A DNA stretch of 64,000 bases, from the NCBI GenBank assembly GCA_028704885.1, contig JAQWEN010000001.1, forward strand, positions 523,107 through 587,106, written 5' to 3'. The position numbers and the translations under genes are program-made. Positions 1 through 64,000 of the stretch are shown in pieces (position 1 is the first letter of the stretch; each line of letters starts with the position of its first letter). The notes below the pieces were generated by a model. That model was not told where the DNA came from. It saw nothing but the letters and a program-made list of their open reading frames with translations, and made no database searches. This stretch comes from Candidatus Shapirobacteria bacterium. Lineage in GTDB: Bacteria; Patescibacteriota; Microgenomatia; UBA12405.

Positions 1-2
1 TA

Positions 3-191
3 CCAGAAAACAAAACTATTAAAGGAGAAAAAAACTTCTTATATATGGTTCTAAACACAGTTAATTACGGTTATCGAGATAGGAAAGGAGAATGGCATCC
101 TTTTGTGGCTGAGCCTGGTGAAACTTTTTATGCTCCAGTAAAATCTGAAAATAACGAAAAAAGAGAAAAAATATTAAATCGAAAAAAGTGA
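3..191 (+). CDS. C-terminal end of an upstream gene; the 5' part lies outside the window. Function unknown
   Basis: Frame 3 is open from the window edge (...PENKTIKGEKNFLYMVLNTVNYGYRDRKGEWHPFVAEPGETFYAPVKSENNEKREKILNRKK*). Stop TGA at 189-191. Overlaps the uvrC 3' end by a few nt, as is typical here. Confidence 0.25.
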   Translation, partial: PENKTIKGEKNFLYMVLNTVNYGYRDRKGEWHPFVAEPGETFYAPVKSENNEKREKILNRKK

Positions 192-1421
192 TTTTTTGAT
201 TAGACTTTGGCGATAATTATTGGCAAAACGATGAGCTTCGTCTCGAAGTTGTTGAAGAAGTTGAAGAGAAGGCGAATTTTTAGGTAATTTAATTTCTTCC
301 CATGAATCCCCTGTTTTTATAACTATGATTTCTTCTCTTTTGGCTAATCCAATGACAGGAATATTGGTAATTGAGGTGGTAGATGAAACTTGAGGTTTAC
401 CACCATCAACTAAAATAAAATCTGGCAATGTCCATTCTGGGTGTTTAAGACGACGATAAACAATTTCTTTAATCATAAATTGATCGTCCTGAGTAACTTT
501 GGTATAAATCTTAAATTGACGATATTCATCTTTAGTAATTCTTCCTTGTTGAAAAACAACCATAGAACCAACAAAAAATTTAGGACCAAGATTGGAAATA
601 TCGTAGGCTTCAAAACGATTAATATTTTTTAATTTAGGAAAATAGGGAGCCAAAATGGTTTTTAAATCGCGAAGAGCTTTACTGATTTGATCTTCTTGTA
701 ATTCAACTTTTTGATAAAGATTACTCAAGTTTTTCCAGCCAGAAATAATGTAATTAAGAGAGCTAATTTGATCGCGACGAACTTTGGCCATTTCAAAATT
801 ATTTACTTTAGAAAAAATATTCATTTCTTTTTCTAATTTAAAAATTAATTTAGAAAAATTACCATTTAAAATATGTTTGATTCTAAGAACATTTTTTTTA
901 TATTCTTTTAGATCTGGTTCTAGGCCAGGACACAAACCAAGATGACAATAAAGACACTTTTTAGGCCCGTGAACAGACGAATAAAAAGGAAATATCGCTC
1001 GTATGGTTTTTAAAAGATTTCTGACGGCAGCACTGTCAGGAAAAGGACCATAAAAAAAACAATTTGGATTTAAGTTTGATTTAAAAGCTGGTTTAATTAA
1101 AGGAATTTTGTCTTTGGAGATGGTGATATAAATATAGCTTTTGTCGTCTTTTAATTGAGAATTAAATTTGGGACGATATTGTTTAATTAAACTGGATTCT
1201 AAAATTAAAGCTTCAATTTCTGAACCGACAATATAAAAATCAATTTTGGCAATTTGAGAAACTAATTGTTTGGTTTTATAGCCAAGAGCTTCATCACTTT
1301 TGAAATATTGAGAAACGCGTTTTTTTAAATTAATGGCCTTGCCAATATAAATAATTTTATTATCGGAATTTTTGTAAATATAAACGCCTGGTGATGAAGG
1401 AATTAATTTTAAATCGAGCAT
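174..1421 (-). CDS. uvrC: Excinuclease ABC subunit C (UvrC), compact form lacking the C-terminal (HhH)2 domain
   Basis: N-terminal GIY-YIG motif (GVYIYKN...IIYIGKAINLKKRVSQYF). C-terminal RNase H-like endonuclease motif (LRDEAHRFANNYRQ). 415 aa, versus about 600 aa in E. coli. Confidence 0.85.
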   Translation of the reverse strand: MLDLKLIPSSPGVYIYKNSDNKIIYIGKAINLKKRVSQYFKSDEALGYKTKQLVSQIAKIDFYIVGSEIEALILESSLIKQYRPKFNSQLKDDKSYIYITISKDKIPLIKPAFKSNLNPNCFFYGPFPDSAAVRNLLKTIRAIFPFYSSVHGPKKCLYCHLGLCPGLEPDLKEYKKNVLRIKHILNGNFSKLIFKLEKEMNIFSKVNNFEMAKVRRDQISSLNYIISGWKNLSNLYQKVELQEDQISKALRDLKTILAPYFPKLKNINRFEAYDISNLGPKFFVGSMVVFQQGRITKDEYRQFKIYTKVTQDDQFMIKEIVYRRLKHPEWTLPDFILVDGGKPQVSSTTSITNIPVIGLAKREEIIVIKTGDSWEEIKLPKNSPSLQLLQQLRDEAHRFANNYRQSLIKKSLFSI

Positions 1422-4078
1422 TTTTTCAAATATTGACCGGTATAACTTTTAGCAACATTCATAACATCTTGAACTGTACCAGTAGCGACAATTTCACCAC
1501 CTTTGTCTCCACCTTCAGGACCAAGATCGATAATCCAATCTGCATTTTTAATAACATCTAAATTATGTTCTATTAAAACGACTGTATTACCTTTATCAAC
1601 CAATTGACGTAAAACTTTAATTAATTTATCGACATCATAAAAATGAAGACCAGTGGTGGGTTCGTCGAGAATGTAGAGCATTTTGCCGTCAAATTGTTTA
1701 ACTAATTCACGGCTGATTTTAAGACGCTGAGATTCACCGCCAGAAAGAGTATTTGATGGTTGGCCTAATTCTAAATAACCAAGTCCGACATCTTGAATTG
1801 TTTTTAATTTGCGGCTTAATTTAGGTAAATTTTTGAAAAATTCTAGAGCTTCATCGACAGTCATTTTTAAAATTTCGGCAATATTTTTACCTTTATATTC
1901 AACCTCGAGAGTTTCATCTTTAAAACGAGAACCATGACATTCGTCGCAAGTGACATAAAGATCGGGCATAAATTGCATTTCAATTTTAATTTGACCTTGG
2001 CCTTCACAAACTGGACAACGACCATTTTTAACATTGAAAGAAAAACGATTTTTATCAAAACCGCGTAATTTGGCCTCAATAGTTTGAGCCATTAAAACTC
2101 GAATGTCATCAAAAATTTTAGTGTAGGTGGCTGGGTTACTGCGTGGAGTACGACCAACTGGAGATTGATCAACTAATAAAACATCAGAGATATTTTCACA
2201 ACCAGTAATTTTATCGAATTGACCAATGGTTCCATAATAAGCACCAAGAGTGGCTTTACGAACACCACCATACAAAGTGTCATGAATCAAAGTAGATTTA
2301 CCGGAACCAGAAACACCGGTGACACAAATTAATTTGTTGAGAGGAAAATCAACATTAATGTTTTTTAAATTCCATTGATGAGCATTAATAATAGAAATTT
2401 TTGGACTGGTTTTAATATTAACGGGGTTAATTTTAGATTCGATTTTTAATTTACCTGATAAATATTTACCGGTTAAAGATTTTGGATTATTTTTAATTTC
2501 TTCAAAAGTACCTTCGGCGACAATTTCACCACCAGCTTTACCGGCATATGTTCCAAAATCAACGATATGATCGGCATTTTTAATAACATCTTCATCATGT
2601 TCAACAATAACCACGGTGTTACCTAAATCTTTTAATTTTTTAAGAGTGCCGATGAGACGATCATTATCACGAGAATGAAGACCAATGGTTGGTTCATCAA
2701 GAATATACAAAACTCCGGTTAGACCAGTTCCAATTTGACTGGCTAAACGAATTCGCTGAGCTTCACCGCTAGAAAGCGTGCCGGCTTCACGGTCGAGACT
2801 TAAATAATCAAGACCGACGGCTAATAAAAACTCGAGACGAGAAGCTAGTTCTTTTTGAATAGGAATAACAATTTCTTTTTCTTTATCACTTTGCAATATC
2901 GATTCGAGATTATTAATCCAAGCGGATAATTTTTCGATAGGAAATTGGGTGACTTCATAAATTGTTTTTTCTAAGACAGTGATTGATAAAGCTTCAGGGC
3001 TAAGACGGGAACCATGACAAGATGGACACTCTTCTTTAATCATGAAATGTTCCAATTCTTCACGGACAACATCACTTTGAGAAGTGAGATAACGACTTTC
3101 GAGCATTTTAGCTTTCCACTCTGGAAATTGAGTGCGATCGATTTGAAATTTAGATCCTAAACCTTTACATTCAGGACAAGCACCTTCGGGAGAATTAAAA
3201 GAAAATAAACGTGGTTCAATTTCTGGAAGTGAAAGATTACAGATAGGACAGGCATAATCTTCAGAATAAAGAGTATCAGATATTTCTTTTGGTTGATCTG
3301 GAAATGTAAATCCGGGATCTTTAACTTCGGAAGCAATGACTAAACCGTTGGATAATTTCATGGCTTGCTCAACATCATCAATCAAACGATCATAAATGGC
3401 TTTTTCATTTTTAAGAGTGTCTTTACTAATAGAAGTACGATCAATAACAACATCAATGTTATGTTTGTTAGTTTTGGCAATACCAAAATCAGAGTAAAGA
3501 TCAACTAAATGATTGTCAATTCGAATAAATTTATATCCTTGTTTTCTTAAATTTTCAGTAAGTCCATGGAAATCCCCTTTTTTGTCGCGAATCACTGGAG
3601 CTAAAATTAAAAGTCGATAAATATTTAAACCATGAGCTTCAAGACGAGCAATATTTAAAATCTGGGTGACAATCTGTTTACTGGTTTGAGGTGAAACTTC
3701 ACGTCCACAATTTGGACAATGAGGATGACCAATGCGAGCAAATAATAGACGTAAATAATCGTAAATTTCAGTGACAGTGCCAACAGTTGATCGAGGATTA
3801 TGGGAAATAGCTTTTTGATTAATGGCAATTGCTGGAGATAGACCTTCGATTAAGTCAACTTCGGGACGTTTCATGTTGCCTAAAAATTGACGGGCATATG
3901 ACGAAAGAGATTCCATGTAGCGACGCTGACCCTCAGCAAAAAGGGTATCAAAAGCCATACTAGATTTGCCGGAGCCAGAAACACCAGTAAAGACAGTCAT
4001 TTTATTTTTGTCGAATTCGAAAGAAACATTTTTTAGATTGTTTTCTCGAGCTCCTTTTACAATTATTTTATCGATCAT
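1409..4078 (-). CDS. uvrA: Excinuclease ABC subunit A (UvrA)
   Basis: Two ABC ATPase modules (GVSGSGKSS... and GVSGSGKST...). Zn-finger Cys pairs, LSGGE signature. 889 aa. Confidence 0.95.
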   Translation of the reverse strand: MIDKIIVKGARENNLKNVSFEFDKNKMTVFTGVSGSGKSSMAFDTLFAEGQRRYMESLSSYARQFLGNMKRPEVDLIEGLSPAIAINQKAISHNPRSTVGTVTEIYDYLRLLFARIGHPHCPNCGREVSPQTSKQIVTQILNIARLEAHGLNIYRLLILAPVIRDKKGDFHGLTENLRKQGYKFIRIDNHLVDLYSDFGIAKTNKHNIDVVIDRTSISKDTLKNEKAIYDRLIDDVEQAMKLSNGLVIASEVKDPGFTFPDQPKEISDTLYSEDYACPICNLSLPEIEPRLFSFNSPEGACPECKGLGSKFQIDRTQFPEWKAKMLESRYLTSQSDVVREELEHFMIKEECPSCHGSRLSPEALSITVLEKTIYEVTQFPIEKLSAWINNLESILQSDKEKEIVIPIQKELASRLEFLLAVGLDYLSLDREAGTLSSGEAQRIRLASQIGTGLTGVLYILDEPTIGLHSRDNDRLIGTLKKLKDLGNTVVIVEHDEDVIKNADHIVDFGTYAGKAGGEIVAEGTFEEIKNNPKSLTGKYLSGKLKIESKINPVNIKTSPKISIINAHQWNLKNINVDFPLNKLICVTGVSGSGKSTLIHDTLYGGVRKATLGAYYGTIGQFDKITGCENISDVLLVDQSPVGRTPRSNPATYTKIFDDIRVLMAQTIEAKLRGFDKNRFSFNVKNGRCPVCEGQGQIKIEMQFMPDLYVTCDECHGSRFKDETLEVEYKGKNIAEILKMTVDEALEFFKNLPKLSRKLKTIQDVGLGYLELGQPSNTLSGGESQRLKISRELVKQFDGKMLYILDEPTTGLHFYDVDKLIKVLRQLVDKGNTVVLIEHNLDVIKNADWIIDLGPEGGDKGGEIVATGTVQDVMNVAKSYTGQYLKKCSI

Positions 4079-6069
4079 AAATTTTCTATGTTTTTAATTT
4101 TATCTCGGATACGAATTGCTTCTTCAAAATTTAAGTCAGCCGCAAAGGTACGCATTTGTTTCTTTAATTCTTTAATATGTTTAGTTCTTTGTGGTGGAGT
4201 GAGATCTAAAACGTCAACTTTATCAAGATCAGTTTTACCTTCGGACTGAATTAATTCTATTATTTGAGGACGGATAGATTTTACCACACTTTGGGGAATA
4301 ATGTGATTATCTTCATTATATTTTACTTGAATTTTACGTCGACGGTTAACTTCTTTAATAGCTCCATCCATGGCATCAGAAATTGAATCGGCATATAAAA
4401 TTACTTGACCATCAAGATGTCGGGACGCTCGACCCATAATTTGAATTAAGGCAGATTTAGAACGTAAAAATCCCTGTTGATCAGCATCAAGAATGGCAAC
4501 TAAACTAACTTCAGGAAGATCAAGACCTTCGCGCAAAAGATTAATACCGACTAAAACGTCATAATTTCCAGAACGTAAATCATCTAAAATTTTAGAACGT
4601 TCAAGAGTGACGATATCAGAATGAAGATAAGCAACTTTTAAATCGGTACCAGTTTTATTGGGATCAGATAAATAAGCTGATAAATCTTCCGCCATACGTT
4701 TGGTTAAAGTGGTGACTAAAACTCTCTCTTTATTAACGACTCGTTTTTTGATTTCTTCAATTAAGTCAGGAATCTGATTTTTACTAGATTTAACAGTAAT
4801 TTGAGGATCAATAAGACCAGTCGGACGAATAATTTGTTCAATAATATTATTTTTAGAATCATTAATCTCATATGGCGATGGAGTAGCGGAAAGATAAATA
4901 ATTTTAGAAACTCGAGAATTAAATTCATCAAAAGTTAAAGGTCGATTATCAAAAGCTGATGGAAGCCTAAAACCAAAATCAACTAAATTTTTCTTTCGAG
5001 CTTGGTCGCCAGCATGCATGCCGCCAATTTGAGGAATGGTGACATGAGATTCATCAATGATGGTTAAAAAATTGTCACCCCAAAGATGATGAAAATAATC
5101 AACAAGAGTATATGGTGGATCGCCGGGTTTGCGGTTTTTGTCAAAATAAATTGAATAGTTTTCAATACCGTTGATATAACCGGTTTCTTGAAGCATTTCT
5201 AAATCATATTCAACACGCTGTTGAATTCGATGAGCTTCTAAAATTTTATTTTGCTTTTTAAAAAGTTCGACTTGTTTAGCACAATCTTTTCTAATATTTT
5301 CAAAAACTTCTGGTAAATTTTTATCACCGCCAACATATTGTTTGGCTGGGAAAAGTTTAAAACTTTCCAATATTTGTTCTTGGGCAGTCAGCGGATGATG
5401 TTGAATAATTTTAATTAATTTTTCATCGTCAAATTCGAGAGATAAAAATGATTCTGTATAAGATGGCCAAATTTCAATATTTTCTCCTCTGACTCGAAAA
5501 GTGTTACGTTTAAATTCAAGTTCAGAACGAGTGTAAAAAAGAGAGATAAAAGATTCAAAAAGTTGACGACGTGGATAATTTTGACCTATTTTTAAGTCTA
5601 AAGCTTTGTTTTGAAATTCAGCCGGATCACCAATGTTGTAAATACAACTAACTGAAGCAATAACGATATTATCATTGCCTGACAAAAGATTAGACGAAGC
5701 TTCAAGACGAAGCCGATCAATCATGTCGTTAATTTGAACTTCTTTGGCAATATAAGTGTCGGAAGAAGGAATATAGGCTTCAGGTTGATAATAATCATAA
5801 TAAGAAACAAAATAGGAAACTTTATTGTTGGGAAAGAGTTCTTTAAATTCCTGATAAAGTTGACCGGCTAAAGTTTTGTTATGAGAAATTACCAAAGTTG
5901 GTAATTGAGTTTTTTGGATAACATTGGCAATGGTAAAAGTCTTACCAGATCCAGTAACACCCAGCAAGGTTTGGCGATTAATTCCATTGTTTAAATTAGT
6001 GACTAATTTATCAATGGCTTGGGGCTGATCGCCAGAGGGCTGAAATGATGAATTTAGTTCAAACGGCAC
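4075..6069 (-). CDS. uvrB: Excinuclease ABC subunit B (UvrB)
   Basis: Helicase motif I (GVTGSGKTFT). C-terminal UvrB/UvrC interaction helix (EEAIRIRDKI). 664 aa. Confidence 0.95.
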   Translation of the reverse strand: MPFELNSSFQPSGDQPQAIDKLVTNLNNGINRQTLLGVTGSGKTFTIANVIQKTQLPTLVISHNKTLAGQLYQEFKELFPNNKVSYFVSYYDYYQPEAYIPSSDTYIAKEVQINDMIDRLRLEASSNLLSGNDNIVIASVSCIYNIGDPAEFQNKALDLKIGQNYPRRQLFESFISLFYTRSELEFKRNTFRVRGENIEIWPSYTESFLSLEFDDEKLIKIIQHHPLTAQEQILESFKLFPAKQYVGGDKNLPEVFENIRKDCAKQVELFKKQNKILEAHRIQQRVEYDLEMLQETGYINGIENYSIYFDKNRKPGDPPYTLVDYFHHLWGDNFLTIIDESHVTIPQIGGMHAGDQARKKNLVDFGFRLPSAFDNRPLTFDEFNSRVSKIIYLSATPSPYEINDSKNNIIEQIIRPTGLIDPQITVKSSKNQIPDLIEEIKKRVVNKERVLVTTLTKRMAEDLSAYLSDPNKTGTDLKVAYLHSDIVTLERSKILDDLRSGNYDVLVGINLLREGLDLPEVSLVAILDADQQGFLRSKSALIQIMGRASRHLDGQVILYADSISDAMDGAIKEVNRRRKIQVKYNEDNHIIPQSVVKSIRPQIIELIQSEGKTDLDKVDVLDLTPPQRTKHIKELKKQMRTFAADLNFEEAIRIRDKIKNIENL

Positions 6070-6157
6070 AGTATATATTTTATCAAAGTTTTGGGTTTTA
6101 TTTGGTAAAAACTGACTTAGTTTGTTTTATTGAATAAAATTAAATTTAAAAATATAC

Positions 6158-6781
6158 TTGGCTTGTATGAAAACTGGACTTATTGAAGTAATTTACGGGC
6201 CAATGTTTTCCGGTAAAACCAGTGAATTAATTAGACAAATTGAAATGGCTATGATTTCTAAATCGGAAATAATAGCTTTTAAGCCAAAAATTGATGGTCG
6301 ATATAAAAAATATAAAATATGTACCAATAATGGGCGTTCTTTAAGATCGGTGGTAGTAAAAAATTCTTTAGAGATTATCGAAGTAATTAAAAAAACTAAA
6401 AAACCAATAACAAAAATATTTATCGATGAGGTTCAATTTTTTGATAAAAAAATTGTTGATGTAGTTACTTTTTTATCAAAAGATAAAGGTATTGGTGTAA
6501 CTGTAGCTGGCTTAGCTCAAGATTTTAGAGGAGAACCATTTGGTCAAATGCCAAATTTATTGGGAATGGCTCAAAAAGTTCAAAGTTTGACCGCTATCTG
6601 TGTTTATGAAAAAGAAAATGGCACTCTTTGCCAAAGACCAGCCTGTTTTACTCAAAGATTGATTAATGGGAAAGCAGCTTCTTATGACAGCCCAATTATT
6701 CTAGTTGACGGGGCTAATTCTTATACGGCAAGGTGCGAAAAACATTGGGAAGTTCCCAATAGGCCAGAAACTAAATTGTAA
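6158..6781 (+). CDS. tdk: Thymidine kinase
   Basis: P-loop (GPMFSGKTSELI) and C-terminal Zn-ribbon cysteines typical of type II TK. True start may be the Met at 6167. Confidence 0.9.
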   Translation: MACMKTGLIEVIYGPMFSGKTSELIRQIEMAMISKSEIIAFKPKIDGRYKKYKICTNNGRSLRSVVVKNSLEIIEVIKKTKKPITKIFIDEVQFFDKKIVDVVTFLSKDKGIGVTVAGLAQDFRGEPFGQMPNLLGMAQKVQSLTAICVYEKENGTLCQRPACFTQRLINGKAASYDSPIILVDGANSYTARCEKHWEVPNRPETKL

Positions 6782-6822
6782 TATTGTAAACAATAAATTA
6801 TACGTGTAATATTTTTGTAAAC

Positions 6823-8358
6823 ATGCTTACAAAAATATTGTCGATGGCAAATATTGGTTTAAAAACTGAAAATGTGGAAGTGGAAGTTAATGTGGCAGAT
6901 AAAGGTTTTCCTGGATTTGGAATTGTCGGTTTAGCCAGCAAAGCGGTGGAGGAAACAAAAGAGAGAGTAAAAACAGCGATTATTAATTCGGATATTGAAT
7001 TTCCAACAGCAAAAATTACAATTAATTTGGCGCCAGCTGACTTGGCAAAAGAAGGTTCTGGCTATGATTTACCGGTGGCAATCGGAATTATTTCTGCGAT
7101 TGGCGAATTAGTTTTACCAAAAGAAAAAGCTTATTTTTATGGAGAATTATCTTTGGATGGAAGTTTACGTCATACTAGAGGTGTATTTTTATTGGCACTT
7201 TTGGCAAAAGAAGAAGGTGTTAAAAATATTTTTGTACCAAGAATGAGTGCTAATGAGGCTAGTGTGGTTGAGGATATAAATGTTTATCCAGTTGATAATT
7301 TAAAAAGTCTGATTAGACATTTTAAAGGTGAAAAATTAATTGAAGCTTTAAAACCAGTAAATGTGACAGAAATTTTAAGCGACATAACTCCAGAATTCGA
7401 TTTTAGTGAAGTTTTAGGGCAACAACAGGCAAAAAGAGCTTTAGAAATTGCGGCAGCTGGCGGACATAATATTTTTATGATGGGACCTCCTGGATCGGGA
7501 AAAACAATGTTGGCTCGAGCAATGGCTGGCATTTTGCCAAACTTAACCGAAAAGGAAAGTTTAGAAGTGACTAAAATTTATTCCCTGACAGGAAATATTC
7601 CACCAGGCGGATCTTTGATTAGACAAAGACCTTTTAGAAGCCCACATCATACAACTTCACAAATTGGGTTGATTGGGGGCGGCAGTAATCCCCACCCCGG
7701 AGAAATATCTTTGGCTCACCGAGGGGTATTATTTTTAGATGAATTTCCTGAATTTGGGAGAAATTCACTTGAAGCTTTAAGACAACCATTGGAAGATGGT
7801 TATGTTTGCGTGTCGAGGGCAGCCGGCTCAGTAACTTTTCCAGCCCAATTTATGTTAGTGGCAGCGGCAAATCCTTGCCCGTGCGGCCATTTAGGTGATC
7901 CAAAAAAAGATTGTAAATGCAGCGGTTATCAAATTTTGAATTATCAAAAAAAATTGTCTGGGCCAATAATGGACAGAATTGATTTACATTTAACAGTGCC
8001 GGCAGTTGATGTAAATAATTTGATGATTGATAAAGAAAAAGTAAAAGGAGAAAGTTCGGTGGAAATTAAAAAACGAATAAATGAAGCTAGAAAAATTCAG
8101 AGTGAAAGATTCAAAAGTTTGGCTCATATTCACAGTAATTCGGATATGAAAAATAGCCATTTAAAAGAATTTGCTAAATTAAGTGATGAAGCAAATTTAC
8201 TGTTAAAACAGGCTGTTAATAAATTTGCATTGTCAGCTAGATCTTATTTTAGATTAATAAAAGTGGCTCGAACCATTGCTGATTTAGAAAAATCAGAAAT
8301 AATCAAAGAAGTTCATGTGGCGGAAGCGCTGCAATATCGTGTGAGGAATGATGGTTAG
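6823..8358 (+). CDS. comM: Mg-chelatase-like AAA+ ATPase ComM/YifB (competence protein ComM)
   Basis: N-terminal Lon-like domain. AAA+ Walker A (GPPGSGKT) and Walker B (LFLDEF). C-terminal ALQYR motif. Confidence 0.85.
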   Translation: MLTKILSMANIGLKTENVEVEVNVADKGFPGFGIVGLASKAVEETKERVKTAIINSDIEFPTAKITINLAPADLAKEGSGYDLPVAIGIISAIGELVLPKEKAYFYGELSLDGSLRHTRGVFLLALLAKEEGVKNIFVPRMSANEASVVEDINVYPVDNLKSLIRHFKGEKLIEALKPVNVTEILSDITPEFDFSEVLGQQQAKRALEIAAAGGHNIFMMGPPGSGKTMLARAMAGILPNLTEKESLEVTKIYSLTGNIPPGGSLIRQRPFRSPHHTTSQIGLIGGGSNPHPGEISLAHRGVLFLDEFPEFGRNSLEALRQPLEDGYVCVSRAAGSVTFPAQFMLVAAANPCPCGHLGDPKKDCKCSGYQILNYQKKLSGPIMDRIDLHLTVPAVDVNNLMIDKEKVKGESSVEIKKRINEARKIQSERFKSLAHIHSNSDMKNSHLKEFAKLSDEANLLLKQAVNKFALSARSYFRLIKVARTIADLEKSEIIKEVHVAEALQYRVRNDG

Positions 8359-8375
8359 CTTATAAGATTATCAGT

Positions 8376-8771
8376 TTGTCAGATTATCAGATAAAAATGT
8401 ATAAAAAAGAAAATTATAATAAGGGAAAAAACGGTGAGGAAATGGCTAAAAATTTTCTGCTAAAAAAGGGTTTTGAATTAATTGAAATGAATTATGAAAA
8501 TGTAATTGGTGAAATTGATTTGATTATGATAGATAAAGATTGGTTAGTATTTGTGGAAGTTAAATTAAAAGTTGGCGATAAATTTGGAAATCCTGAAGAA
8601 ATGATTAATAAAAGAAAATTATCACAAATTAAAAGAGTAGCCGAAAGTTATTTAGTTTTAGAAAATAAAATTGCTAAAAAATTTATGAAATATCGAATTG
8701 ATGCAGTGTGTATTGTATTAAATGAAGACCAGACAGTTAAAACCATTAATTATTATGACAATTTATATTAA
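8376..8771 (+). CDS. yraN: YraN-family (UPF0102) endonuclease
   Basis: About 130 aa. Motif GEEMAKNFLLKKGFELIEMNY...GEIDLI typical of the YraN/UPF0102 restriction-endonuclease-like fold. Confidence 0.7.
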   Translation: MSDYQIKMYKKENYNKGKNGEEMAKNFLLKKGFELIEMNYENVIGEIDLIMIDKDWLVFVEVKLKVGDKFGNPEEMINKRKLSQIKRVAESYLVLENKIAKKFMKYRIDAVCIVLNEDQTVKTINYYDNLY

Positions 8772-8816
8772 TTTCTTAAATTTTCGTTATAAATTTTTTT
8801 ATTTTTTAACAAAAAT

Positions 8817-9695
8817 ATGAACGAATGGAAAAAGTGGCCGATAAAAATAATTGAGAAAAAAGATTTTCCGAAAGGTCTTAAAAAAATTAGTGATTGTCCG
8901 GAAAAATTATATTATCGAGGAAATTGGAGTGATGAGATTTTTGAAAATACTTTAGCAATCGTAGGAAGCAGAGCTATGACAAGATATGGAAAAGAAATAA
9001 TTAGTAAATTTATGCCGGAATTAATAGTTCAAAAAATTACTATAATTTCAGGATTTATGTATGGAGTTGATAGTGAAGCCCATAGGGATTGTTTGGATTT
9101 GGGTGGAAAAACAATAGCCGTATTGGGAAGCGGATTAAATGAATTGTATCCATCACAAAATGACAAACTTTATAGTGAAATATTAGAAAAAAATGGATTA
9201 ATTATTTCAGAATATGAACCGGATTTTAAAGCAACGATCTGGAGTTTTCCTCAAAGAAACAGAATTGTATCGGCATTGTCGACTATTGGGGTGTTAATAG
9301 TTGAGGCTGGATTAAAATCGGGAAGTTTAATTACGGCAAAATTGGCTTTGAAACAAAAGAAAAGGATGTTTGCAGTTCCTGGTCAAATTGGATCTAAAAC
9401 AGCTGAAGGAACTAACTGGTTAATTCAAAGCGGTGGAGCCAAAATGGCAACAAGTGTTAATGATATTTTAGGAAATTCTATTCATTGCCCAGACCAACAA
9501 AATTTATTTAAAGATTATAGTAATTTAAGTGATTTAGAAAAACAAATTGTAGAAGTTTTAGAAAATGAAGAAGTAACAATTGATGAATTGTGTATGAAGA
9601 TTAGATCGCCGGTTAGTGAAATTTCGACAACAATTTCAATGATGTTGATGAGAGATTTAATAGTTCAAGAGAACGATAAAATATATTTGAGTTAA
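8817..9695 (+). CDS. dprA: DNA processing protein A (DprA/Smf)
   Basis: Rossmann-like DprA core (LAIVGSRAMTRYGKE..., GxDxxAH region GVDSEAH). C-terminal winged-helix-like tail. Confidence 0.85.
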   Translation: MNEWKKWPIKIIEKKDFPKGLKKISDCPEKLYYRGNWSDEIFENTLAIVGSRAMTRYGKEIISKFMPELIVQKITIISGFMYGVDSEAHRDCLDLGGKTIAVLGSGLNELYPSQNDKLYSEILEKNGLIISEYEPDFKATIWSFPQRNRIVSALSTIGVLIVEAGLKSGSLITAKLALKQKKRMFAVPGQIGSKTAEGTNWLIQSGGAKMATSVNDILGNSIHCPDQQNLFKDYSNLSDLEKQIVEVLENEEVTIDELCMKIRSPVSEISTTISMMLMRDLIVQENDKIYLS

Positions 9696-10828
9696 AGAAA
9701 GGCACCCCAATCGGCAATTGGGGCAACATTGCCAGCAACAAAATTAATGGCGTAAAGAAGAATGGCAGGAATAAGAATTATGAAAATTATTCTTAAAGAT
9801 TTTTTATTTAAAAATTTGGCAAAAGCCAACAATAAGAAAGGATAAACTGGGGCAATATAACGACTAATGTCGCGATGGGCAACAAAAAGAGTGGCGAGAG
9901 TAAAAAGTGCTGGAAAAATAGTAATGATGTCAAATTTATATTTTTTAAAAAGGCGATAGACACCATAAATGGCGATTAAATAGATATAAATAATATCTTC
10001 GAGCCAAATGGTATTGATCCAAGATTTAGTACTAATAAAAACTAAATAAGGCAATTGATTTAAGTGAAAGTTGTCGCCGCTATGAAAATAAGCCCAAAAA
10101 TCCCCTGTTTGCAAACGATATAAATTAAAAATAACAAAAATAGTAATTGGGGTTAATATAAACCAAAAATATTTTTTAAGGACTCCAATAAAATCTTTAT
10201 TTTTAATTAATTCATAAATGGCCATTATTCCATATGAAGCAAAAAGTAGAATAGCTGGAGTCTTTAAGGTTTGAGCCAAAGCAGCAAAAACAGCAGAGAT
10301 TAAATATTTACCTTTTTTAAAATAAAAAATTGAAGCAATAATTGAAGCTAAAAACAAAGTTTCTGGAGCACCAATTTGACGAAGGACAAAAAAACGAGCT
10401 GGAAAGAAAATAAAAAGAAGAGATAGCCAATAGGCTTTCTTTTCTTTAATAAATAATTTTAGAAATTCATATAAAATTAGGGTTAAAAAAATCGAACCAA
10501 AAAGAGTAATCAAAAGCATGGCTTTTGGGGTCGAGATAAAATTGGAAAGAAAATTAATTAAAATTGGATAGCCAGGAAGATGAGCTGGATAATATTCAAC
10601 TGGTTGAGGAAGAGAAAAATTAGGACCAATGCAATCTTTGTTATAGCCACATTTGGAAATAATCATATAGTTGGGGCCATCGTAATTAAAGAAAACAGTT
10701 TCTAAAGAAACATCATTAAAACCAATTTTGCCAGGAATATTGAAATAAAATATAAACCAAAATAAAACAGAAACTAAAAAAGTTATAATGGCTAATTCAA
10801 AATGCCTTAAATGTTTAAAGGATTTCAT
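9692..10828 (-). CDS. Polytopic integral membrane protein, possibly a GT-C-type glycosyltransferase. Function unknown
   Basis: 378 aa with about 10 predicted hydrophobic helices and a conserved-looking periplasmic loop (YDGPNYMIISKCGYNKDCIGPNF). No catalytic motif recognised. Confidence 0.4.
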   Translation of the reverse strand: MKSFKHLRHFELAIITFLVSVLFWFIFYFNIPGKIGFNDVSLETVFFNYDGPNYMIISKCGYNKDCIGPNFSLPQPVEYYPAHLPGYPILINFLSNFISTPKAMLLITLFGSIFLTLILYEFLKLFIKEKKAYWLSLLFIFFPARFFVLRQIGAPETLFLASIIASIFYFKKGKYLISAVFAALAQTLKTPAILLFASYGIMAIYELIKNKDFIGVLKKYFWFILTPITIFVIFNLYRLQTGDFWAYFHSGDNFHLNQLPYLVFISTKSWINTIWLEDIIYIYLIAIYGVYRLFKKYKFDIITIFPALFTLATLFVAHRDISRYIAPVYPFLLLAFAKFLNKKSLRIIFIILIPAILLYAINFVAGNVAPIADWGAFL

Positions 10829-10858
10829 TAGTTCATTTTATCCTAAATTAAGTAAAAA

Positions 10859-11254
10859 TTACAATATGCCTTGACGTTTCCATACTAAAAACTTAAGAGG
10901 ATTAGATTTTTCTCTGATATTTGGTTTATCAATTTCTTCAATAATTTTAGGATCAAAAAGAAAACTCCCGATTGGGATAAGATTGACTCTAATAAAATTT
11001 GAAATTGGATAATTGATTTCTTTATTTAAAATTAATGGTGATTCTAATCTATCAAGACGTCGATGTAATTCATTATGATCTCTAATTAATGATGGGTACA
11101 AATTAGCTTTAATATTTAAATCAAAGTCTGGAGGAACTATTCCTCTTTTTTTATCTTCACGAGTGACAATATGGTGACAATTGTAATTAGGGTTATTTAA
11201 ATCAATATTATAAATTTCAAAAACTCGGGCTCTATTAATTTTATAGCATTCCAT
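10859..11254 (-). CDS. Small hypothetical protein with a possible HNH-like nuclease motif
   Basis: 131 aa. The segment NCHHIVTRED...N...DHNELHRRLD resembles His-Asn-His spacing. Weak evidence. Confidence 0.3.
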   Translation of the reverse strand: MECYKINRARVFEIYNIDLNNPNYNCHHIVTREDKKRGIVPPDFDLNIKANLYPSLIRDHNELHRRLDRLESPLILNKEINYPISNFIRVNLIPIGSFLFDPKIIEEIDKPNIREKSNPLKFLVWKRQGIL

Positions 11255-11329
11255 ATTTACAGATTTAACTATCTGATAATAGATCTAAAAAGTTGCCTAA
11301 TTAAAGGAATATAATTGATGTTCGATTTT

Positions 11330-11338
11330 TGATATAAT
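11330..11338 (+). promoter_or_regulatory. Extended -10 promoter element (TGaTATAAT) upstream of tRNA-Glu
   Basis: TGaTATAAT sits 25 nt upstream of the mature tRNA 5' end. No good -35, consistent with an extended -10 promoter. Confidence 0.35.
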
Positions 11339-11363
11339 TTAATTTGTTCTCAATAGTTTAAGC

Positions 11364-11435
11364 GGCCCTATCGTCTAATGGTTAGGACGGCAGATTCTCA
11401 TTCTGCTAATCGGAGTTCGATTCTCCGTGGGGTCA
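11364..11435 (+). tRNA. tRNA-Glu (anticodon CUC)
   Basis: Hand-folded cloverleaf. Acceptor GGCCCTA/TGGGGTC (two G-U pairs), D-arm GTCT-AATGGTTA-GGAC, anticodon stem GCAGA/TCTGC with loop TTCTCAT, T-arm CGGAG-TTCGATT-CTCCG, discriminator A. No encoded CCA. Confidence 0.8.
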
Positions 11436-12050
11436 CAAAAGAAATCTCAGTTTAAGAAGTAGTACATCCAGGGTGTAGCTTGAGAAAAATATCCAAAAAA
11501 TAATATCAATTTGATGTTTGCGAAGTTTTTGAAGAAATTTGTTAAAAAAGGGATAAATAAAGTAAAGAAAAATGGTAGTTAAAATACCAAAAATGATCAT
11601 ATTTTGTAAATAAATATAACCATTAAGATTGAAAGGTTTGGAAGAATAATCCCAAAATTTGTTATAACCGTAAAACAATACGATAAAAGCAGCACAAAGA
11701 TATTCGACTGAACTTGAAACCAAAGTACACAAAATAAAAACAGAAAAGACGTTTAATTTGTATTTTTTAACTAAAGGAATAACTAAAACAATAATTGCAA
11801 CAACACCAAGTCCATAAGGCGGGGCTAACGGCATAATAGTGGGTGTAATTGGGTACCAGCCCGAGGGAAGTATATAAATCCAAATTAGCTCTAAAAAATG
11901 ACCCACTATTGAAAAAACCCAAAAATAAATAAACATCTTTTGAAAAAAAAGAAAAAAATGTTTTAAAAAAGTTATCTGCAAATCAATTTCGCCCGTATCA
12001 CCACTTAGAACCCGATATCGGAAGTTCATATCTATATTATATGCTAACAA
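11433..12050 (-). CDS. Hypothetical multi-pass membrane protein
   Basis: 205 aa and very hydrophobic. The ORF end touches the tRNA-Glu 3' end by 3 nt. Confidence 0.35.
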   Translation of the reverse strand: MLAYNIDMNFRYRVLSGDTGEIDLQITFLKHFFLFFQKMFIYFWVFSIVGHFLELIWIYILPSGWYPITPTIMPLAPPYGLGVVAIIVLVIPLVKKYKLNVFSVFILCTLVSSSVEYLCAAFIVLFYGYNKFWDYSSKPFNLNGYIYLQNMIIFGILTTIFLYFIYPFFNKFLQKLRKHQIDIIFWIFFSSYTLDVLLLKLRFLL

Positions 12051-12117
12051 TAAGTTGCTGTTTGGCTTTGTGATGTAAAAAGTTTTGGTATTTTTAAAAA
12101 AAATGTTATTCTAGATC

Positions 12118-12771
12118 ATGAAAAAAATAAACAAAAAAGAAACTGTTAAAGTCGCAGAAAAAAATATAGAAAAAGTTGTTAGCAAAAAATCTATAAAAAA
12201 ATCTAAAAAGGTAGCGATCCATTCAATTGCTTTTTTGATTTTATTAGCTTTAGTTGGTGGTTGTTTTTATAAATTTGGAATTGCAGCAACTGTTAATGGA
12301 AAACCAATTTATCGATGGTCTTATATCAAGGAATTACAAAAAAGCGATAAGAAGTCTGTTTTAAATCAAATGATCCAAGAGAAATTAATAAAGGAAGAGG
12401 CTAAGAATAAAAAAGTGGTTGTTGATCAAAAAGAAATAGATGCTGCTTTGACTGAAATTGAAGAACAAGTTAAAGCTCAGGGTGTAACTTTAGACGAAGC
12501 CTTGAAATCGGAAGGAATGACAAAAGATGAACTCATAAATAAAATTAGTGATCAAAAAATGGCGGAAAAAATGGCCTCTACCAATATTGAGGCTACCCAA
12601 GAGCAAATTGAGGCATTCTTAAAAGAAAATAAAAATTCCTTACCAACTGGAAAAACAAAAGAAGAACTACAAACATTAGCAAAGGAACAACTTGAGACTC
12701 AAGCCGAGAATACAGCTCTTAACACTTGGTACAACAACTTAGCAAAATCAGCCAAAATTATTTATAAATAA
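12118..12771 (+). CDS. Membrane-anchored SurA/PrsA N-terminal chaperone-domain protein without a parvulin PPIase domain
   Basis: N-terminal TM anchor. The segment ATVNGKPIYRWSYIKELQ...VLNQMIQEKLIKEEAKNKKVVVDQKEIDAALTEIEEQVKAQGVTLDEAL matches the PrsA/SurA N-terminal domain pattern. Only 217 aa. Confidence 0.5.
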   Translation: MKKINKKETVKVAEKNIEKVVSKKSIKKSKKVAIHSIAFLILLALVGGCFYKFGIAATVNGKPIYRWSYIKELQKSDKKSVLNQMIQEKLIKEEAKNKKVVVDQKEIDAALTEIEEQVKAQGVTLDEALKSEGMTKDELINKISDQKMAEKMASTNIEATQEQIEAFLKENKNSLPTGKTKEELQTLAKEQLETQAENTALNTWYNNLAKSAKIIYK

Positions 12772-12955
12772 TTTTAGTCTGGTTTATATTTACCTGAATT
12801 ATTCTTACGGCGATTAGTTTTAATGGAAAATTCATTTTTACAAGTCGGATCACAGGATTATTATATTGACTATAAATAGTATAGCTCGGAGAACAGGTAT
12901 ATTGTAATGGAATTAGGATTGGAGTAATACGTCTAGTATTAGAAGTAGAAACTAC

Positions 12956-13426
12956 TTATTTGATTGCTACTAATTCGACTTCAAAAATAAGAGTGGCCTT
13001 AGCTGGAATTGGACCGTAACCATTTTCACCATAGGCCAACTGATAAGGAATCGTTAATTTTCTTTTTCCGCCGACTTTCATACCAACAACACCTTTGTCC
13101 CAACCTTCGATAACTTGACCAACACCAATTTGGGTTTCAAAAGGTTCATTTCGATCGTAAGAACTGTCAAATTTAGTGCCATCTTCAAGAGTGCCAACAT
13201 AATTTATAGAAACAGTGTCGCCAGATTTAACAGCACTGCCAGTGCCGACTTTAGTATCTTCAATTATTAATTCAGTGACTTTGGATGGAGCGAGAGTAGG
13301 CATAGTTGTTTTAGTTGAATCAGAAATTTTTGTTTCTGTTTGACTAGGATTTTTGGTTAAAAAATAAAGGACTAAAATAAAAACAAAAATAATTAAGACA
13401 GTAATTATTTTATTATTTTTAGACAT
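12956..13426 (-). CDS. FKBP-type peptidyl-prolyl cis-trans isomerase, membrane-anchored
   Basis: N-terminal TM helix followed by a canonical FKBP domain ([85 protein letters not shown]). Confidence 0.85.
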
Positions 13427-13446
13427 GATTTATTATAGAACAAACT

Positions 13447-14646
13447 TTAGATTTGAAATTTACCAGATTTATAGAGAATGACTTCTTTTCCATTTTTTAG
13501 AGTCGCTGTGACGATGCGGTCGATGGTGGCAATAATATCAGTATGAACAGCCGAATCATTAAAACCAAAATCATCCCAATCTTTAGGTGTTAATTTTTTA
13601 ATATTTTTTGAATAAGTGTCTTTGTAAGCCGAGCCGAGGGCCAGATGAGTATTGCCAAATTCACCGCCAAAATTTTCATCAAATAAAGTTTCGGCCATAA
13701 ATTTATTGATTTTTGAAAAGCGTTTATCGGTTAAGGAGAACTCCCCTATTTTGTCGGAATTAGTAACTTTAATTAATTGTTTTAAAAATTTTTCACCATA
13801 ACCAGCTTCCGCGTTAACAACTAAACCATCTTTAAAAGTTAATTTAATATTTTTTATTAAATTGCCTTGGCGATAAAGCGGTTGATCAAAAAAAATGTAA
13901 CCATTGGTTCCCCGCCAATCGGGTGAAGTGAAAATTTCGAAACTGGGAATATTGCGACCACCGCCACCAAGCCATTGGCGATTTTCGCCAATAGTAATGT
14001 TTAAATCAGTATCTTTAGCTTTAATATTAACGCTAACTATTTCTAGTTTATTTAATTTTTTCCTGATTAAATTAGATTTATTTTGGACTCGGCGCCATTT
14101 GGCGACTGGATTTTGATAATTTAGGAAACAAGCTTTAATAATTTGCTGCCAGGCTTCTTTGAGAGTTAAATTAGCTTCTTTAGCCATGGCGGGAGTGGCA
14201 AAAAGACCAATAGTCCAGGTTAATTTGCCTTTATTTTCCTTGGCGTCACGCCAATCTTTATATGGTTTGAAAACCATATTTCGCTCCATAATTTTCTGAG
14301 GATCGATACCCTCTAATTCGTGATAATTTGTTTCGGCTAAGACCATTAAAAAATGATCAGCCTGTTTAACTCGGCCTTTTAAAAAGGTAGCTGGAAAAAA
14401 TTTTAATTGATCGTCAGAAGCTAATTCAAAAAATTCACGAGACATTTCGTCGGGTAAATATTGAATGATGGCATGAGCGCCGCTTTTTAAAACTGATCGT
14501 TGGAGTGAAGCCAAGAGTGGTTTGGCCGACTCGGGAACCTGAAGAAAAACGACTTCGCCTTTTTTAACACCTTGGCCACTATTTAGGGCAAAATTTACTA
14601 AAACATCGGCATACTTATCTAATATTTTTTGAGAAGGCTGATACAT
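13447..14646 (-). CDS. Aminopeptidase, M29 (AmpS/PepS) family
   Basis: N-terminus (ILDKYADVLVNFALNSGQGVKKGEVVFLQ) and overall length of about 400 aa match the thermophilic metalloprotease M29 family. Confidence 0.6.
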   Translation of the reverse strand: MYQPSQKILDKYADVLVNFALNSGQGVKKGEVVFLQVPESAKPLLASLQRSVLKSGAHAIIQYLPDEMSREFFELASDDQLKFFPATFLKGRVKQADHFLMVLAETNYHELEGIDPQKIMERNMVFKPYKDWRDAKENKGKLTWTIGLFATPAMAKEANLTLKEAWQQIIKACFLNYQNPVAKWRRVQNKSNLIRKKLNKLEIVSVNIKAKDTDLNITIGENRQWLGGGGRNIPSFEIFTSPDWRGTNGYIFFDQPLYRQGNLIKNIKLTFKDGLVVNAEAGYGEKFLKQLIKVTNSDKIGEFSLTDKRFSKINKFMAETLFDENFGGEFGNTHLALGSAYKDTYSKNIKKLTPKDWDDFGFNDSAVHTDIIATIDRIVTATLKNGKEVILYKSGKFQI

Positions 14647-14659
14647 TATTAATGAATAA

Positions 14660-16021
14660 TTAAGAATTAATAATTTTTAAAACCTCATCACGTTTTTGAG
14701 CCATAAGTTCTTCGGTGTTGGCTTCGAGATTAAGACGAAGAAGAGGTTCAGTATTTGAAGAACGAATATTAAAACGCCAATCGCCCATTTCAAAGGTCAT
14801 TCCATCCATTCTTTCGACCGGAGAAATTGCTTTAGCAGTATAAGTTTCTTCAATTTTTGATAAAACAGAGGGAACATCGGCAACTTTAGAATTTACTTCA
14901 CCGGAAATATGATATTTAGCCAACATCTCGTCAACGATTACTTCTAATGCTTTATCGCTTTTTGATAAAAAGTCGAGAAGATAGGCAAATGTGACTAGGC
15001 CGGTATCACATAAAAAGAATTCTTTGAAATAATAATGACCAGAAACTTCACCACCAAAATAGGCATTTTCAGCTTTCATTCTGGCTTTGATGTGAGTATG
15101 ACCAACGCGATTTGCAAGAGCTTTGCCACCACAAGCGGCGATAGTTTCGGGGACAACTTTTGAAGCACGAATATCGTAGACAATACTACAACCAGGATAT
15201 TTTTTAACAAAGTATTCAGACAAAATGGCGGTCATAAAATCACCTGGAACAAATCGACCTTTTTTATCAATCACAAAGAAACGATCACCATCGGGATCGA
15301 ACATAATACCTAAATCACTACCTTCAGCAGGAACTCTTTGTTGAATTTCTACCCTATTTTCGGCTAATAATGGATCACCGCCATGATTTGGAAAATTACC
15401 GTCAATTTCCCAAAACATAGGAATAAGTTCAACTGTTGGAAGCTTATCGTCAATTAATTTCAAAAATGGACCAACCATACCATTGGCAGTATCGGCGTGA
15501 ATTTTGAAATTTTTTAAATTGGCAACATCGATAAGAGATAAAACATAATCAACAAATTCTTGTCGAAGATTTTGAGTTTCTATTGTTCCTTGAATAGCCG
15601 CATCAGCAGGTAAATCGTCGGCTAAAATATATTCTTTTATTTCTTTAATACCAGCCTCACCAGATAATAATTCGGGAATTTTTTTAACCATTTTAAAACC
15701 GGTATATTCTTTAGGGTTATGGCTGGCAGTAACAGAAATCCCAGGAAGATCGTATTTTTGACAGGCATAATAGAACATGTCGGTTGAAGCCATATCAACA
15801 TCAATTACATTGACTCCAACTTTAGTTAAACCAGAGATTAAAGCATTTTTCATTGATTCACCAGAAACACGACCATCCCGAGCAATAACAACTTTTTTAG
15901 GAAAATTTAAATATTTAGCAAAGCCGCGACCGATTTTTTCAGCTAATTCTTCGTTGGCTTGAGTGGGGTAAACGGCACGAATGTCGTAAGATTTAAAAAT
16001 GGAAGTGTCTAGATTGATCAT
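14660..16021 (-). CDS. Phosphomannomutase/phosphoglucomutase (alpha-D-phosphohexomutase family)
   Basis: Active-site Ser loop TASHNPKEYTGFK, metal-binding DPDGDR, sugar-binding GGEVSGH. 453 aa. Confidence 0.8.
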   Translation of the reverse strand: MINLDTSIFKSYDIRAVYPTQANEELAEKIGRGFAKYLNFPKKVVIARDGRVSGESMKNALISGLTKVGVNVIDVDMASTDMFYYACQKYDLPGISVTASHNPKEYTGFKMVKKIPELLSGEAGIKEIKEYILADDLPADAAIQGTIETQNLRQEFVDYVLSLIDVANLKNFKIHADTANGMVGPFLKLIDDKLPTVELIPMFWEIDGNFPNHGGDPLLAENRVEIQQRVPAEGSDLGIMFDPDGDRFFVIDKKGRFVPGDFMTAILSEYFVKKYPGCSIVYDIRASKVVPETIAACGGKALANRVGHTHIKARMKAENAYFGGEVSGHYYFKEFFLCDTGLVTFAYLLDFLSKSDKALEVIVDEMLAKYHISGEVNSKVADVPSVLSKIEETYTAKAISPVERMDGMTFEMGDWRFNIRSSNTEPLLRLNLEANTEELMAQKRDEVLKIINS

Positions 16022-16097
16022 AATTTAATTAAGAATTAAAAATTAATAATTAATAGCAAACTGGGTAAGCTAAGAATAACACATTTAAGACTGTTTT

Positions 16098-16448
16098 TTG
16101 ATAAAATTGGGCATGGATCAAATTAAATATGATGATTTTGCCAAAATAGAATTTAAAATTGGTGAAATTAAAGAAGCAGTTGAGGTTGAAGGCTCAGAAA
16201 AACTGTTAAGATTGCAGGTTGATTTTGGTGAAGAAAAACTAAGAAATATATTTTCCGGAATTAAAAAATGGTATTCCCCGGCTGATTTAATTGGCAAAAA
16301 GACGGTTTTCGTAACTAATATTATTCCAAGAAAAATTATGGGTGAGTTGTCCGAAGCAATGATATTCGGGGCCGAAGATGAATCTAGTGAAAATATGAGT
16401 GTTTTATTTTTGGATAAAGATTTACCAGTTGGTTCAAAAGTTTTTTAA
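16098..16448 (+). CDS. tRNA-binding protein (CsaA/Trbp111/EMAP-like OB-fold domain)
   Basis: 116 aa. Motif FAKIEFKIGEIKEAVEVEGSEKLLRLQVDFGEEKLRNIFSGIKKWYSPADLIGKKTVFVTNI typical of the MetRS C-terminal-like tRNA-binding domain. Confidence 0.7.
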   Translation: MIKLGMDQIKYDDFAKIEFKIGEIKEAVEVEGSEKLLRLQVDFGEEKLRNIFSGIKKWYSPADLIGKKTVFVTNIIPRKIMGELSEAMIFGAEDESSENMSVLFLDKDLPVGSKVF

Positions 16449-16449
16449 T

Positions 16450-18165
16450 ATGAAAATTGTAGAAGATTTAAAAAAAATAATTATTGATGCTGGTAAAAAA
16501 TTAGATTTACAAATAGTTGAATCGGATATAAAAATTGAACATCCGGCAGCTGTAAATTTTGGCGATTATTCGACAAATATTGCCATGATTTTGGCTAAAA
16601 AAGATAAAATTAATCCAAGAGAACTGGCCAATTCAGTTTGTCAGTCTATCAGACTGTCAAATAATCAGTTATTGGAAAAAGTGGAAGTGGCAGGGGCGGG
16701 ATTTATTAATTTTTATTTAAAGCCGGAATTTTTAATTAAAGAAGCGGAAGAAATTAATTATGAAATTGAGTTTAGAAATAAATTAAGTGAAAATGGAAAT
16801 GGGAAAATAATGGTGATTGATTATTCGGCTCCAAACATTGCTAAACCGTTTGGAATTGGACATTTAAGATCGACCGATATTGGTCAAGCTATTTATAATA
16901 TCTATAAAATTTTAGGTTGGAATTGTATTGGTGATAATCATATCGGCGACTGGGGAACTCAATATGGAAAATTAGTGGCAGCTATAAAAAAATGGAATGA
17001 AAAAGATTTGGATGAATTGACAATTGAAGACTTGGAAAAACTATATGTCAAATTTCATAAAGAAGCGGAAACTGATGAAAAATTAATTGATGAAGGCCGA
17101 GAGTGGTTTGCAAAATTAGAAAAGGGAGATTCAGAGGCGAGAAAGATTTGGCAAAAATGTATTGATATTTCTTTAATTGAATTTGAAAAAGTTTATGAAC
17201 TTCTAGGAGTGCATATCGACTTTATTCATGGGGAATCTTTTTATGAAGATAAATTAGAAGAAGTAACTAAAGAAATTATTAAAAAAGGAATTACTAAAAA
17301 AAGTGAGGGAGCAGTGATTGTGGAATTTGAAAAGATGCCACCGGCAATGCTGCAAAAATCAAATGGAACAACTACTTATTTTACCCGTGATATGGCGACA
17401 ATTAAATATCGATTGGAAAATTGGAACCCAAATTTAATAATTTATGAAGTTGGAGTTGACCAGGAATTACATTTTAGACAGGTGTTTGAAACAGCTAAAT
17501 TAATGGGCTGGATGCCAGATCAAGGAATGATTCATATTGCTCATGGTTTAATTCGATGGACAACTGGAAAATTTTCGACCAGAAAAGGCGATACGATTCA
17601 TCTGTCCGAAGTAATTGATAAAGCGATGGAAAAGGCTAGTGAAATTGCTAATAAAAGTGTGGTGGATAAAAACTTAACCGCTACTGAAAAAGAAGAAATG
17701 ATTAAAGCAGTGGCTATCGGAGCTATTAAATTTAATGATTTGGCCAGTGATCCAAGAAAAGATGTAATTTTTGATTGGGATCAAATTATGAGTTTGGATG
17801 GAGATTCAGGCCCGTATCTGCAATACACCTATGCTAGATGCAAAAGTGTTTTAAACAAAAGTAAAGATAAAGAACAAAAAAATATTAGCGAGGTTCCCCA
17901 AAATATTAATAATGATGAAATGGCCTTACTTAAGGAATTTTATAAATTTGAAGAAAAAATTATAGAAGCGTCGCAACGTTACTCCCCGGCCGTAATTGCA
18001 GAATATTTACTCTCCGTCGCCAGAAAATATAATGAATTTTATGCCAAAAATAGAATAATTGATCAAAAAGAAGAAAATTTCAGAATCTTTTTAACCAGAA
18101 CCACAGCTAGTGTGATTGATACTGGATTGAACTTATTGGGAATCGAAACGATTGAAAAAATGTAA
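16450..18165 (+). CDS. argS: Arginyl-tRNA synthetase
   Basis: Class I HIGH-like motif (PFGIGHLRS), KFSTRKG (KMSKS variant), DALR anticodon-binding C-terminus. The listed ORF at 16399 was trimmed to the ATG at 16450, immediately after the upstream stop. Confidence 0.85.
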   Translation: MKIVEDLKKIIIDAGKKLDLQIVESDIKIEHPAAVNFGDYSTNIAMILAKKDKINPRELANSVCQSIRLSNNQLLEKVEVAGAGFINFYLKPEFLIKEAEEINYEIEFRNKLSENGNGKIMVIDYSAPNIAKPFGIGHLRSTDIGQAIYNIYKILGWNCIGDNHIGDWGTQYGKLVAAIKKWNEKDLDELTIEDLEKLYVKFHKEAETDEKLIDEGREWFAKLEKGDSEARKIWQKCIDISLIEFEKVYELLGVHIDFIHGESFYEDKLEEVTKEIIKKGITKKSEGAVIVEFEKMPPAMLQKSNGTTTYFTRDMATIKYRLENWNPNLIIYEVGVDQELHFRQVFETAKLMGWMPDQGMIHIAHGLIRWTTGKFSTRKGDTIHLSEVIDKAMEKASEIANKSVVDKNLTATEKEEMIKAVAIGAIKFNDLASDPRKDVIFDWDQIMSLDGDSGPYLQYTYARCKSVLNKSKDKEQKNISEVPQNINNDEMALLKEFYKFEEKIIEASQRYSPAVIAEYLLSVARKYNEFYAKNRIIDQKEENFRIFLTRTTASVIDTGLNLLGIETIEKM

Positions 18166-18166
18166 T

Positions 18167-20581
18167 TTAACTAAAAATCTTTTTATAGATTTCGAGATAA
18201 TGAGAAACGGGAATAAATTTAGTGGTTTTTTTAACTTCTTTAGGAATATTGATTAAAGTTTTTTCATTATCTTTAGGAATAAAAATGGTTTTTAAACCAG
18301 CTCGGTGAGCAGCAATGGATTTTTCTTTCAAACCGCCAATTTCTAAAATATTTCCCCGTAAAGTTATTTCCCCGGTCATACCGATATCTCGAGGAACAGC
18401 AACCTGTTTGAGAGCTGAAATGAGGGCGGTGGTAATGGCACCACCGGCTGATGGACCATCTTTTGGAGTAGCACCTTCAGGAACATGAATATGAATATCT
18501 ATTCTATGAAAATCTTGCTTAATACCAAATTCTTTGGCTTGACTGCGGATATAAGAAAGAGCGGCTTGGCAGGATTCTTTCATAACTGAACCAAGTTTAC
18601 CAGTCAAAATTAATTGACCTTTACCTGGCATGACATTAACTTCGATAAATAAAATTTCACCACCGACTGAAGTCCAAGCTAAACCAGTAGATAAACCAAT
18701 TTCATCTTTTTTACCTTTTAAAGTTGAAGTAAATTTGGCTGGGCCTAAAAACTTTTTAATAATAATTTGGTCGTTTAAATCAACACAATCGACATGATTA
18801 ACTATAATTTTTTTAGCAACTTTTCTGAAAAGACTAGCAAAAGTTCTTTCAAGTCCACGAACACCGGCTTCACGAGTATATTTATCAATAATATATTTAA
18901 TAGTATCGTCTTTTATTTCAGTAATATTATTTTCTTTTAAACCATTAGCTTTAAGCTCTTTTTTGATTAAATAATTTTTAGCGATGTGGAATTTTTCTTC
19001 TTGGGTATAACCGGAAAAATCAATAATTTCCAAACGATCACGAAGAGGACCAGGAACGGTTGATAAATCATTGCCGGTTAAAATAAAAAATACTTTTGAT
19101 AAATCTAAAGGAAAATCAAGGTAATGATCGGCAAATTCACGATTTTGTTCTGGATCGAGAGTTTCCAAAAGAGCGGCTGAAGGATCGCCGCGATAATCAG
19201 CTCCAATTTTATCGATTTCATCGAGCATAAAAACTGGATTCATTGATTTGGCATCTTTGAGACCCTTAACTATACGACCAGGCATAGCACCGACATAAGT
19301 GCGGCGATGACCACGGATTTCAGCTTCATCACGAATTCCACCAAGAGAAGCGCGAACAAAACTTTTACCCATAGCTCTGGCAATAGATTTACCAAGAGAA
19401 GTCTTACCAACACCCGGAGGGCCAATAAAACATAAAATATTAGCAGTTTGAGAAATTTCTTCGCCTTTCTTTTTGTTTTTATTTTTAAGGTTTAAAACAG
19501 CGAGATATTCGAGAATTCTTTCTTTAACATCTTTAATTCCATAATGATCTTGATCAAGAATTTTTTGAGCTTTAGTTAAGGAAATATTCGATTTGGAATA
19601 TTTACCCCAAGGCAACTCAACCACCATTTCTAAATAAGTTCTTATATAACTAGATTCTGGAGCCATGGAACCCATTTCCATGAGACGCTCTAATTCTTTG
19701 ACTAGTTTTTTTCTAATTTCTGGAGGAATATTTTTGTTTTTGATTTTCTTTTCCAGATCGGAAAATTCACCACCACTAGATTCACCAAGACGTTTTAATT
19801 CTTTTTCGATTTGACGTTTTCTTTCTTCTAAAACATTTCTTTTAACGCCGGTGTTAAATTTTTCCTGGGTTTTTTCTTCAATGGATCTTTCGAGTTCAGC
19901 TACTTTCATTTCCTGAATCAAATATTCAGTAGCAGCTTTTAATCTTTGACTGACAATTAAAGTTTCCAAAAGAACTTGTTTTTCGGGTATTTTGGCTTCA
20001 ATTGAAAAACAAACCTGATCAGCTAAATCACTACTGGAAACACCAGTAGAAAGCTGCATCATGGCGGGTAAATCAAATTGGCGACCCATGGCAAAAGCTT
20101 TTTTTAATTGGCTTAAAAGAGCTTCAGCGGATTGCTGAATCTCAGCCACTGGTTCAGGAACGACAGGAAGGTCGACATACTCAACCATAAAAAACGGATC
20201 TGTTTGAGTTAAATTTAAAATATTGACGCGAGAAATACCTTTAACGATAGCATGAAGACTACCATCGGTTTGAAGAATATGTTCAATTTTAGCCAAAACA
20301 CCAACAGTATAAAGATCTTTATATTCCGGCTTTTCAATACGAGAATTTTGTTGGGTAGCAATAATGACTAATTTATTAGTGTTATCGTAGGCATGAAGAA
20401 GCGAATTCATTGATTCTTTGCGACCAAAGAATAATGAAGTTTCAACTGAAGGAAAAAGAATAATATTACGAAGAGGAATAAGAGGCAATACTTTTCGAAG
20501 AGGCTGAAGAGTTTGGACTGGATTTTGATTAATGTTGTCTGGCATAATTAGCAGTCTAACACTTCTATTGCTAAGTGTCAA
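18167..20581 (-). CDS. lon: ATP-dependent Lon protease
   Basis: N-terminal LON domain, AAA+ Walker A (GPPGVGKTS), C-terminal Ser-Lys protease domain (PKDGPSAGGAITTALIS). 804 aa. Confidence 0.95.
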   Translation of the reverse strand: MTLSNRSVRLLIMPDNINQNPVQTLQPLRKVLPLIPLRNIILFPSVETSLFFGRKESMNSLLHAYDNTNKLVIIATQQNSRIEKPEYKDLYTVGVLAKIEHILQTDGSLHAIVKGISRVNILNLTQTDPFFMVEYVDLPVVPEPVAEIQQSAEALLSQLKKAFAMGRQFDLPAMMQLSTGVSSSDLADQVCFSIEAKIPEKQVLLETLIVSQRLKAATEYLIQEMKVAELERSIEEKTQEKFNTGVKRNVLEERKRQIEKELKRLGESSGGEFSDLEKKIKNKNIPPEIRKKLVKELERLMEMGSMAPESSYIRTYLEMVVELPWGKYSKSNISLTKAQKILDQDHYGIKDVKERILEYLAVLNLKNKNKKKGEEISQTANILCFIGPPGVGKTSLGKSIARAMGKSFVRASLGGIRDEAEIRGHRRTYVGAMPGRIVKGLKDAKSMNPVFMLDEIDKIGADYRGDPSAALLETLDPEQNREFADHYLDFPLDLSKVFFILTGNDLSTVPGPLRDRLEIIDFSGYTQEEKFHIAKNYLIKKELKANGLKENNITEIKDDTIKYIIDKYTREAGVRGLERTFASLFRKVAKKIIVNHVDCVDLNDQIIIKKFLGPAKFTSTLKGKKDEIGLSTGLAWTSVGGEILFIEVNVMPGKGQLILTGKLGSVMKESCQAALSYIRSQAKEFGIKQDFHRIDIHIHVPEGATPKDGPSAGGAITTALISALKQVAVPRDIGMTGEITLRGNILEIGGLKEKSIAAHRAGLKTIFIPKDNEKTLINIPKEVKKTTKFIPVSHYLEIYKKIFS

Positions 20582-20623
20582 TTGTTTTTAATTAGTCCTT
20601 TTATTTTACCTAGAGAATCTGAA

Positions 20624-20651
20624 TTGGCAACAGGACAATTTGAAGTATGAT
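20624..20651 (+). promoter_or_regulatory. Sigma70-like promoter candidate for the purA-like gene
   Basis: TTGGCA (20624-20629), 16-nt spacer, TATGAT (20646-20651). Lies about 15 nt upstream of the start codon. Confidence 0.35.
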
Positions 20652-20665
20652 AATATTCTGAATAT

Positions 20666-21751
20666 ATGGGAAAAGAAAGAGTAATTGTGGTAATTGATGG
20701 ACAAGCTGGTTCTTGTGGAAAAGGAAAGATAGCTGGATATATCGCTTTAAAAGAAAATGTTGACGCTGCTGTTACAAACGCAATGCCAAATTCAGGTCAT
20801 GTTTTTGTAGATGAAAAAGGAAATAAAAGAACTTTTAGGAACATTCCTGTGGCTTCAATTAATCAGGAAACTCAATTGTTTATGGGAGCCGGATCGGCAA
20901 TCGATATTGAAGTACTTAAAAAAGAATATGAAGAAAATTCTGATATTTTAAAAGAACGGGAAATAATTGTCCATCCTAGAGTGCCATTGATTGAAGAAAG
21001 ACACAAAGAATTAGAAAGAGAACGTATCCGTTCTGGTTCAACTTTTAAAGGCGGTGGTGCTTGTCTAGCGGAAAAAGTAATGAGAGACGAAAGATTAAAT
21101 TTTTTCGATAAATTTGGGAATATTAGATCAGATGAAACATATATTAAAAAAATAAATAAAGTTTTAGAAAATGGAGGTAGTTTATTAATTGAAGGATCGC
21201 AAGGTTGTGATTTAGATTTAAATAATGGAACTGATTATCCGCATGTTACCAGTAGACAATGCAGTGCCGCTCAAATGGTAGCGGATAGTGGAGTTCCAAT
21301 GTCGGCAGTAACAGATATTGTGATGGTAATAAGGCCTTATCCAATTAGAATTAGTAATCAAACTGATTTAGGAAAAATTTCCAGTGGTAAATATGGTGGG
21401 GCTAAAGAAATTAATTGGAAAGAAATAAATTCTCGATCTAGGGCTGACTTTGAAGAAATCGATTTTACTGAAACAACAACTGTAACTAAAAAAACCAGAA
21501 GAGTATTTGAATTGGATATTGAAAGATTAAAAAATAATATATTAATAAATAGGCCAACAGAGATCGCCTTGAATTTTTTTGAACATTTAAACGCTGATTA
21601 TTGTGGGGAAAAAGGAAATTATAAGGATATTTATATAACTAGATACGAAAGAGAATTTATTAATTGGTTGGAAAGTGAACTAAATGTTCCCATAACTATG
21701 TTGGGGACTGGACCTAAAAATGATGAGATAATTATAAGAAATAAAGGCTAA
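20666..21751 (+). CDS. Adenylosuccinate synthetase family protein, short and divergent (PurA-like; possibly PurZ-like or archaeal-type)
   Basis: AdSS signature blocks present: GKGK P-loop, SGH (His41 equivalent), EGSQGCDLDLNNGTDYPHVTS (Q224/D region), TTVTKKTRRVFELD (Asp-binding TxxxxRxRR), LGTGP. It is 361 aa rather than about 430, and the P-loop reads GSCGKGK instead of GDEGKGK. Confidence 0.7.
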   Translation: MGKERVIVVIDGQAGSCGKGKIAGYIALKENVDAAVTNAMPNSGHVFVDEKGNKRTFRNIPVASINQETQLFMGAGSAIDIEVLKKEYEENSDILKEREIIVHPRVPLIEERHKELERERIRSGSTFKGGGACLAEKVMRDERLNFFDKFGNIRSDETYIKKINKVLENGGSLLIEGSQGCDLDLNNGTDYPHVTSRQCSAAQMVADSGVPMSAVTDIVMVIRPYPIRISNQTDLGKISSGKYGGAKEINWKEINSRSRADFEEIDFTETTTVTKKTRRVFELDIERLKNNILINRPTEIALNFFEHLNADYCGEKGNYKDIYITRYEREFINWLESELNVPITMLGTGPKNDEIIIRNKG

Positions 21752-21774
21752 TTTAATGGTAGAATACAACGCTA

Positions 21775-22686
21775 ATGAAAAAGATTATTGAAAATAAAAT
21801 TAAATTTGGGCGAGTGGTAATTTTGGGGCGACCTAATACGGGAAAATCGACTTTATTGAATGCCATAATGTCTCAAAAAGTGGCAATAACTTCGCCAATG
21901 GCTCAAACCACCCGAAAAAATACGAGAGTAGTTTTTGAAAATGAAAATGGAAAAATTATTTTTTCTGACACTCCCGGAATTATCAATAAAGTCTCTGATT
22001 TGATCGGGAAAAGAGTTAATACTGAAGCACCAAAAGAAGTCGGTCGAGCCGATATAGTTTTGTGTGTGTTGGATATTTCCAGACCAAAAAATGAAGAAGA
22101 AAATAAAGTAATTGGTTTGGTTAGAAAATCAAAGGCTAAAAAGATTTTAGTTTATAACAAAATTGATCAGGCTATCGGCAGTAAAGACCATTTAGCTGAA
22201 TATAATTATTTAGAAGAAGAATTTGATAAAGTTATTTCGGTTAGTGCTATTAAAGAAAAAAATATAAAAGGATTGATTAACCTAATTTTTGAAATGTTGC
22301 CAGAAAAAGATAGTAAATCGACCGAAGAAGATGCAGAAATAATGCAAGCCAAGGGAAAACCAGTAATTGGACTTAATTCAAAAGATTATATTGCAGAAAT
22401 TATTAGAGAAAAGGCTTATTTATTTTTAAGAAAAGAAGTCCCCTATTCGGTTAATGTAGAAGTTGATAGTGTGGTGGATAAAAAGAAATTAATTTTAATA
22501 AAAGCCAGAATTTTAACTACAGCTGATAGATATAAAAAAATGATTATTGGAGTTGGCGGTAAAAAAATAAAAGAAATTGGTTATAACGCTAGAAAAGAAT
22601 TGGAATTAATGTCGAGCCGAAAAATATTTTTGGAATTATTGGTCGAAATAGACAAACACTGGGCAGAAAGGGATATTGAGAGATAA
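21775..22686 (+). CDS. era: GTPase Era
   Basis: G1 GRPNTGKSTL, G3 DTPG, G4 NKID, C-terminal KH domain. Confidence 0.9.
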   Translation: MKKIIENKIKFGRVVILGRPNTGKSTLLNAIMSQKVAITSPMAQTTRKNTRVVFENENGKIIFSDTPGIINKVSDLIGKRVNTEAPKEVGRADIVLCVLDISRPKNEEENKVIGLVRKSKAKKILVYNKIDQAIGSKDHLAEYNYLEEEFDKVISVSAIKEKNIKGLINLIFEMLPEKDSKSTEEDAEIMQAKGKPVIGLNSKDYIAEIIREKAYLFLRKEVPYSVNVEVDSVVDKKKLILIKARILTTADRYKKMIIGVGGKKIKEIGYNARKELELMSSRKIFLELLVEIDKHWAERDIER

Positions 22687-22710
22687 TTATTAATTAAAAA
22701 TTAATAATTA
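22684..22710. repeat. 27-nt perfect AT-only palindrome between convergent era and obg stops; contains a 20-mer also found at 16034-16053
   Basis: taattattaattaaaaattaataatta is its own reverse complement around a central AAA. The 20-mer aattaaaaattaataattaa recurs exactly at 16034-16053. Confidence 0.7.
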
Positions 22711-22715
22711 AGAAT

Positions 22716-23705
22716 TTACTTTATATTTTTGGCAATTAAATCGTTGAGTTTTTTAATACTGTCGGGGTCGATAATTGAAGTGCTGATTTGAGCTTTGATT
22801 AATTTTTGGATTTTTATAATTTCTTTTGGATCGAGAGTGTCTGATTTGGTAAGAACAATTATTTCTGGTTTATTAACTAAATTAGAACTATAACTGTTTA
22901 GTTCTTGACGAACTGTTTGATAATCTTTGAGAGGATCTTTAGACTCAGCCGAAACACAATGAATTAAAAGACTGGTTCTTTCGATATGTTTTAGAAATTT
23001 AACACCTAAACCTTTGCCATCAGCAGCACCTTCAATTAACCCTGGAATATCGGCAATAATTAAACCACCTTTAGTAACGCCCAAATTTGGTTCGAGGGTG
23101 GTAAAAGCATAATTGGCAACTCGAGCATTGGCTGGAGTTAATTCATTTAGAAGACTAGTTTTACCAGCATTTGGCAAACCGATAAGACCAATTTGAGCAA
23201 TAAGTTTTAATTGAAGAAAAAGACTTTTAGTCTGACATTTATAACCTAATTCTTTTTCCTGTGGAGTTTGATTAGTGGAAGACTTAAAACAAAAATTTCC
23301 TCGACCACCACTGCCGCCACGAGCCATTAAAACTTTTTGGCCAATTTCAGTTAATTCAATTGAAGTACCATTATCATAAGAAGCAAGAGTACCAACTGGA
23401 ACTTGAATAATTAAATCTTCACCATTTTTACCGGTACAATTGTTTTTACCACCTTTTTCACCTCTCTCGGCTGAATAAATTTTAGTGCTACGAAATTGAT
23501 TTAATTTACTAATATCAGAAACTGCTTCAAAAAAGACAGAACCGCCGTCGCCACCAATACCGCCATCCGGGCCACCTTTGGGGCGAAAAGCATCGTTATA
23601 GAAACTGACAGTACCATCACCGCCGTCGCCACCTTTAATTTTTATTCTAACTTCATCGATAAGCATGGCTATATTATACAGTAGCAAGCTGTCCGCAGGC
23701 AGCAC
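22716..23705 (-). CDS. obg: GTPase Obg/CgtA
   Basis: Gly-rich Obg fold (KGGDGGDGTVSF...GGPDGGIGGDGGSV), G domain (GLIGLPNAGKTSLLN). The likely true start is the internal Met at MLIDEV (about 23666), which removes the overlap with rlmN. Confidence 0.9.
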   Translation of the reverse strand: MLPADSLLLYNIAMLIDEVRIKIKGGDGGDGTVSFYNDAFRPKGGPDGGIGGDGGSVFFEAVSDISKLNQFRSTKIYSAERGEKGGKNNCTGKNGEDLIIQVPVGTLASYDNGTSIELTEIGQKVLMARGGSGGRGNFCFKSSTNQTPQEKELGYKCQTKSLFLQLKLIAQIGLIGLPNAGKTSLLNELTPANARVANYAFTTLEPNLGVTKGGLIIADIPGLIEGAADGKGLGVKFLKHIERTSLLIHCVSAESKDPLKDYQTVRQELNSYSSNLVNKPEIIVLTKSDTLDPKEIIKIQKLIKAQISTSIIDPDSIKKLNDLIAKNIK

Positions 23706-24666
23706 TTATATCTTGACCAAAAGAACGACGAAGAGAATACTCGACTCCTAATTTATTTAAATAGTCGATAAAGGTTTTTTGTTGATCTGGAGAGGCTGGG
23801 GTCATTCCCCCATCAACTGAATTTAATGGAATAAGATTTAAAAAGAAAAGACGATTGGAATTAATAAAATTTGCCAATAATATGGCATCATTTTGACTGG
23901 TATTAATATCCATTAGGGCATATTCGAAAAATAACTGACGATTAGTTTTGCCGACATAATAATTACAAGCATTTTTTAGTTGGGCCAAGGAATATTGTTT
24001 GGCAATTGGCATAAAAGATTCACGTGTTTTTTGATCGGCGGAATGAAGTGAAACGGCTAAATTTATTTGAGTGTCGAGATTGGCAAACTCGATAATTTTG
24101 TCGGCAACGCCGGCAGTAGAAACACTTATTTTTCTAGCACCGATATTTAATCCTTCGTTAGAATTGATAATATTGATGGCTGTCAATATATTTTCCCAAT
24201 TTAAAAATGGTTCGCCCATACCCATAAATACAACTCGGCCAATATATTTCGGATAAATTTTTTGATTCCAATATAAAATTTGGTCGACAATTTCTTCAGG
24301 AGTTAAATTTCTTTTAAAACCCATTTTGCCGGTAGCACAAAAACTACAGGCTAAAGGACAACCGACCTGGCTGGAAACACAAGCCGTTAACCAATCTTCA
24401 TAATCCATAAAAACTGATTCGATTTTTTGACCATCGGATAGTTCTAATAAGGCTTTTTGAGTGGATTCATTACCGACTATTGTTTTTTCAGAGACTGACA
24501 ATAGAGAAAGTGTTTCAGATAATTTTTGACGAAGAGGGAGAGAAAGATCAGTCATTTGATCAAAATTTAGGTAACGACCAGAATAATAGTTTTTAACTAT
24601 TTGGCGATAGCGAAAAGCGGGAAGCTCTAACGAATCTAAAGTTTTTTTAAGAAGAGATAAATCCAT
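23674..24666 (-). CDS. rlmN: 23S rRNA (adenine2503-C2)-methyltransferase RlmN, radical SAM
   Basis: Radical-SAM CxxxCxxC motif (GCPLACSFCATG). RlmN/Cfr family length and N-terminal domain. Confidence 0.9.
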   Translation of the reverse strand: MDLSLLKKTLDSLELPAFRYRQIVKNYYSGRYLNFDQMTDLSLPLRQKLSETLSLLSVSEKTIVGNESTQKALLELSDGQKIESVFMDYEDWLTACVSSQVGCPLACSFCATGKMGFKRNLTPEEIVDQILYWNQKIYPKYIGRVVFMGMGEPFLNWENILTAINIINSNEGLNIGARKISVSTAGVADKIIEFANLDTQINLAVSLHSADQKTRESFMPIAKQYSLAQLKNACNYYVGKTNRQLFFEYALMDINTSQNDAILLANFINSNRLFFLNLIPLNSVDGGMTPASPDQQKTFIDYLNKLGVEYSLRRSFGQDISAACGQLATV

Positions 24667-24669
24667 TGA

Positions 24670-24981
24670 TTATGCCTTATTTATGGCATTAATATAATCT
24701 TGTTTTTGCTTGAAGCCAATAAAAGTATCAACAATTTGGCCTTTGTTAAACAAAATAACAAGAGGAATCGAAGAGACATTATATTGAGTTGATAGTTCTT
24801 CGTTTTCGTCAACATTAATTTTGGTAACTTTAACTTTATCTGCCATTTCAGCGCTAATTTCTTCCATAACCGGGGTTAACATTTGACAAGGACCACACCA
24901 AGGAGCCCAAAAATCGACCAAAACTTTACCTTCAAAATCTAGAACTTCAGTTTTAAAATTTTCTTTAGTTAGATTAAGCAT
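24670..24981 (-). CDS. trxA: Thioredoxin
   Basis: WCGPC active site (FWAPWCGPCQ), 103 aa. Confidence 0.9.
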   Translation of the reverse strand: MLNLTKENFKTEVLDFEGKVLVDFWAPWCGPCQMLTPVMEEISAEMADKVKVTKINVDENEELSTQYNVSSIPLVILFNKGQIVDTFIGFKQKQDYINAINKA

Positions 24982-24996
24982 AGGATTTATTATACC

Positions 24997-25443
24997 TTAT
25001 TTGGTTTTAACTAATTTGGCAGTGTAGATAATTTGACGAAGAACACCATCTGGACCTTCAATTTGATTGGTGCCAGAAAGCATGACAAATTGGGCCAAAT
25101 AATCAGACATAGCAGTTTTTAATTCTTTAATTTGAATGTGGGCATCTTTCATTTTTTCAACCAACAGAGCGGCTTCGGAACGGGCCATAACTTTTTGTTT
25201 GGCAATGGTTTTAAGTTTAGCTTGCTTTTTAGCTTCTTGGGCCACTTCTTGATATTCAATATCGCTATCTAAAATAGAATCTAGTTGTGATTTTTGTTCT
25301 TGAAATTCTTTTTGGAGAACTTCAAATCTGGCAGTTGAGGAATTGATGAGAGATTCAATATTTAATAAATTAGCGACTTGGTTTGGATTTTGATTTTCGT
25401 TTGGCATACCTTTTACTTTATCAAGATAAAAAGTCACCTTCAA
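24997..25443 (-). CDS. Hypothetical coiled-coil protein
   Basis: 148-aa ORF rich in predicted coiled coil. Overlaps the dus start by about 20 nt. No recognisable motif. Confidence 0.3.
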   Translation of the reverse strand: MKVTFYLDKVKGMPNENQNPNQVANLLNIESLINSSTARFEVLQKEFQEQKSQLDSILDSDIEYQEVAQEAKKQAKLKTIAKQKVMARSEAALLVEKMKDAHIQIKELKTAMSDYLAQFVMLSGTNQIEGPDGVLRQIIYTAKLVKTK

Positions 25444-26488
25444 GTTGCAAAAGATCTTCGATTGAATTTAGTCGAACTAATTTTGATCTCAATTGTTTGG
25501 CATTGACCAAACCAGAGGCATAAAACAAAAAGTTTTTTCGAAGACTATCAAAACGGCGATTAGGAAAAACTTCCTTAAAAAACTGGGCATGAAGAAGCAT
25601 GGCGGAAAAACGCTCTTTTGGAGTGGCAATATAATCTTTGAAACACCAAGGGTTGCCGCAAGCAGCTCGACCAATTAAAACACCATCGACACCATATTTT
25701 TCACAAAATTCTAAGGCTTGAGATTTAGACTCAATATCACCGTTGCCCAAAATTTTAGTGTTAGTATTTTTGGCTAATTCAACTACATTCTGAATTTCTG
25801 ACCAGTCGGCAGTGCCAGCATAGCCTTGTTTAAGAGTGCGAGCGTGAATAGTTAGAAAATCTAAATCTTGAGCCAATAAAATTGTGGCCCAGGAATCGAT
25901 AATAGATTTATCAATGCCGAGACGAGTCTTAACAGAGATAGTGGGACGAATCCTCTCTGTCCCTTCGGGACATCTCCCTTTAACAAAGGGAGAAATATTT
26001 ATTTCGGAATATTTTTTGTTGCGATTAATTACATTAAGAGTTTTTTGATTAAGACCGAGGTCGGTGATTTTAATTTTATTTTCAAACCAATCATTAATCC
26101 CCTGTTTGGTTTTTTTAATAATTTCAACAGCTAAATCTGGTTTAGAAATTAGAGCAGCGCCGCTACCATTTTGGGTGACGGTTTTGGCGGGACAACCCAT
26201 ATTAATATCAATGCCATCAAAACCTAATTCAGATAAAATAATGGCTGATTTATAGAAACTATCTGGATTTTTGCCAAATAATTGGCCAATAATTGGGTGT
26301 TCTTGATTTGAAAATAAAAGAGTGTCGTACAATTTAACTCCACCATGACTGATGCCTTCGGCACTGACAAATTCAGTAAACATTAAATCCGGCTTGGCGA
26401 TTTGAACTTGGAGTAGACGAAAAGCTTCATCAGTAATTCCATCCATTGGAGAAAGAGCGATGATTGGAAGTTTGTTTATAAAACTCAT
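25421..26488 (-). CDS. dus: tRNA-dihydrouridine synthase (DusB-like)
   Basis: FMN-binding N-terminus (MDGITDEAFR) and catalytic Cys loop (INMGCPAKTV). Carries an in-frame insertion encoded by a palindromic repeat (see the repeat feature). Confidence 0.85.
   Translation of the reverse strand: MSFINKLPIIALSPMDGITDEAFRLLQVQIAKPDLMFTEFVSAEGISHGGVKLYDTLLFSNQEHPIIGQLFGKNPDSFYKSAIILSELGFDGIDINMGCPAKTVTQNGSGAALISKPDLAVEIIKKTKQGINDWFENKIKITDLGLNQKTLNVINRNKKYSEINISPFVKGRCPEGTERIRPTISVKTRLGIDKSIIDSWATILLAQDLDFLTIHARTLKQGYAGTADWSEIQNVVELAKNTNTKILGNGDIESKSQALEFCEKYGVDGVLIGRAACGNPWCFKDYIATPKERFSAMLLHAQFFKEVFPNRRFDSLRKNFLFYASGLVNAKQLRSKLVRLNSIEDLLQLEGDFLS
25943..26000. repeat. Double-hairpin palindromic element, copy A, inserted in frame in dus
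   Basis: gggacgaatcctctctgtcccttcgggacatctccctttaacaaagggagaaatattt. Hairpins GTCCC-TTCG-GGGAC and TCTCCCTTT-AACA-AAGGGAGA. Shares ctctgtcc...ggacatctccc...ggagaaat with copy B at 55030-55080. Confidence 0.65.
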
Positions 26489-27225
26489 TATTTATTTTTT
26501 TTGGATTTGAAGGCAAATTTAGCGCCAACTTTGGAACCAAAATTACGTTGTTTAAAAACAGATGATCTAACATGAAGATCAGAACTAGATTTATATTCTG
26601 GTTTTTGACCTGGCTTTGGTCTAAATTTCTTCTTATTAGGATTTAGATCAGGAAAAAATTTAGGAATATATTCGCCAGTGGTATTTCTATTTAGAGATTT
26701 ACCGACAGAATTGAAAACTGGCTTACCGCCTTTATATTCTCGGGATTTGCTTTTTTCGCCGAAAACCGGAGAATAATTTGATGATGGTCGACTAATAGAT
26801 TGTGGACGAGGTGGATATTGACGATTATCAAGAGATCTTTTTTGGGCTTGATAATCGGAAAGATCACTGTCAGGATGAGGTAAAAATGGCTGAGGTTGAC
26901 GACGATTTGGATGATCTTTTAGAGCTTCTTCATGACGAGCTTGACCTTCGGCGGTTAAAAACGGATCAGCTTCGGCATAATCAACAATTATAGTTCTATC
27001 ACCAATGTAGTAATTATGATATTTGGTTTTAGCACGAATAGCATCGTCAAGATTTTCAAATTCAACAAAGCCGATACCACGACTTTTGCCCCATTGATTG
27101 TGCATGATGCGAACAGAAATAATTTTACCTTCGGCAACAAAAAGGGAAAGTAATTCCCCTTCAGTAAAGCGATAAGGTAAACTGCCGATGAATAGGCGTT
27201 TTGAGACAGGTTTTGGTAATGACAT
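26488..27225 (-). CDS. RRM-type RNA-binding protein with a long disordered basic/Pro-rich C-terminal tail
   Basis: N-terminal RRM with RNP2 (LFIGSL) and RNP1 (KSRGIGFVEF). About 150 aa of low-complexity P/R/S/K-rich tail. Confidence 0.75.
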   Translation of the reverse strand: MSLPKPVSKRLFIGSLPYRFTEGELLSLFVAEGKIISVRIMHNQWGKSRGIGFVEFENLDDAIRAKTKYHNYYIGDRTIIVDYAEADPFLTAEGQARHEEALKDHPNRRQPQPFLPHPDSDLSDYQAQKRSLDNRQYPPRPQSISRPSSNYSPVFGEKSKSREYKGGKPVFNSVGKSLNRNTTGEYIPKFFPDLNPNKKKFRPKPGQKPEYKSSSDLHVRSSVFKQRNFGSKVGAKFAFKSKKNK

Positions 27226-27258
27226 AGATGTTTATATTATACCTGGTAAAATAGATTT

Positions 27259-27885
27259 ATGCTCAGCTATGAAAAAATATTGATTGGAGAGTTAGAAACT
27301 AACTGTTATTTGATCTGGGAAGAAGAAACAAAAGAATGTTTAGTAATTGATCCGGGTGATGATGGAGTGGGTATTAGTGAAGAAATAAATAATAAAAAAT
27401 TAAAAGTTAAAGCTGTATTTTTAACCCATGGCCATTTTGACCATTCAATGGGAGCATTGGATTTAAAATTAATTTACAATGTTGATTTTGGCTGCAGTGA
27501 AAAAGATGCTTTTCTTTTAGATAGACAAGATGAAACAGCTAAACATTTTTTAAAAAAAGAAATTCAAGTGCCTAATTTTATAAAAATAGATATTGATTTA
27601 GATAAAATAAAAAAATTTGAATTAGGAGAAGAAATAATAGAAATTATTAAAACTCCGGGACACACTCCAGGTAGTGTGTGTTTTTACAATAAAAAGAATA
27701 AATTATTGTTTAGTGGAGATACATTATTTGCCGGACTTAGGGGTAGAACTGATTTTAAATACGGATCAACCAAAGAAATATTTAAGAGTCTTAAAAAATT
27801 GATGAAATTAGACAAGAAAACATTAGTTTTACCAGGACATGGAGATGAAACGACAATCGAGAGAGAATCTAGACGTTACCTCTAA
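27259..27885 (+). CDS. MBL-fold metallo-hydrolase (hydroxyacylglutathione hydrolase-like)
   Basis: HxHxDH metal motif (THGHFDH), downstream Asp/His ligands. 208 aa. Confidence 0.8.
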   Translation: MLSYEKILIGELETNCYLIWEEETKECLVIDPGDDGVGISEEINNKKLKVKAVFLTHGHFDHSMGALDLKLIYNVDFGCSEKDAFLLDRQDETAKHFLKKEIQVPNFIKIDIDLDKIKKFELGEEIIEIIKTPGHTPGSVCFYNKKNKLLFSGDTLFAGLRGRTDFKYGSTKEIFKSLKKLMKLDKKTLVLPGHGDETTIERESRRYL

Positions 27886-28059
27886 GATTATCAATAGTTT
27901 CTTCAAAATTTTTGATGTGATCTTGTTTAATACTTTCCAAAAGCTCAATTAAAAGACCGTTGATGTAAGTTTCAATGGCTTTTGATTGTTCTGGAGTTAA
28001 TTTTAGATCTTGGGTTAGTTGTTCAATGGTTTGCATTAATTAGATTATAACATTTGTCG

Positions 28060-28065
28060 TATAAT
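28060..28065 (+). promoter_or_regulatory. -10 hexamer TATAAT 13 nt upstream of the duplicated tRNA-Gln 5' fragment
   Basis: TATAAT at 28060-28065. Its placement relative to the tRNA-like 5' end matches the tRNA-Glu and tRNA-Pro promoters. Confidence 0.3.
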
Positions 28066-28078
28066 AGGTTGTCTTTAA

Positions 28079-28154
28079 TGCTTCGTCGTTGCCGATTCGA
28101 TTAAAGTCGAATCGAGCATCCTCGATCTGAAGGATCGGGACTAATGGTAGGACA
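28079..28154 (+). pseudogene. Duplicated 5' fragment of tRNA-Gln (nt 1-25) split by a 51-nt hairpin-rich insertion
   Basis: tgcttcgtcgt (identical to tRNA-Gln nt 1-11), then a 51-nt insert with two internal palindromes (cgattcga...tcgaatcg; cctcgatc...gatcggg), then ctaatggtaggaca (identical to tRNA-Gln nt 12-25). Similarity ends after the D-arm. Confidence 0.55.
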
Positions 28155-28158
28155 AAAT

Positions 28159-28401
28159 ATGTATTACACTTATGTTTTAATTTCAGTAAAAGACAATTCT
28201 TATTACATCGGTTCAACTTCTAACATTGAACAAAGATTAAACTATCACAATACTGGAAGATCTAGCTACACAAAATTAAAAATGCCGTGGAATTTGGTAT
28301 ACTTTGAGGAATTTCAAACCCTTTCTTTAGCTAGAAAAAGAGAAACACAAATAAAAGCTTGGAAAAGCAGAAAAGCTATTGAAAGATTGATAAAAAAATA
28401 A
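28159..28401 (+). CDS. GIY-YIG nuclease-domain protein (YhbQ/UPF0213-like)
   Basis: MYYTYVLIS...YYIGSTSNIEQRLNYHN...R is a canonical GIY-YIG/URI domain of about 80 aa. The stop codon directly abuts nt 1 of tRNA-Gln. The listed ORF start at 28144 lies inside the tRNA-derived fragment, so the Met at 28159 is the more likely start. Confidence 0.8.
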   Translation: MYYTYVLISVKDNSYYIGSTSNIEQRLNYHNTGRSSYTKLKMPWNLVYFEEFQTLSLARKRETQIKAWKSRKAIERLIKK

Positions 28402-28472
28402 TGCTTCGTCGTCTAATGGTAGGACAGTCGGCTCTGAACCGACTAATTGTGGTTCGAATCCATACGAAGCAA
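28402..28472 (+). tRNA. tRNA-Gln (anticodon CUG)
   Basis: Hand-folded. U1-A72 acceptor (TGCTTCG/CGAAGCA), D-arm GTCT-AATGGTA-GGAC, anticodon stem GTCGG/CCGAC with loop CTCTGAA, T-arm TGTGG-TTCGAAT-CCATA, discriminator A. Confidence 0.85.
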
Positions 28473-28473
28473 C

Positions 28474-29044
28474 AAATATTGGTCGTAAAAAATAGTTTAT
28501 ACGGTAAATTTTGAAAATTACAGTCAAATAAAAAAAGGGCTTAACGTTGGTTTGTTGGTGGGTCGACAGAATGTCACCGCAAAACACGTATAAGCCCTTT
28601 ACTAGGAATGAAATGAGTTTGTGGGGTGGATAATCTGTTTATCATTAACGAGGTATTTAAAATAAAAACTGTTAATGATAACTGAATAAATTGGATTCAT
28701 TGACGGAGAGTGTTAAACGACTAAGTACAGATGCACATCTGTTTGTCGTAACACTACTTTGTCTTTCCCTCTGGAAGAGGAAAATTACCGAATAGGTATA
28801 TTCAGTTTTTTGGCCACGTCCGAGCTTTGGTTTCTCCGCAAAAGAGAAGAAAGTTTGGTTTTAACGGCCCTCCTTTCATAAATGAAAAGAATGAAAATAC
28901 CAGACAACTGAATCAACAATTTGGAAACGATGAAACACGCGCCACTTACTATAACATGAAGGTCAAAGAGCAACTGTTTAGAAGATCATCAAGATGATCT
29001 GATGTAATAATATGGCTTTTTAAAAGGAAAGAAAAGGGGGCAAA
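28474..29044. ncRNA. GC-enriched, highly structured 570-nt noncoding region; candidate large ncRNA or mobile-element remnant. Strand unknown
   Basis: No ORF over about 15 codons on either strand. GC is visibly higher than flanking DNA. Multiple perfect hairpins (aagggctta...taagccctt; gtttatcattaac/gttaatgataac; acagatgcacatctgt). Lies between convergent tRNA-Gln and the LCP gene. Confidence 0.3.
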
Positions 29045-30169
29045 TTAATTTAGATTAGAGGAACTAGTGGCAGTTGGTTGAGAAACAAAATTTTTAATAT
29101 CTGTCCAATTATTTTCGCCTATTTTTGGGATTAAAATAAATTGACCATCAAAACTTTTTGTATCAATTAAAAGATTATTATCGGTGATGGGATAGGACTC
29201 GATTTTGTAGCTTTGGTATTCATCAGCCTTACTAATTAATTGTTGCATTTGTTCTAAATTTATATCGGTAGTTAAATTGCCGGCTAAAGAATTTACAAAG
29301 GGAATTAATTTGGAAATAAAGTTTAAAGAAATAATTTTTTTCTTGAGAGCCTCGATGACTAATTTTTGACGGGCAGAACGATTGAAATCTCCTCCATCTT
29401 CTGGAGAATGACGGGAGCGAACAAATTTTAGAGCCGTAAGGCTATCCAGGTGTTGTAAGCCTTTGTCAAAATGAAGATTTTCATAGCGACAAGTAAACTG
29501 TTCTTCAAGTTTAGAAGCTGACATGGTGGCGGTTAAAGCAGCTATTTCTTCATCGGTTTTACCACAAGGATCATTTATATTTTCTTCAATTGGGTAAAGT
29601 GGATCATTAAAAGTTTTTTGAACATTAACATCAATGCCGCCAAGGGTATCAACTGTTTTTAAAAAACCATTAAAATTAATAGTGGCAAAATTATCAATAG
29701 AAAAACCCAAAACTTGAGACAAGACGGTTTTTGACATTTGACCACCACCAGCAAGACCAGTAAATTGAATTTCTTTATTTGGATAACGTTTATCATCAAG
29801 ACCAATAGTATAAGCCGCATTAATTTTTGACATTTTAGTAATACCGATAGCAACGGGAATTGGAATCCATAAATCACGAGGAATGGAAATTAATTTAATT
29901 TTTTTTTCGAGAGGAATAAATTGAGCTACTAAAATCGAGTCAGTTAGAGTGCCACCTTCGTGAACGCCACCGCCATAACCCATCAGAGCAATAGCAAATG
30001 GTTTATTAGGATCAGGAGTAGGAGTAACAGTGGGAGTAATTTCTTTAGAAATAGGATTTTTGTTTACTTTAACAACAACTTGGCGGTATTTTATAAAAGC
30101 AAAAATAGCAAAAAAAACAGCCACAGACAGGTTGAAAATAATAAAAACTATAAGAATTTTCTTGGCCAT
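29045..30169 (-). CDS. LytR-CpsA-Psr (LCP) family cell-wall polymer transferase
   Basis: N-terminal TM anchor, conserved LCP core (LISIPRDLWIPIP..., RSRHSPEDGGDFNRSARQ). Confidence 0.85.
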   Translation of the reverse strand: MAKKILIVFIIFNLSVAVFFAIFAFIKYRQVVVKVNKNPISKEITPTVTPTPDPNKPFAIALMGYGGGVHEGGTLTDSILVAQFIPLEKKIKLISIPRDLWIPIPVAIGITKMSKINAAYTIGLDDKRYPNKEIQFTGLAGGGQMSKTVLSQVLGFSIDNFATINFNGFLKTVDTLGGIDVNVQKTFNDPLYPIEENINDPCGKTDEEIAALTATMSASKLEEQFTCRYENLHFDKGLQHLDSLTALKFVRSRHSPEDGGDFNRSARQKLVIEALKKKIISLNFISKLIPFVNSLAGNLTTDINLEQMQQLISKADEYQSYKIESYPITDNNLLIDTKSFDGQFILIPKIGENNWTDIKNFVSQPTATSSSNLN

Positions 30170-30185
30170 TGGTTTATATTTTAGC

Positions 30186-31007
30186 TTATTTTTTGACTCG
30201 AATTCGATTCAAATATTTTTTTTCAAAACCATCGACGAAGTCTTTTTTGGATAATGGAACAAATTTTTGATAGATTTCAAAAAAATCTACCCATTGATCT
30301 AGATTTAATTGACTTGGTTTCAATTGATTAATTTTTAGGCTTTTATTAATGTTTTTAAATTGTTCATAAGAAAAAACTTTTTTATAAGCGTTGAAAATAT
30401 CTTCTTTCCATTGATTAAAACCAAAAATTACAAAATCGCGAAATTGTTGATAAATATCGGAGTCAATTGGATTTTGATCTTTTAGAATAAATTTAATAAA
30501 ACTAATATTTATTTGGGGTTTTGGGGTAAAAGCAGTTCGGTCAATTTGGCCTAAAATTTCAATATCGTAAAAAATTTTAGCAAGAATGGAATTTTGAGTT
30601 TCAATTTCAGCACCGACATATTTTTGAGCTGCTTCGGTTTGAAGAATTAAATAAATTTCAGTCGGTTTGTTTTCTGATTTGAGTAATTTATCAATAATTT
30701 CAGCGGTAATACTGAAAGGAATATTAGAAAAAATTTTATATGGTTTGTCTGGTAAATTCCAAATTAAAAAATCTTTATTGATAAGTTTTAATTTAGGGTC
30801 TTGGTTAAATTTTTCCAAAAGTCCTTGATATAAATCAGAGTCTTTTTCAATGGCAATTACCTCTTTAGCCCGGGAAAGTAATTGTTTAGTTATGATTCCC
30901 CTGCCTGGACCAATTTCGACAACTAAATCACTGGAATTAATAGAGCTAGCATTTAAAAGCTCTTTGACGACAAAAGGATCTTTAATAAAGTTTTGAGAAA
31001 GCAGCAT
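30186..31007 (-). CDS. rsmA: 16S rRNA (adenine1518/1519-N6)-dimethyltransferase RsmA/KsgA
   Basis: SAM-binding motif VVEIGPGRGIIT and NIPF motif. 273 aa. Confidence 0.9.
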   Translation of the reverse strand: MLLSQNFIKDPFVVKELLNASSINSSDLVVEIGPGRGIITKQLLSRAKEVIAIEKDSDLYQGLLEKFNQDPKLKLINKDFLIWNLPDKPYKIFSNIPFSITAEIIDKLLKSENKPTEIYLILQTEAAQKYVGAEIETQNSILAKIFYDIEILGQIDRTAFTPKPQINISFIKFILKDQNPIDSDIYQQFRDFVIFGFNQWKEDIFNAYKKVFSYEQFKNINKSLKINQLKPSQLNLDQWVDFFEIYQKFVPLSKKDFVDGFEKKYLNRIRVKK

Positions 31008-31537
31008 TAAAATTCTTCTGGTGGTAAATATTCTTCACCGGAATCACTAGAAACTTGATTGGCTTTGAGCCAAAGAACATAATCACAACCAGTGGCTTTT
31101 TTAGCTTCTCGATCCCAACCAGAGGTAGAGCATTTTTTCATTTTTTTACCATTGGCAGTAGTGAAAAGAACTAAAGGTTGGCCACATTTTGGACATTTTT
31201 CGTCTAGATTTTCAGTTGTACCATTGATCCATTCAACATAATCACAACCTTCAACTTTTTTAGTTTCTTTATTCCAGGTACCAGCACTACATTTCTTCAT
31301 TTTTTTACCAAATCGGGTAACTTGAAGAATTAGAGGAGCACCGCATTTAGGACATTTTTCGTCTAATTGTTGAGGTTCAACTTCGAGCCATTTAACATAA
31401 TCACAACCTTCGGTTTTATGGGTTTGAGGATTCCAAGAACCTTGGGAACAACGTTGAAGACGTTTACCAGTTGGAGTTTCAGTTACTTCACTTAATGGAG
31501 AATTACATTTTGGACAGAGATCTGTATTTTGAGTCAT
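31007..31537 (-). CDS. Triple tandem zinc-ribbon protein (topoisomerase-type C4 zinc-finger-like repeats)
   Basis: Three repeats of about 55 aa, each CPKCxxPL...GKKMKKCS..W.......GCDYVxW. The repeats are also visible at DNA level. Confidence 0.6.
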   Translation of the reverse strand: MTQNTDLCPKCNSPLSEVTETPTGKRLQRCSQGSWNPQTHKTEGCDYVKWLEVEPQQLDEKCPKCGAPLILQVTRFGKKMKKCSAGTWNKETKKVEGCDYVEWINGTTENLDEKCPKCGQPLVLFTTANGKKMKKCSTSGWDREAKKATGCDYVLWLKANQVSSDSGEEYLPPEEF

Positions 31538-31556
31538 ATTAATTATAGTAACACAA

Positions 31557-32285
31557 TTATTTTTGAGAGTTAGTTTTTTCAGCCATTAAATTGGCAACCC
31601 TTAATAATGAATCAAAAGTACCAGCATCTTCCCAAAGGGTATTAAAAACATTAACTTTTAATTCACCGTTTTTGAGATAAATATTATTAAGGTCAGTAAC
31701 TTCGATTTCACCACGAACAGATGGAGCTAAATTTTTAGCATATTCAACCACTCGATTATCATAAGTGTAAAGGCCAACAACGGCGTAATTACTTTTTGGA
31801 TTAACTGGTTTTTCTTCAATGGAAACGGCTTTCATATCTTTATCAAATTCAACCACACCAAAACGTTCTGGATCAGGAACCTGTTTGGCAAAAACCATGG
31901 CACCACCTTTGAAATTTTTAATTTCATTAGAAAAGTCTTGATCAAAAATGTTATCACCCAAAATCATAGTGACATCATCGTCACCGATAAACTCATCACC
32001 AATGATAAATGCATCAGCCAAACCTTTTGGTTCTTTTTGAACAGCATAGCTAAAATGAGCACCGAATTCTTTACCGTCACCTAAAAGATTTAAAAAATGA
32101 CCAGAATAATCCGGAGCAATGATAATTAAAATTTCAGTAATACCGGCTTTAATTAAAGTTTCGATTGGGTAAAAAATCATCGGTTTATTGTAAACTGGGA
32201 GAAGTTGTTTTGAAGTAATGGCAGTTAGAGGACGTAAACGGGTGGCTTTACCGCCAGCTAAAATAATTCCTTTCATATATATCAA
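31557..32285 (-). CDS. Sugar-phosphate nucleotidyltransferase (glucose-1-phosphate thymidylyl/uridylyltransferase-like)
   Basis: N-terminal GxGxR motif ([16 protein letters not shown]). 242 aa. Confidence 0.75.
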
Positions 32286-32322
32286 ATTGGGTTAATTTGT
32301 AACTAAAGATATTTTACTATAT

Positions 32323-33513
32323 TTATTTCTTTTTGTTTTTCCAAATGAAAGTGTTGTACATAAACCAATTGTAAGGAAGAACCAAAAAGACGATTATAAA
32401 TGGTAATAAAAGTTGACGAGATACTCCTAAGTATTTAACGCCAAGTGAGCCAACTACAGTTTGAATTAATAAAGCACCCGCGGACGATAAATTGAATTGG
32501 AAAAATTTACCAATTAAGGCAACTGGACCAGAAATACTTTGTTTTTTAAATGTCCAAATATTATTAAGGGTAAAATTACTAACTATAGCCAATTCTGTGG
32601 ATAGTAACCAAGCTAACCATTCAATTGACCAAGATTTAGAAAAAACATTTAAGAATATGGCGTTTACTAAATAACCGACAAAACCAACCGTGCCAAATTT
32701 TAAAAACTTTTGAGTAAAATCATCAAACCATCGAAGTAAAATAGCGACCCGAAAAATATCTTTGGCAGTTTTGGCTTCAATCTTTGATTCACCGGCATTA
32801 CGAACATGAAATTGGAGAGGAACTTCTTTAAATTTGGCACCCATTTTGAGAGTCTCAAAAAGAAGTTGAAGTTTATAACCAAAACTTTTAGTAAGCAAAC
32901 GATCACCAGTCCAGTCCAAATCCATCTTGTCAATAAAACCTTTAACTCTAGTTACCTTTAATCCAGTAGTTGGATCGGTAACTTTGAAAAAGTTTTTGAA
33001 AGGAAAAAATAAAATAAAGCGAGCAACAAAACCACCAAATTCACTGAAGAAAACTCGTTTAAAACCCCAACCTTTGGGATTGGAACCACCTTTAACTTTA
33101 CGAGAACCAATGACATAGTCATAACCTTCTTCCATGGCTTTAAGCATTAAAGGAATGGTTTCTGGCGGATGTTGAAAATCACCATCAAATTCAAAAACAA
33201 AATCAGCATCTAGTTTATCAATAGCGTATTTGAAACCCTTTAAATAAGCAGCACCAATTCCATCTTTACTAGTTTCCGTCAAAAGGAAAGTATTATTGTA
33301 TTTTTTAGCTTCTTTTTCGACAACTTTACCGGTACCATCGGGAGAATTTCCATCAACAACTAAAATTTTCATATTCCAAGCTTCAGTTAAATCCCCTTTT
33401 TTAGCAATTATGTTAGGAAAAGTTTTGGAATTTAAATATTCAATCATGCGACCGATATTATCGGCTTCGTTATATGTTGGAATAACAATGACGGCGACAT
33501 TTTGTTGTTTCAT
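32323..33513 (-). CDS. Family 2 glycosyltransferase (polyprenol-phosphate sugar transferase-like) fused to a GtrA-like membrane domain
   Basis: GT2 N-terminus (VIVIPTYNEADNI), DxD region (DGDFQH). C-terminal 4-TM GtrA-like segment (GFVGYLVNAIFLNVF...). Confidence 0.8.
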   Translation of the reverse strand: MKQQNVAVIVIPTYNEADNIGRMIEYLNSKTFPNIIAKKGDLTEAWNMKILVVDGNSPDGTGKVVEKEAKKYNNTFLLTETSKDGIGAAYLKGFKYAIDKLDADFVFEFDGDFQHPPETIPLMLKAMEEGYDYVIGSRKVKGGSNPKGWGFKRVFFSEFGGFVARFILFFPFKNFFKVTDPTTGLKVTRVKGFIDKMDLDWTGDRLLTKSFGYKLQLLFETLKMGAKFKEVPLQFHVRNAGESKIEAKTAKDIFRVAILLRWFDDFTQKFLKFGTVGFVGYLVNAIFLNVFSKSWSIEWLAWLLSTELAIVSNFTLNNIWTFKKQSISGPVALIGKFFQFNLSSAGALLIQTVVGSLGVKYLGVSRQLLLPFIIVFLVLPYNWFMYNTFIWKNKKK

Positions 33514-33550
33514 ATTAAATCAGTATAACTCAAAATGGTAAAATATTGAT

Positions 33551-34231
33551 ATGAAAATAGATATTGTCACATTGTTCCCTAAAATGTTTGAATCACCTTT
33601 TGCAGAAAGTATTATCAAAAGGGCAGTAAAAAATAAAATAATTGACCTAAAAATTTATAATTTGAGAGATTGGGCTTTGGATAGTTATGGATCAGTCGAC
33701 GATAAACCATTTGGCGGTGATGTGGGAATGTTAATTAGACCAGAACCTGTGTTTAATGCTTTAGAATCAATCAAAAAAGAAACTGCCGGTAAAACAAAAA
33801 TAATTATGATGTCAGCTAGAGGAAAGAAATTTGATCAAGCAAAGGCTGAAGAACTAGCGAAGTTAGACAATTTAATTTTAATTGCTGGACATTATGAAGG
33901 ATTTGACCAAAGAATCTCTGATTTTATGGTAGATGAGGAAATATCGATAGGCGACTATGTATTAACCGGGGGTGAATTGCCAGCCATGGTAATTACTGAT
34001 GCAGTGTCTAGATTAGTACCGGGAGTATTAGGAAAAGATGAATCAAGTCAAATTGAAAGTTTCAGCCAGAGGCTGATTGCAGGTCAGATGGTAAGAACAA
34101 TAGAATATCCGCAATATACCAGGCCAAGAGAATTTATGGGGCATAAAGTTCCAGAAGTATTAGTTGGTGGTGATCCAAAAAAAATTAAAGAATGGCAGAT
34201 GGAACAAATCAGAAAAGGGTTCCAGAAATAA
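33551..34231 (+). CDS. trmD: tRNA (guanine37-N1)-methyltransferase TrmD
   Basis: SPOUT trefoil-knot motifs (ILIAGHYEGFDQR, VLTGGELPAMVITDA). 226 aa. Confidence 0.95.
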   Translation: MKIDIVTLFPKMFESPFAESIIKRAVKNKIIDLKIYNLRDWALDSYGSVDDKPFGGDVGMLIRPEPVFNALESIKKETAGKTKIIMMSARGKKFDQAKAEELAKLDNLILIAGHYEGFDQRISDFMVDEEISIGDYVLTGGELPAMVITDAVSRLVPGVLGKDESSQIESFSQRLIAGQMVRTIEYPQYTRPREFMGHKVPEVLVGGDPKKIKEWQMEQIRKGFQK

Positions 34232-34469
34232 AGACAATTCCAATTAAAATTATCAATAAATATTCTATAACGATTGATATCTGTAAATCGCCTCTTTTGT
34301 AATGATGGTAAAGACTCCAGCAAAAATAAACAATACCGACACTATAAATAATCCATCTTCTGGCTTGAGAATTATCGATAAAAAAATAAAGACAAAGACT
34401 AAAAATAAGACTAGTTAATAAAGCTATATATTCAACCGGTTTTTGTTTGACTTCTTTTGGAATGATCAT
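34209..34469 (-). CDS. Small hypothetical membrane protein
   Basis: 86 aa with two hydrophobic helices. Overlaps the trmD 3' end by about 20 nt on the opposite strand. Confidence 0.3.
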   Translation of the reverse strand: MIIPKEVKQKPVEYIALLTSLIFSLCLYFFIDNSQARRWIIYSVGIVYFCWSLYHHYKRGDLQISIVIEYLLIILIGIVFISGTLF

Positions 34470-35386
34470 TAAAAAATACTCCCTTGTTGGTTATAAAGCA
34501 TTAATAAAAAGATAAAAATCAAAAAACCAATATGTCCAATATTGGAACCGGTAAGACGATGGGTATTATTTTTTAACGTAATAAAGCCGTCAACAAAAAG
34601 AACTATAACCAGAACTATAAAAATAATGGAACCAAAAATTTTACTGAGAGTTAAAGGACTAATTAATTTTTTATTATTTCCGGCTAAAACTTCAGTATTT
34701 TTAATTTCCGGAATATCTATTGCCTGTGGAATTATGTCTGAGACAGGTTGAGTTACAGCTTCTGGTTCGACAGCATCACTGGTCTGTTTGGAAACGGTGG
34801 TTTTTGGTGCGGCTTGAGCTACAAGTGGAGTTCCAAAATGTTGGACAACCAGGGTCGTTTTAATACCTCCAAGAGTGCCATTTACAACAGCAATACCAAT
34901 TTCTTTGTATTTCGGATGGATAATATTAGCCTTGTGGGTAGGAGAATTCATCCAAGCTTTAATTAAAGAATCAGTGTCATAAAAGTCTTTGGCTAAATTT
35001 TCACCAGCAACAGAATATTTATAACCAGCGGCATCAAAAAAAGTCCAAGGAGTTTTGCCTTGAGGTGAATTGTGAGCCCAATAATCATTTTTAAACATAT
35101 CTTCGGCTTTTTTTCTGGCAGATTCGGAAAGAGTAGCACTGTATTGAAGGGGTTCTAATCCAGCATTTTTCCTTTCATTATTGGTTTGATCTAAAACTTT
35201 TTGATAAGTAATTTCCGAAGAATAACCAAGAATTCCCGGCTTAACCATAACCAGAGTTTTAATAACCGACTGATTTAGTAAATATAAAATTAAAAAGAAA
35301 AGTAAAAAATTGGGTTTCAAAAGAGTAGCCCGATGGTTATTCCTTTCCTGAGGAATAAAATAATGAGTCCATAATTTCTTCAACAC
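34469..35386 (-). CDS. CAP/SCP/PR1-like (YkwD-type) domain protein, membrane-associated
   Basis: CAP-domain motifs (NNERKNAGLEPLQYSATL..., YWAHNSPQGKTPWTF, GENLAKDF). TM segments at both ends. Confidence 0.6.
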   Translation of the reverse strand: MLKKLWTHYFIPQERNNHRATLLKPNFLLFFLILYLLNQSVIKTLVMVKPGILGYSSEITYQKVLDQTNNERKNAGLEPLQYSATLSESARKKAEDMFKNDYWAHNSPQGKTPWTFFDAAGYKYSVAGENLAKDFYDTDSLIKAWMNSPTHKANIIHPKYKEIGIAVVNGTLGGIKTTLVVQHFGTPLVAQAAPKTTVSKQTSDAVEPEAVTQPVSDIIPQAIDIPEIKNTEVLAGNNKKLISPLTLSKIFGSIIFIVLVIVLFVDGFITLKNNTHRLTGSNIGHIGFLIFIFLLMLYNQQGSIF

Positions 35387-35765
35387 ATTATTAGTATAGA
35401 TGATTTTTTTTGTTTTTCAAAAAACGAATTAAAAGACATATATATACCAAGCATTTATAGAATAATTACTTTTGAAAGTGATAATTTAATTAAAAATTGA
35501 TACATATTATTTATGTATATAGATATTAAACCATTTAAGTATATTTAATGTAATGTATCAACAAATTTTTTGTTTTTAAATATTGTAATATTTTTTATAA
35601 ATGTTAATAATATATGGTAAATAAGGTAATATATTAATTTTTAAAAATTAAATAAAACACTTGACAACTATTCTATAGTTATGGTTTTATCTAATGTTGA
35701 TTAATAATGGATAATAAAAATATTTGACAGAATTTGATCAATTTTATTAATTAATTAGAAAATAA
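35387..35765. promoter_or_regulatory. 380-bp extremely AT-rich intergenic region upstream of the tasA-like/sipW operon; contains TTGACA-type -35 candidates
   Basis: Longest AT-only intergenic stretch in the window. TTGACA occurs at about 35659 and 35724. No convincing -10 pairing was resolved. Confidence 0.3.
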
Positions 35766-36398
35766 ATGAAAAAAAATTTTTTTATTCCGATAATGATTAT
35801 TACTTTAGTGGGGATCGGCGCTGGAATAACACTAACTAGAGCTTTTTTTAGTGCTAGAAAAACAACCTCTGGCAGTAAATTTACAGCAGGAACATTAGAT
35901 TTAGCAATTGGACAAGGTATTTCTGATCCTTTCGTTGTGGAAAATATCGGTGCTGAAGGAAATATTAGTGGAGGTAAAACTTGGACAATTAGAAATACTG
36001 GATCACTTCCTGGCCGATTATATATGAAGCTTACTAATTTAAAAAATATCTCGTCTGGATGCATTAATGAACCAAAAACATTAGCCGATCCATTATGTGC
36101 TGAAACTAATCATGAGGGTAATTTGGGTAAAGTTGTAAAAACAAAAATAACACTTGATGGTGTTGATGTTATTACAAATAACACTTTATCAACTGCCGAC
36201 CAAGATAAATATGGTACTCAATGGAATAATTTAACTCCAGTGATAATACCTGCCGGCGGTTCAAAAACTGTGGCTTTAAATTGGAGTGCATCTCAAGATG
36301 ATTATGGTAATGAAATCCAAGGAGATAATACTCAATTTGATATTGAATATAATTTAGTTCAATTAGATGCTGCAGTTAGTCCTACCGTAACTCCATAA
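35766..36398 (+). CDS. TasA/camelysin-like secreted protein with a SipW-cognate-class signal peptide
   Basis: N-terminus MKKNFFIPIMIITLVGIGAGITLTRAFFSA...TAGTLDLAIG matches the TasA/CalY signal peptide (AFFSD...AGTLDL) cleaved by SipW. A SipW homologue is encoded immediately downstream. Confidence 0.6.
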   Translation: MKKNFFIPIMIITLVGIGAGITLTRAFFSARKTTSGSKFTAGTLDLAIGQGISDPFVVENIGAEGNISGGKTWTIRNTGSLPGRLYMKLTNLKNISSGCINEPKTLADPLCAETNHEGNLGKVVKTKITLDGVDVITNNTLSTADQDKYGTQWNNLTPVIIPAGGSKTVALNWSASQDDYGNEIQGDNTQFDIEYNLVQLDAAVSPTVTP

Positions 36399-36402
36399 TA
36401 GT

Positions 36403-36927
36403 TTGATAAAAATGAATAATATAAAAAAAATTCTTCATTTTTTATTTGGAACAGTTACATGGCTGGCCATAGGGATATTAATAATATCCCTATTGGCCGG
36501 TTTTTTGTCTAGTTCCAGTGTTTTAGGTAAATATCATTTATATATAGTGCAATCTGGATCAATGGAACCATCAATTATGACTGGTGATATTATTATTACC
36601 AGTTCTCAAAGAGACTATAAAAAAAATGAGGCTATTACATTTACTGATCCATCAATTGGTATTGTTACTCACCGAATTTGGGATATAACTGGTGATGGAA
36701 AAAATAAACGATTTTTGACAAAAGGTGATGCTAATCGCTCTGTTGATAGTAATAATATTTCTTTGTCACAAGTTATTGGAAAAGTAGTTGGTGTTTTGCC
36801 TAAATTGGGATATGTGGTGGTTTTTAGTCGTAAACCGCTTGGAGTGTTGTTGCTGATAGGAATACCAGCTGTTGTAATTATTTTTGAAGAAATTTTTAAA
36901 TTAAAAAAGGCAATTAATTCACAGTGA
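36403..36927 (+). CDS. sipW: Signal peptidase I, SipW-like (S26B, ER/archaeal type)
   Basis: Catalytic Ser box (VQSGSMEPSI), TxxGD, conserved His (THRIWD), C-terminal TM anchor. Confidence 0.8.
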   Translation: MIKMNNIKKILHFLFGTVTWLAIGILIISLLAGFLSSSSVLGKYHLYIVQSGSMEPSIMTGDIIITSSQRDYKKNEAITFTDPSIGIVTHRIWDITGDGKNKRFLTKGDANRSVDSNNISLSQVIGKVVGVLPKLGYVVVFSRKPLGVLLLIGIPAVVIIFEEIFKLKKAINSQ

Positions 36928-37502
36928 AAGAATCTAGAAAGTTTATATTAAGAATTTTTTTTATTTTTATAGTCGTTCTTAATATATCAACAAAGGCAAC
37001 AGCTGCTGATTTAAGAGTAGAAAAAATAATTAAAAATAATAAATTTCAAACCACAACATTGTCTTTTTCTAGTAATTCAACAATTAATACTAATAAAACG
37101 AATGTTTTGTTTAAAACTATGGGATTAATTGCAAATGGTTTTGATGTTGGATCTATTAGAATAAAAAATGAAGGAAAAATGGATTTTTCTTATCATTTAA
37201 AATCTAATTTAAATGGTGAAGATAAGGCGTTGTGTGAGGTTTTAACTTTGGACGTTATTAAAGGAAAAGAATTTGTTTATCAAGGAAAATTAACAGACCT
37301 TTCATTGGAAATGAAAAGTAAATCTGGAAGTATAGATGATTATATTCTTATTTTATATTTAAATGATAACAACCGAAATTTGGTTCAAAAAAATTGTCAA
37401 TTTGATTTTTATTTTAAAACTTTTAACGAAAATCAAATCGAAGGTAGTGGTTTTAGTGACGAAAAGAAAATTAGTAATTTTATTAATTCGGGAAATTGGT
37501 AA
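36924..37502 (+). CDS. Secreted hypothetical protein, possible second TasA/TapA-like fibre or accessory subunit
   Basis: N-terminal signal/TM segment then a beta-rich sequence (IRIKNEGKMDFSY...). Co-oriented and overlapping with the flanking sipW genes. Confidence 0.35.
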   Translation: MKESRKFILRIFFIFIVVLNISTKATAADLRVEKIIKNNKFQTTTLSFSSNSTINTNKTNVLFKTMGLIANGFDVGSIRIKNEGKMDFSYHLKSNLNGEDKALCEVLTLDVIKGKEFVYQGKLTDLSLEMKSKSGSIDDYILILYLNDNNRNLVQKNCQFDFYFKTFNENQIEGSGFSDEKKISNFINSGNW

Positions 37503-37510
37503 ACTGAACA

Positions 37511-37981
37511 ATGAAATTAAAATCGGTGGTGTTTTTTGCAGCTATTTTTTTTATTTTTTTTATTACAATTTTAGTTGGTTTTAATAATGTTGAACTTCCA
37601 TTTGGAACAAGAATTATTTCTTTTGAATCTGATTCGATGGTTCCTACAATTTTCCCTGGATCTTTAATAATTATTCACAAAGAAGCTTGGTATGAAAAAG
37701 GTGATATTATAACTTTTTGGTCAAAAGTTAAAGAGAAAGAGATTTTGGTTACACATAGAATTAATAGAATAGGTGGAAATGTTTATGTTACTAAAGGAGA
37801 TTCAAATTATTATCAAGATTACACCTTGGTGGTTCCAAGATTAATTGATGGTAGGGTTGTAATGATAATTCCATATTTAGGGTTTATTTTAGAATTTTTT
37901 AGATCGAAAATTGGGTTAACTTTGTTTATGATTCCTGTGGTTTTTGTTATTTATAAAGAAATAAAAACTATTAAAAATTAA
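37511..37981 (+). CDS. Signal peptidase I, second SipW-like paralogue
   Basis: Catalytic Ser box (FESDSMVPTI), Lys/His box (VTHRINRI), TM helices at both ends. Confidence 0.75.
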   Translation: MKLKSVVFFAAIFFIFFITILVGFNNVELPFGTRIISFESDSMVPTIFPGSLIIIHKEAWYEKGDIITFWSKVKEKEILVTHRINRIGGNVYVTKGDSNYYQDYTLVVPRLIDGRVVMIIPYLGFILEFFRSKIGLTLFMIPVVFVIYKEIKTIKN

Positions 37982-38311
37982 AATTCCGATTAAAATTCCG
38001 ATTAAATCTATTAAAGTGTCTCTAAAACGACTGGTGCGACCTGGGACAAAAGATTGGTGAACTTCATCTGAAATAGCGTATAGATAGGCAATTAAAACAA
38101 CTAATTTCTTTTTTTGAATTGCAAAATAAAGAAGAATGGCAAGAAAAGCATATTCAATAAGATGAAAAGATTTTAAAATTAAAAATCGATCAGTTTCATT
38201 CGTACCAATACCGATGGTGGAACGTGAAGAAAAATAAAAAATTACCGACATCCAAATAATAGAGGGGACAAATCTAACTACTTTGTTAATTTTCATGTTT
38301 AATTTTAGCAA
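37916..38311 (-). CDS. VanZ-like family membrane protein
   Basis: 4-TM, 131 aa, with the VanZ signature SDEVHQSFVPGRTSRFRDTLIDLIGILIG. Confidence 0.65.
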   Translation of the reverse strand: MLKLNMKINKVVRFVPSIIWMSVIFYFSSRSTIGIGTNETDRFLILKSFHLIEYAFLAILLYFAIQKKKLVVLIAYLYAISDEVHQSFVPGRTSRFRDTLIDLIGILIGILIFNSFYFFINNKNHRNHKQS

Positions 38312-39056
38312 GTATGAGAGGCGTTAACAAAAAGAAAGCGCCGAGACAAATAAAAATCAAAGGGAGATAATTTTTATTATTAGTTTTAGTGACTCCTAAG
38401 ACTGAATTTGAAGTTGGGGTCGGATTTTCAGTTGGAGTATTTTGATCGGATAAATTGGTCAAAATTACTTCTTCTGGTGGGGTTGAAAAAGGAGTAACAG
38501 TTTCAGTAGGTGTAAGTGAAGGGGTTTTGGTTGGAGTTGGGGTTTTGGTGGTGGTTAGAATTGAAGTTGGAGTTGGAATAATAGTAGGAATTGGTGTTGG
38601 GGTGGAAGTCATGGTGGGGAGAGGTGCAAAAGTGGCGGTCGGAATAGGAATTGGAGTAAATGTTGGTGAGAGTGTTGGACTAGGAATACAGATATTATCT
38701 GAACGTGGATTATTACCTAATTGACCTTTAGTGTAATTCAATTGATCAATTAAATTATTACCAAGATCGTAAAGTGAAATAGTTTCAGGAGATGAATCAT
38801 TTAACCAACCAGAGTCGTGATAAAAAGTCACATAATTATGTGACGATAAACAACCAGTAATAGTTAAATCATCAGTAAGAATATTGTTGCCGTCTCGAAT
38901 AGTCCAGTTATTTATATCGACAGTAGTATCTGATTGATTATATATTTCCACCCATTCTGGTGATGAATTTGATGAATAATTGGAAATTTTAATGGTTGAT
39001 TCGACAGCAAAAATAGGCTCGGCAAATATAAAAATTAGTGGTAATAACATTAACAC
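38286..39056 (-). CDS. Cell-surface protein: lamin-tail-domain (LTD)-like N-terminal domain, Thr/Pro-rich linker, C-terminal TM anchor
   Basis: Signal peptide. LTD-like motif PEWVEIYNQSDTTVDINNWTIRDGNN. About 90-aa PT-rich low-complexity linker (PTPIPTIIPTPTS...). C-terminal hydrophobic anchor. Confidence 0.55.
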   Translation of the reverse strand: MLMLLPLIFIFAEPIFAVESTIKISNYSSNSSPEWVEIYNQSDTTVDINNWTIRDGNNILTDDLTITGCLSSHNYVTFYHDSGWLNDSSPETISLYDLGNNLIDQLNYTKGQLGNNPRSDNICIPSPTLSPTFTPIPIPTATFAPLPTMTSTPTPIPTIIPTPTSILTTTKTPTPTKTPSLTPTETVTPFSTPPEEVILTNLSDQNTPTENPTPTSNSVLGVTKTNNKNYLPLIFICLGAFFLLTPLILAKIKHEN

Positions 39057-39076
39057 AATAAAAGTGTAGCAGATTA

Positions 39077-40522
39077 CTAATTTAATTTAGAGATAGCAAT
39101 GTCAATTTTGCTTAAAGTTTTTTCTAGACCCAAAGCTGGCAAACATTCAATAACCGGAGGAGTAAAAACGGTGCCGCAAATTGCTACCCGAAAAACCATA
39201 AAAAATTCACCAATATTCCAATTGTTATCTTTGATTAAATCCGTTAATTTTGTTGATAAATCATTAAAATTTAATTTGATTATTTCCTTTGATTTATTAA
39301 GCATTTCAACAGCTAATTTAGGATCAGTCCCCTTTTTAAGTAATAATTCTTTGTCGTATTCGACATCTTCAAAAATAAATTTAGTCTGAATTTTCAAATC
39401 TGATAATTTAATAATTCTTTCTTTTAAAACTGGAATTAAAATTTTAATTTGGTCATCTGAGGCTTCCGGCAAAAACTTTTTAAATAAAATAAAAAGTTGC
39501 TCATCTGATTTTTGACGAAGATAATAGCCATTAAAATAATCTAATTTTTTGTGATCAAAAATTGGAGATTTTTTATGAAGATGTTCGACACTAAAAGCTT
39601 CTATAAATTGATCTAGGGTAAAAAATTCTTGATCAGTACCTGGATTCCAACCTAAAAGCATTAGAAAATTAAGCATAGCTTCAGGAAGATAACCTTCATC
39701 TAAGAAAGCCCTGGCGTGAGTTGATCCGGATCTTTTACTCATTTTTCCGTGACCATCAGCATTTAATAATACGGTTAAATGAGCAAAAATTGGAGCTTCC
39801 CAACCAAAATATCGATAAAGCAAAAGATGTTTTGGAGTTGAGGTTAGCCATTCTTCACCGCGAAAAACATGGGTAATTTTCATTAAATGATCATCAACGA
39901 CAGCGGCAAAATGATAGGTTGGAATTCCATTTGATTTGATCAAAACTTGATCATCAACTTCATTGGTATTGAATTTTATTTTGCCACGGATTAAATCTTC
40001 AAAAATTATGGTTTCATTTTTAGGAACAGCTAAACGAATAGTGTAAGGAATTTTATTGTCGAGATTTTTTTGAATTTCTTCTTTAGATAAATGAAGACAG
40101 TGTTGATCATAACGAGGTAATTGTTTGGCAGCTTTTTGAGTGGCACGAAGATTATCTAATCTTTCTTGAGTACAAAAACAATAATAAGCAAAACCCTTAT
40201 CTAAAAGTTCTTTAATATATTTTTGATAAATTTCGAGACGTTCAGTTTGAACATAAGGACCATAGGGACCACCAATATCTGGCCCTTCATCCCAATTTAA
40301 ACCATAATCTTTTATTGTCTCTAATAATCTGGTTTCAGAACCTTCGACATAGCGTTTCTGATCTGTGTCTTCTAGTCGAAAAATAAATTGGCCATTATAT
40401 TTTTTAGCTAAAGCATAATCATAAAGAAGAGTTCTTAAGGTGCCAATATGAAGCTCTCCGGTTGGACTGGGAGCAATTCTAGTTCTTACAATTTTATTGT
40501 CGATCATGGCTAATTCTATCAT
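39077..40522 (-). CDS. gltX: Glutamyl-tRNA synthetase
   Basis: HIGH motif variant (PSPTGELHIGTLRT), KMSKR, anticodon-binding C-terminus. 481 aa. Confidence 0.9.
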   Translation of the reverse strand: MIELAMIDNKIVRTRIAPSPTGELHIGTLRTLLYDYALAKKYNGQFIFRLEDTDQKRYVEGSETRLLETIKDYGLNWDEGPDIGGPYGPYVQTERLEIYQKYIKELLDKGFAYYCFCTQERLDNLRATQKAAKQLPRYDQHCLHLSKEEIQKNLDNKIPYTIRLAVPKNETIIFEDLIRGKIKFNTNEVDDQVLIKSNGIPTYHFAAVVDDHLMKITHVFRGEEWLTSTPKHLLLYRYFGWEAPIFAHLTVLLNADGHGKMSKRSGSTHARAFLDEGYLPEAMLNFLMLLGWNPGTDQEFFTLDQFIEAFSVEHLHKKSPIFDHKKLDYFNGYYLRQKSDEQLFILFKKFLPEASDDQIKILIPVLKERIIKLSDLKIQTKFIFEDVEYDKELLLKKGTDPKLAVEMLNKSKEIIKLNFNDLSTKLTDLIKDNNWNIGEFFMVFRVAICGTVFTPPVIECLPALGLEKTLSKIDIAISKLN

Positions 40523-40540
40523 TTAGTGTAAAATATTTTT

Positions 40541-41584
40541 ATGTCTTCTTTGACTTACACTGCTGATATTAGTCGAAAATTAATTAAATATGGCGGATCT
40601 GGTTTGATTGCTTTTGTTCTTTTATGGTCGATCGGCTCTATCTCAATTAAAGCTTATAAAATTGCTCATCCGAAATATATTCCGGCTACAGTTCGATATG
40701 GAGCTTTACCCAAAATTGTTTTTCCAGAAAAACAATTCGAAAAGAAAAACTTTAGTTTTGAATTTACTAATGATAAAACACCAACTTTTAGCGACCAATC
40801 AAAAGTCTATATTATTTACAGATCGACAACTAAAATTTTAGCTTTAGAAGAAGGTAAAAAAATAGCTAAACAATTTGGTTTTGAAAGTGATCCATTCGAA
40901 GTTAACGAGGGAATTTATGAGTTCAAAGATTCCAAAACCAATAAAACATTAAATATAAATGTTTTGGAAGGTGATTTTAAATTAAAATATCCTTATTTAG
41001 AGGATCAATCAATTTTGGAAACAAAAACAGTGCCAAATAAAAATAGAGCCATAGAAATTGCCTCTTCTTTTTTAGAATCTGGTAGTAAATATACAGCTGA
41101 TTTAAAAGATGGGGAAAAGAAAATATCTTATTGGAAAATTACTGACGGAACTTTAAAATCAGTTTTAGCTCAATCAGAGGCAAATGCAGTTAGGGTTGAT
41201 TTTTATAGAAAAAATCTAGAAGATAAATGGGAAATACTTTCTCCACAGAATGGTGAAGCTTCGGTTTCGGTTTTAATTTCTGGATCTGAAACAAATGAAA
41301 AACAAATAATTGAGGCTAATTTTAAATATGCTGATATAGATAGAGAATCTTTTTCCACATATCCAATAAAAACAGTCAAACAAGCAATGGAAAATTTAAC
41401 AGCTGGAAATTATTGGCCGTCTTCAGATGTTAATTCAAAAGATGTAGTTATTAGAGATATTACATTGGCTTATTACGAACCAATTACATTGACTCAATAC
41501 GTCCAACCTATTTATGTTTTTAAAGGTGACAATAATTTTATAGCTTTTGTTCCAGCAGTATTAGATAAATATATTGCCAAATAA
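40541..41584 (+). CDS. Hypothetical membrane-anchored extracytoplasmic protein
   Basis: 347 aa. A single N-terminal TM helix, then a hydrophilic domain with no recognised motif. Confidence 0.3.
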   Translation: MSSLTYTADISRKLIKYGGSGLIAFVLLWSIGSISIKAYKIAHPKYIPATVRYGALPKIVFPEKQFEKKNFSFEFTNDKTPTFSDQSKVYIIYRSTTKILALEEGKKIAKQFGFESDPFEVNEGIYEFKDSKTNKTLNINVLEGDFKLKYPYLEDQSILETKTVPNKNRAIEIASSFLESGSKYTADLKDGEKKISYWKITDGTLKSVLAQSEANAVRVDFYRKNLEDKWEILSPQNGEASVSVLISGSETNEKQIIEANFKYADIDRESFSTYPIKTVKQAMENLTAGNYWPSSDVNSKDVVIRDITLAYYEPITLTQYVQPIYVFKGDNNFIAFVPAVLDKYIAK

Positions 41585-42511
41585 TTAGGGTTGATAAGAT
41601 TGCCAAAAGATATTATCTTTAGCCCAATCGATTATTTTTTTGGTATCAGAAAAACGATCTTCACTTTGAGCCACCACACTAATTAAATAGTGACCGTTTA
41701 TATTAATTAAAGCAATAAAAGAACCACCAGCTTCAGGAGTCCAACCAGTTTTAAGGCCTTCAATCTCGGGAATAACTCCGAGAAGTTCATCAGTGGAAGT
41801 TAGTTCATGTTTGATGGTTTTATCAACATCTTCGACAGTAATGCTTTTTTGTTTAACAGTTTCGGTTACTATAGAATTTTTTATAGCAAGACGAGCGATT
41901 TGTGATAAATCGTAAACAGTTGAATAATGATTTTCGTTGTGAATTCCATCAAAATTAGTAAAATTGGTATTTTTTAATCCATATTTTTGAATAATTAAAT
42001 TCATTTCTTTAACAAAACCTATTTCTCCATTTTGATGATGGTTAGCCAAGGTGAAAGCGGCATCATTAGCGGAATAAACTAAAAGGGCATTGACTAAAGA
42101 TCTAATAGTAATTTTTTCACCCAATTTTAATCCCATAACTTGACCATCAGTATATTCTTGTTTAATAGTTAAAATTTCATCGAGTGGATAAATATTTAGA
42201 GCAGTTAGAGCAGTAATTAATTTAGTAGTTGAAGCAGGATAGATTTTAGCATTGGGATTATTAGATAAGACAATTGTATTAGTGGCAGCATCAAGAAGAA
42301 TATAATTTTGAGTACTTAATTGGGGTTTATTTGCCAACTTTAAAAATAATTTGGCTGGATGCTGATATTGAATTAAGTCACTATTGGTGGAAAAAAAAGA
42401 ATTTTTAGGATAAATCCCCCAAAAACTAAAAGTTGGAAGCCAAAAAAGATTAAGAAAAGCGATCAGAAAGATAATGATAAATTCAAATGGTTTACGTTTT
42501 AGAATCGACAT
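41585..42511 (-). CDS. D-alanyl-D-alanine carboxypeptidase (peptidase S11, low-molecular-weight PBP)
   Basis: SxxK ([11 protein letters not shown]), SxN (YSANDAA), KTG (LKTGWT) active-site triad motifs. N-terminal TM anchor. Confidence 0.75.
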
Positions 42512-44288
42512 TTTCTTCCTTTAAAGCTGCTTTAGTTTCTGGTTTTAACATTAAACCAACATCGTCGAGTTGTTTTTGATCTATTTCACTTGGAGCATTC
42601 ATTAAAAGATCAACTCCGTTTGAATTTAAGGGAAAAGCATAAACATCACGAATATTTGGTTCATCTAAAAGCAACATTAAAAGGCGGTCTAAACCGATAG
42701 CCCAACCACCGTGAGGTGGAGCTCCATAATGGAAAGCATTATACATGCCACCGAATTTTTTAATAACTTCCTCCCTGCCATAGCCAATAATTTCAAAGGC
42801 TTTAACCAAAGTCTCTGGTTCGTGATTACGAATTGAGCCAGAGGCTAATTCAAAACCGTTTAAAGTAAGGTCATATTGATAAGATTCAATATCTAATGGA
42901 TCTTTATTTATTAAAGATTCCATACCACCTTGAGGCATAGAAAAAGGGTTATGACCAAAATCTAATTTGCCTTCATCATTAATTTCGTAAAAAGGAAAAC
43001 CAGTAATCCAATTGAAATATAAAATATTTGAATCACGAAGATTTAGAATATCACCCAACATTAATCGAATATTACCTAAAACTTTGTTAGTGATGGATAA
43101 TTTATCAGCAACGAAAAGAATTAAATCCCCGACTTTAGCTGAAGTGGAATCAATAATTTCATTTTGTAGTTTTGGATCAAAAAATCTGGCTACACCGGTA
43201 TCTAGTCCACCATCGATAACTTTGGTATAAGCTAGTCCTTTGGCGCCTTTTTCTTTGGCTAAAGTTTCTAATTTATCAATTTGGGTTTTACTAAATTCAG
43301 CGCATTTTGGAGCGACAAGACATTTAATACTATCAGCATTATTAAAAACATTAAACTCGCTTTTACCTTTGATGATTTCGGTTACATCTTGAAGTTCAAT
43401 ATCAAAGCGAGTATCCGGTTTATCGCTGCCGAATCTGTTCATGGCATCCTTGTAAGAAATTCGAGGAAAAGGAAATTTGACAATAGTTTTTTGAGGAGCA
43501 ATTGTTTGATAAGTTTCTTTAATTAAATTTTCAGCGGTGGCAAAAATTTTATCGATAGTAGGAAAACTCATTTCAATGTCGATTTGATAAAAAGCACCAG
43601 CATGACGATCAGCCCGAGGATCTTCATCCCGCATACAAGGAGCAATTTGAAAATACTTGTCAACACCGGCAACCATTAAAAGTTGTTTAAATTGCTGAGG
43701 AGCTTGAGGAAGAACAAAAAATTTGCCTTTATGAATACGAGAAGGAATTAAAAAATCTCTGGCACCTTCAGGAGAAGTAGTGGTTAAAAGCGGGGTCATA
43801 ACTTCAGTAAAAGCATTTTTATCCATCCAATTGCGGACGGCTAAAATATATTTGCTTTTGCTTTGCATAATTTTGGCAAGTCGAGGACGACGCAAATCAA
43901 GATAGCGATATTTTAATCTTAATGATTCGTCTAATTCAGTACCATCGGTGTCGAGAGGAAAAGGAGAAACTTCACTTTTATTTAAAACCGTTAATTTTTC
44001 ACAAGTAATTTCAATGGTGCCGGTAGGAATTTTTTTATTAATAGCTTTTTCGTTTCTGTTGACAACTTTGCCTTCAATTTCAATTACCCATTCCATACCA
44101 ACAGTTGAGGCTAATTTATGAATTTCTTGACTATTATTGGCATCGATAACAATTTGAATATTTCCACTCCAATCTCGAAAGTCGATAAAAATTAATTGGC
44201 CATGATCGCGGATATTACTGGCCCAACCTTGAATTAAAACTTTTTCTCCTATTTTTTGGAGACAATCTATTGCAAGTATTCTTTCCAT
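42492..44288 (-). CDS. aspS: Aspartyl-tRNA synthetase
   Basis: N-terminal OB anticodon-binding domain, class II motifs 1-3 (..FRDE.., GLDRLLM). 598 aa with a GAD insertion. Confidence 0.95.
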
Positions 44289-44318
44289 GTGAGTATTTTA
44301 CTTCAGAACTAATAGGTT

Positions 44319-46040
44319 TTAAACAGGAAAAATTTCTTTAACGATAAGTTGGGGAGAAGTGGTGCCGTTCCAGATATTTAAATCTAAAGAGGCGACGAGG
44401 TTGACACAATCACCGACATTTAAAGTTTTGTCTAAATCCCCTTTTTTAAAAGCGATGGCATCAATATTGTCGAACTTTAATTTTAAATGATCACCAGTGG
44501 AACCGAGAATTCTTTTTTGAGTAATACAAAGATTTTTAAATAAAAATAAAGGTTTTGGATTATCAATTCCAAATGGCTCGAATTGATTAATTAGGTGGCA
44601 ATTTTTAATATTAACAGCCGATAAATCCATTTCAGCTTCGACAATTATTGATGGTTTTAAATCAATATTTTTAAGTTCTTTATTAATAAAATTGGTAATT
44701 TTAGTTTTAAATTTGGTTATATTTTCGGTTTTAATAGTAAAACCAGCAGCACCGGCATGCCCACCCAGTTCGACAAGCTCACTGTCAAATTGGCGAAGAG
44801 CCTCAATAATATTGAATTCTTTTATAGATCGACAAGAAGCTTTGGAATATTCTTTGCCGATGCTAATAATAATTGAAGGTAAATAATATTTTTCAGTAAG
44901 CCGTCCGGCAATTAGACCAATAATTCCAGGTAAAAATTCTTTATGGGCAATAAAAACTAATTTATTTTGATTATTTAAATTATTTTCCTCGGCAATTTTT
45001 AAATTATCTTTTTGAATTGATTGGCGGTCTTGATTAAATTTATCTAAATTTTGGGCGTATTTTGAAGCTTGAAGTAAATTTTGGCTACATAAAAGCCTTA
45101 GGGCTTCAGTTGGATTGGAAAGACGACCGACAGCATTAAGACGAGGGCCAATGACAAAAGCTAAATCGTAGGCTGAAAGAGAATCCTGTTTGATACCACT
45201 GATTTCAACAAGTTTTTTGATGCCGAGATTGGGATTAAGACGCAAAGATTGAAGACCATGAATAACAATATTTCGATTAATACCAACTAATGGAAGACAA
45301 TCAGCAACGGTGCCGGCAGCGGCTAAACCAATGTCGGCTTTTTTGTCAAAATGAGAGGCAAAAAACCAAGAAAGAGCCGAACCGGAAAAATTAGTGGAAT
45401 GAATTATGGCTGATACTTTAGGAAGAGTTTCGGTTGGTAAATGATGATCAATAATAATAATGTCAGTATTTTTTTTGATAATTTTGGCTAATTCTTTGTT
45501 GGCTACAATGCCATTGTCAACCGTAATTAAAAGGTCAAAATGAAGATTTTTGGCGATTTCAAAATCGAAAAAAGATTTTGATTTAATGCCATAACCATCA
45601 GTTTCACGGTCAGGAATAAAGGGTAAAATTTTAGCGCCAAGTTGATGTAAAACCTGCCAAAGAATAGCGGTTGAGGTTAGACCATCAACATCATAATCGC
45701 CATAAATAAGGATATTTTCATTATTTTTTATAGCTTTATTTACCCTCTCTATGGCTTTTTTTAATTCTCTTTTATTAATATCAAAATCTGAAACAATGGG
45801 AAAATGAGGTTTAAAAAAATCTTGATATTCCGATTTTTTAAGTTGACGATTTTTTAGTAAAAGATCAATAAAATCTAACTCGGAAAAAGACTTGGTAATA
45901 ATTTGTTTATTTTTTAAAACGATTTGGGAAAACATGGAGATATTAAATTGTACACTTTTTTTATTTGAAATCAGTGTTAAACTAACAAGAAAATTAAGCA
46001 AAATAGCTTGCTTTATATATTTTCGAACATTGACAGACAA
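44319..46040 (-). CDS. recJ: Single-stranded-DNA-specific exonuclease RecJ
   Basis: DHH motifs (DYDVDGLTS, DHH at IIDHH), DHHA1 (GGHAGAAGF), C-terminal OB fold. The listed start is a TTG. The internal ATG at 45933-45935 (MFSQIV...) is an alternative start. Confidence 0.9.
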   Translation of the reverse strand: MSVNVRKYIKQAILLNFLVSLTLISNKKSVQFNISMFSQIVLKNKQIITKSFSELDFIDLLLKNRQLKKSEYQDFFKPHFPIVSDFDINKRELKKAIERVNKAIKNNENILIYGDYDVDGLTSTAILWQVLHQLGAKILPFIPDRETDGYGIKSKSFFDFEIAKNLHFDLLITVDNGIVANKELAKIIKKNTDIIIIDHHLPTETLPKVSAIIHSTNFSGSALSWFFASHFDKKADIGLAAAGTVADCLPLVGINRNIVIHGLQSLRLNPNLGIKKLVEISGIKQDSLSAYDLAFVIGPRLNAVGRLSNPTEALRLLCSQNLLQASKYAQNLDKFNQDRQSIQKDNLKIAEENNLNNQNKLVFIAHKEFLPGIIGLIAGRLTEKYYLPSIIISIGKEYSKASCRSIKEFNIIEALRQFDSELVELGGHAGAAGFTIKTENITKFKTKITNFINKELKNIDLKPSIIVEAEMDLSAVNIKNCHLINQFEPFGIDNPKPLFLFKNLCITQKRILGSTGDHLKLKFDNIDAIAFKKGDLDKTLNVGDCVNLVASLDLNIWNGTTSPQLIVKEIFPV

Positions 46041-46065
46041 TAAACTTAGAAAGGAAGTGATATAG

Positions 46066-46449
46066 ATGTCGGAACAAGGTCGGATTAAAGATTATCTGAA
46101 AATAGTAACTGAAAAACTGGAGTTTATTCAAGACAGTGAACGGTTCAATTCTGGCGATCCGATACACGACTTGGTGGCAATATCTATAGAAATTTCAAAT
46201 ATAAAAATGACAACAAACATTTATCGAGTCTATTTTTTAACCATGGGGGAAATACAATTTGCTAGTTTTAGAATGAATGTAATAGGTCCAATTAAAGATT
46301 TTTTCGAATTGTTTTGTAAAGAATCTATTGAAAAGACTGAACTTGATCCTGTTAAAGCAGAAATAATGTTAACGTACGCAAGAAAGAAAATAGGAATTTT
46401 TGTTCATGATCTGAAATTCAAAAAACTAACAAGTGCATTTGACGAGTAA
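46066..46449 (+). CDS. Hypothetical cytoplasmic protein
   Basis: 127 aa. RBS-like AGGAAGTG upstream. Followed by a hairpin terminator (ggaagaaaa...ttttcttcc plus T-run). No motif recognised. Confidence 0.3.
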   Translation: MSEQGRIKDYLKIVTEKLEFIQDSERFNSGDPIHDLVAISIEISNIKMTTNIYRVYFLTMGEIQFASFRMNVIGPIKDFFELFCKESIEKTELDPVKAEIMLTYARKKIGIFVHDLKFKKLTSAFDE

Positions 46450-46632
46450 TGTCTGTCTTGATAATTTAAAGGAAGAAAATAGATATCCAATTCATTTTGG
46501 ACATTTGTTTTCTTCCTTTTTTATTTTTTTTGATTAAAAATAAATTAGGGATATAATTTTGGTAGTTGAGATTTTTGCCAAAAATCTTAGCTTATTATTT
46601 TTGTAAAAACATTTAAGGAGCTTTTAAAAAAT

Positions 46633-46914
46633 ATGGCAAAAAAATTATTTATTGGTAATCTACCTTTTGCGATTAATCAAGATCAATTAAGGGAAATATT
46701 TGCTGTTTATGGATCAGTAGCTTCAGTAAATATTGTGATAGATAAATTTTCCGGCAGATCCAAAGGTTTTGGATTTGTGGAGTTTGAAAAAGATGAAGAT
46801 GCTGCAAAGGCAATTGAAGGATTGAATAATAGTGAACAAATGGGAAGAAATATTGCTGTGAAAGAGGCTATTCCTAGACCGGAACAGCCATTAGTGGAAC
46901 AACCTGCTGCTTAA
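46633..46914 (+). CDS. RRM-type RNA-binding protein (glycine-poor, cyanobacterial Rbp-like)
   Basis: RNP2 LFIGNL and RNP1 KGFGFVEF. 93 aa. Confidence 0.8.
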   Translation: MAKKLFIGNLPFAINQDQLREIFAVYGSVASVNIVIDKFSGRSKGFGFVEFEKDEDAAKAIEGLNNSEQMGRNIAVKEAIPRPEQPLVEQPAA

Positions 46915-46941
46915 AATCCCCTTTCCTTCGTTTTACTCAGG

Positions 46942-46972
46942 ATCTCCCCTTGAAGAAGGGGAGATTTTATTT
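46942..46972 (+). terminator. Rho-independent terminator of the RRM gene; also copy C of the double-hairpin repeat family
   Basis: Perfect 10-bp stem ATCTCCCCTT/AAGGGGAGAT with GAAG loop, followed by TTTTATTT. The stem-loop is nearly identical to the hairpin embedded in miaA (TCTCCCCTT-GATG-AAGGGGAGA). Confidence 0.65.
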
Positions 46973-46996
46973 AAATGAGGTAAAATATAAACATAG

Positions 46997-48319
46997 ATGA
47001 ATAATTTTATAATTCCTGAAAAGGTGGAAAAGTTGATTAAAAAGTTTAGAGAAAATGGAGCTGAAATTTATATTGTCGGCGGAGCTGTTCGTGACTTGAT
47101 TTTAAAAAGAGAAGTAAAGGATTGGGATTTTACAACTAATTTAGAGCCGGAAGAAATGCAAAAGATTTTTCCCAAAAATAGTTTTTATAATAATAAATTT
47201 GGAACCATTAGTGTGGTTGAAGGCGATGATATTTTTGAAGTAACTACTTTTAGAACTGAAAAGAGTTACTCCGATTCCAGACATCCAGATGAGATTAAAT
47301 GGGGAAAAACATTAGAAGAAGATTTACAAAGAAGAGATTTTACCATTAACGCAATTGCCCTAGATTGGGATAAAAAAATAATTGATTTGTATGAAGGACA
47401 AATTGATTTGGAAAATAAAATTATTAGAACTGTAGGAAATCCAGATGAAAGATTTGGTGAAGATGCTTTAAGAATGATAAGAGCGATTAGAATTGCCAGT
47501 CAAATTGGATTTTTAATTGAAGAGAAAACTTTTGAGTCGATTCGAAAGAATGCAGAACTAATTCAAAAAATAGCCGGTGAAAGAATTAGAGATGAATTAT
47601 TCAAAATATTAACCTCCCCTATTCCTAGCCAAGGAATTATTTTATTAAAAAATTCTGGCTTGTTGCATGAGATAATTCCAGAATTATTGGATGGATACGG
47701 AATGGTTCAAAAAGGTCATCACATTGATGATGTGTGGACTCATAACTTAAAAACTTTGGATCATTGCGATACTAAAAATCCAATCACAAAATTAGCGGCA
47801 ATGCTTCATGATGTAGGAAAACCAAAATCAATGATGGGGATCGGAAAAGCAAGAACTTTTCATAATCACGAAATTATTGGATCAAGAATGGCAATGGTTA
47901 TTGGAAAAAGATTGAGACTTTCCAATAAAGAATTGGAACAATTATTTAAACTAGTGAGATGGCATATGTTTACGACTGAGGCTACTCAAACAGATAAGGC
48001 AGTGCGAAGATTTATTCGAAATGTGACTTTAGACTATATCGATGAAATGATTGCTTTAAGACGGGCTGATCGCTTGGGAAGTGGGGCTAAAGAGAGTAGT
48101 TGGCGTTGGGAATTGTTTAAAGAAAGAATTGTGGAAGTGCAAAAACAGCCATTTTGTATTAAAGATTTGAAAATTAACGGAAAAGATGTAATGGATATTT
48201 TAAAAATAAAACCGAGCCGAAAAGTCGGAGAAGTTTTAACGGCTATCTTTAAAGAAGTGGAAGAAAAACCGGAATTAAATGAAAGAGAAATTTTGTTGAA
48301 GAAAATTGAAAATTTTTAA
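46997..48319 (+). CDS. cca: CCA-adding tRNA nucleotidyltransferase with HD domain
   Basis: Pol-beta NTase head (IVGGAVRDLIL...DWDF), HD domain (HNHEIIGSRMA..., LHDVGK). Confidence 0.85.
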   Translation: MNNFIIPEKVEKLIKKFRENGAEIYIVGGAVRDLILKREVKDWDFTTNLEPEEMQKIFPKNSFYNNKFGTISVVEGDDIFEVTTFRTEKSYSDSRHPDEIKWGKTLEEDLQRRDFTINAIALDWDKKIIDLYEGQIDLENKIIRTVGNPDERFGEDALRMIRAIRIASQIGFLIEEKTFESIRKNAELIQKIAGERIRDELFKILTSPIPSQGIILLKNSGLLHEIIPELLDGYGMVQKGHHIDDVWTHNLKTLDHCDTKNPITKLAAMLHDVGKPKSMMGIGKARTFHNHEIIGSRMAMVIGKRLRLSNKELEQLFKLVRWHMFTTEATQTDKAVRRFIRNVTLDYIDEMIALRRADRLGSGAKESSWRWELFKERIVEVQKQPFCIKDLKINGKDVMDILKIKPSRKVGEVLTAIFKEVEEKPELNEREILLKKIENF

Positions 48320-48330
48320 TAGGATGGCTT

Positions 48331-49194
48331 CTATTTTTTCTTTTTATTTCTTTTGAAGAAAAGAACTAGAGGAATGGCAACACCGGTTGACGAATAAGTT
48401 CCACAAACTACACCAATTAAAAGAGCAGTGGCAAACCATTTAGTAGTGGAACCACCAAGAACAACCAAAGAAAGTAACATAAAGACAATAGTCATGGAAT
48501 TATTAATAGATCGGCTTAAAGTTTCAGTGACAGCTTGATTGGCAAGATTAACCCAATCTAAGGTTAAATTTTTTAACTTTAATTCACGAATACGATTAAA
48601 AGTAACGACGGTGTCATGGACGGATGAAGAAAGAGTGGTTAAAAGAGCAGTTACAAAAAGAGAATCTAACTCGGCACCAAAAAAATGACCTAAAATAGAA
48701 AAACTTCCAATTAAAATAAAAGTATCGTGAAGCATGGCAATAATAGCACCAGCACCAAAAGAGAAATCTTTGAAACGACGACCGATAAAAAGAAGTAAAA
48801 ACAACGACGATAAAACAATGGCCATAACTGTTTTTCGTAATAATTCTTTTCCTAAGGTGGCACCAAGAGTTTCGAATTTTAATTCCTGATAATTTTGATC
48901 TATCTTTTTGATTTCATCATTTAAAATATTTTTTTGATCAGAAGTAATGTCTTTAAACTCCAAATGATATTTGGTGTTATTTTTGGTAATAACTAATTTA
49001 TCAATGTTATTTTTAGTAAAAATTTCGGTTATTTTTGAATTCTCTGGGGCAGATGGTAAATTTAATTCCCAAACAGCACCGCCAACGAAATCGATTGATG
49101 GTTTAAATCCCCAAAAAACTATTGATAGTAACGAAGAAATTAAAAGAAGTGAAGAAATAATTAAAAATAATGGCCTAAATTTCATGATGTTCAT
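48331..49194 (-). CDS. secF: Protein translocase subunit SecF
   Basis: 6-TM SecF topology with conserved periplasmic P1 region. Follows secD directly. Confidence 0.9.
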   Translation of the reverse strand: MNIMKFRPLFLIISSLLLISSLLSIVFWGFKPSIDFVGGAVWELNLPSAPENSKITEIFTKNNIDKLVITKNNTKYHLEFKDITSDQKNILNDEIKKIDQNYQELKFETLGATLGKELLRKTVMAIVLSSLFLLLFIGRRFKDFSFGAGAIIAMLHDTFILIGSFSILGHFFGAELDSLFVTALLTTLSSSVHDTVVTFNRIRELKLKNLTLDWVNLANQAVTETLSRSINNSMTIVFMLLSLVVLGGSTTKWFATALLIGVVCGTYSSTGVAIPLVLFFKRNKKKK

Positions 49195-50561
49195 TGTTCG
49201 ATTTTCTCCTTAGCTAAAACTCTTAATAAATTTCGAGTGACAAAAACACCGGTAAAAATACCAATACCAATTCCCAGAATTAGGGTAACAGCAAATCCCC
49301 TAACCATACCAGAAGTATTTAGAAAACTCCAATTAAAAGGATTAAATAAAATTAGACCAGTAATGATAGTACAAGCATTGGCGTCTTTAATTGAATCCCA
49401 AGCTCGACCAAAACCTAATTCCATGGCATTGTTCCAATTTTTACCTTTGCGAGTTTCTTCACGCATTCTTTCAAAGATTAAAATATTACTGTCAACGGCC
49501 ATACCAATTGATAAAATAAAACCGACAACCCCAGGAAAAGTTAAAGTAATAGGAATTAATCTATATAAAGCTAGAGTAATCAGTCCATAAATAATTAAAC
49601 CGATGTCAGCAATTAAACCAAGCTTGCCATAATTTCCAATCATAAAAAATGAGACTAAAATTAGACCAACAACACCAGCAAAAATCCCTTTATTAATGGA
49701 ATCTCTGCCAAGAGTGGCATCAATTTGTGATTGCTGGATTAGATTAATTGATAGAGGTAAAGCGCCGGCATTTAGCTGAACAGCTAATTCTTTGGCTGAT
49801 TTTGTAGTGAAACTACCACTAATAACTGCCTTACCATCGGTAATTTCGGTTTGAACAGTGGGAGGAGAAGTAATAGGATAATCGTCAATTAAAATAGCAA
49901 TTCTTTTGTTTAAAAATTCTTTGGTAGCAGCAGCAAATATTTTTGATCCTTCTTCATTAAATTCTAAGGAAACTTCTGGTTCGGAATTATTGGGATTAAT
50001 AGTGACAGAGGCTTTGGTTAAATGGGAACCATTAAGACCAGTGTCTTTAGTAAAAACATCATTAAAAGTGGCTGAGGCGGTGGCTTCTGGGGCTAATTCA
50101 ACCTCGCCTTTGAATTTTAATTGAGCAGTGGTGCCAATTAATTTGATAGCACTAGAGACGTCTTCAACACCAGGTAAATCCACTTTAAGTCGGTATTGAT
50201 TTTCTTGTTTAATAATTTGAACATTTGTTTCACTAATACCAAAAAGATTTATTCTTCTTTCAATATTACTTTTTAGTGATTCTAAGGCAGAAGAAAGATC
50301 TTCTTTTTTAATCTTAGTAGTATCAATGTCAAAAGTTAAAGAAGCACCACCGGCAAGATCGAGACCAAATTTAAGATCGAGATTTTTTTTGAATTTTTCA
50401 GAACCAAAACTAAAATCCGGACGATAAAAAGTGTGCTGCCAATTTATCTTTCCTAAATTGATACTAATAGGAATTTTTTTAGGGAAATTAATAATTAGAC
50501 AAACAAATGTCAATCCTAAAATAGTCCAAAAAATTCTGATGGTTTTGTTCTTATTTGGCAT
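49191..50561 (-). CDS. secD: Protein translocase subunit SecD
   Basis: N-terminal TM helix, large periplasmic domain, C-terminal 5 TM (GLDLAGG..., FTLPGVVGFILSIGMAVDSNIL). Confidence 0.9.
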   Translation of the reverse strand: MPNKNKTIRIFWTILGLTFVCLIINFPKKIPISINLGKINWQHTFYRPDFSFGSEKFKKNLDLKFGLDLAGGASLTFDIDTTKIKKEDLSSALESLKSNIERRINLFGISETNVQIIKQENQYRLKVDLPGVEDVSSAIKLIGTTAQLKFKGEVELAPEATASATFNDVFTKDTGLNGSHLTKASVTINPNNSEPEVSLEFNEEGSKIFAAATKEFLNKRIAILIDDYPITSPPTVQTEITDGKAVISGSFTTKSAKELAVQLNAGALPLSINLIQQSQIDATLGRDSINKGIFAGVVGLILVSFFMIGNYGKLGLIADIGLIIYGLITLALYRLIPITLTFPGVVGFILSIGMAVDSNILIFERMREETRKGKNWNNAMELGFGRAWDSIKDANACTIITGLILFNPFNWSFLNTSGMVRGFAVTLILGIGIGIFTGVFVTRNLLRVLAKEKIEQ

Positions 50562-50563
50562 AA

Positions 50564-50770
50564 TTACTTAGAACCAATGAAGGAAAGTTGGCGGGGATGT
50601 CCAGAAAAAATATAGCTAATTGAAGCTTTACTTTTATTAATTTTAACCAAAACCATATCCCCTTCTTTAATATTAAATTCTTTAATTGATTTAGAAGGAA
50701 TAGTTAGGGCTAAACTATTTCCAGTTTTAATAACTTTTCTTGCTTGAGTCATTTTTTTAAATACCAGCAA
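50564..50770 (-). CDS. AbrB/MazE/SpoVT-type swapped-hairpin DNA-binding protein
   Basis: Motif KVIKTGNSLALTIPSKSIKEFNIKEGDMVLV is a classic AbrB/MazE fold signature. About 62 aa from the internal Met. Confidence 0.6.
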   Translation of the reverse strand: MLVFKKMTQARKVIKTGNSLALTIPSKSIKEFNIKEGDMVLVKINKSKASISYIFSGHPRQLSFIGSK

Positions 50771-51362
50771 TTTCTGAGGAACTACCTATTATAACGATTG
50801 GACAGCTTAAAAAAAAGTCGACAATAAATTGATCTCTTTTTTGTTTGCGCATTTGAAATTCACTTTTATCCATAACCATATAATTAATTTCGTGGCCGCG
50901 AATTTCTTCTTCTTGTTTAACTAAAATACCAACTTCTTTAAGGGAAAACAAATCACCGACAATAATTAAGTCAATACCGTCTTCGTTTCTTTTTTCACCG
51001 ACAGCGAATTTGTAATTATATAAAACTAATTTTATCGGACTTAGAGTTTCATTTTTATGCTGAAGTTTTAAACCAAGTCCAGAATTTTTATTAGCTAATA
51101 TTAAAAGATCGTAAAAAATTGGAGATTGTTTATCAGCCCAGTAATAGAGACGATTACCACGCCATTCTGATTCAATAATTCCAGCTTTTTTTAGATTATC
51201 TAATTCGCGACGAACTGAATTAATTTCCTCTTCAGTCAAACGAACTAATTGACGGACATAATAAATCTCTTTTGGGTTACTAAAAAGAATTGTAATTAAT
51301 TTTAGTCTGGTTTGAGAAACTAATAACTGTTTAAGACTAGTTTGAATTTTCATAAGAAACAC
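50757..51362 (-). CDS. Winged-helix transcriptional regulator with a C-terminal domain resembling a minimal nucleotidyltransferase
   Basis: N-terminal HTH (TRLKLITILFSNPKEIYYVRQLVRLT), C-terminal ..KRNEDGIDLIIVGDL. Overlaps the AbrB-like gene by 14 nt. Confidence 0.45.
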   Translation of the reverse strand: MFLMKIQTSLKQLLVSQTRLKLITILFSNPKEIYYVRQLVRLTEEEINSVRRELDNLKKAGIIESEWRGNRLYYWADKQSPIFYDLLILANKNSGLGLKLQHKNETLSPIKLVLYNYKFAVGEKRNEDGIDLIIVGDLFSLKEVGILVKQEEEIRGHEINYMVMDKSEFQMRKQKRDQFIVDFFLSCPIVIIGSSSEIAGI

Positions 51363-52590
51363 TGGTGTTTAATGGTAATATTTCAACCCAAATATTACCA
51401 GGGATAAAATTAACCTCTTTATTGCTACTGTCTTTAAATATGGTTCTGGCAATTCGATTGGCTTTTGACCAAGTAATTTCAGTCTTGGTGCCATTTTGGA
51501 ATAAAATTCCTTTACCAGTGCCAATCATTTCATAAAGATTATGGCCATGTTCATCAATAGATCGACTTTCTTTTGTATATTGAATAACTATATTTTTGGC
51601 GGTAATGGCTTTTTGGGTATTAAAGTCGATGTGTTCTTTACCGCCATTACTTCGGGAATAAAGATTTAAAGATGGGTCATATTTCCAAGAAACAGAATAA
51701 GCCTTATAACCAGACCAGAAATCGAAAGCAATGGTTGATGAAGAACCAGCGGAAGTATCTTTTTGGGTAAATTTCCAAGCCTGATAAGATTTATCCCAGG
51801 CAGTTTTTTTGACTTCAGTCATATTAGTAAGGCCGCGATTGGCAGCAATATTGTAAAGTTCGCTACTAGAACAATACATAGTGTGTTCAGTGGCTCTATC
51901 TTGACCAGTTCGATCTGGTTCACGACGACAAGCCTTGTAAGATAAAGAGAATTGACTTAAATCGCCCCAAGTGCCTTGATTATTCCAACCGTATTTGGCA
52001 ATTTGTTCGATGGCCTGAGCTTTGGTGTTAGTAGTACAAGGACTTTTGGCATCAGCAGCACTACAGTTAGCACCACCAACATGGTTATAAAGAGGATAAT
52101 CAGCGTATTCGGAGGCAATATCTAAGAAATAAGTTCTAGCTGAACGAACTGGGCCAACATCATATTTATTTTCTGAGTCAGCTTCGGTAGCAACAATTCC
52201 ACAATAAAAAACACCCATAAATCGGGTAATACCACCTTCGGCGACAGCTTCGTAAACAATATCGGCTGATTGTAAACCGGATTGAGGTCGAGCCTCTTCA
52301 TGATTTTCAATCATGACGGTTAATGGTCGTCTTTTTGACCAAATAGCTTTTTCTTCTTTGGTATAAAGTTGACCATTAAGAGGACAGATTTCAGTTTTTG
52401 GACCGGAAAAAGCGGATGTTTTAGATGAAAGGTCGCCAGTTTTTTCATCTTTGGTAACTTTATTACCACTAGGAGAAAGTGAAATTTCTGAACCAGAAGG
52501 AATTAAGAAATCAAATAAATAATAAGAAATACCGGTAATAAATAAGAATACGCCTAAATATCCTATATTTTTTAATATTTTTTTATCCAT
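51337..52590 (-). CDS. Secreted or membrane-anchored hypothetical protein (possibly DUF3048/YerB-like lipoprotein)
   Basis: N-terminal TM/signal segment, then a large hydrophilic domain of 417 aa. Family assignment is a guess from size and architecture only. Confidence 0.3.
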   Translation of the reverse strand: MDKKILKNIGYLGVFLFITGISYYLFDFLIPSGSEISLSPSGNKVTKDEKTGDLSSKTSAFSGPKTEICPLNGQLYTKEEKAIWSKRRPLTVMIENHEEARPQSGLQSADIVYEAVAEGGITRFMGVFYCGIVATEADSENKYDVGPVRSARTYFLDIASEYADYPLYNHVGGANCSAADAKSPCTTNTKAQAIEQIAKYGWNNQGTWGDLSQFSLSYKACRREPDRTGQDRATEHTMYCSSSELYNIAANRGLTNMTEVKKTAWDKSYQAWKFTQKDTSAGSSSTIAFDFWSGYKAYSVSWKYDPSLNLYSRSNGGKEHIDFNTQKAITAKNIVIQYTKESRSIDEHGHNLYEMIGTGKGILFQNGTKTEITWSKANRIARTIFKDSSNKEVNFIPGNIWVEILPLNTSVSYENSN

Positions 52591-52597
52591 TTAAAAA

Positions 52598-52948
52598 TTA
52601 ATTTTTAATAGTTTTAACTATAGCGGATTTTTCTTCCTTTGACAAAGTGATATTTTCACCTAATCCATTTTTGACAGGTTTGGCATAAATTCTAGTAATA
52701 TCACGGTTATGGAGTGAAGTAATGATGGCTCCAGAGTTATTTTTATCTAAAATAGTCAGGATAAAGCTTTGATCACCACCAACATCGTCAAAAGGATTAA
52801 ATCTAGTTATGCCTATTTTAAGGCTATTATCTAATTTATCTAAATCTACAGCTTTATTTTTAGAATTATTTTTAATATAAACTAAGTACGTTAGGTAGCA
52901 AAGCCACAATAAATTGATTATTAATATTAAATATATTAAGAAAGACAT
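52598..52948 (-). CDS. Small membrane-anchored hypothetical protein
   Basis: 116 aa with an N-terminal hydrophobic helix. No motif recognised. Confidence 0.3.
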   Translation of the reverse strand: MSFLIYLILIINLLWLCYLTYLVYIKNNSKNKAVDLDKLDNSLKIGITRFNPFDDVGGDQSFILTILDKNNSGAIITSLHNRDITRIYAKPVKNGLGENITLSKEEKSAIVKTIKN

Positions 52949-53000
52949 CGATTACTAATTGTAGCAAAACAATATGCTATACTGGCGATAGAAACACATA

Positions 53001-53108
53001 ATGAACGAAAATAAATATATTAAAAAAGATTTATTAAGAAGTTTGATTTTAAGCGTGATTTCAATTGGGATTATCATAGTTATTTACTACCTAAAAAATG
53101 GTTATTAG
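53001..53108 (+). CDS. Candidate 35-aa single-TM micropeptide (not in the ORF track)
   Basis: ATG...TAG encoding MNENKYIKKDLLRSLILSVISIGIIIVIYYLKNGY. Weak RBS. Sits in an otherwise empty intergenic region. Confidence 0.2.
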   Translation: MNENKYIKKDLLRSLILSVISIGIIIVIYYLKNGY

Positions 53109-53141
53109 AAATTATTATTTTTATAAGGGGGGTGAAAATTA

Positions 53142-53318
53142 ATGCCAACAATTAAATTTTATAACGTTAAATCACGCAAATCTATCGAAATTGACGTAAG
53201 TAAAGTAGAAAAAGTTATGTTGAAAAACGGTAGACCAGCAGCTCAAACTATTGATCCAGAAACTGGAACCAAAATGTTTAAAATCTTATCAGCCGCTGAT
53301 GCAGCTTTATTGAAATAA
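53142..53318 (+). CDS. 58-aa small basic protein resembling archaeal Sul7d/Cren7 SH3-fold chromatin proteins (not in the ORF track)
   Basis: Strong SD (AAGGGGGGTG) 8 nt upstream of the ATG. Followed by a perfect rho-independent terminator. Sequence MPTIKFYNVKSRKSIEIDVSKVEKVMLKNGRPAAQTIDPETGTKMFKILSAADAALLK aligns by eye with Sso7d ([24 protein letters not shown]...) and Cren7 (...DPETGKYFRHKL). Confidence 0.5.
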   Translation: MPTIKFYNVKSRKSIEIDVSKVEKVMLKNGRPAAQTIDPETGTKMFKILSAADAALLK

Positions 53319-53340
53319 TAAAGAAATAGATTTAAGCTTA

Positions 53341-53376
53341 AACCCCCCGAAATTTCGGGGGGTATTTGTTTTTATA
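53341..53376 (+). terminator. Rho-independent terminator
   Basis: CCCCCCGAAATTTCGGGGGG perfect GC-rich hairpin followed by TATTTGTTTTT. Confidence 0.85.
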
Positions 53377-53394
53377 GATATTTAAGGCTATAAT
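53366..53394 (+). promoter_or_regulatory. Promoter candidate for RNase P RNA
   Basis: TTGTTT (53366-53371), 17-nt spacer, TATAAT (53389-53394). Lies 4-7 nt upstream of the P1 5' end. Confidence 0.4.
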
Positions 53395-53397
53395 TTA

Positions 53398-53662
53398 GAT
53401 ATCCTAAAGAGATTGAGAGGCTTATCCCGATTTCTAACGAAATCGCGGAAGGAAAGTCCGGACCACAAAAAGCACAGAAGTCCATACGGACCAGGGCGTA
53501 AGCTTTGGGCGCTGCTACAGAGACGAGAAATGTGAAACGCGCATCCTTCTGGTGGAAATCTCAAGATGAAACGTTAATATCTAGCTTTTGAGAGTTTCAG
53601 GTAGAGAGAGTAGATTGATGGCCTCTAAACAGAATCCGGCTTATCAATGTCTTTGGGATATT
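53398..53662 (+). ncRNA. rnpB: RNase P RNA (rnpB), unusually short (~265 nt)
   Basis: Universally conserved P4 halves GGAAAGTCCGGAC (5') and ACAGAATCCGGCTTA (3'). P1 pairing between atatcctaaagagattga (53399-53416) and tcaatgtctttgggatat (53645-53662). Internal GTGAAAC-type P11/P12 junction. Confidence 0.75.
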
Positions 53663-53663
53663 T

Positions 53664-54641
53664 TTATTCCGATTCTTTAGAAAGACCCTTAACAACGGCT
53701 TGGATAGTCAAAAAAAGTGGAATAGCTAAAAGAGCGCCAACAATTCCAGCTAATTGACTGCCGGTGATAATTAAAAGAATGGTGACCAATGGATTTAGGC
53801 CAACAGTACTTCTCATTATTTTGGGAACAATAAAATTGTTTTCTAGTTGTTGAACTAAAACCCCAAAAATAACAGTAAAAATGGCAGTTAAAGGTGAAAT
53901 TGTTAAAGCAAAAAGTCCGGCAATAACAGTCGTAACAATTGGACCAATATTGGGAATTGCTTCGAGCAAACCAGCAATAATAGCTAATGGAAGGGCATAT
54001 TTTAAACCAAGAATTAAATAACCGACATAGGAAAGAAGTCCAATAATGAGCATTAATAGAAGCTGAGCATTAACCCAACTACCAAGACTTGATTCTATAT
54101 TATTCATTATTCTTAAAAACTTTATCTTGCCTTTTTCACCAAAAAAATTGTCACCATATTTAGGAAAATTATTTTTTTCCAATAAAAGATAAAAAGTAAT
54201 GACGAAGATAATTAAACCAGAAAAAATATTTGAAGCTAATGAAACAGCAATTTTAGCAATATTTGAGGGAATAGTTTCCAAAATCTTAAATTGAGAAGAT
54301 AAATCGATAGTATTTTCGCTAAATATTTTGACGTTTTGAATAATTTGAGGCAAACTGTTAATTAGACCGGCAGTTTGTTCAATTAAAATTGGAATTATTC
54401 CGGCAATAGCAAAAGAAACAGCAGCAATAATTAAAAGATAAACAATTAAAATAGCAAATACTCTGGGGATTTTTATTTTTTCAAGTTGACGAACTACTGG
54501 ATTTACAGCCTCCATTAAAACAAAACCAACAAAAATTAAAACAAGGATACTTCTTATCTGCCAAAAAAAGGCCAGAGCCAATAAAAAAGCAACGGTAAAA
54601 ATTACGGTTTTGTGAGAAATTTCTATTTTTCTGGTTTTCAT
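53664..54641 (-). CDS. AI-2E family transporter (PerM/YhhT-like permease)
   Basis: 8-TM protein with the C-terminal AI-2E signature (LENNFIVPKIMRSTVGLNPLVTILLIITGSQLAGIVGALLAIPL). Confidence 0.7.
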   Translation of the reverse strand: MKTRKIEISHKTVIFTVAFLLALAFFWQIRSILVLIFVGFVLMEAVNPVVRQLEKIKIPRVFAILIVYLLIIAAVSFAIAGIIPILIEQTAGLINSLPQIIQNVKIFSENTIDLSSQFKILETIPSNIAKIAVSLASNIFSGLIIFVITFYLLLEKNNFPKYGDNFFGEKGKIKFLRIMNNIESSLGSWVNAQLLLMLIIGLLSYVGYLILGLKYALPLAIIAGLLEAIPNIGPIVTTVIAGLFALTISPLTAIFTVIFGVLVQQLENNFIVPKIMRSTVGLNPLVTILLIITGSQLAGIVGALLAIPLFLTIQAVVKGLSKESE

Positions 54642-55603
54642 AATTTATTGTACCATTCGGAAACTAAATTAAAAATTTTATCCTTAAACATAGGAAAAGT
54701 AATGTCAAAAAAAGAAGCTGTATTGGAATATCTGGATTTAAAATAAGTACTTTGGCGGCGGGCATCACTGTGTTCGGCATAACGCCATTTTTGAAGACAG
54801 GTGTTTAGTAGAGACGTTGCATGCAACGTCTCTACATCTTTGTTTTGAAAATATGGTTTGAGGCATTGGTAAGCAGCAATTTGAAGACCTGGATCGGACC
54901 AAGAATATTTTTTTAACAAATTTTTTATTTCATCAAAAAAGCCAATGTCTAGGCGCTTTTGAACACGGGTATTGATACGGTCATAAAGAAAATCGAGAGG
55001 AGCGATGAGAGAAATATGTAAAATATCAAACCCCTCTGTCCTACTGGACATCTCCCCTTGATGAAGGGGAGAAATTTTTGATAATTTTATTTCTATTTTT
55101 CTGGTTAAACGATAGTGATTATTAATATCAGAATGGTTTAATTTAGAAAAATTTTCTTTATCTAAAAAATTATAAATTTTTTGTAAAGTTTTGACTGATA
55201 ATTTTTTTGAAATTAAGCGCCAAAGTTTATTCGGCTTAATAGAAAAAGTATCGTAATTTTGATTAATCAAAGAATCTAAATAAAAACCGCTACAACCAAC
55301 CAAAACTGGTAATTTGTTTTGAGAATGAAGTTTATTGATTATTTCTAGACCAGCTTTTTGAAATTGAGCGACAGAAAATTTTTGATCTGGAGTAATTAAA
55401 TCAATTAAATGAATTGGAGTTTCACCAGGCTGATCTTTGCCAGTACCAATATCAAGACCTTTATAAATTTGACATGAATCAGTGGAAACTAGTTCGCCAT
55501 GGTATATTTTTGCCAATTCTACGGCTAAATCGGTTTTACCGGTAGCAGTCGGACCGGAAATAATTAAAATTTTGTTAAACATTGATTCTAAATTCAACCA
55601 CAT
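54638..55603 (-). CDS. miaA: tRNA dimethylallyltransferase MiaA
   Basis: P-loop (ISGPTATGKTDLAVELA) and DSxQ motif (VSTDSCQIYKGLDIGT). Contains an in-frame palindromic-repeat insertion and a 28-bp perfect palindrome. Confidence 0.9.
   Translation of the reverse strand: MWLNLESMFNKILIISGPTATGKTDLAVELAKIYHGELVSTDSCQIYKGLDIGTGKDQPGETPIHLIDLITPDQKFSVAQFQKAGLEIINKLHSQNKLPVLVGCSGFYLDSLINQNYDTFSIKPNKLWRLISKKLSVKTLQKIYNFLDKENFSKLNHSDINNHYRLTRKIEIKLSKISPLHQGEMSSRTEGFDILHISLIAPLDFLYDRINTRVQKRLDIGFFDEIKNLLKKYSWSDPGLQIAAYQCLKPYFQNKDVETLHATSLLNTCLQKWRYAEHSDARRQSTYFKSRYSNTASFFDITFPMFKDKIFNLVSEWYNKL
54808..54835. repeat. 28-bp perfect palindrome inside the miaA coding sequence
   Basis: gtagagacgttgcatgcaacgtctctac equals its own reverse complement. 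Encodes VETLHATSL. Centre is GCATGC. Confidence 0.8.
55030..55080. repeat. Double-hairpin palindromic element, copy B, inserted in frame in miaA
   Basis: cccctctgtcctactggacatctccccttgatgaaggggagaaatttttg. Hairpins GTCC-TACT-GGAC and TCTCCCCTT-GATG-AAGGGGAGA. Encodes KISPLHQGEMSSRTEGF, versus copy A which encodes NISPFVKGRCPEGTERI. Confidence 0.65.
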
Positions 55604-56645
55604 CGTCGGGGCGCATGATGTAATCGCGGCCTTCGTGGCGAAGTTTGCCGACTTCTTTGGCTCCTAATAATCCCTTATATTGGACAAAATCTTCATAAGA
55701 AACAACTTCGGCCATAATAAAACCTTTTTCAAAATCAGTATGAATGGCAGCGGCGGCTTTAGGAGCAGTATCCCCTTTTTTAATTGTCCAAGCCCGAGCT
55801 TCTTTAACCCCAGCGGTGTAATAAGATTGAAGACCAAGAGTGTCGTAGGCTTTTTGAATAACTCTTTCTAGTCCGGATTTTTCGACTCCTAATTCTTTTA
55901 AATAATCCTTCTTTTCCTCTGGATTTAATTCAGCTAAATCAAATTCAACTTTAGCAGAAACTGGAACTACAGATTCCCAATTTTCAATTTTTAATTTGAA
56001 ATTTTCAATGTCTTTATAGGTGTCTTCATCGACATTAGCGACAATAAAATAAGGTTTGGCAGTTAATAAGAAAAATTCTTTGATCATTTCTTTTTCTTCA
56101 TCATCTAATTTTAAATTGACGGTTAAATTACCTTTTTCTAATTCTGATTTTAATTTGGCGGCTAAAGCAAATTTTTTAGATTTATTTTCTTTGGCATTGT
56201 TTTTATTAACATCAAGATATTTATCAATAGTTTCTAAATCTTTGATAATTAATTCAGCACAAATGACCTCAAAATCGCCTTGTGGATCAACTGAACCCTC
56301 TTTGATAATATTAGAGTCGGAAAAGGCACGAACAACGTGGCAGATGGCATCACAATCACGAATATTGGTAAGGAATTTGTTGCCAAGACCTTCACCTTGA
56401 GATGCACCTTTAACTAGACCAGCGATGTCAACAAATTCAACAATAGCAGGAACAATTTTATCGGTTTTAACAATTTCGGCCAAAACTGGTAATTTATCAT
56501 CGGGAACTTCAACTACTCCAACATTTGGGTCGATGGTACAAAAAGGATAATTACTGGCATCAGCAACTTGCTTGCCAAGGAGAGCATTAAAAAGAGTAGA
56601 TTTGCCGACGTTGGGTAATCCAACAATACCGATAGATAATTTCAT
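55575..56645 (-). CDS. ychF: Ribosome-binding ATPase YchF/OLA1
   Basis: G1 GIVGLPNVGKSTLFNAL, G4 NVDE variant, C-terminal TGS domain. 356 aa. Confidence 0.95.
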   Translation of the reverse strand: MKLSIGIVGLPNVGKSTLFNALLGKQVADASNYPFCTIDPNVGVVEVPDDKLPVLAEIVKTDKIVPAIVEFVDIAGLVKGASQGEGLGNKFLTNIRDCDAICHVVRAFSDSNIIKEGSVDPQGDFEVICAELIIKDLETIDKYLDVNKNNAKENKSKKFALAAKLKSELEKGNLTVNLKLDDEEKEMIKEFFLLTAKPYFIVANVDEDTYKDIENFKLKIENWESVVPVSAKVEFDLAELNPEEKKDYLKELGVEKSGLERVIQKAYDTLGLQSYYTAGVKEARAWTIKKGDTAPKAAAAIHTDFEKGFIMAEVVSYEDFVQYKGLLGAKEVGKLRHEGRDYIMRPDDVVEFRINV

Positions 56646-56670
56646 GAGTGTATTTTACCAAAAACAAGGC

Positions 56671-57165
56671 TTATTTTTTGTTTTTAATAAAGTCAATTGC
56701 ATTTTGAGGGACGAGGGATTGCCAAGTGGAATTGTTGATGTTAATCATTTGGCGAACGTCGGTGGCGCGAGTATTTAAAATTTTTGGTTTAATAATTTGG
56801 AAATGATGGCCGTAATTTACAAAACAATCTGAAGTGTAATCATTGTCAGTAAAAAGACAGGTGTTGCTTTCGTTAATCTCTGGAAAAAAGGTTTTGACGT
56901 AATCGGCATATTTGGGAGGATTATTAATATCGGGAATAATAATAATTTGATAAGGAAAATTTAATTTGTCTAAATTGGGAATTAAAAGCGATTTAACTTC
57001 TTCCCCGGTTAAAAAGTTTTGAGAATCTAACGTGGTGGACTCACCTACTCCGATTAATAATTTTTTGATACCAGAATTGATAACTTCATTTAAAAATTGA
57101 AGATGGTGGAGACAAGGCGGTTGAAAACGACCAATAACTAGACCAAAATGGTGGGTGGTAAGCAT
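56671..57165 (-). CDS. Nicotinamide/nicotinate mononucleotide adenylyltransferase, archaeal NadM-like, with a degenerate HxGH motif
   Basis: GLVIGRFQPPCLHHLQ aligns with NadM IGRFQPFHKGHL. LIGVGES matches IIGIGSAQ. C-terminal TDVRQMI...W..LVP..AIDFIK matches SGTEIRRRM...W..LVP..VVDVIK. The first His of HxGH is replaced by Cys. Confidence 0.65.
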   Translation of the reverse strand: MLTTHHFGLVIGRFQPPCLHHLQFLNEVINSGIKKLLIGVGESTTLDSQNFLTGEEVKSLLIPNLDKLNFPYQIIIIPDINNPPKYADYVKTFFPEINESNTCLFTDNDYTSDCFVNYGHHFQIIKPKILNTRATDVRQMININNSTWQSLVPQNAIDFIKNKK

Positions 57166-57890
57166 CTTTTGTGTTCTGATGATTCGATTAATTTTTTGAT
57201 TTTAGATTCAATTTCCGGTTTTGTTTTTTCGCCTTGTAAAAAATTATCTAAATCAACATAAGTAAAACCGAGTTCGGTTTCGTCGGTTTGACTGTCCCAA
57301 AGACCAGCACTTGGGACTTTAACAATAATATTTTTGGGGATATTTAATAATTTGGCTAATTCGAAAATTTCAGTTTTATAAAGATTAGCAATTGGTTCCA
57401 GATCGCAACCACCATCGCCATATTTTGTAAAATAACCGACAGCCATTTCAGATTTATTGGTAGTGCCGATAACTAGGCCATTTCTGTGATTGGCATAAGC
57501 ATAAGCAATAGTCATGCGGACACGAGACATAATATTGCCATTAACAAATCTGTTGTCGGAAATTTTGAATTGATCAACAAGCGGTTTAATATCTTTTTTG
57601 AAATATTTAATATTTAGTTGATTAACCACAGTAATTGCGTCGTCGATATCAACCTGTCGACTATATGGCATTAAAATTCCAAAAACTCTTTTGTTTCCCA
57701 AAGCTTTAACACATAAAAAAGCGGTAACAGCCGAATCAATGCCGCCAGAAATGCCAATAAAAACATTTTTTGGACCTACATAACTTCTTATGCCTTGAAC
57801 AATCTTATTTTCAACGTCTTTTAAATCTCTCATAAAGAATTGTACCAACAAAAAGCTCCCTCGTTTCCAAGGGAGCTTTATTAAATTCAA
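57138..57890 (-). CDS. nadE: NH3-dependent NAD+ synthetase NadE
   Basis: PP-loop SGGxDS (GISGGIDSAV). The true start is probably the internal Met at about 57833 (MRDLKDV...), because 57844-57880 forms the hup terminator hairpin. Confidence 0.9.
   Translation of the reverse strand: MNLIKLPWKRGSFLLVQFFMRDLKDVENKIVQGIRSYVGPKNVFIGISGGIDSAVTAFLCVKALGNKRVFGILMPYSRQVDIDDAITVVNQLNIKYFKKDIKPLVDQFKISDNRFVNGNIMSRVRMTIAYAYANHRNGLVIGTTNKSEMAVGYFTKYGDGGCDLEPIANLYKTEIFELAKLLNIPKNIIVKVPSAGLWDSQTDETELGFTYVDLDNFLQGEKTKPEIESKIKKLIESSEHKRCLPPTILV
57844..57880 (-). terminator. Rho-independent terminator downstream of hup (minus strand)
   Basis: Minus-strand reading: AAAGCTCCCT-tggaaacg-AGGGAGCTTT followed by TTGTTGG. 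Lies about 20 nt past the hup stop codon. Confidence 0.6.
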
Positions 57891-57897
57891 AAATGAA

Positions 57898-58170
57898 TTA
57901 TTTCACCATTTTCTTGATTTTGGTACCTGGAATGTAGCGAGGCATTCTTCGGGCAACAATTTTCTTGGATTCTTTGGTTCCAATAGCTTTGATGGTTTTT
58001 GCTTTGAACATTTTGGTTTTGAAAGTTCCAAAACCAGAAAGTTTAACGGTTTCGCCAGCGGCTAATCCTTTCATTATTTCAGAGAGGAAAGTTTCAACTG
58101 CTTGTTTAGCTGCTTTTTTACTAAGCTTGGCTTTTTGAGAGACTGATTCGATTAAATCTTTTTTAGTCAT
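57898..58170 (-). CDS. hup: DNA-binding protein HU
   Basis: MTKKDLIESVSQKAKLSKKAAKQAVETFLSEI... and RMPRYIPGTK arm residues. 90 aa. Confidence 0.9.
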   Translation of the reverse strand: MTKKDLIESVSQKAKLSKKAAKQAVETFLSEIMKGLAAGETVKLSGFGTFKTKMFKAKTIKAIGTKESKKIVARRMPRYIPGTKIKKMVK

Positions 58171-58237
58171 TATTTTTTTATTAATAATTAATAATTCCCC
58201 TTAATTTTAGACGAATATTATCTAATTGCAATAGAAG

Positions 58238-59821
58238 TTATTCGTTTTTTACCGCATTTTTGTTGATTTTGCTGCCAACAATAACACTGCTAGTTCTAAC
58301 TTCTCTAATAACGGTAACTTTTATTTGACCAGCCCACTTTGCCTCTTCTTCGAGTTTTTCGGCAATATTTTGACTTAGAACTTCGGCTTCTGAATCAGAA
58401 ACTTGGGTAGGCTCGACAATAACGACAACTTCTCGACCGGCCTGATAAGCAGCAACACTAATGACACCTGGAAAGGTATTAGCTACTTCTTCAATATTTT
58501 TCATTCTCTTTAAATATTCTTCATGAACTTCGTAACGAGCACCTGGACGAGCACCAGAAGCAGCATCACCAATATAAACAATGACTGATTCAGTTGAAGA
58601 AAATTCTTTGTCTTCATGATGTTCAGCAACACAAGCAATAACAGCTTCCGACATTTTATATTGTCTAAGTAAATCGACACCTAGATCGACATGAGTTCCC
58701 TCTTGGTCGGTAATAACCTTTCCAATGTCGTGTAATAAAGCGCCAAGACGAACAGTATTAACATCTGCTCGTAACTCATAAGCAATGGCAGTGGCAATTT
58801 TAGTGGCTTCAATGGTATGTTTAGCTAAATTTTGACCATAAGAAAATCTAAATTTGTATTTACCAATTTCTTTAATTAAATCGATTGGTAAATTGAAAAC
58901 ACCAACTTCTTGGGTAATTTTTTTACCTTCATTTAGAAGAATTCGGTCCATTTCAGTTTTAGTTTGAGCGACAACTTGTTCGATTTTAAGAGGTTGAATA
59001 CGACCATCTTTAATTAATTTTTCTAAAGATAATTTGGCGATTTCCCTTCTGGTGGAATCAAAAGAAGAAATGCGAATATCATTAGTTTCGTCTAATTCAA
59101 TTTCAACACCAGTGGCTTTTTCAAAAGCTCTGATATTTCGGCCTTCACGACCAATAATTTTACCTTTGATTTTTTCATCAGGAAGAGAAATAGTAGAAAC
59201 GGTATATTCGGCGACATAATCAGTAAGACCATGGCGAATATTATCAATAATTACTTCTTTGGTGATTTCTTCTTCTTTTTGTTTAATTTCATCTCGCGCT
59301 TCTTCAATTTTTTTAGCTACCCAAGCAGACATTCTTTTTTCGGTGCTGCTCATAACCAATTGCTTAGCTTTTTCAACATCAAGACCAGAAATGGTCTCGA
59401 GTTTTTCCATTTGTTTTCGATAAACATCGTCAATACTGGCTAGTTTGGTTTTAATTTCGGCGCTTTGACTGTCAATAGATCTTTCTTTTTGAATTAAATA
59501 TCTTTCTTTTTCATCAAGTGATGATAATCTTTGAAAAACTTCAGCTTCTTTGGCTTTAGCTTCAGCTTCGATTCTTTTAGCATTTTGAAGGGCAGCGAGG
59601 GCAGCACTATTGTCGATTTCAACTACTGGCTTAACTTGAACTGGATTAGAAACTTCAGTTTTATTGGGTGAAAAAACGACCCGATTATTATCTTTTTCGT
59701 CTACTTTTTGGGTTTCTTTAACCTCTTTTTTAGAAATAACGGCTTTAGGAGAAACTTTTACATCTCCTGATTTTGGGGTAGAAAATAAACCCTTAACTCT
59801 CGATAAAAATACATCTAACAT
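58238..59821 (-). CDS. rny: Ribonuclease Y
   Basis: N-terminal TM and coiled coil, KH domain (IGREGRNIRAFE), HD domain (GALLHDIGK). Confidence 0.9.
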   Translation of the reverse strand: MLDVFLSRVKGLFSTPKSGDVKVSPKAVISKKEVKETQKVDEKDNNRVVFSPNKTEVSNPVQVKPVVEIDNSAALAALQNAKRIEAEAKAKEAEVFQRLSSLDEKERYLIQKERSIDSQSAEIKTKLASIDDVYRKQMEKLETISGLDVEKAKQLVMSSTEKRMSAWVAKKIEEARDEIKQKEEEITKEVIIDNIRHGLTDYVAEYTVSTISLPDEKIKGKIIGREGRNIRAFEKATGVEIELDETNDIRISSFDSTRREIAKLSLEKLIKDGRIQPLKIEQVVAQTKTEMDRILLNEGKKITQEVGVFNLPIDLIKEIGKYKFRFSYGQNLAKHTIEATKIATAIAYELRADVNTVRLGALLHDIGKVITDQEGTHVDLGVDLLRQYKMSEAVIACVAEHHEDKEFSSTESVIVYIGDAASGARPGARYEVHEEYLKRMKNIEEVANTFPGVISVAAYQAGREVVVIVEPTQVSDSEAEVLSQNIAEKLEEEAKWAGQIKVTVIREVRTSSVIVGSKINKNAVKNE

Positions 59822-59975
59822 AAAACCTCCAGATACTTTTTACAGCAAAAACACACCAAGAAAAATGGCTTAAGTTAACAATGAGTCGGTATTTTGACTA
59901 ATTTGAATAACATATTTCGGTGCTTTGGAATAAAAAGTTAAAATTATAATTTAATTAAAAACTAATTGGTCTATT

Positions 59976-60626
59976 TTATCTAAAATTGAGCCAATCGTCA
60001 ATTGCAGTGTTTATATCGGAAATATTAAAACCACGACGAAAAAGCGAAGATTTTAATTTATTTTTTTCGTTATAATCGGATAATTTTGATTTGTCTAGGT
60101 TTTTCTTATCCAATAGAGTTTTGATTTTATTAAGGTCGCTTTCTTGGTTAAATTTAATTGACAACAAAGAAGTTTGATCAATACCTAATTGTTGAAGCAT
60201 ATAAATAATCTGCTGGTGGGATTTTTTGCTATTTTTTTTGACAAAATAACGGACAAAATCGGCTTGATTAAAAAACTTTTTTGATTTTAAATAATCAATT
60301 ATTTCTTGACTGATTTCTTTCAAATTTAAATTATTAAGGTTTAATTTATACTTCAAAATCATCTTTCTAAAATATAAATTAAGTTTTTGATTAATATTTT
60401 TTTCAGTTTTAGGAGAAATAGCAATCTGACGAAGAGCAAATTCGCGACCTTTAAACTGCAAAGCGGTTTTGATAATTAATTGAAATTTTGAATCATCAAT
60501 ATCTTGGTTTTTAATTAATGATAATTTAACAACATCATCAATAAAAAACGGAATAAAAGAATGGTCGGAAAAAGTAAGCCAAACTTGATTTGGAGTTTTA
60601 CTGGCTTTAATACTGGTTATCTGCAT
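59976..60626 (-). CDS. recX: RecA regulator RecX (putative)
   Basis: 216-aa helical-repeat protein immediately downstream of recA and sharing its stop/start junction. No strong motif. Confidence 0.55.
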   Translation of the reverse strand: MQITSIKASKTPNQVWLTFSDHSFIPFFIDDVVKLSLIKNQDIDDSKFQLIIKTALQFKGREFALRQIAISPKTEKNINQKLNLYFRKMILKYKLNLNNLNLKEISQEIIDYLKSKKFFNQADFVRYFVKKNSKKSHQQIIYMLQQLGIDQTSLLSIKFNQESDLNKIKTLLDKKNLDKSKLSDYNEKNKLKSSLFRRGFNISDINTAIDDWLNFR

Positions 60627-61717
60627 TATTCTTCGACTGGAGCGTCTTCCGGAGGTTCTAATTTAACAGGTTCGGCATTTTCTTTAACCTTTTTCCAAAT
60701 TTGAGATTTAAGACTTTCGACTAATTTAGGGTTTTCTTTGAGGTATTTTTTAGTACCTTCGCGACCTTGAATATTTTGACCATCAACTTTGAAAAAAGCT
60801 CCGGCTTTAGTGATAAAACCATGTTGAATGGCAAGATCGACTAAACTGCCAAAAACAGAAATACCTTCAGTATTCATGATTTCAAATTCGGCTTCTCTAA
60901 ATGGTGGAGCAACTTTATTCTTAATTATTCTGGCACGGTGTTGAGAACCAATGGATTCACCGGAAGCAGTTTTAATATTAGCAATTTTACGCAAATCGAT
61001 TCTGACTGAAGCATAAAATTTGAGAGCTAAACCACCAGGAGTGGTTTCGGGATTACCAAACATAATGCCGATCTTTTGGCGAATTTGATTGGTAAAAATA
61101 ACAATAGTTTTGGATTTGGAAATGGCACCAGTTAATTTTCTTAAGGCTTGAGACATAAGACGAGCTTGGACACCCATCATAGAATCGCCCATATCACCTT
61201 CGATTTCGGCCTTGGGAACGAGAGCCGCGACTGAATCGAGAACAACCACATCAACGGCATTGGAACGGACAAGAGTTTCGACAATTTCGAGAGCTTGTTC
61301 GCCATTGTCTGGCTGGGAAATTAAGAGATTGTCTAAATTGACCCCAACAGTAACAGCACGGCTAGGATCGAGAGCATGTTCAACATCAATAAAAGCAGCT
61401 GTACCACCCATTTTTTGAGCTTCGGCAATAACGTGAAGACAAAGAGTAGTTTTACCAGAAGCTTCTGGTCCAAAAATTTCAGTGACACGACCACGGGGAA
61501 GACCGCCAACACCAAGAGCAATATCAAGAGGCAAACAACCAGTAGGAATAACATCAACGGTCATGCCGGCTTGTTTTTCACCCATTTTCATAATGGCACC
61601 ATCACCAAAAGCTTTGGTGATTTGCTCCATAGCAACACGAATGGCTTCATTTTTTTGAGTTTGATTGCCAGCAGCAGCTAAACCTTTGGCTTCTTTTTTG
61701 ATTTTCTTTTTGTACAT
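60626..61717 (-). CDS. recA: Recombinase RecA
   Basis: Walker A ([13 protein letters not shown]), L1/L2 loops, conserved core. 363 aa. Confidence 0.95.
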
Positions 61718-61819
61718 ATATTTTATTAATATTAACGTTACAGTTATAGTGATATCAAAAAGAAATATATCAAGTCAAGAAGCAAAACCGAAGAAAAGCC
61801 GAAGATAAAGTCTTTATAC

Positions 61820-62986
61820 CTAATTTTTTTGGTCTTTTTCAAATTTTGATGAGTATCTATATTTTAAAATTTCAAAAAGCTGATTGGCTGAAGTTCTACC
61901 AAGACCTTTGGCCGATTGAAAAATTAAACCTTTAATCAAATGCTCGGCATCTTCTGGCCTAAACCTAATATTAATTGTTTTGTGCGGTTTTTCGGATTTG
62001 CCATAATTTTCATAAGACAAAATAAAATCCCCGTTGTGAGCAATATAGACACCATATTCTGCTTCGCCATCTATTCCTAATGAAAAAGGAGTATGTTTTT
62101 CTGTCTCGTCTGAATTATCTAATACTGGAATTGAATATTCATATCCCCAAAAAAATTGTCTTGGATCGTGATCAAAACCACCTAAATGTTCTGTACATCC
62201 TCCTCCGCCTTGTCCTAAAGAATGTCCCCATTTAATAAGTGATTTAGCTTTATCTTCTTGATATTGAGTTTTTATACCTGTTTGTTCAACATATTTCATA
62301 ACAGCAACTAATAAGGATCCTTCAGTAGAATGATAAGGATCAATAAAATTATTATCAGAATCCAAGACTGGCCTCATTTCAATTTCATTATCAAAGGGGT
62401 CGGTGGTGGGATAAGGAGTAATATCGGTTTGATATATTCTTAAGTCATAGTGTTCGCTTCCAGTAATTTGATTTTTGACTTCAGAACCATCAACTCTTTT
62501 ACTAATCCATTGATAACCATTTCTGTAATCTGATGGACATTCTTTCGACCTTTGGGTTATATAGGCTCCAACGGTTGTGGCCAATTCTGAAGGCGAGGAA
62601 AAATTAAATTTAGAATAATCCCACAATTCTTCTGGAGTTAAAATCATGGAGGCAGTGTCTCCCGTAAATAAGTCCATATCTTCTAAAGCACACTTTTCAT
62701 TAAAAGTTCCAGACGGTTTTCTTATTAACCAATAAGAACCTTGAGGATTTCTTAAAATTTTATTTAGAGTGCTTTGATATTTTTGAGCAAATTCTTTGGG
62801 AAAATGTTTATAGAAACCACGCTGTTTTAGATCTTTTACGGAATTAATTACTCCATCTTTATAACGACAACCACCAATATATGGAAGGCCATCCTCTGAT
62901 TTATCTAGTTTATCCACTCTATCTCTAATCCCTGAAGATTCTATCTTTTCAACTGCATTTGGATATAATAAATACTCAAATCTCAT
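61820..62986 (-). CDS. Hypothetical cytoplasmic protein, 388 aa, unknown function
   Basis: No TM or signal peptide and no recognisable motif. Gly-rich patch HSLGQGGGGCTEHLGGFDHD. Sits between recA and tRNA-Pro. Confidence 0.35.
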   Translation of the reverse strand: MRFEYLLYPNAVEKIESSGIRDRVDKLDKSEDGLPYIGGCRYKDGVINSVKDLKQRGFYKHFPKEFAQKYQSTLNKILRNPQGSYWLIRKPSGTFNEKCALEDMDLFTGDTASMILTPEELWDYSKFNFSSPSELATTVGAYITQRSKECPSDYRNGYQWISKRVDGSEVKNQITGSEHYDLRIYQTDITPYPTTDPFDNEIEMRPVLDSDNNFIDPYHSTEGSLLVAVMKYVEQTGIKTQYQEDKAKSLIKWGHSLGQGGGGCTEHLGGFDHDPRQFFWGYEYSIPVLDNSDETEKHTPFSLGIDGEAEYGVYIAHNGDFILSYENYGKSEKPHKTINIRFRPEDAEHLIKGLIFQSAKGLGRTSANQLFEILKYRYSSKFEKDQKN

Positions 62987-63041
62987 ATGTGACAGAATAC
63001 TAACATACTTGTGAGTCTATTAAAATTATTGAGTAAATATT

Positions 63042-63050
63042 TGATAAAAT
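63042..63050 (+). promoter_or_regulatory. Extended -10 element (TGaTAAAAT) upstream of tRNA-Pro
   Basis: TGaTAAAAT ends 16 nt upstream of the tRNA 5' end. Same architecture as the tRNA-Glu promoter. Confidence 0.3.
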
Positions 63051-63066
63051 ATCTTGTTTGTTTAAA

Positions 63067-63140
63067 CGGGGATTGGCGCAATTGGCTAGCGCGCACGGAT
63101 GGGGTCCGTGAGGTTGCAAGTTCGAATCTTGTATCCCCGA
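63067..63140 (+). tRNA. tRNA-Pro (anticodon GGG)
   Basis: Hand-folded. C1-G72 acceptor (CGGGGAT/ATCCCCG), D-arm GCGC-AATTGGCTA-GCGC, anticodon stem CACGG/CCGTG with loop ATGGGGT (G37), T-arm GCAAG-TTCGAAT-CTTGT, discriminator A. Confidence 0.85.
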
Positions 63141-63181
63141 CTTCACTGAAGCTACGTCGGATAAACTAAATTTTAGAGAGG

Positions 63182-63187
63182 TATAAT
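63182..63187 (+). promoter_or_regulatory. -10 hexamer TATAAT placed for leaderless transcription of the downstream exonuclease gene
   Basis: TATAAT ends 7 nt before the ATG at 63195. No SD sequence is present. Confidence 0.3.
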
Positions 63188-63194
63188 TTGACAT

Positions 63195-64000
63195 ATGGCA
63201 ATTAAATTTGAAGCAAACGAATTGATAAGAGACAAACATTTTTTGGTTAAGAGCAAAGAGATAAGAAAAACGGTTAAGGGCGACGAATATTATATTCTGC
63301 AACTTTGTAATCCAGATGGAACAATTGAGGCTAAAATTTGGAATAATAATATTCCCCAATGCAATTTTGAAGAGGGAAAAGTTATTGAAGTTAATGGTAA
63401 ATCTCAAGAATATAACGGAAAAACAGGAATAATTATTGATAGTTGCCAAATTGTGACCACTGAAGAAGCCAGCGATTACTCTCCTTCTGTCCCCACTTTA
63501 GTTTTTGATATTGAAACTTTGGGTAAAAATTTTGAAGAGTTGGACGAGGTTGAACAAGATTATCTTTTGAATAATTTGGAAAAAAATGAGCCAGATAAAG
63601 AAATTGCTAAAAATAAAACAGCTTTATATTCTATTTTTGGAATAGTGTGTGCGATTGGAGCAGTGGATGTTACTAATAAAACTGGATTTGTATTAAGTTT
63701 ATCAACCAGAGAAATTAAACCAGAAAAAGCTAATTTTACTTATAAAACTTTTACCACTGAAAAAGAATTATTGGAAGAATTTTGGAAAATGACACCAAAA
63801 TATGAACAATTTGTGACTTACAATGGAGACACTTTTGATTTTCCTTATTTAATGATTCGATCGGGAATTAACCGAGTTAAAATGCCATTTGAAATAAAAA
63901 AATGGGGATCCGATAAATTTTTGGATTTACAAACTAGAATTAGACAAAGCCATGCTTTTAAGTTGGAAATGCTGTGTAAGGCTTTTGGAATTGAAAATCC
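63195..64000 (+). CDS. Predicted 3'-5' exonuclease (N-terminal OB fold plus RNase H-like/DnaQ-like domain, YprB/COG3359-like); 5' partial, continues beyond the window
   Basis: ORF open to the window end. N-terminal OB-fold-like segment (YYILQLCNPDGTIEAKIWNN). Exo I motif (LVFDIETLG) and downstream YNGDTFDFPYL. Confidence 0.6.
   Translation, partial: MAIKFEANELIRDKHFLVKSKEIRKTVKGDEYYILQLCNPDGTIEAKIWNNNIPQCNFEEGKVIEVNGKSQEYNGKTGIIIDSCQIVTTEEASDYSPSVPTLVFDIETLGKNFEELDEVEQDYLLNNLEKNEPDKEIAKNKTALYSIFGIVCAIGAVDVTNKTGFVLSLSTREIKPEKANFTYKTFTTEKELLEEFWKMTPKYEQFVTYNGDTFDFPYLMIRSGINRVKMPFEIKKWGSDKFLDLQTRIRQSHAFKLEMLCKAFGIEN

Follow-up and report, generated by a model that had tools for sequence, protein, structure and literature searches.

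A cysteine-less derivative of the DUF5679 zinc-ribbon family with a predicted Cren7/Sul7d-like fold in a CPR bacterium

The stretch of DNA that was analyzed (64,000 nucleotides; hereafter the window) contains a small gene, here called Q58, on the forward strand immediately ahead of rnpB. The gene and the elements that frame it are as follows.

53001–53108, + strand: predicted transmembrane mini-ORF of 35 amino acids, directly upstream of Q58 (from the ORF list)
53126–53135, + strand: Shine-Dalgarno-like G-run, aaggggggtg, read directly from the sequence, 6 nt 5′ of the Q58 ATG (53142)
53142–53318, + strand: Q58 coding sequence for 58 amino acids (ATG start, 58 codons, TAA stop ending at 53318), almost certainly a Cys-less derivative of a DUF5679-type zinc ribbon
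53342–53373, + strand: intrinsic terminator of Q58, a 9-bp GC-rich hairpin with a T-tract, between Q58 and rnpB

Q58 is a real bacterial gene that is very strongly conserved, far beyond chance. It encodes a protein of 6.4 kDa with a pI of 9.8 and a net charge of +5. The terminator hairpin (53342–53363) starts 24 nt past the stop codon and has a 9-bp stem that includes seven GC pairs; its loop is 4 nt long, and ATTTGTTTTT comes next. Its folding energy is −22.1 kcal/mol (z = −4.2), and none of 200 shuffled sequences was equally stable. An SD-like motif precedes the Q58 homologue at all 81 loci compared, and a terminator-like hairpin with a T-run follows it at 64 of them. The gene is under purifying selection; codon differences across 79 loci amount to 16.6 for synonymous and 8.4 for non-synonymous changes. 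The strong Shine-Dalgarno sequence, ATG, 58 codons and terminator listed in a preliminary description of this DNA are all present, and the translation given there is reproduced exactly. That description also called the gene unannotated, which holds only under the 60-aa ORF cutoff that it used: the 58-aa gene had already been called in a MAG record (NCBI GCA_028685145.1 / JAQUEN010000003.1), where its product has no recorded Pfam match, and close relatives carry the name "hypothetical protein" in public records.

The upstream mini-ORF is conserved at 35 of the 81 loci (43–91% identity by tblastn) and has no Pfam match. An extended −10-like sequence, tgctatact, lies upstream of it at 52975–52983; this element was read from the letters only and was not flagged by a consensus scan. 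The mini-ORF and Q58 may share one transcript. Q58 would form its own transcription unit, possibly together with the small membrane protein, with transcription predicted to stop at the strong terminator before rnpB.

Homologues with at least 55% identity to Q58 number 103. The preliminary description had proposed tracing the distribution of the gene, and doing so with the narrow Cys-less alignment A1 placed it in at least 214 GTDB species representatives, a count that is biased to close relatives. Throughout the Q58 clade, the genes between SecD and YchF form one syntenic block of 8 kb, and Q58 is the most conserved protein at 60 of 67 syntenic loci, with a median identity of 84% (74% for YchF). 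Homologues that are 74–81% identical also occur, among unrelated neighbors, in MAGs of 54–57% GC labelled Longilinea and Bacillota. Some fully CPR-syntenic loci bear the titles "uncultured Gammaproteobacteria" or "Methanoperedens," which we did not take as taxonomic evidence. Q58 had no match in NCBIfam or PHROGs; Cys4 relatives (those with all four cysteines) matched only PHROGs families of unknown function or Lar-like zinc ribbons. A tblastn search of 50,697 phage genomes found no match to either Q58 or a Cys4 consensus.

Profile comparisons place Q58, with near-certainty, in DUF5679 (Pfam PF18930), a widespread zinc-ribbon family. Its members are small CxxC…CxxC zinc-ribbon proteins of unknown function, and we found no experimental work on any of them in the literature searched. 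Q58 alone scores 14.1 bits (E = 0.052) against PF18930, for which the family cutoff is 27 bits. The model is matched by 28 of 44 close relatives (best E = 4.6e-8) and by 38 of the 40 sequences in a graded alignment (best E = 1.2e-17). When the profile of the CPR family was compared with that of Cys4 DUF5679 in HHalign, the probability was 99.5% (E = 1.9e-22), and a deep profile search passes continuously into canonical proteins of the form YCVKCK...KNGRPA...CPxCGTKMFKIG. The K-N-G-R-P-A loop and the G-T-K-M-F-K-I strand of the family are both found in Q58, where they are invariant or nearly so. Four parts of the protein bear on what follows.

53163–53174, + strand: remnant of zinc knuckle 1 (CxxC), codons 8–11, N-V-K-S, at the predicted β1/β2 turn (from HHalign, hmmalign columns, alignment A3 and model strands E3–8/E13–18)
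53223–53243, + strand: predicted β3/β4 loop, codons 28–34, K-N-G-R-P-A-A, the most conserved motif of the DUF5679 superfamily
53253–53270, + strand: remnant of zinc knuckle 2 (CPxCGT), codons 38–43, D-P-E-T-G-T, at the predicted β4/β5 turn (from HHalign, hmmalign columns and alignment A3)
53289–53312, + strand: predicted C-terminal amphipathic helix, codons 50–57, S-A-A-D-A-A-L-L (H51–56 in the model; near-invariant columns in the clade)

The four zinc ligands that define the family (CxxC…CxxC) are absent from Q58. In the alignments with Cys4 DUF5679 (HHalign and hmmalign), N8, S11, D38, and T41 occupy the four ligand columns, N8 and S11 replacing the first two cysteines and D38 and T41 the last two. 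Alignment A3 contains a graded series of cysteine loss, from Cys4 through Cys3 (CxxE/D), Cys2 (P0088), and Cys1 (P0084) to Cys0. The helix motif is found in 24 of 43 forms with one cysteine or none and in 6 of 87 forms with three or more (Fisher p = 1.6e-9, a value that is not phylogenetically corrected). Within the β3/β4 loop, N29 is invariant and K28, G30, R31, A33, and A34 are invariant or nearly so.

Other database matches were set aside. DUF1947 (E = 0.016, 4 of 44 members) is sub-threshold and inconsistent across the family; its fold differs from that predicted for Q58. A hantavirus nucleoprotein (2k48_A) was matched at E = 0.63 by the single sequence and at E = 0.0079 by the profile, over 28 residues only; the structure searches gave no sign that the folds are related, and we took it as a chance match. 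The PDB held no informative sequence match to Q58. Two deep-profile matches were low-complexity false positives: P0116, a protein of 3129 aa with cadherin-like repeats, and P0194, which has FG-GAP repeats.

The AlphaFold2 model of Q58 (pLDDT 88) has strands at residues 3–8, 13–18, 23–26, 32–37, and 44–48 and a helix at 51–56. With high confidence, the predicted fold is a five-stranded SH3-like small barrel with a C-terminal helix, of the Sul7d/Cren7 type. A Foldseek search of the PDB with this model returned Cren7 first (6a2i_A; probability 0.99, TM 0.57) and then Sac7d/Sso7d (for example 1xyi_A; probability 0.94, TM 0.52), with an overall range for these proteins of 0.94–0.99 in probability and 0.5–0.6 in TM. 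In the model, the former zinc-ligand positions fall at the turns between strands 3–8 and 13–18 and between strands 32–37 and 44–48. A Cys4 relative that has the helix was modeled with the same layout (pLDDT 86.9); it matches Cren7 at TM 0.59–0.60 and also the zinc ribbons of Rpp21 and LysW. Phage zinc ribbons and giant-virus homologues are structural matches at TM 0.6–0.73.

The preliminary description had likened Q58 to the crenarchaeal chromatin proteins, and much of what it saw is borne out. Its by-eye alignment with the Sul7d N terminus is reproduced by HHalign, its Cren7-like motif exists (DPETGKYFR in Cren7, DPETGTKMFK in Q58), and the SH3-like fold with a C-terminal helix that it proposed agrees with the model and its top PDB matches. 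Q58 could be a true and specific homologue of Sul7d, Cren7 or both, through common ancestry or gene transfer between Crenarchaeota and bacteria, and the chromatin family would then not be specific to archaea. The HHalign comparison of the CPR profile with Sul7d (probability 68%, score 26.9) lies above every one of 150 column-shuffled profiles (mean 9.9, SD 2.3, maximum 19.5), the Pfam family PF02294 is faintly matched by 4 of the 44 relatives (best E = 0.035), and the Q58 model is 24–28% identical to Cren7 and Sac7d in the Foldseek alignments. The DPETG turn and a G-R pair in the β3/β4 loop are common to Q58 and Cren7. Cren7 itself comes from a zinc ribbon with its knuckles at the same turns (PMC5906684).

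We nevertheless regard specific homology as quite unlikely. The Sul7d score falls as the profile is broadened, from 26.9 to 18.8, 15.7, and finally 10.3 with the Cys4 profile (probabilities 11.5%, 3.7%, and 0.3%), which is usually the opposite of what true superfamily homology gives. The comparison with Cren7 scores no better than the null, with a probability of 6.6% (score 17.1, 1 of 150 shuffles as high) that drops to 0.5% with a broader profile (score 11.1, 28 of 150). In structure alignments with Cren7 and Sac7d, Cys4 relatives reach an identity of only 12–16%, so the extra likeness seen in the Cys-less form looks like convergence. Q58 itself matches neither PF02294 (7kD_DNA_binding; none at E up to 10) nor PF11520 (Cren7), and with E limited to 0.1 none of the 44 relatives matches PF11520 either. 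Moreover, Sul7 is thought to have arisen from Cren7 inside the Sulfolobaceae (Kaur et al. 2018, PMC5906684), and Sul7d occurs in only a handful of lineages within the Crenarchaeota (Sulfolobus, Acidianus, Metallosphaera) (PMC5906684). By sequence, then, Q58 is not a member of the Sul7d or Cren7 family, and the homology put forward in the preliminary description does not hold in the family sense. That description had named a match to an unrelated, common bacterial family as one result that would count against it; a common family, DUF5679, is indeed what Q58 matches, but its architecture is the same.

The best explanation of the resemblance is that Cren7 and Sul7 are themselves descendants of type-2 zinc ribbons that lost their zinc (Kaur et al. 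2018, PMC5906684). The former knuckles of Cren7 lie at the β1/β2 and β4/β5 turns, and hydrophobic interactions compensate for the metal (PMC5906684); in the set of Cren7 sequences that we compared, cysteines occur only at the termini. Judged from the alignments, Q58 appears to have taken the same route independently. The alignments show the ancestral form to be a type-2 zinc ribbon in which CxxC knuckles at these two turns hold one zinc ion, and in the Q58 lineage all four ligands have given way to N8, S11, D38, and T41. The second knuckle, CPxCGT, has become DPETGT, a sequence of strong intrinsic β-turn propensity known as the chignolin turn. The amphipathic C-terminal helix would pack on the sheets so that a hydrophobic core replaces the metal; here the association of helix and cysteine loss is observed and the mechanism is our suggestion. 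The predicted outcome is a 6.4-kDa basic five-stranded barrel with a helix, in the architecture of Cren7 and Sul7d.

We propose that Q58 is a zinc-independent DUF5679 member of Cren7/Sul7d-like architecture that binds nucleic acid and is likely nucleoid-associated, a reading to which we assign a probability of roughly 0.55. The fold, the pI of 9.8, the K/R-rich tails of relatives, and in-frame fusions to topoisomerase I make nucleic-acid binding the most reasonable function to infer. In 58 metagenomic ORFs (E = 1e-13 to 1e-23), a DUF5679 domain lies in frame on the N-terminal side of TopA, and the fusion ORFs that no contig end truncates have the full length of about 775–890 aa. Protamine-like K/R/S tails are found on relatives P0136, P0144, and P0183, P0134 has tandem repeats with KA-rich linkers, and P0142 is fused to sigma-70 region 2. 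The domain is also frequent in polintoviruses and mavirus-like elements. Most likely the ligand would be dsDNA, with Q58 acting as an abundant, sequence-nonspecific architectural protein of the nucleoid. Type-2 zinc ribbons and Cren7/Sul7 contact their ligands or DNA through the β3–β5 sheet region (PMC5906684); the corresponding surface of Q58 would comprise the β3-β4-β5 sheet, the invariant K-N-G-R loop, and K44/K47. The K-N-G-R-P-A-A loop is thus a candidate DNA-binding loop (compare P-K-G-R-K-G of Cren7).

Several observations run the other way. In the TopA fusions the β3/β4 loop reads AKGTPG and similar, versus KNGRPA in free-standing forms, which counts against the DNA-binding reading. 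Zinc ribbons also bind RNA or proteins, and Rpp21, LysW, and ribosomal proteins are among the matches. The same genome already has an HU gene (57898–58170), which speaks against a nucleoid protein. In a low-confidence HHalign alignment, the two residues with which Sul7d intercalates into DNA, V26 and M29, correspond to N29 and P32 of Q58 and its W24 to M26, so the DNA-kinking mechanism is not obviously conserved.

The gene next door could point to a role with RNA. rnpB lies directly 3′ of Q58 on the same strand at 77 of the 81 loci; its RNA is encoded 90 nt downstream, is short (245 nt) and scores best with the archaeal model. Q58 might be an accessory protein of this reduced RNase P RNA or, more generally, a ribosome or translation factor, and its extreme conservation is of the level expected of ribosomal proteins. 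The best Foldseek E-values of the Cys4 relative are to Rpp21, a zinc-ribbon protein found in archaeal RNase P (6k0a_G, E = 0.054; also 2zae, 1x0t, 2ki7, and 2k3r), but the TM is low (0.37–0.47) and the 58 residues of Q58 leave out the N-terminal helical domain that archaeal Rpp21 carries ahead of its C-terminal zinc ribbon. Because the whole SecD–YchF block is syntenic, the adjacency reflects clade synteny only and carries no specific information. The strong terminator and a separate −10 element (tataat, 53389–53394) divide the two genes, the seven non-syntenic loci have no RNase P RNA near the Q58 homologue, and a reduced RNase P RNA is a general, previously described feature of CPR. The fusions involve DNA enzymes and transcription proteins, not RNA-processing proteins. 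Together these points make an RNA-binding role decidedly improbable.

Loss of the cysteines could instead be the function itself, with Q58 serving mainly as a zinc-sparing (C-minus) stand-in for a zinc-binding DUF5679 paralogue, as in C-minus L31, L33, L36, and S14, and hence in metal homeostasis and not chromatin. Zinc-ribbon proteins controlled by Zur are well known to have lost cysteines repeatedly, reportedly through work by Makarova and colleagues in 2001 and Panina and colleagues in 2003, and the graded Cys-loss series fits such a history. Among distant Cys-less relatives, L088 and L090 are directly upstream of, or overlap, genes for Fur-family regulators, and L086 and L087 lie upstream of a cluster of ArsR/HTH_5, thioredoxin, and ArsP; these neighbors hint at other roles. 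The two Fur cases, however, are closely related sequences, no metalloregulator lies near the gene in the Q58 clade, where the context is fixed, and the 64-kb window holds no second, Cys-bearing DUF5679 copy. As an account of the main role of Q58 this is very unlikely; it would explain the loss of zinc and not the job of the protein, and is compatible with the nucleic-acid-binding proposal.

We give similarly little credence to Q58 as a protein–protein adaptor or carrier with no nucleic-acid role, in the manner of LysW-type zinc ribbons or classical SH3 domains. LysW (3vpb_E) and the FYN SH3 domain are among the structural matches, and Cys4 relatives give sub-threshold matches to Zn_ribbon_LysW. 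LysW is acidic and has a C-terminal carrier tail with glutamate, unlike Q58, which lacks such a tail and is basic (pI 9.8). No biosynthetic operon surrounds Q58, and the fusions and tails of its relatives point to DNA.

Under the nucleic-acid-binding proposal, Q58 would be a candidate chromatin protein of CPR bacteria, in a clade where its gene outconserves YchF; we found nothing on CPR nucleoid proteins in the literature searched. The proposal would also give DUF5679 a first functional hypothesis; this domain is widespread in bacteria, many metagenomic contigs carry it joined to topoisomerase I, and it is frequently found in polintoviruses and giant viruses. A bolder version holds that Microgenomates (CPR) and some Chloroflexi have Cys-less DUF5679 proteins as abundant nucleoid proteins that bind and bend or compact DNA as Cren7/Sul7d do, and that DUF5679 and Cren7/Sul7 share a specific zinc-ribbon ancestor. 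We think this unlikely as a whole; if true, bacteria would possess a counterpart of the "crenarchaeal" 7-kDa type of chromatin protein, and its ancestral form, with zinc bound, would still be widespread among bacteria and eukaryotic viruses. Q58 would represent a second, apparently independent route from zinc ribbon to SH3-like barrel, as proposed for Cren7/Sul7, that arrived at the same DPETG turn. Since intermediates from Cys4 to Cys0 are extant and the turn solution is the same, this route is experimentally tractable. Sso7d-type proteins have found wide use, both as tags for polymerase processivity and as binder scaffolds, and a mesophilic, metal-free analogue could serve likewise.

Among known systems, DUF5679 is closest to Q58: the KNGRPA and GTKMFKI motifs and the predicted strand order are common to both, and the C-terminal helix occurs in some Cys4 members as well (P0197, P0230, P0195). 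Q58 differs in that its helix is near-invariant and lies beyond the reach of the 40-residue Pfam model, and in that it outconserves every neighboring gene at those 60 CPR-clade loci. Cren7 (PF11520; PDB 3KXT, 6A2I) is the best structural match in the PDB and resembles Q58 in size, pI, and charge, in the two turns from which the metal was lost, and in the DPETG and G-R motifs. It has no C-terminal helix and a longer β3/β4 loop, it is crenarchaeal whereas Q58 is bacterial, and the relationship between their sequence profiles is not significant. The DNA-contact residues of Cren7 include K24, W26, L28, K31, and R33. An alignment of the two proteins, weak and without statistical support, pairs K21 of Q58 with K24 of Cren7, V25 with L28, G30-R31 with G32-R33, and E23 with W26; in this alignment the partners of W26 and L28 are not equivalent residues. 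Sul7d (Sso7d/Sac7d; PF02294) is similar in size and charge, and its N-terminal hairpin (tiKFy..k...eVDvSKvkKV) aligns with the Q58 N terminus in HHalign. According to the model, Q58 has the Sul7d order of elements, including the helix, with a hairpin packed on a three-stranded sheet and the C-terminal helix as a cap; its sequence scores stay below all thresholds of that family, and the intercalating residues are not conserved in the low-confidence alignment. Finally, the nucleic-acid-binding type-2 zinc ribbons (TFIIS, the TFIIE-α finger, Rpp21, the ribbons of topoisomerase I) include phage entries named for the TFIIE-α finger or as "zinc ribbon domain protein" (TM 0.63–0.72), and Rpp21 as a match of the Cys4 relative. 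Q58 stands apart from them as a free-standing single domain without metal ligands, not a module of a larger machine, but is predicted to share their two-hairpin and three-stranded-sheet architecture, in which the three-stranded sheet is the ligand surface.

Q58, a 58-residue protein (MPTIKFYNVKSRKSIEIDVSKVEKVMLKNGRPAAQTIDPETGTKMFKILSAADAALLK), is encoded on the plus strand, and the features of the window that bear on it are as follows.

50757–51362, minus strand: conserved hypothetical protein, 201 aa, in the syntenic block
53001–53108, plus strand: 35-aa ORF (MNENKYIKKDLLRSLILSVISIGIIIVIYYLKNGY) directly upstream of Q58, with one predicted transmembrane segment
53126–53135, plus strand: SD-like motif aaggggggtg, read in the sequence
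53142–53318, plus strand: Q58 coding sequence; ATG at 53142, 58 codons, TAA ending at 53318
53342–53363, plus strand: terminator hairpin (9-bp stem, seven GC pairs), then a T-tract
53408–53652, plus strand: RNase P RNA (rnpB), 245 nt, 90 nt downstream of Q58, with its own tataat at 53389–53394
57898–58170, minus strand: HU-family gene, 90 aa (PF00216, E = 1.9e-22), 4.6 kb from Q58

The SD-like motif, start codon, 58 codons and hairpin terminator of the preliminary description were all confirmed in the sequence. The hairpin has a folding energy of −22.1 kcal/mol (z = −4.2), and none of 200 shuffled sequences folded equally well. The gene is real and strongly constrained, as is evident from 103 homologues at ≥55% identity in a collection of 5.8 billion proteins, its occurrence in at least 214 GTDB species representatives, an excess of synonymous over non-synonymous codon differences (16.6 vs 8.4 across 79 Q58 loci), and retention of the SD-like motif in 81/81 loci and of a terminator-like hairpin in 64/81. 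It had been described as unannotated; in fact a 58-aa gene is already called in the public MAG that matches the window, GCA_028685145.1 (contig JAQUEN010000003.1), albeit with no Pfam hit recorded there.

The members of the close Q58 family (75–98% identity) form a single clade, placed by their record titles mainly in Shapirobacteria and Woesebacteria (Microgenomates), and they share a fixed gene order. The minus strand carries SecD, a MazE-like gene, a hypothetical gene, DUF3048 and DUF4446; next, on the plus strand, come the 35-aa membrane mini-ORF, then Q58, then rnpB; the block closes on the minus strand again with genes for an AI-2E transporter, MiaA and YchF. In 60 of 67 loci, Q58 surpasses every other protein of this block in conservation, with a median identity of 84% (YchF, 74%; DUF3048, 64%; MiaA, 54%). 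The 201-aa hypothetical protein has only faint archaeal winged-helix-like matches (HVO_A0114, E = 0.0014; DUF2250, E = 0.0018). The mini-ORF is conserved by tblastn in 35/81 related loci (43–91% identity); it has no Pfam match and is uncalled in the public record. The full block was also seen on contig L071, titled "Candidatus Methanoperedens sp.", and on contigs of many TPA MAGs among L002–L080 titled "uncultured Gammaproteobacteria bacterium"; such titles look like mis-binning or placeholder taxonomy. Q58 copies at 74–81% identity occur in GC-rich MAGs labelled Longilinea (Chloroflexi; GC 0.57) and Bacillota (GC 0.54), on contigs of 54–57% GC (L045, 2803–2976; L046, 3001–3174; L027, 712–885). 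Their neighbors, a ComM/YifB-like gene and a PurL-like gene, are unrelated to the clade synteny, and the copies reflect either extreme constraint across phyla or horizontal transfer.

Searched alone against Pfam, Q58 gave sub-threshold matches to DUF1947 (E = 0.016) and DUF5679 (PF18930; E = 0.052) and no match to Sul7d (PF02294) or Cren7 (PF11520); NCBIfam returned no match. When 44 close relatives were scanned singly, 28 matched DUF5679 (best E = 4.6e-8) and four gave faint PF02294 matches (best E = 0.035). A profile search run exhaustively over 1.84 billion cluster representatives recovered 510 proteins at E ≤ 1e-3, which grade unbroken into canonical DUF5679, a CxxC...CxxC zinc ribbon of the form YCVKCKxKxEIKDxxxVTMKNGRPAxQGxCPxCGTKMFKIG. 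The CPR family (the close, Cys-less Microgenomates relatives of Q58) aligned with Cys4 DUF5679 proteins, which keep all four zinc-ligand cysteines, over 51 columns (HHalign probability 99.5%, E = 1.9e-22); N8, S11, D38 and T41 of Q58 occupy the four cysteine columns. Intermediates retain three cysteines (CxxE/D...CxxC, e.g., P0140 and P0213), two (P0088, C8 and C38) or one (P0084). Judged from the relatives' Pfam matches, the continuous profile search, the HHalign alignment and these intermediates, Q58 is a Cys-less derivative of the DUF5679 zinc ribbon. The literature searched names DUF5679 solely as a domain of unknown function, and reports that it occurs often in polintoviruses and mavirus-like elements, and also in AMEV120, an entomopoxvirus protein.

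Two matches to the Q58 profile were rejected as false positives arising from a DP.TG...LS..DAAL pattern: P0116, a cadherin-like giant protein (3129 aa) in which profile positions 29–57 match the repeats TDPDAGTTLSYSLSGTDAALF in 14 stretches, and P0194, an FG-GAP repeat protein (563 aa). More distant Cys-less relatives (55–66% identity, MKFYNVKTR... type) also come from Patescibacteria. They are found directly upstream of Fur-family genes (L088, 1554–2199, overlapping; L090, 200–855) or of an ArsR/HTH_5, thioredoxin and ArsP cluster (L086, 517–2336; L087, 1157–1999). The relatives in these settings are P0100, P0099 and P0103, and Cys-less forms may be linked to metal regulation.

Homology of Q58 to Sul7d and Cren7, as suggested in the preliminary description, was probed by HHalign profile-profile comparison with column-shuffle nulls, using natural-sequence alignments from database searches (Cren7, n = 65; Sul7d, n = 59).

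Profile-profile comparisons with Sul7d and Cren7
CPR family with Sul7d: score 26.9, probability 68%, N-terminal 39 columns; null mean 9.9, SD 2.3, maximum 19.5; 0/150 shuffles reach the observed score
Broad Cys-less set with Sul7d: score 18.8; null maximum 17.0; 0/150 shuffles reach the observed score
Whole superfamily with Sul7d: score 15.7
Cys4 with Sul7d: score 10.3
CPR family with Cren7: score 17.1, probability 6.6%; 1/150 shuffles as high
Broad Cys-less set with Cren7: score 11.1; 28/150 shuffles as high
Cren7 with Sul7d: score 11.4

The Sul7d signal fades as the profile becomes more diverse and is absent from the zinc-bound relatives. This pattern would be expected from convergence of the Cys-less branch; a signal from family-wide homology would be expected to strengthen, not weaken, with a broader profile. 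The Foldseek identities to Cren7/Sac7d (24–28% for Q58 vs 12–16% for a Cys4 relative) suggest the same reading. With no Pfam match, Cren7 scores at null level and a fading Sul7d signal, these profiles do not demonstrate that Q58 belongs to either family, and the proposed homology was not sustained.

The likeness in fold was borne out by modeling. The AlphaFold2 model of Q58 (44-sequence alignment) is confident (mean pLDDT 88), with predicted strands at residues 3–8, 13–18, 23–26, 32–37 and 44–48 and a helix at 51–56. Foldseek ranked Cren7 first in the PDB (6a2i_A; E = 0.048, probability 0.99, TM 0.57; also 5wwc, 3kxt and others), and the top matches included Sac7d/Sso7d (1xyi_A, probability 0.94, TM 0.52; 1bf4; 1bnz) and a single FYN SH3 entry. 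A type-2 zinc ribbon fits the predicted fold just as well. The Cys4 relative P0197, likewise with a C-terminal helix, is predicted to have the same order of elements (pLDDT 86.9); its best TM-scores are to Cren7 (0.57–0.60) and its best E-values to Rpp21, an archaeal RNase P zinc-ribbon protein, with LysW also matched. Among predicted viral structures, two groups matched the Q58 model better than Cren7 did: Marseillevirus-like proteins (24–37% identity, TM 0.57–0.73) and phage proteins annotated as zinc ribbon/TFIIE-alpha finger (TM 0.63–0.72).

The match to Rpp21 and the position of rnpB 90 nt downstream raise the idea that Q58 is an RNase P cofactor, as does the RNase P RNA itself, for which the top-scoring Rfam model is the archaeal RF00373 (102.4 bits; gathering score 84) and not a bacterial one; RF00373 is also best for the RNAs of L021 (112.9 bits) and L081 (90.7 bits). 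The idea does not hold up, however: the adjacency is part of the block synteny and is absent at seven non-syntenic loci, a terminator and a separate −10 element lie between the two genes, the TM-score to Rpp21 is low, and reduced CPR RNase P RNAs without P12, P13, P14 and P18 were already documented (PMC8172020).

We propose, as a testable hypothesis, that Q58 acts as a sequence-nonspecific, architectural DNA-binding protein, which would contact DNA through its β3–β5 sheet and the invariant K-N-G-R loop. Several features point in this direction. The three-stranded sheet is the usual nucleic-acid surface of the type-2 zinc-ribbon/Cren7/Sul7 architecture (PMC5906684), and Q58 (6.4 kDa, pI 9.8, net charge +5) resembles the family medians of Cren7 (pI 9.9, +7) and Sul7d (pI 9.7, +6). 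Protamine-like K/R/S tails are present on relatives P0136, P0144 and P0183, P0134 carries tandem DUF5679 repeats with KA-rich linkers, and one relative, P0142, is fused to sigma-70 region 2. In P0138, two DUF5679 repeats precede a canonical TopA (topoisomerase I) N-terminus. Similarity to P0138 recruited 58 metagenomic ORFs (a number that is not a prevalence; contigs L091–L149, e.g., the L091 ORF starting near 4000) in which a DUF5679 domain precedes the TopA Toprim domain in the same reading frame (E = 1e-13 to 1e-23 with our Cys4 HMM). Their layout is an N-terminal DUF5679-type zinc ribbon, a K/A/S/T-rich linker and Toprim, those intact at contig ends being full-length (about 775–890 aa); no description of this architecture was found in the literature searched. 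Against a role in DNA binding, the intercalating residues of Sul7d are not conserved in Q58 (the alignment is weak), the β3/β4 loop differs in the TopA-fused domains, RNA or a protein can also be the ligand of a zinc ribbon, distant relatives have Fur/ArsR neighborhoods, and the HU gene shows that the organism also has a standard bacterial nucleoid protein.

Kaur, Iyer, Subramanian and Aravind (Sci Rep 2018; PMC5906684) described Cren7 as a type-2 zinc ribbon no longer able to chelate metal. They located the former knuckles at the β1/β2 and β4/β5 turns, where some crenarchaeal orthologues retain two to four cysteines, and found zinc loss to be accompanied by strengthened hydrophobic contacts and by convergence towards the SH3-like barrel fold; Sul7 is a later derivative of such a metal-free Cren7 (PMC5906684). 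Both are known only from Crenarchaeota and Bathyarchaeota (PMC5906684), and the literature searched yielded no paper connecting them with CPR. Among 50%-identity representatives, the C-terminal helix is tied to cysteine loss: its motif occurs in 24/43 forms with at most one cysteine vs 6/87 with three or more (Fisher p = 1.6e-9, ignoring phylogeny). The ligand replacements of Q58 likewise fall at the β1/β2 and β4/β5 turns, and its second knuckle has changed from CPxCGT to DPETGT; the corresponding turn of Sulfolobus Cren7 reads DPETGK. By inference, the D and T of the Cren7 turn would be residue-by-residue equivalents of the lost cysteines. Q58 is thus most likely a bacterial parallel, in a different family, to the evolutionary route taken by Cren7 and Sul7.
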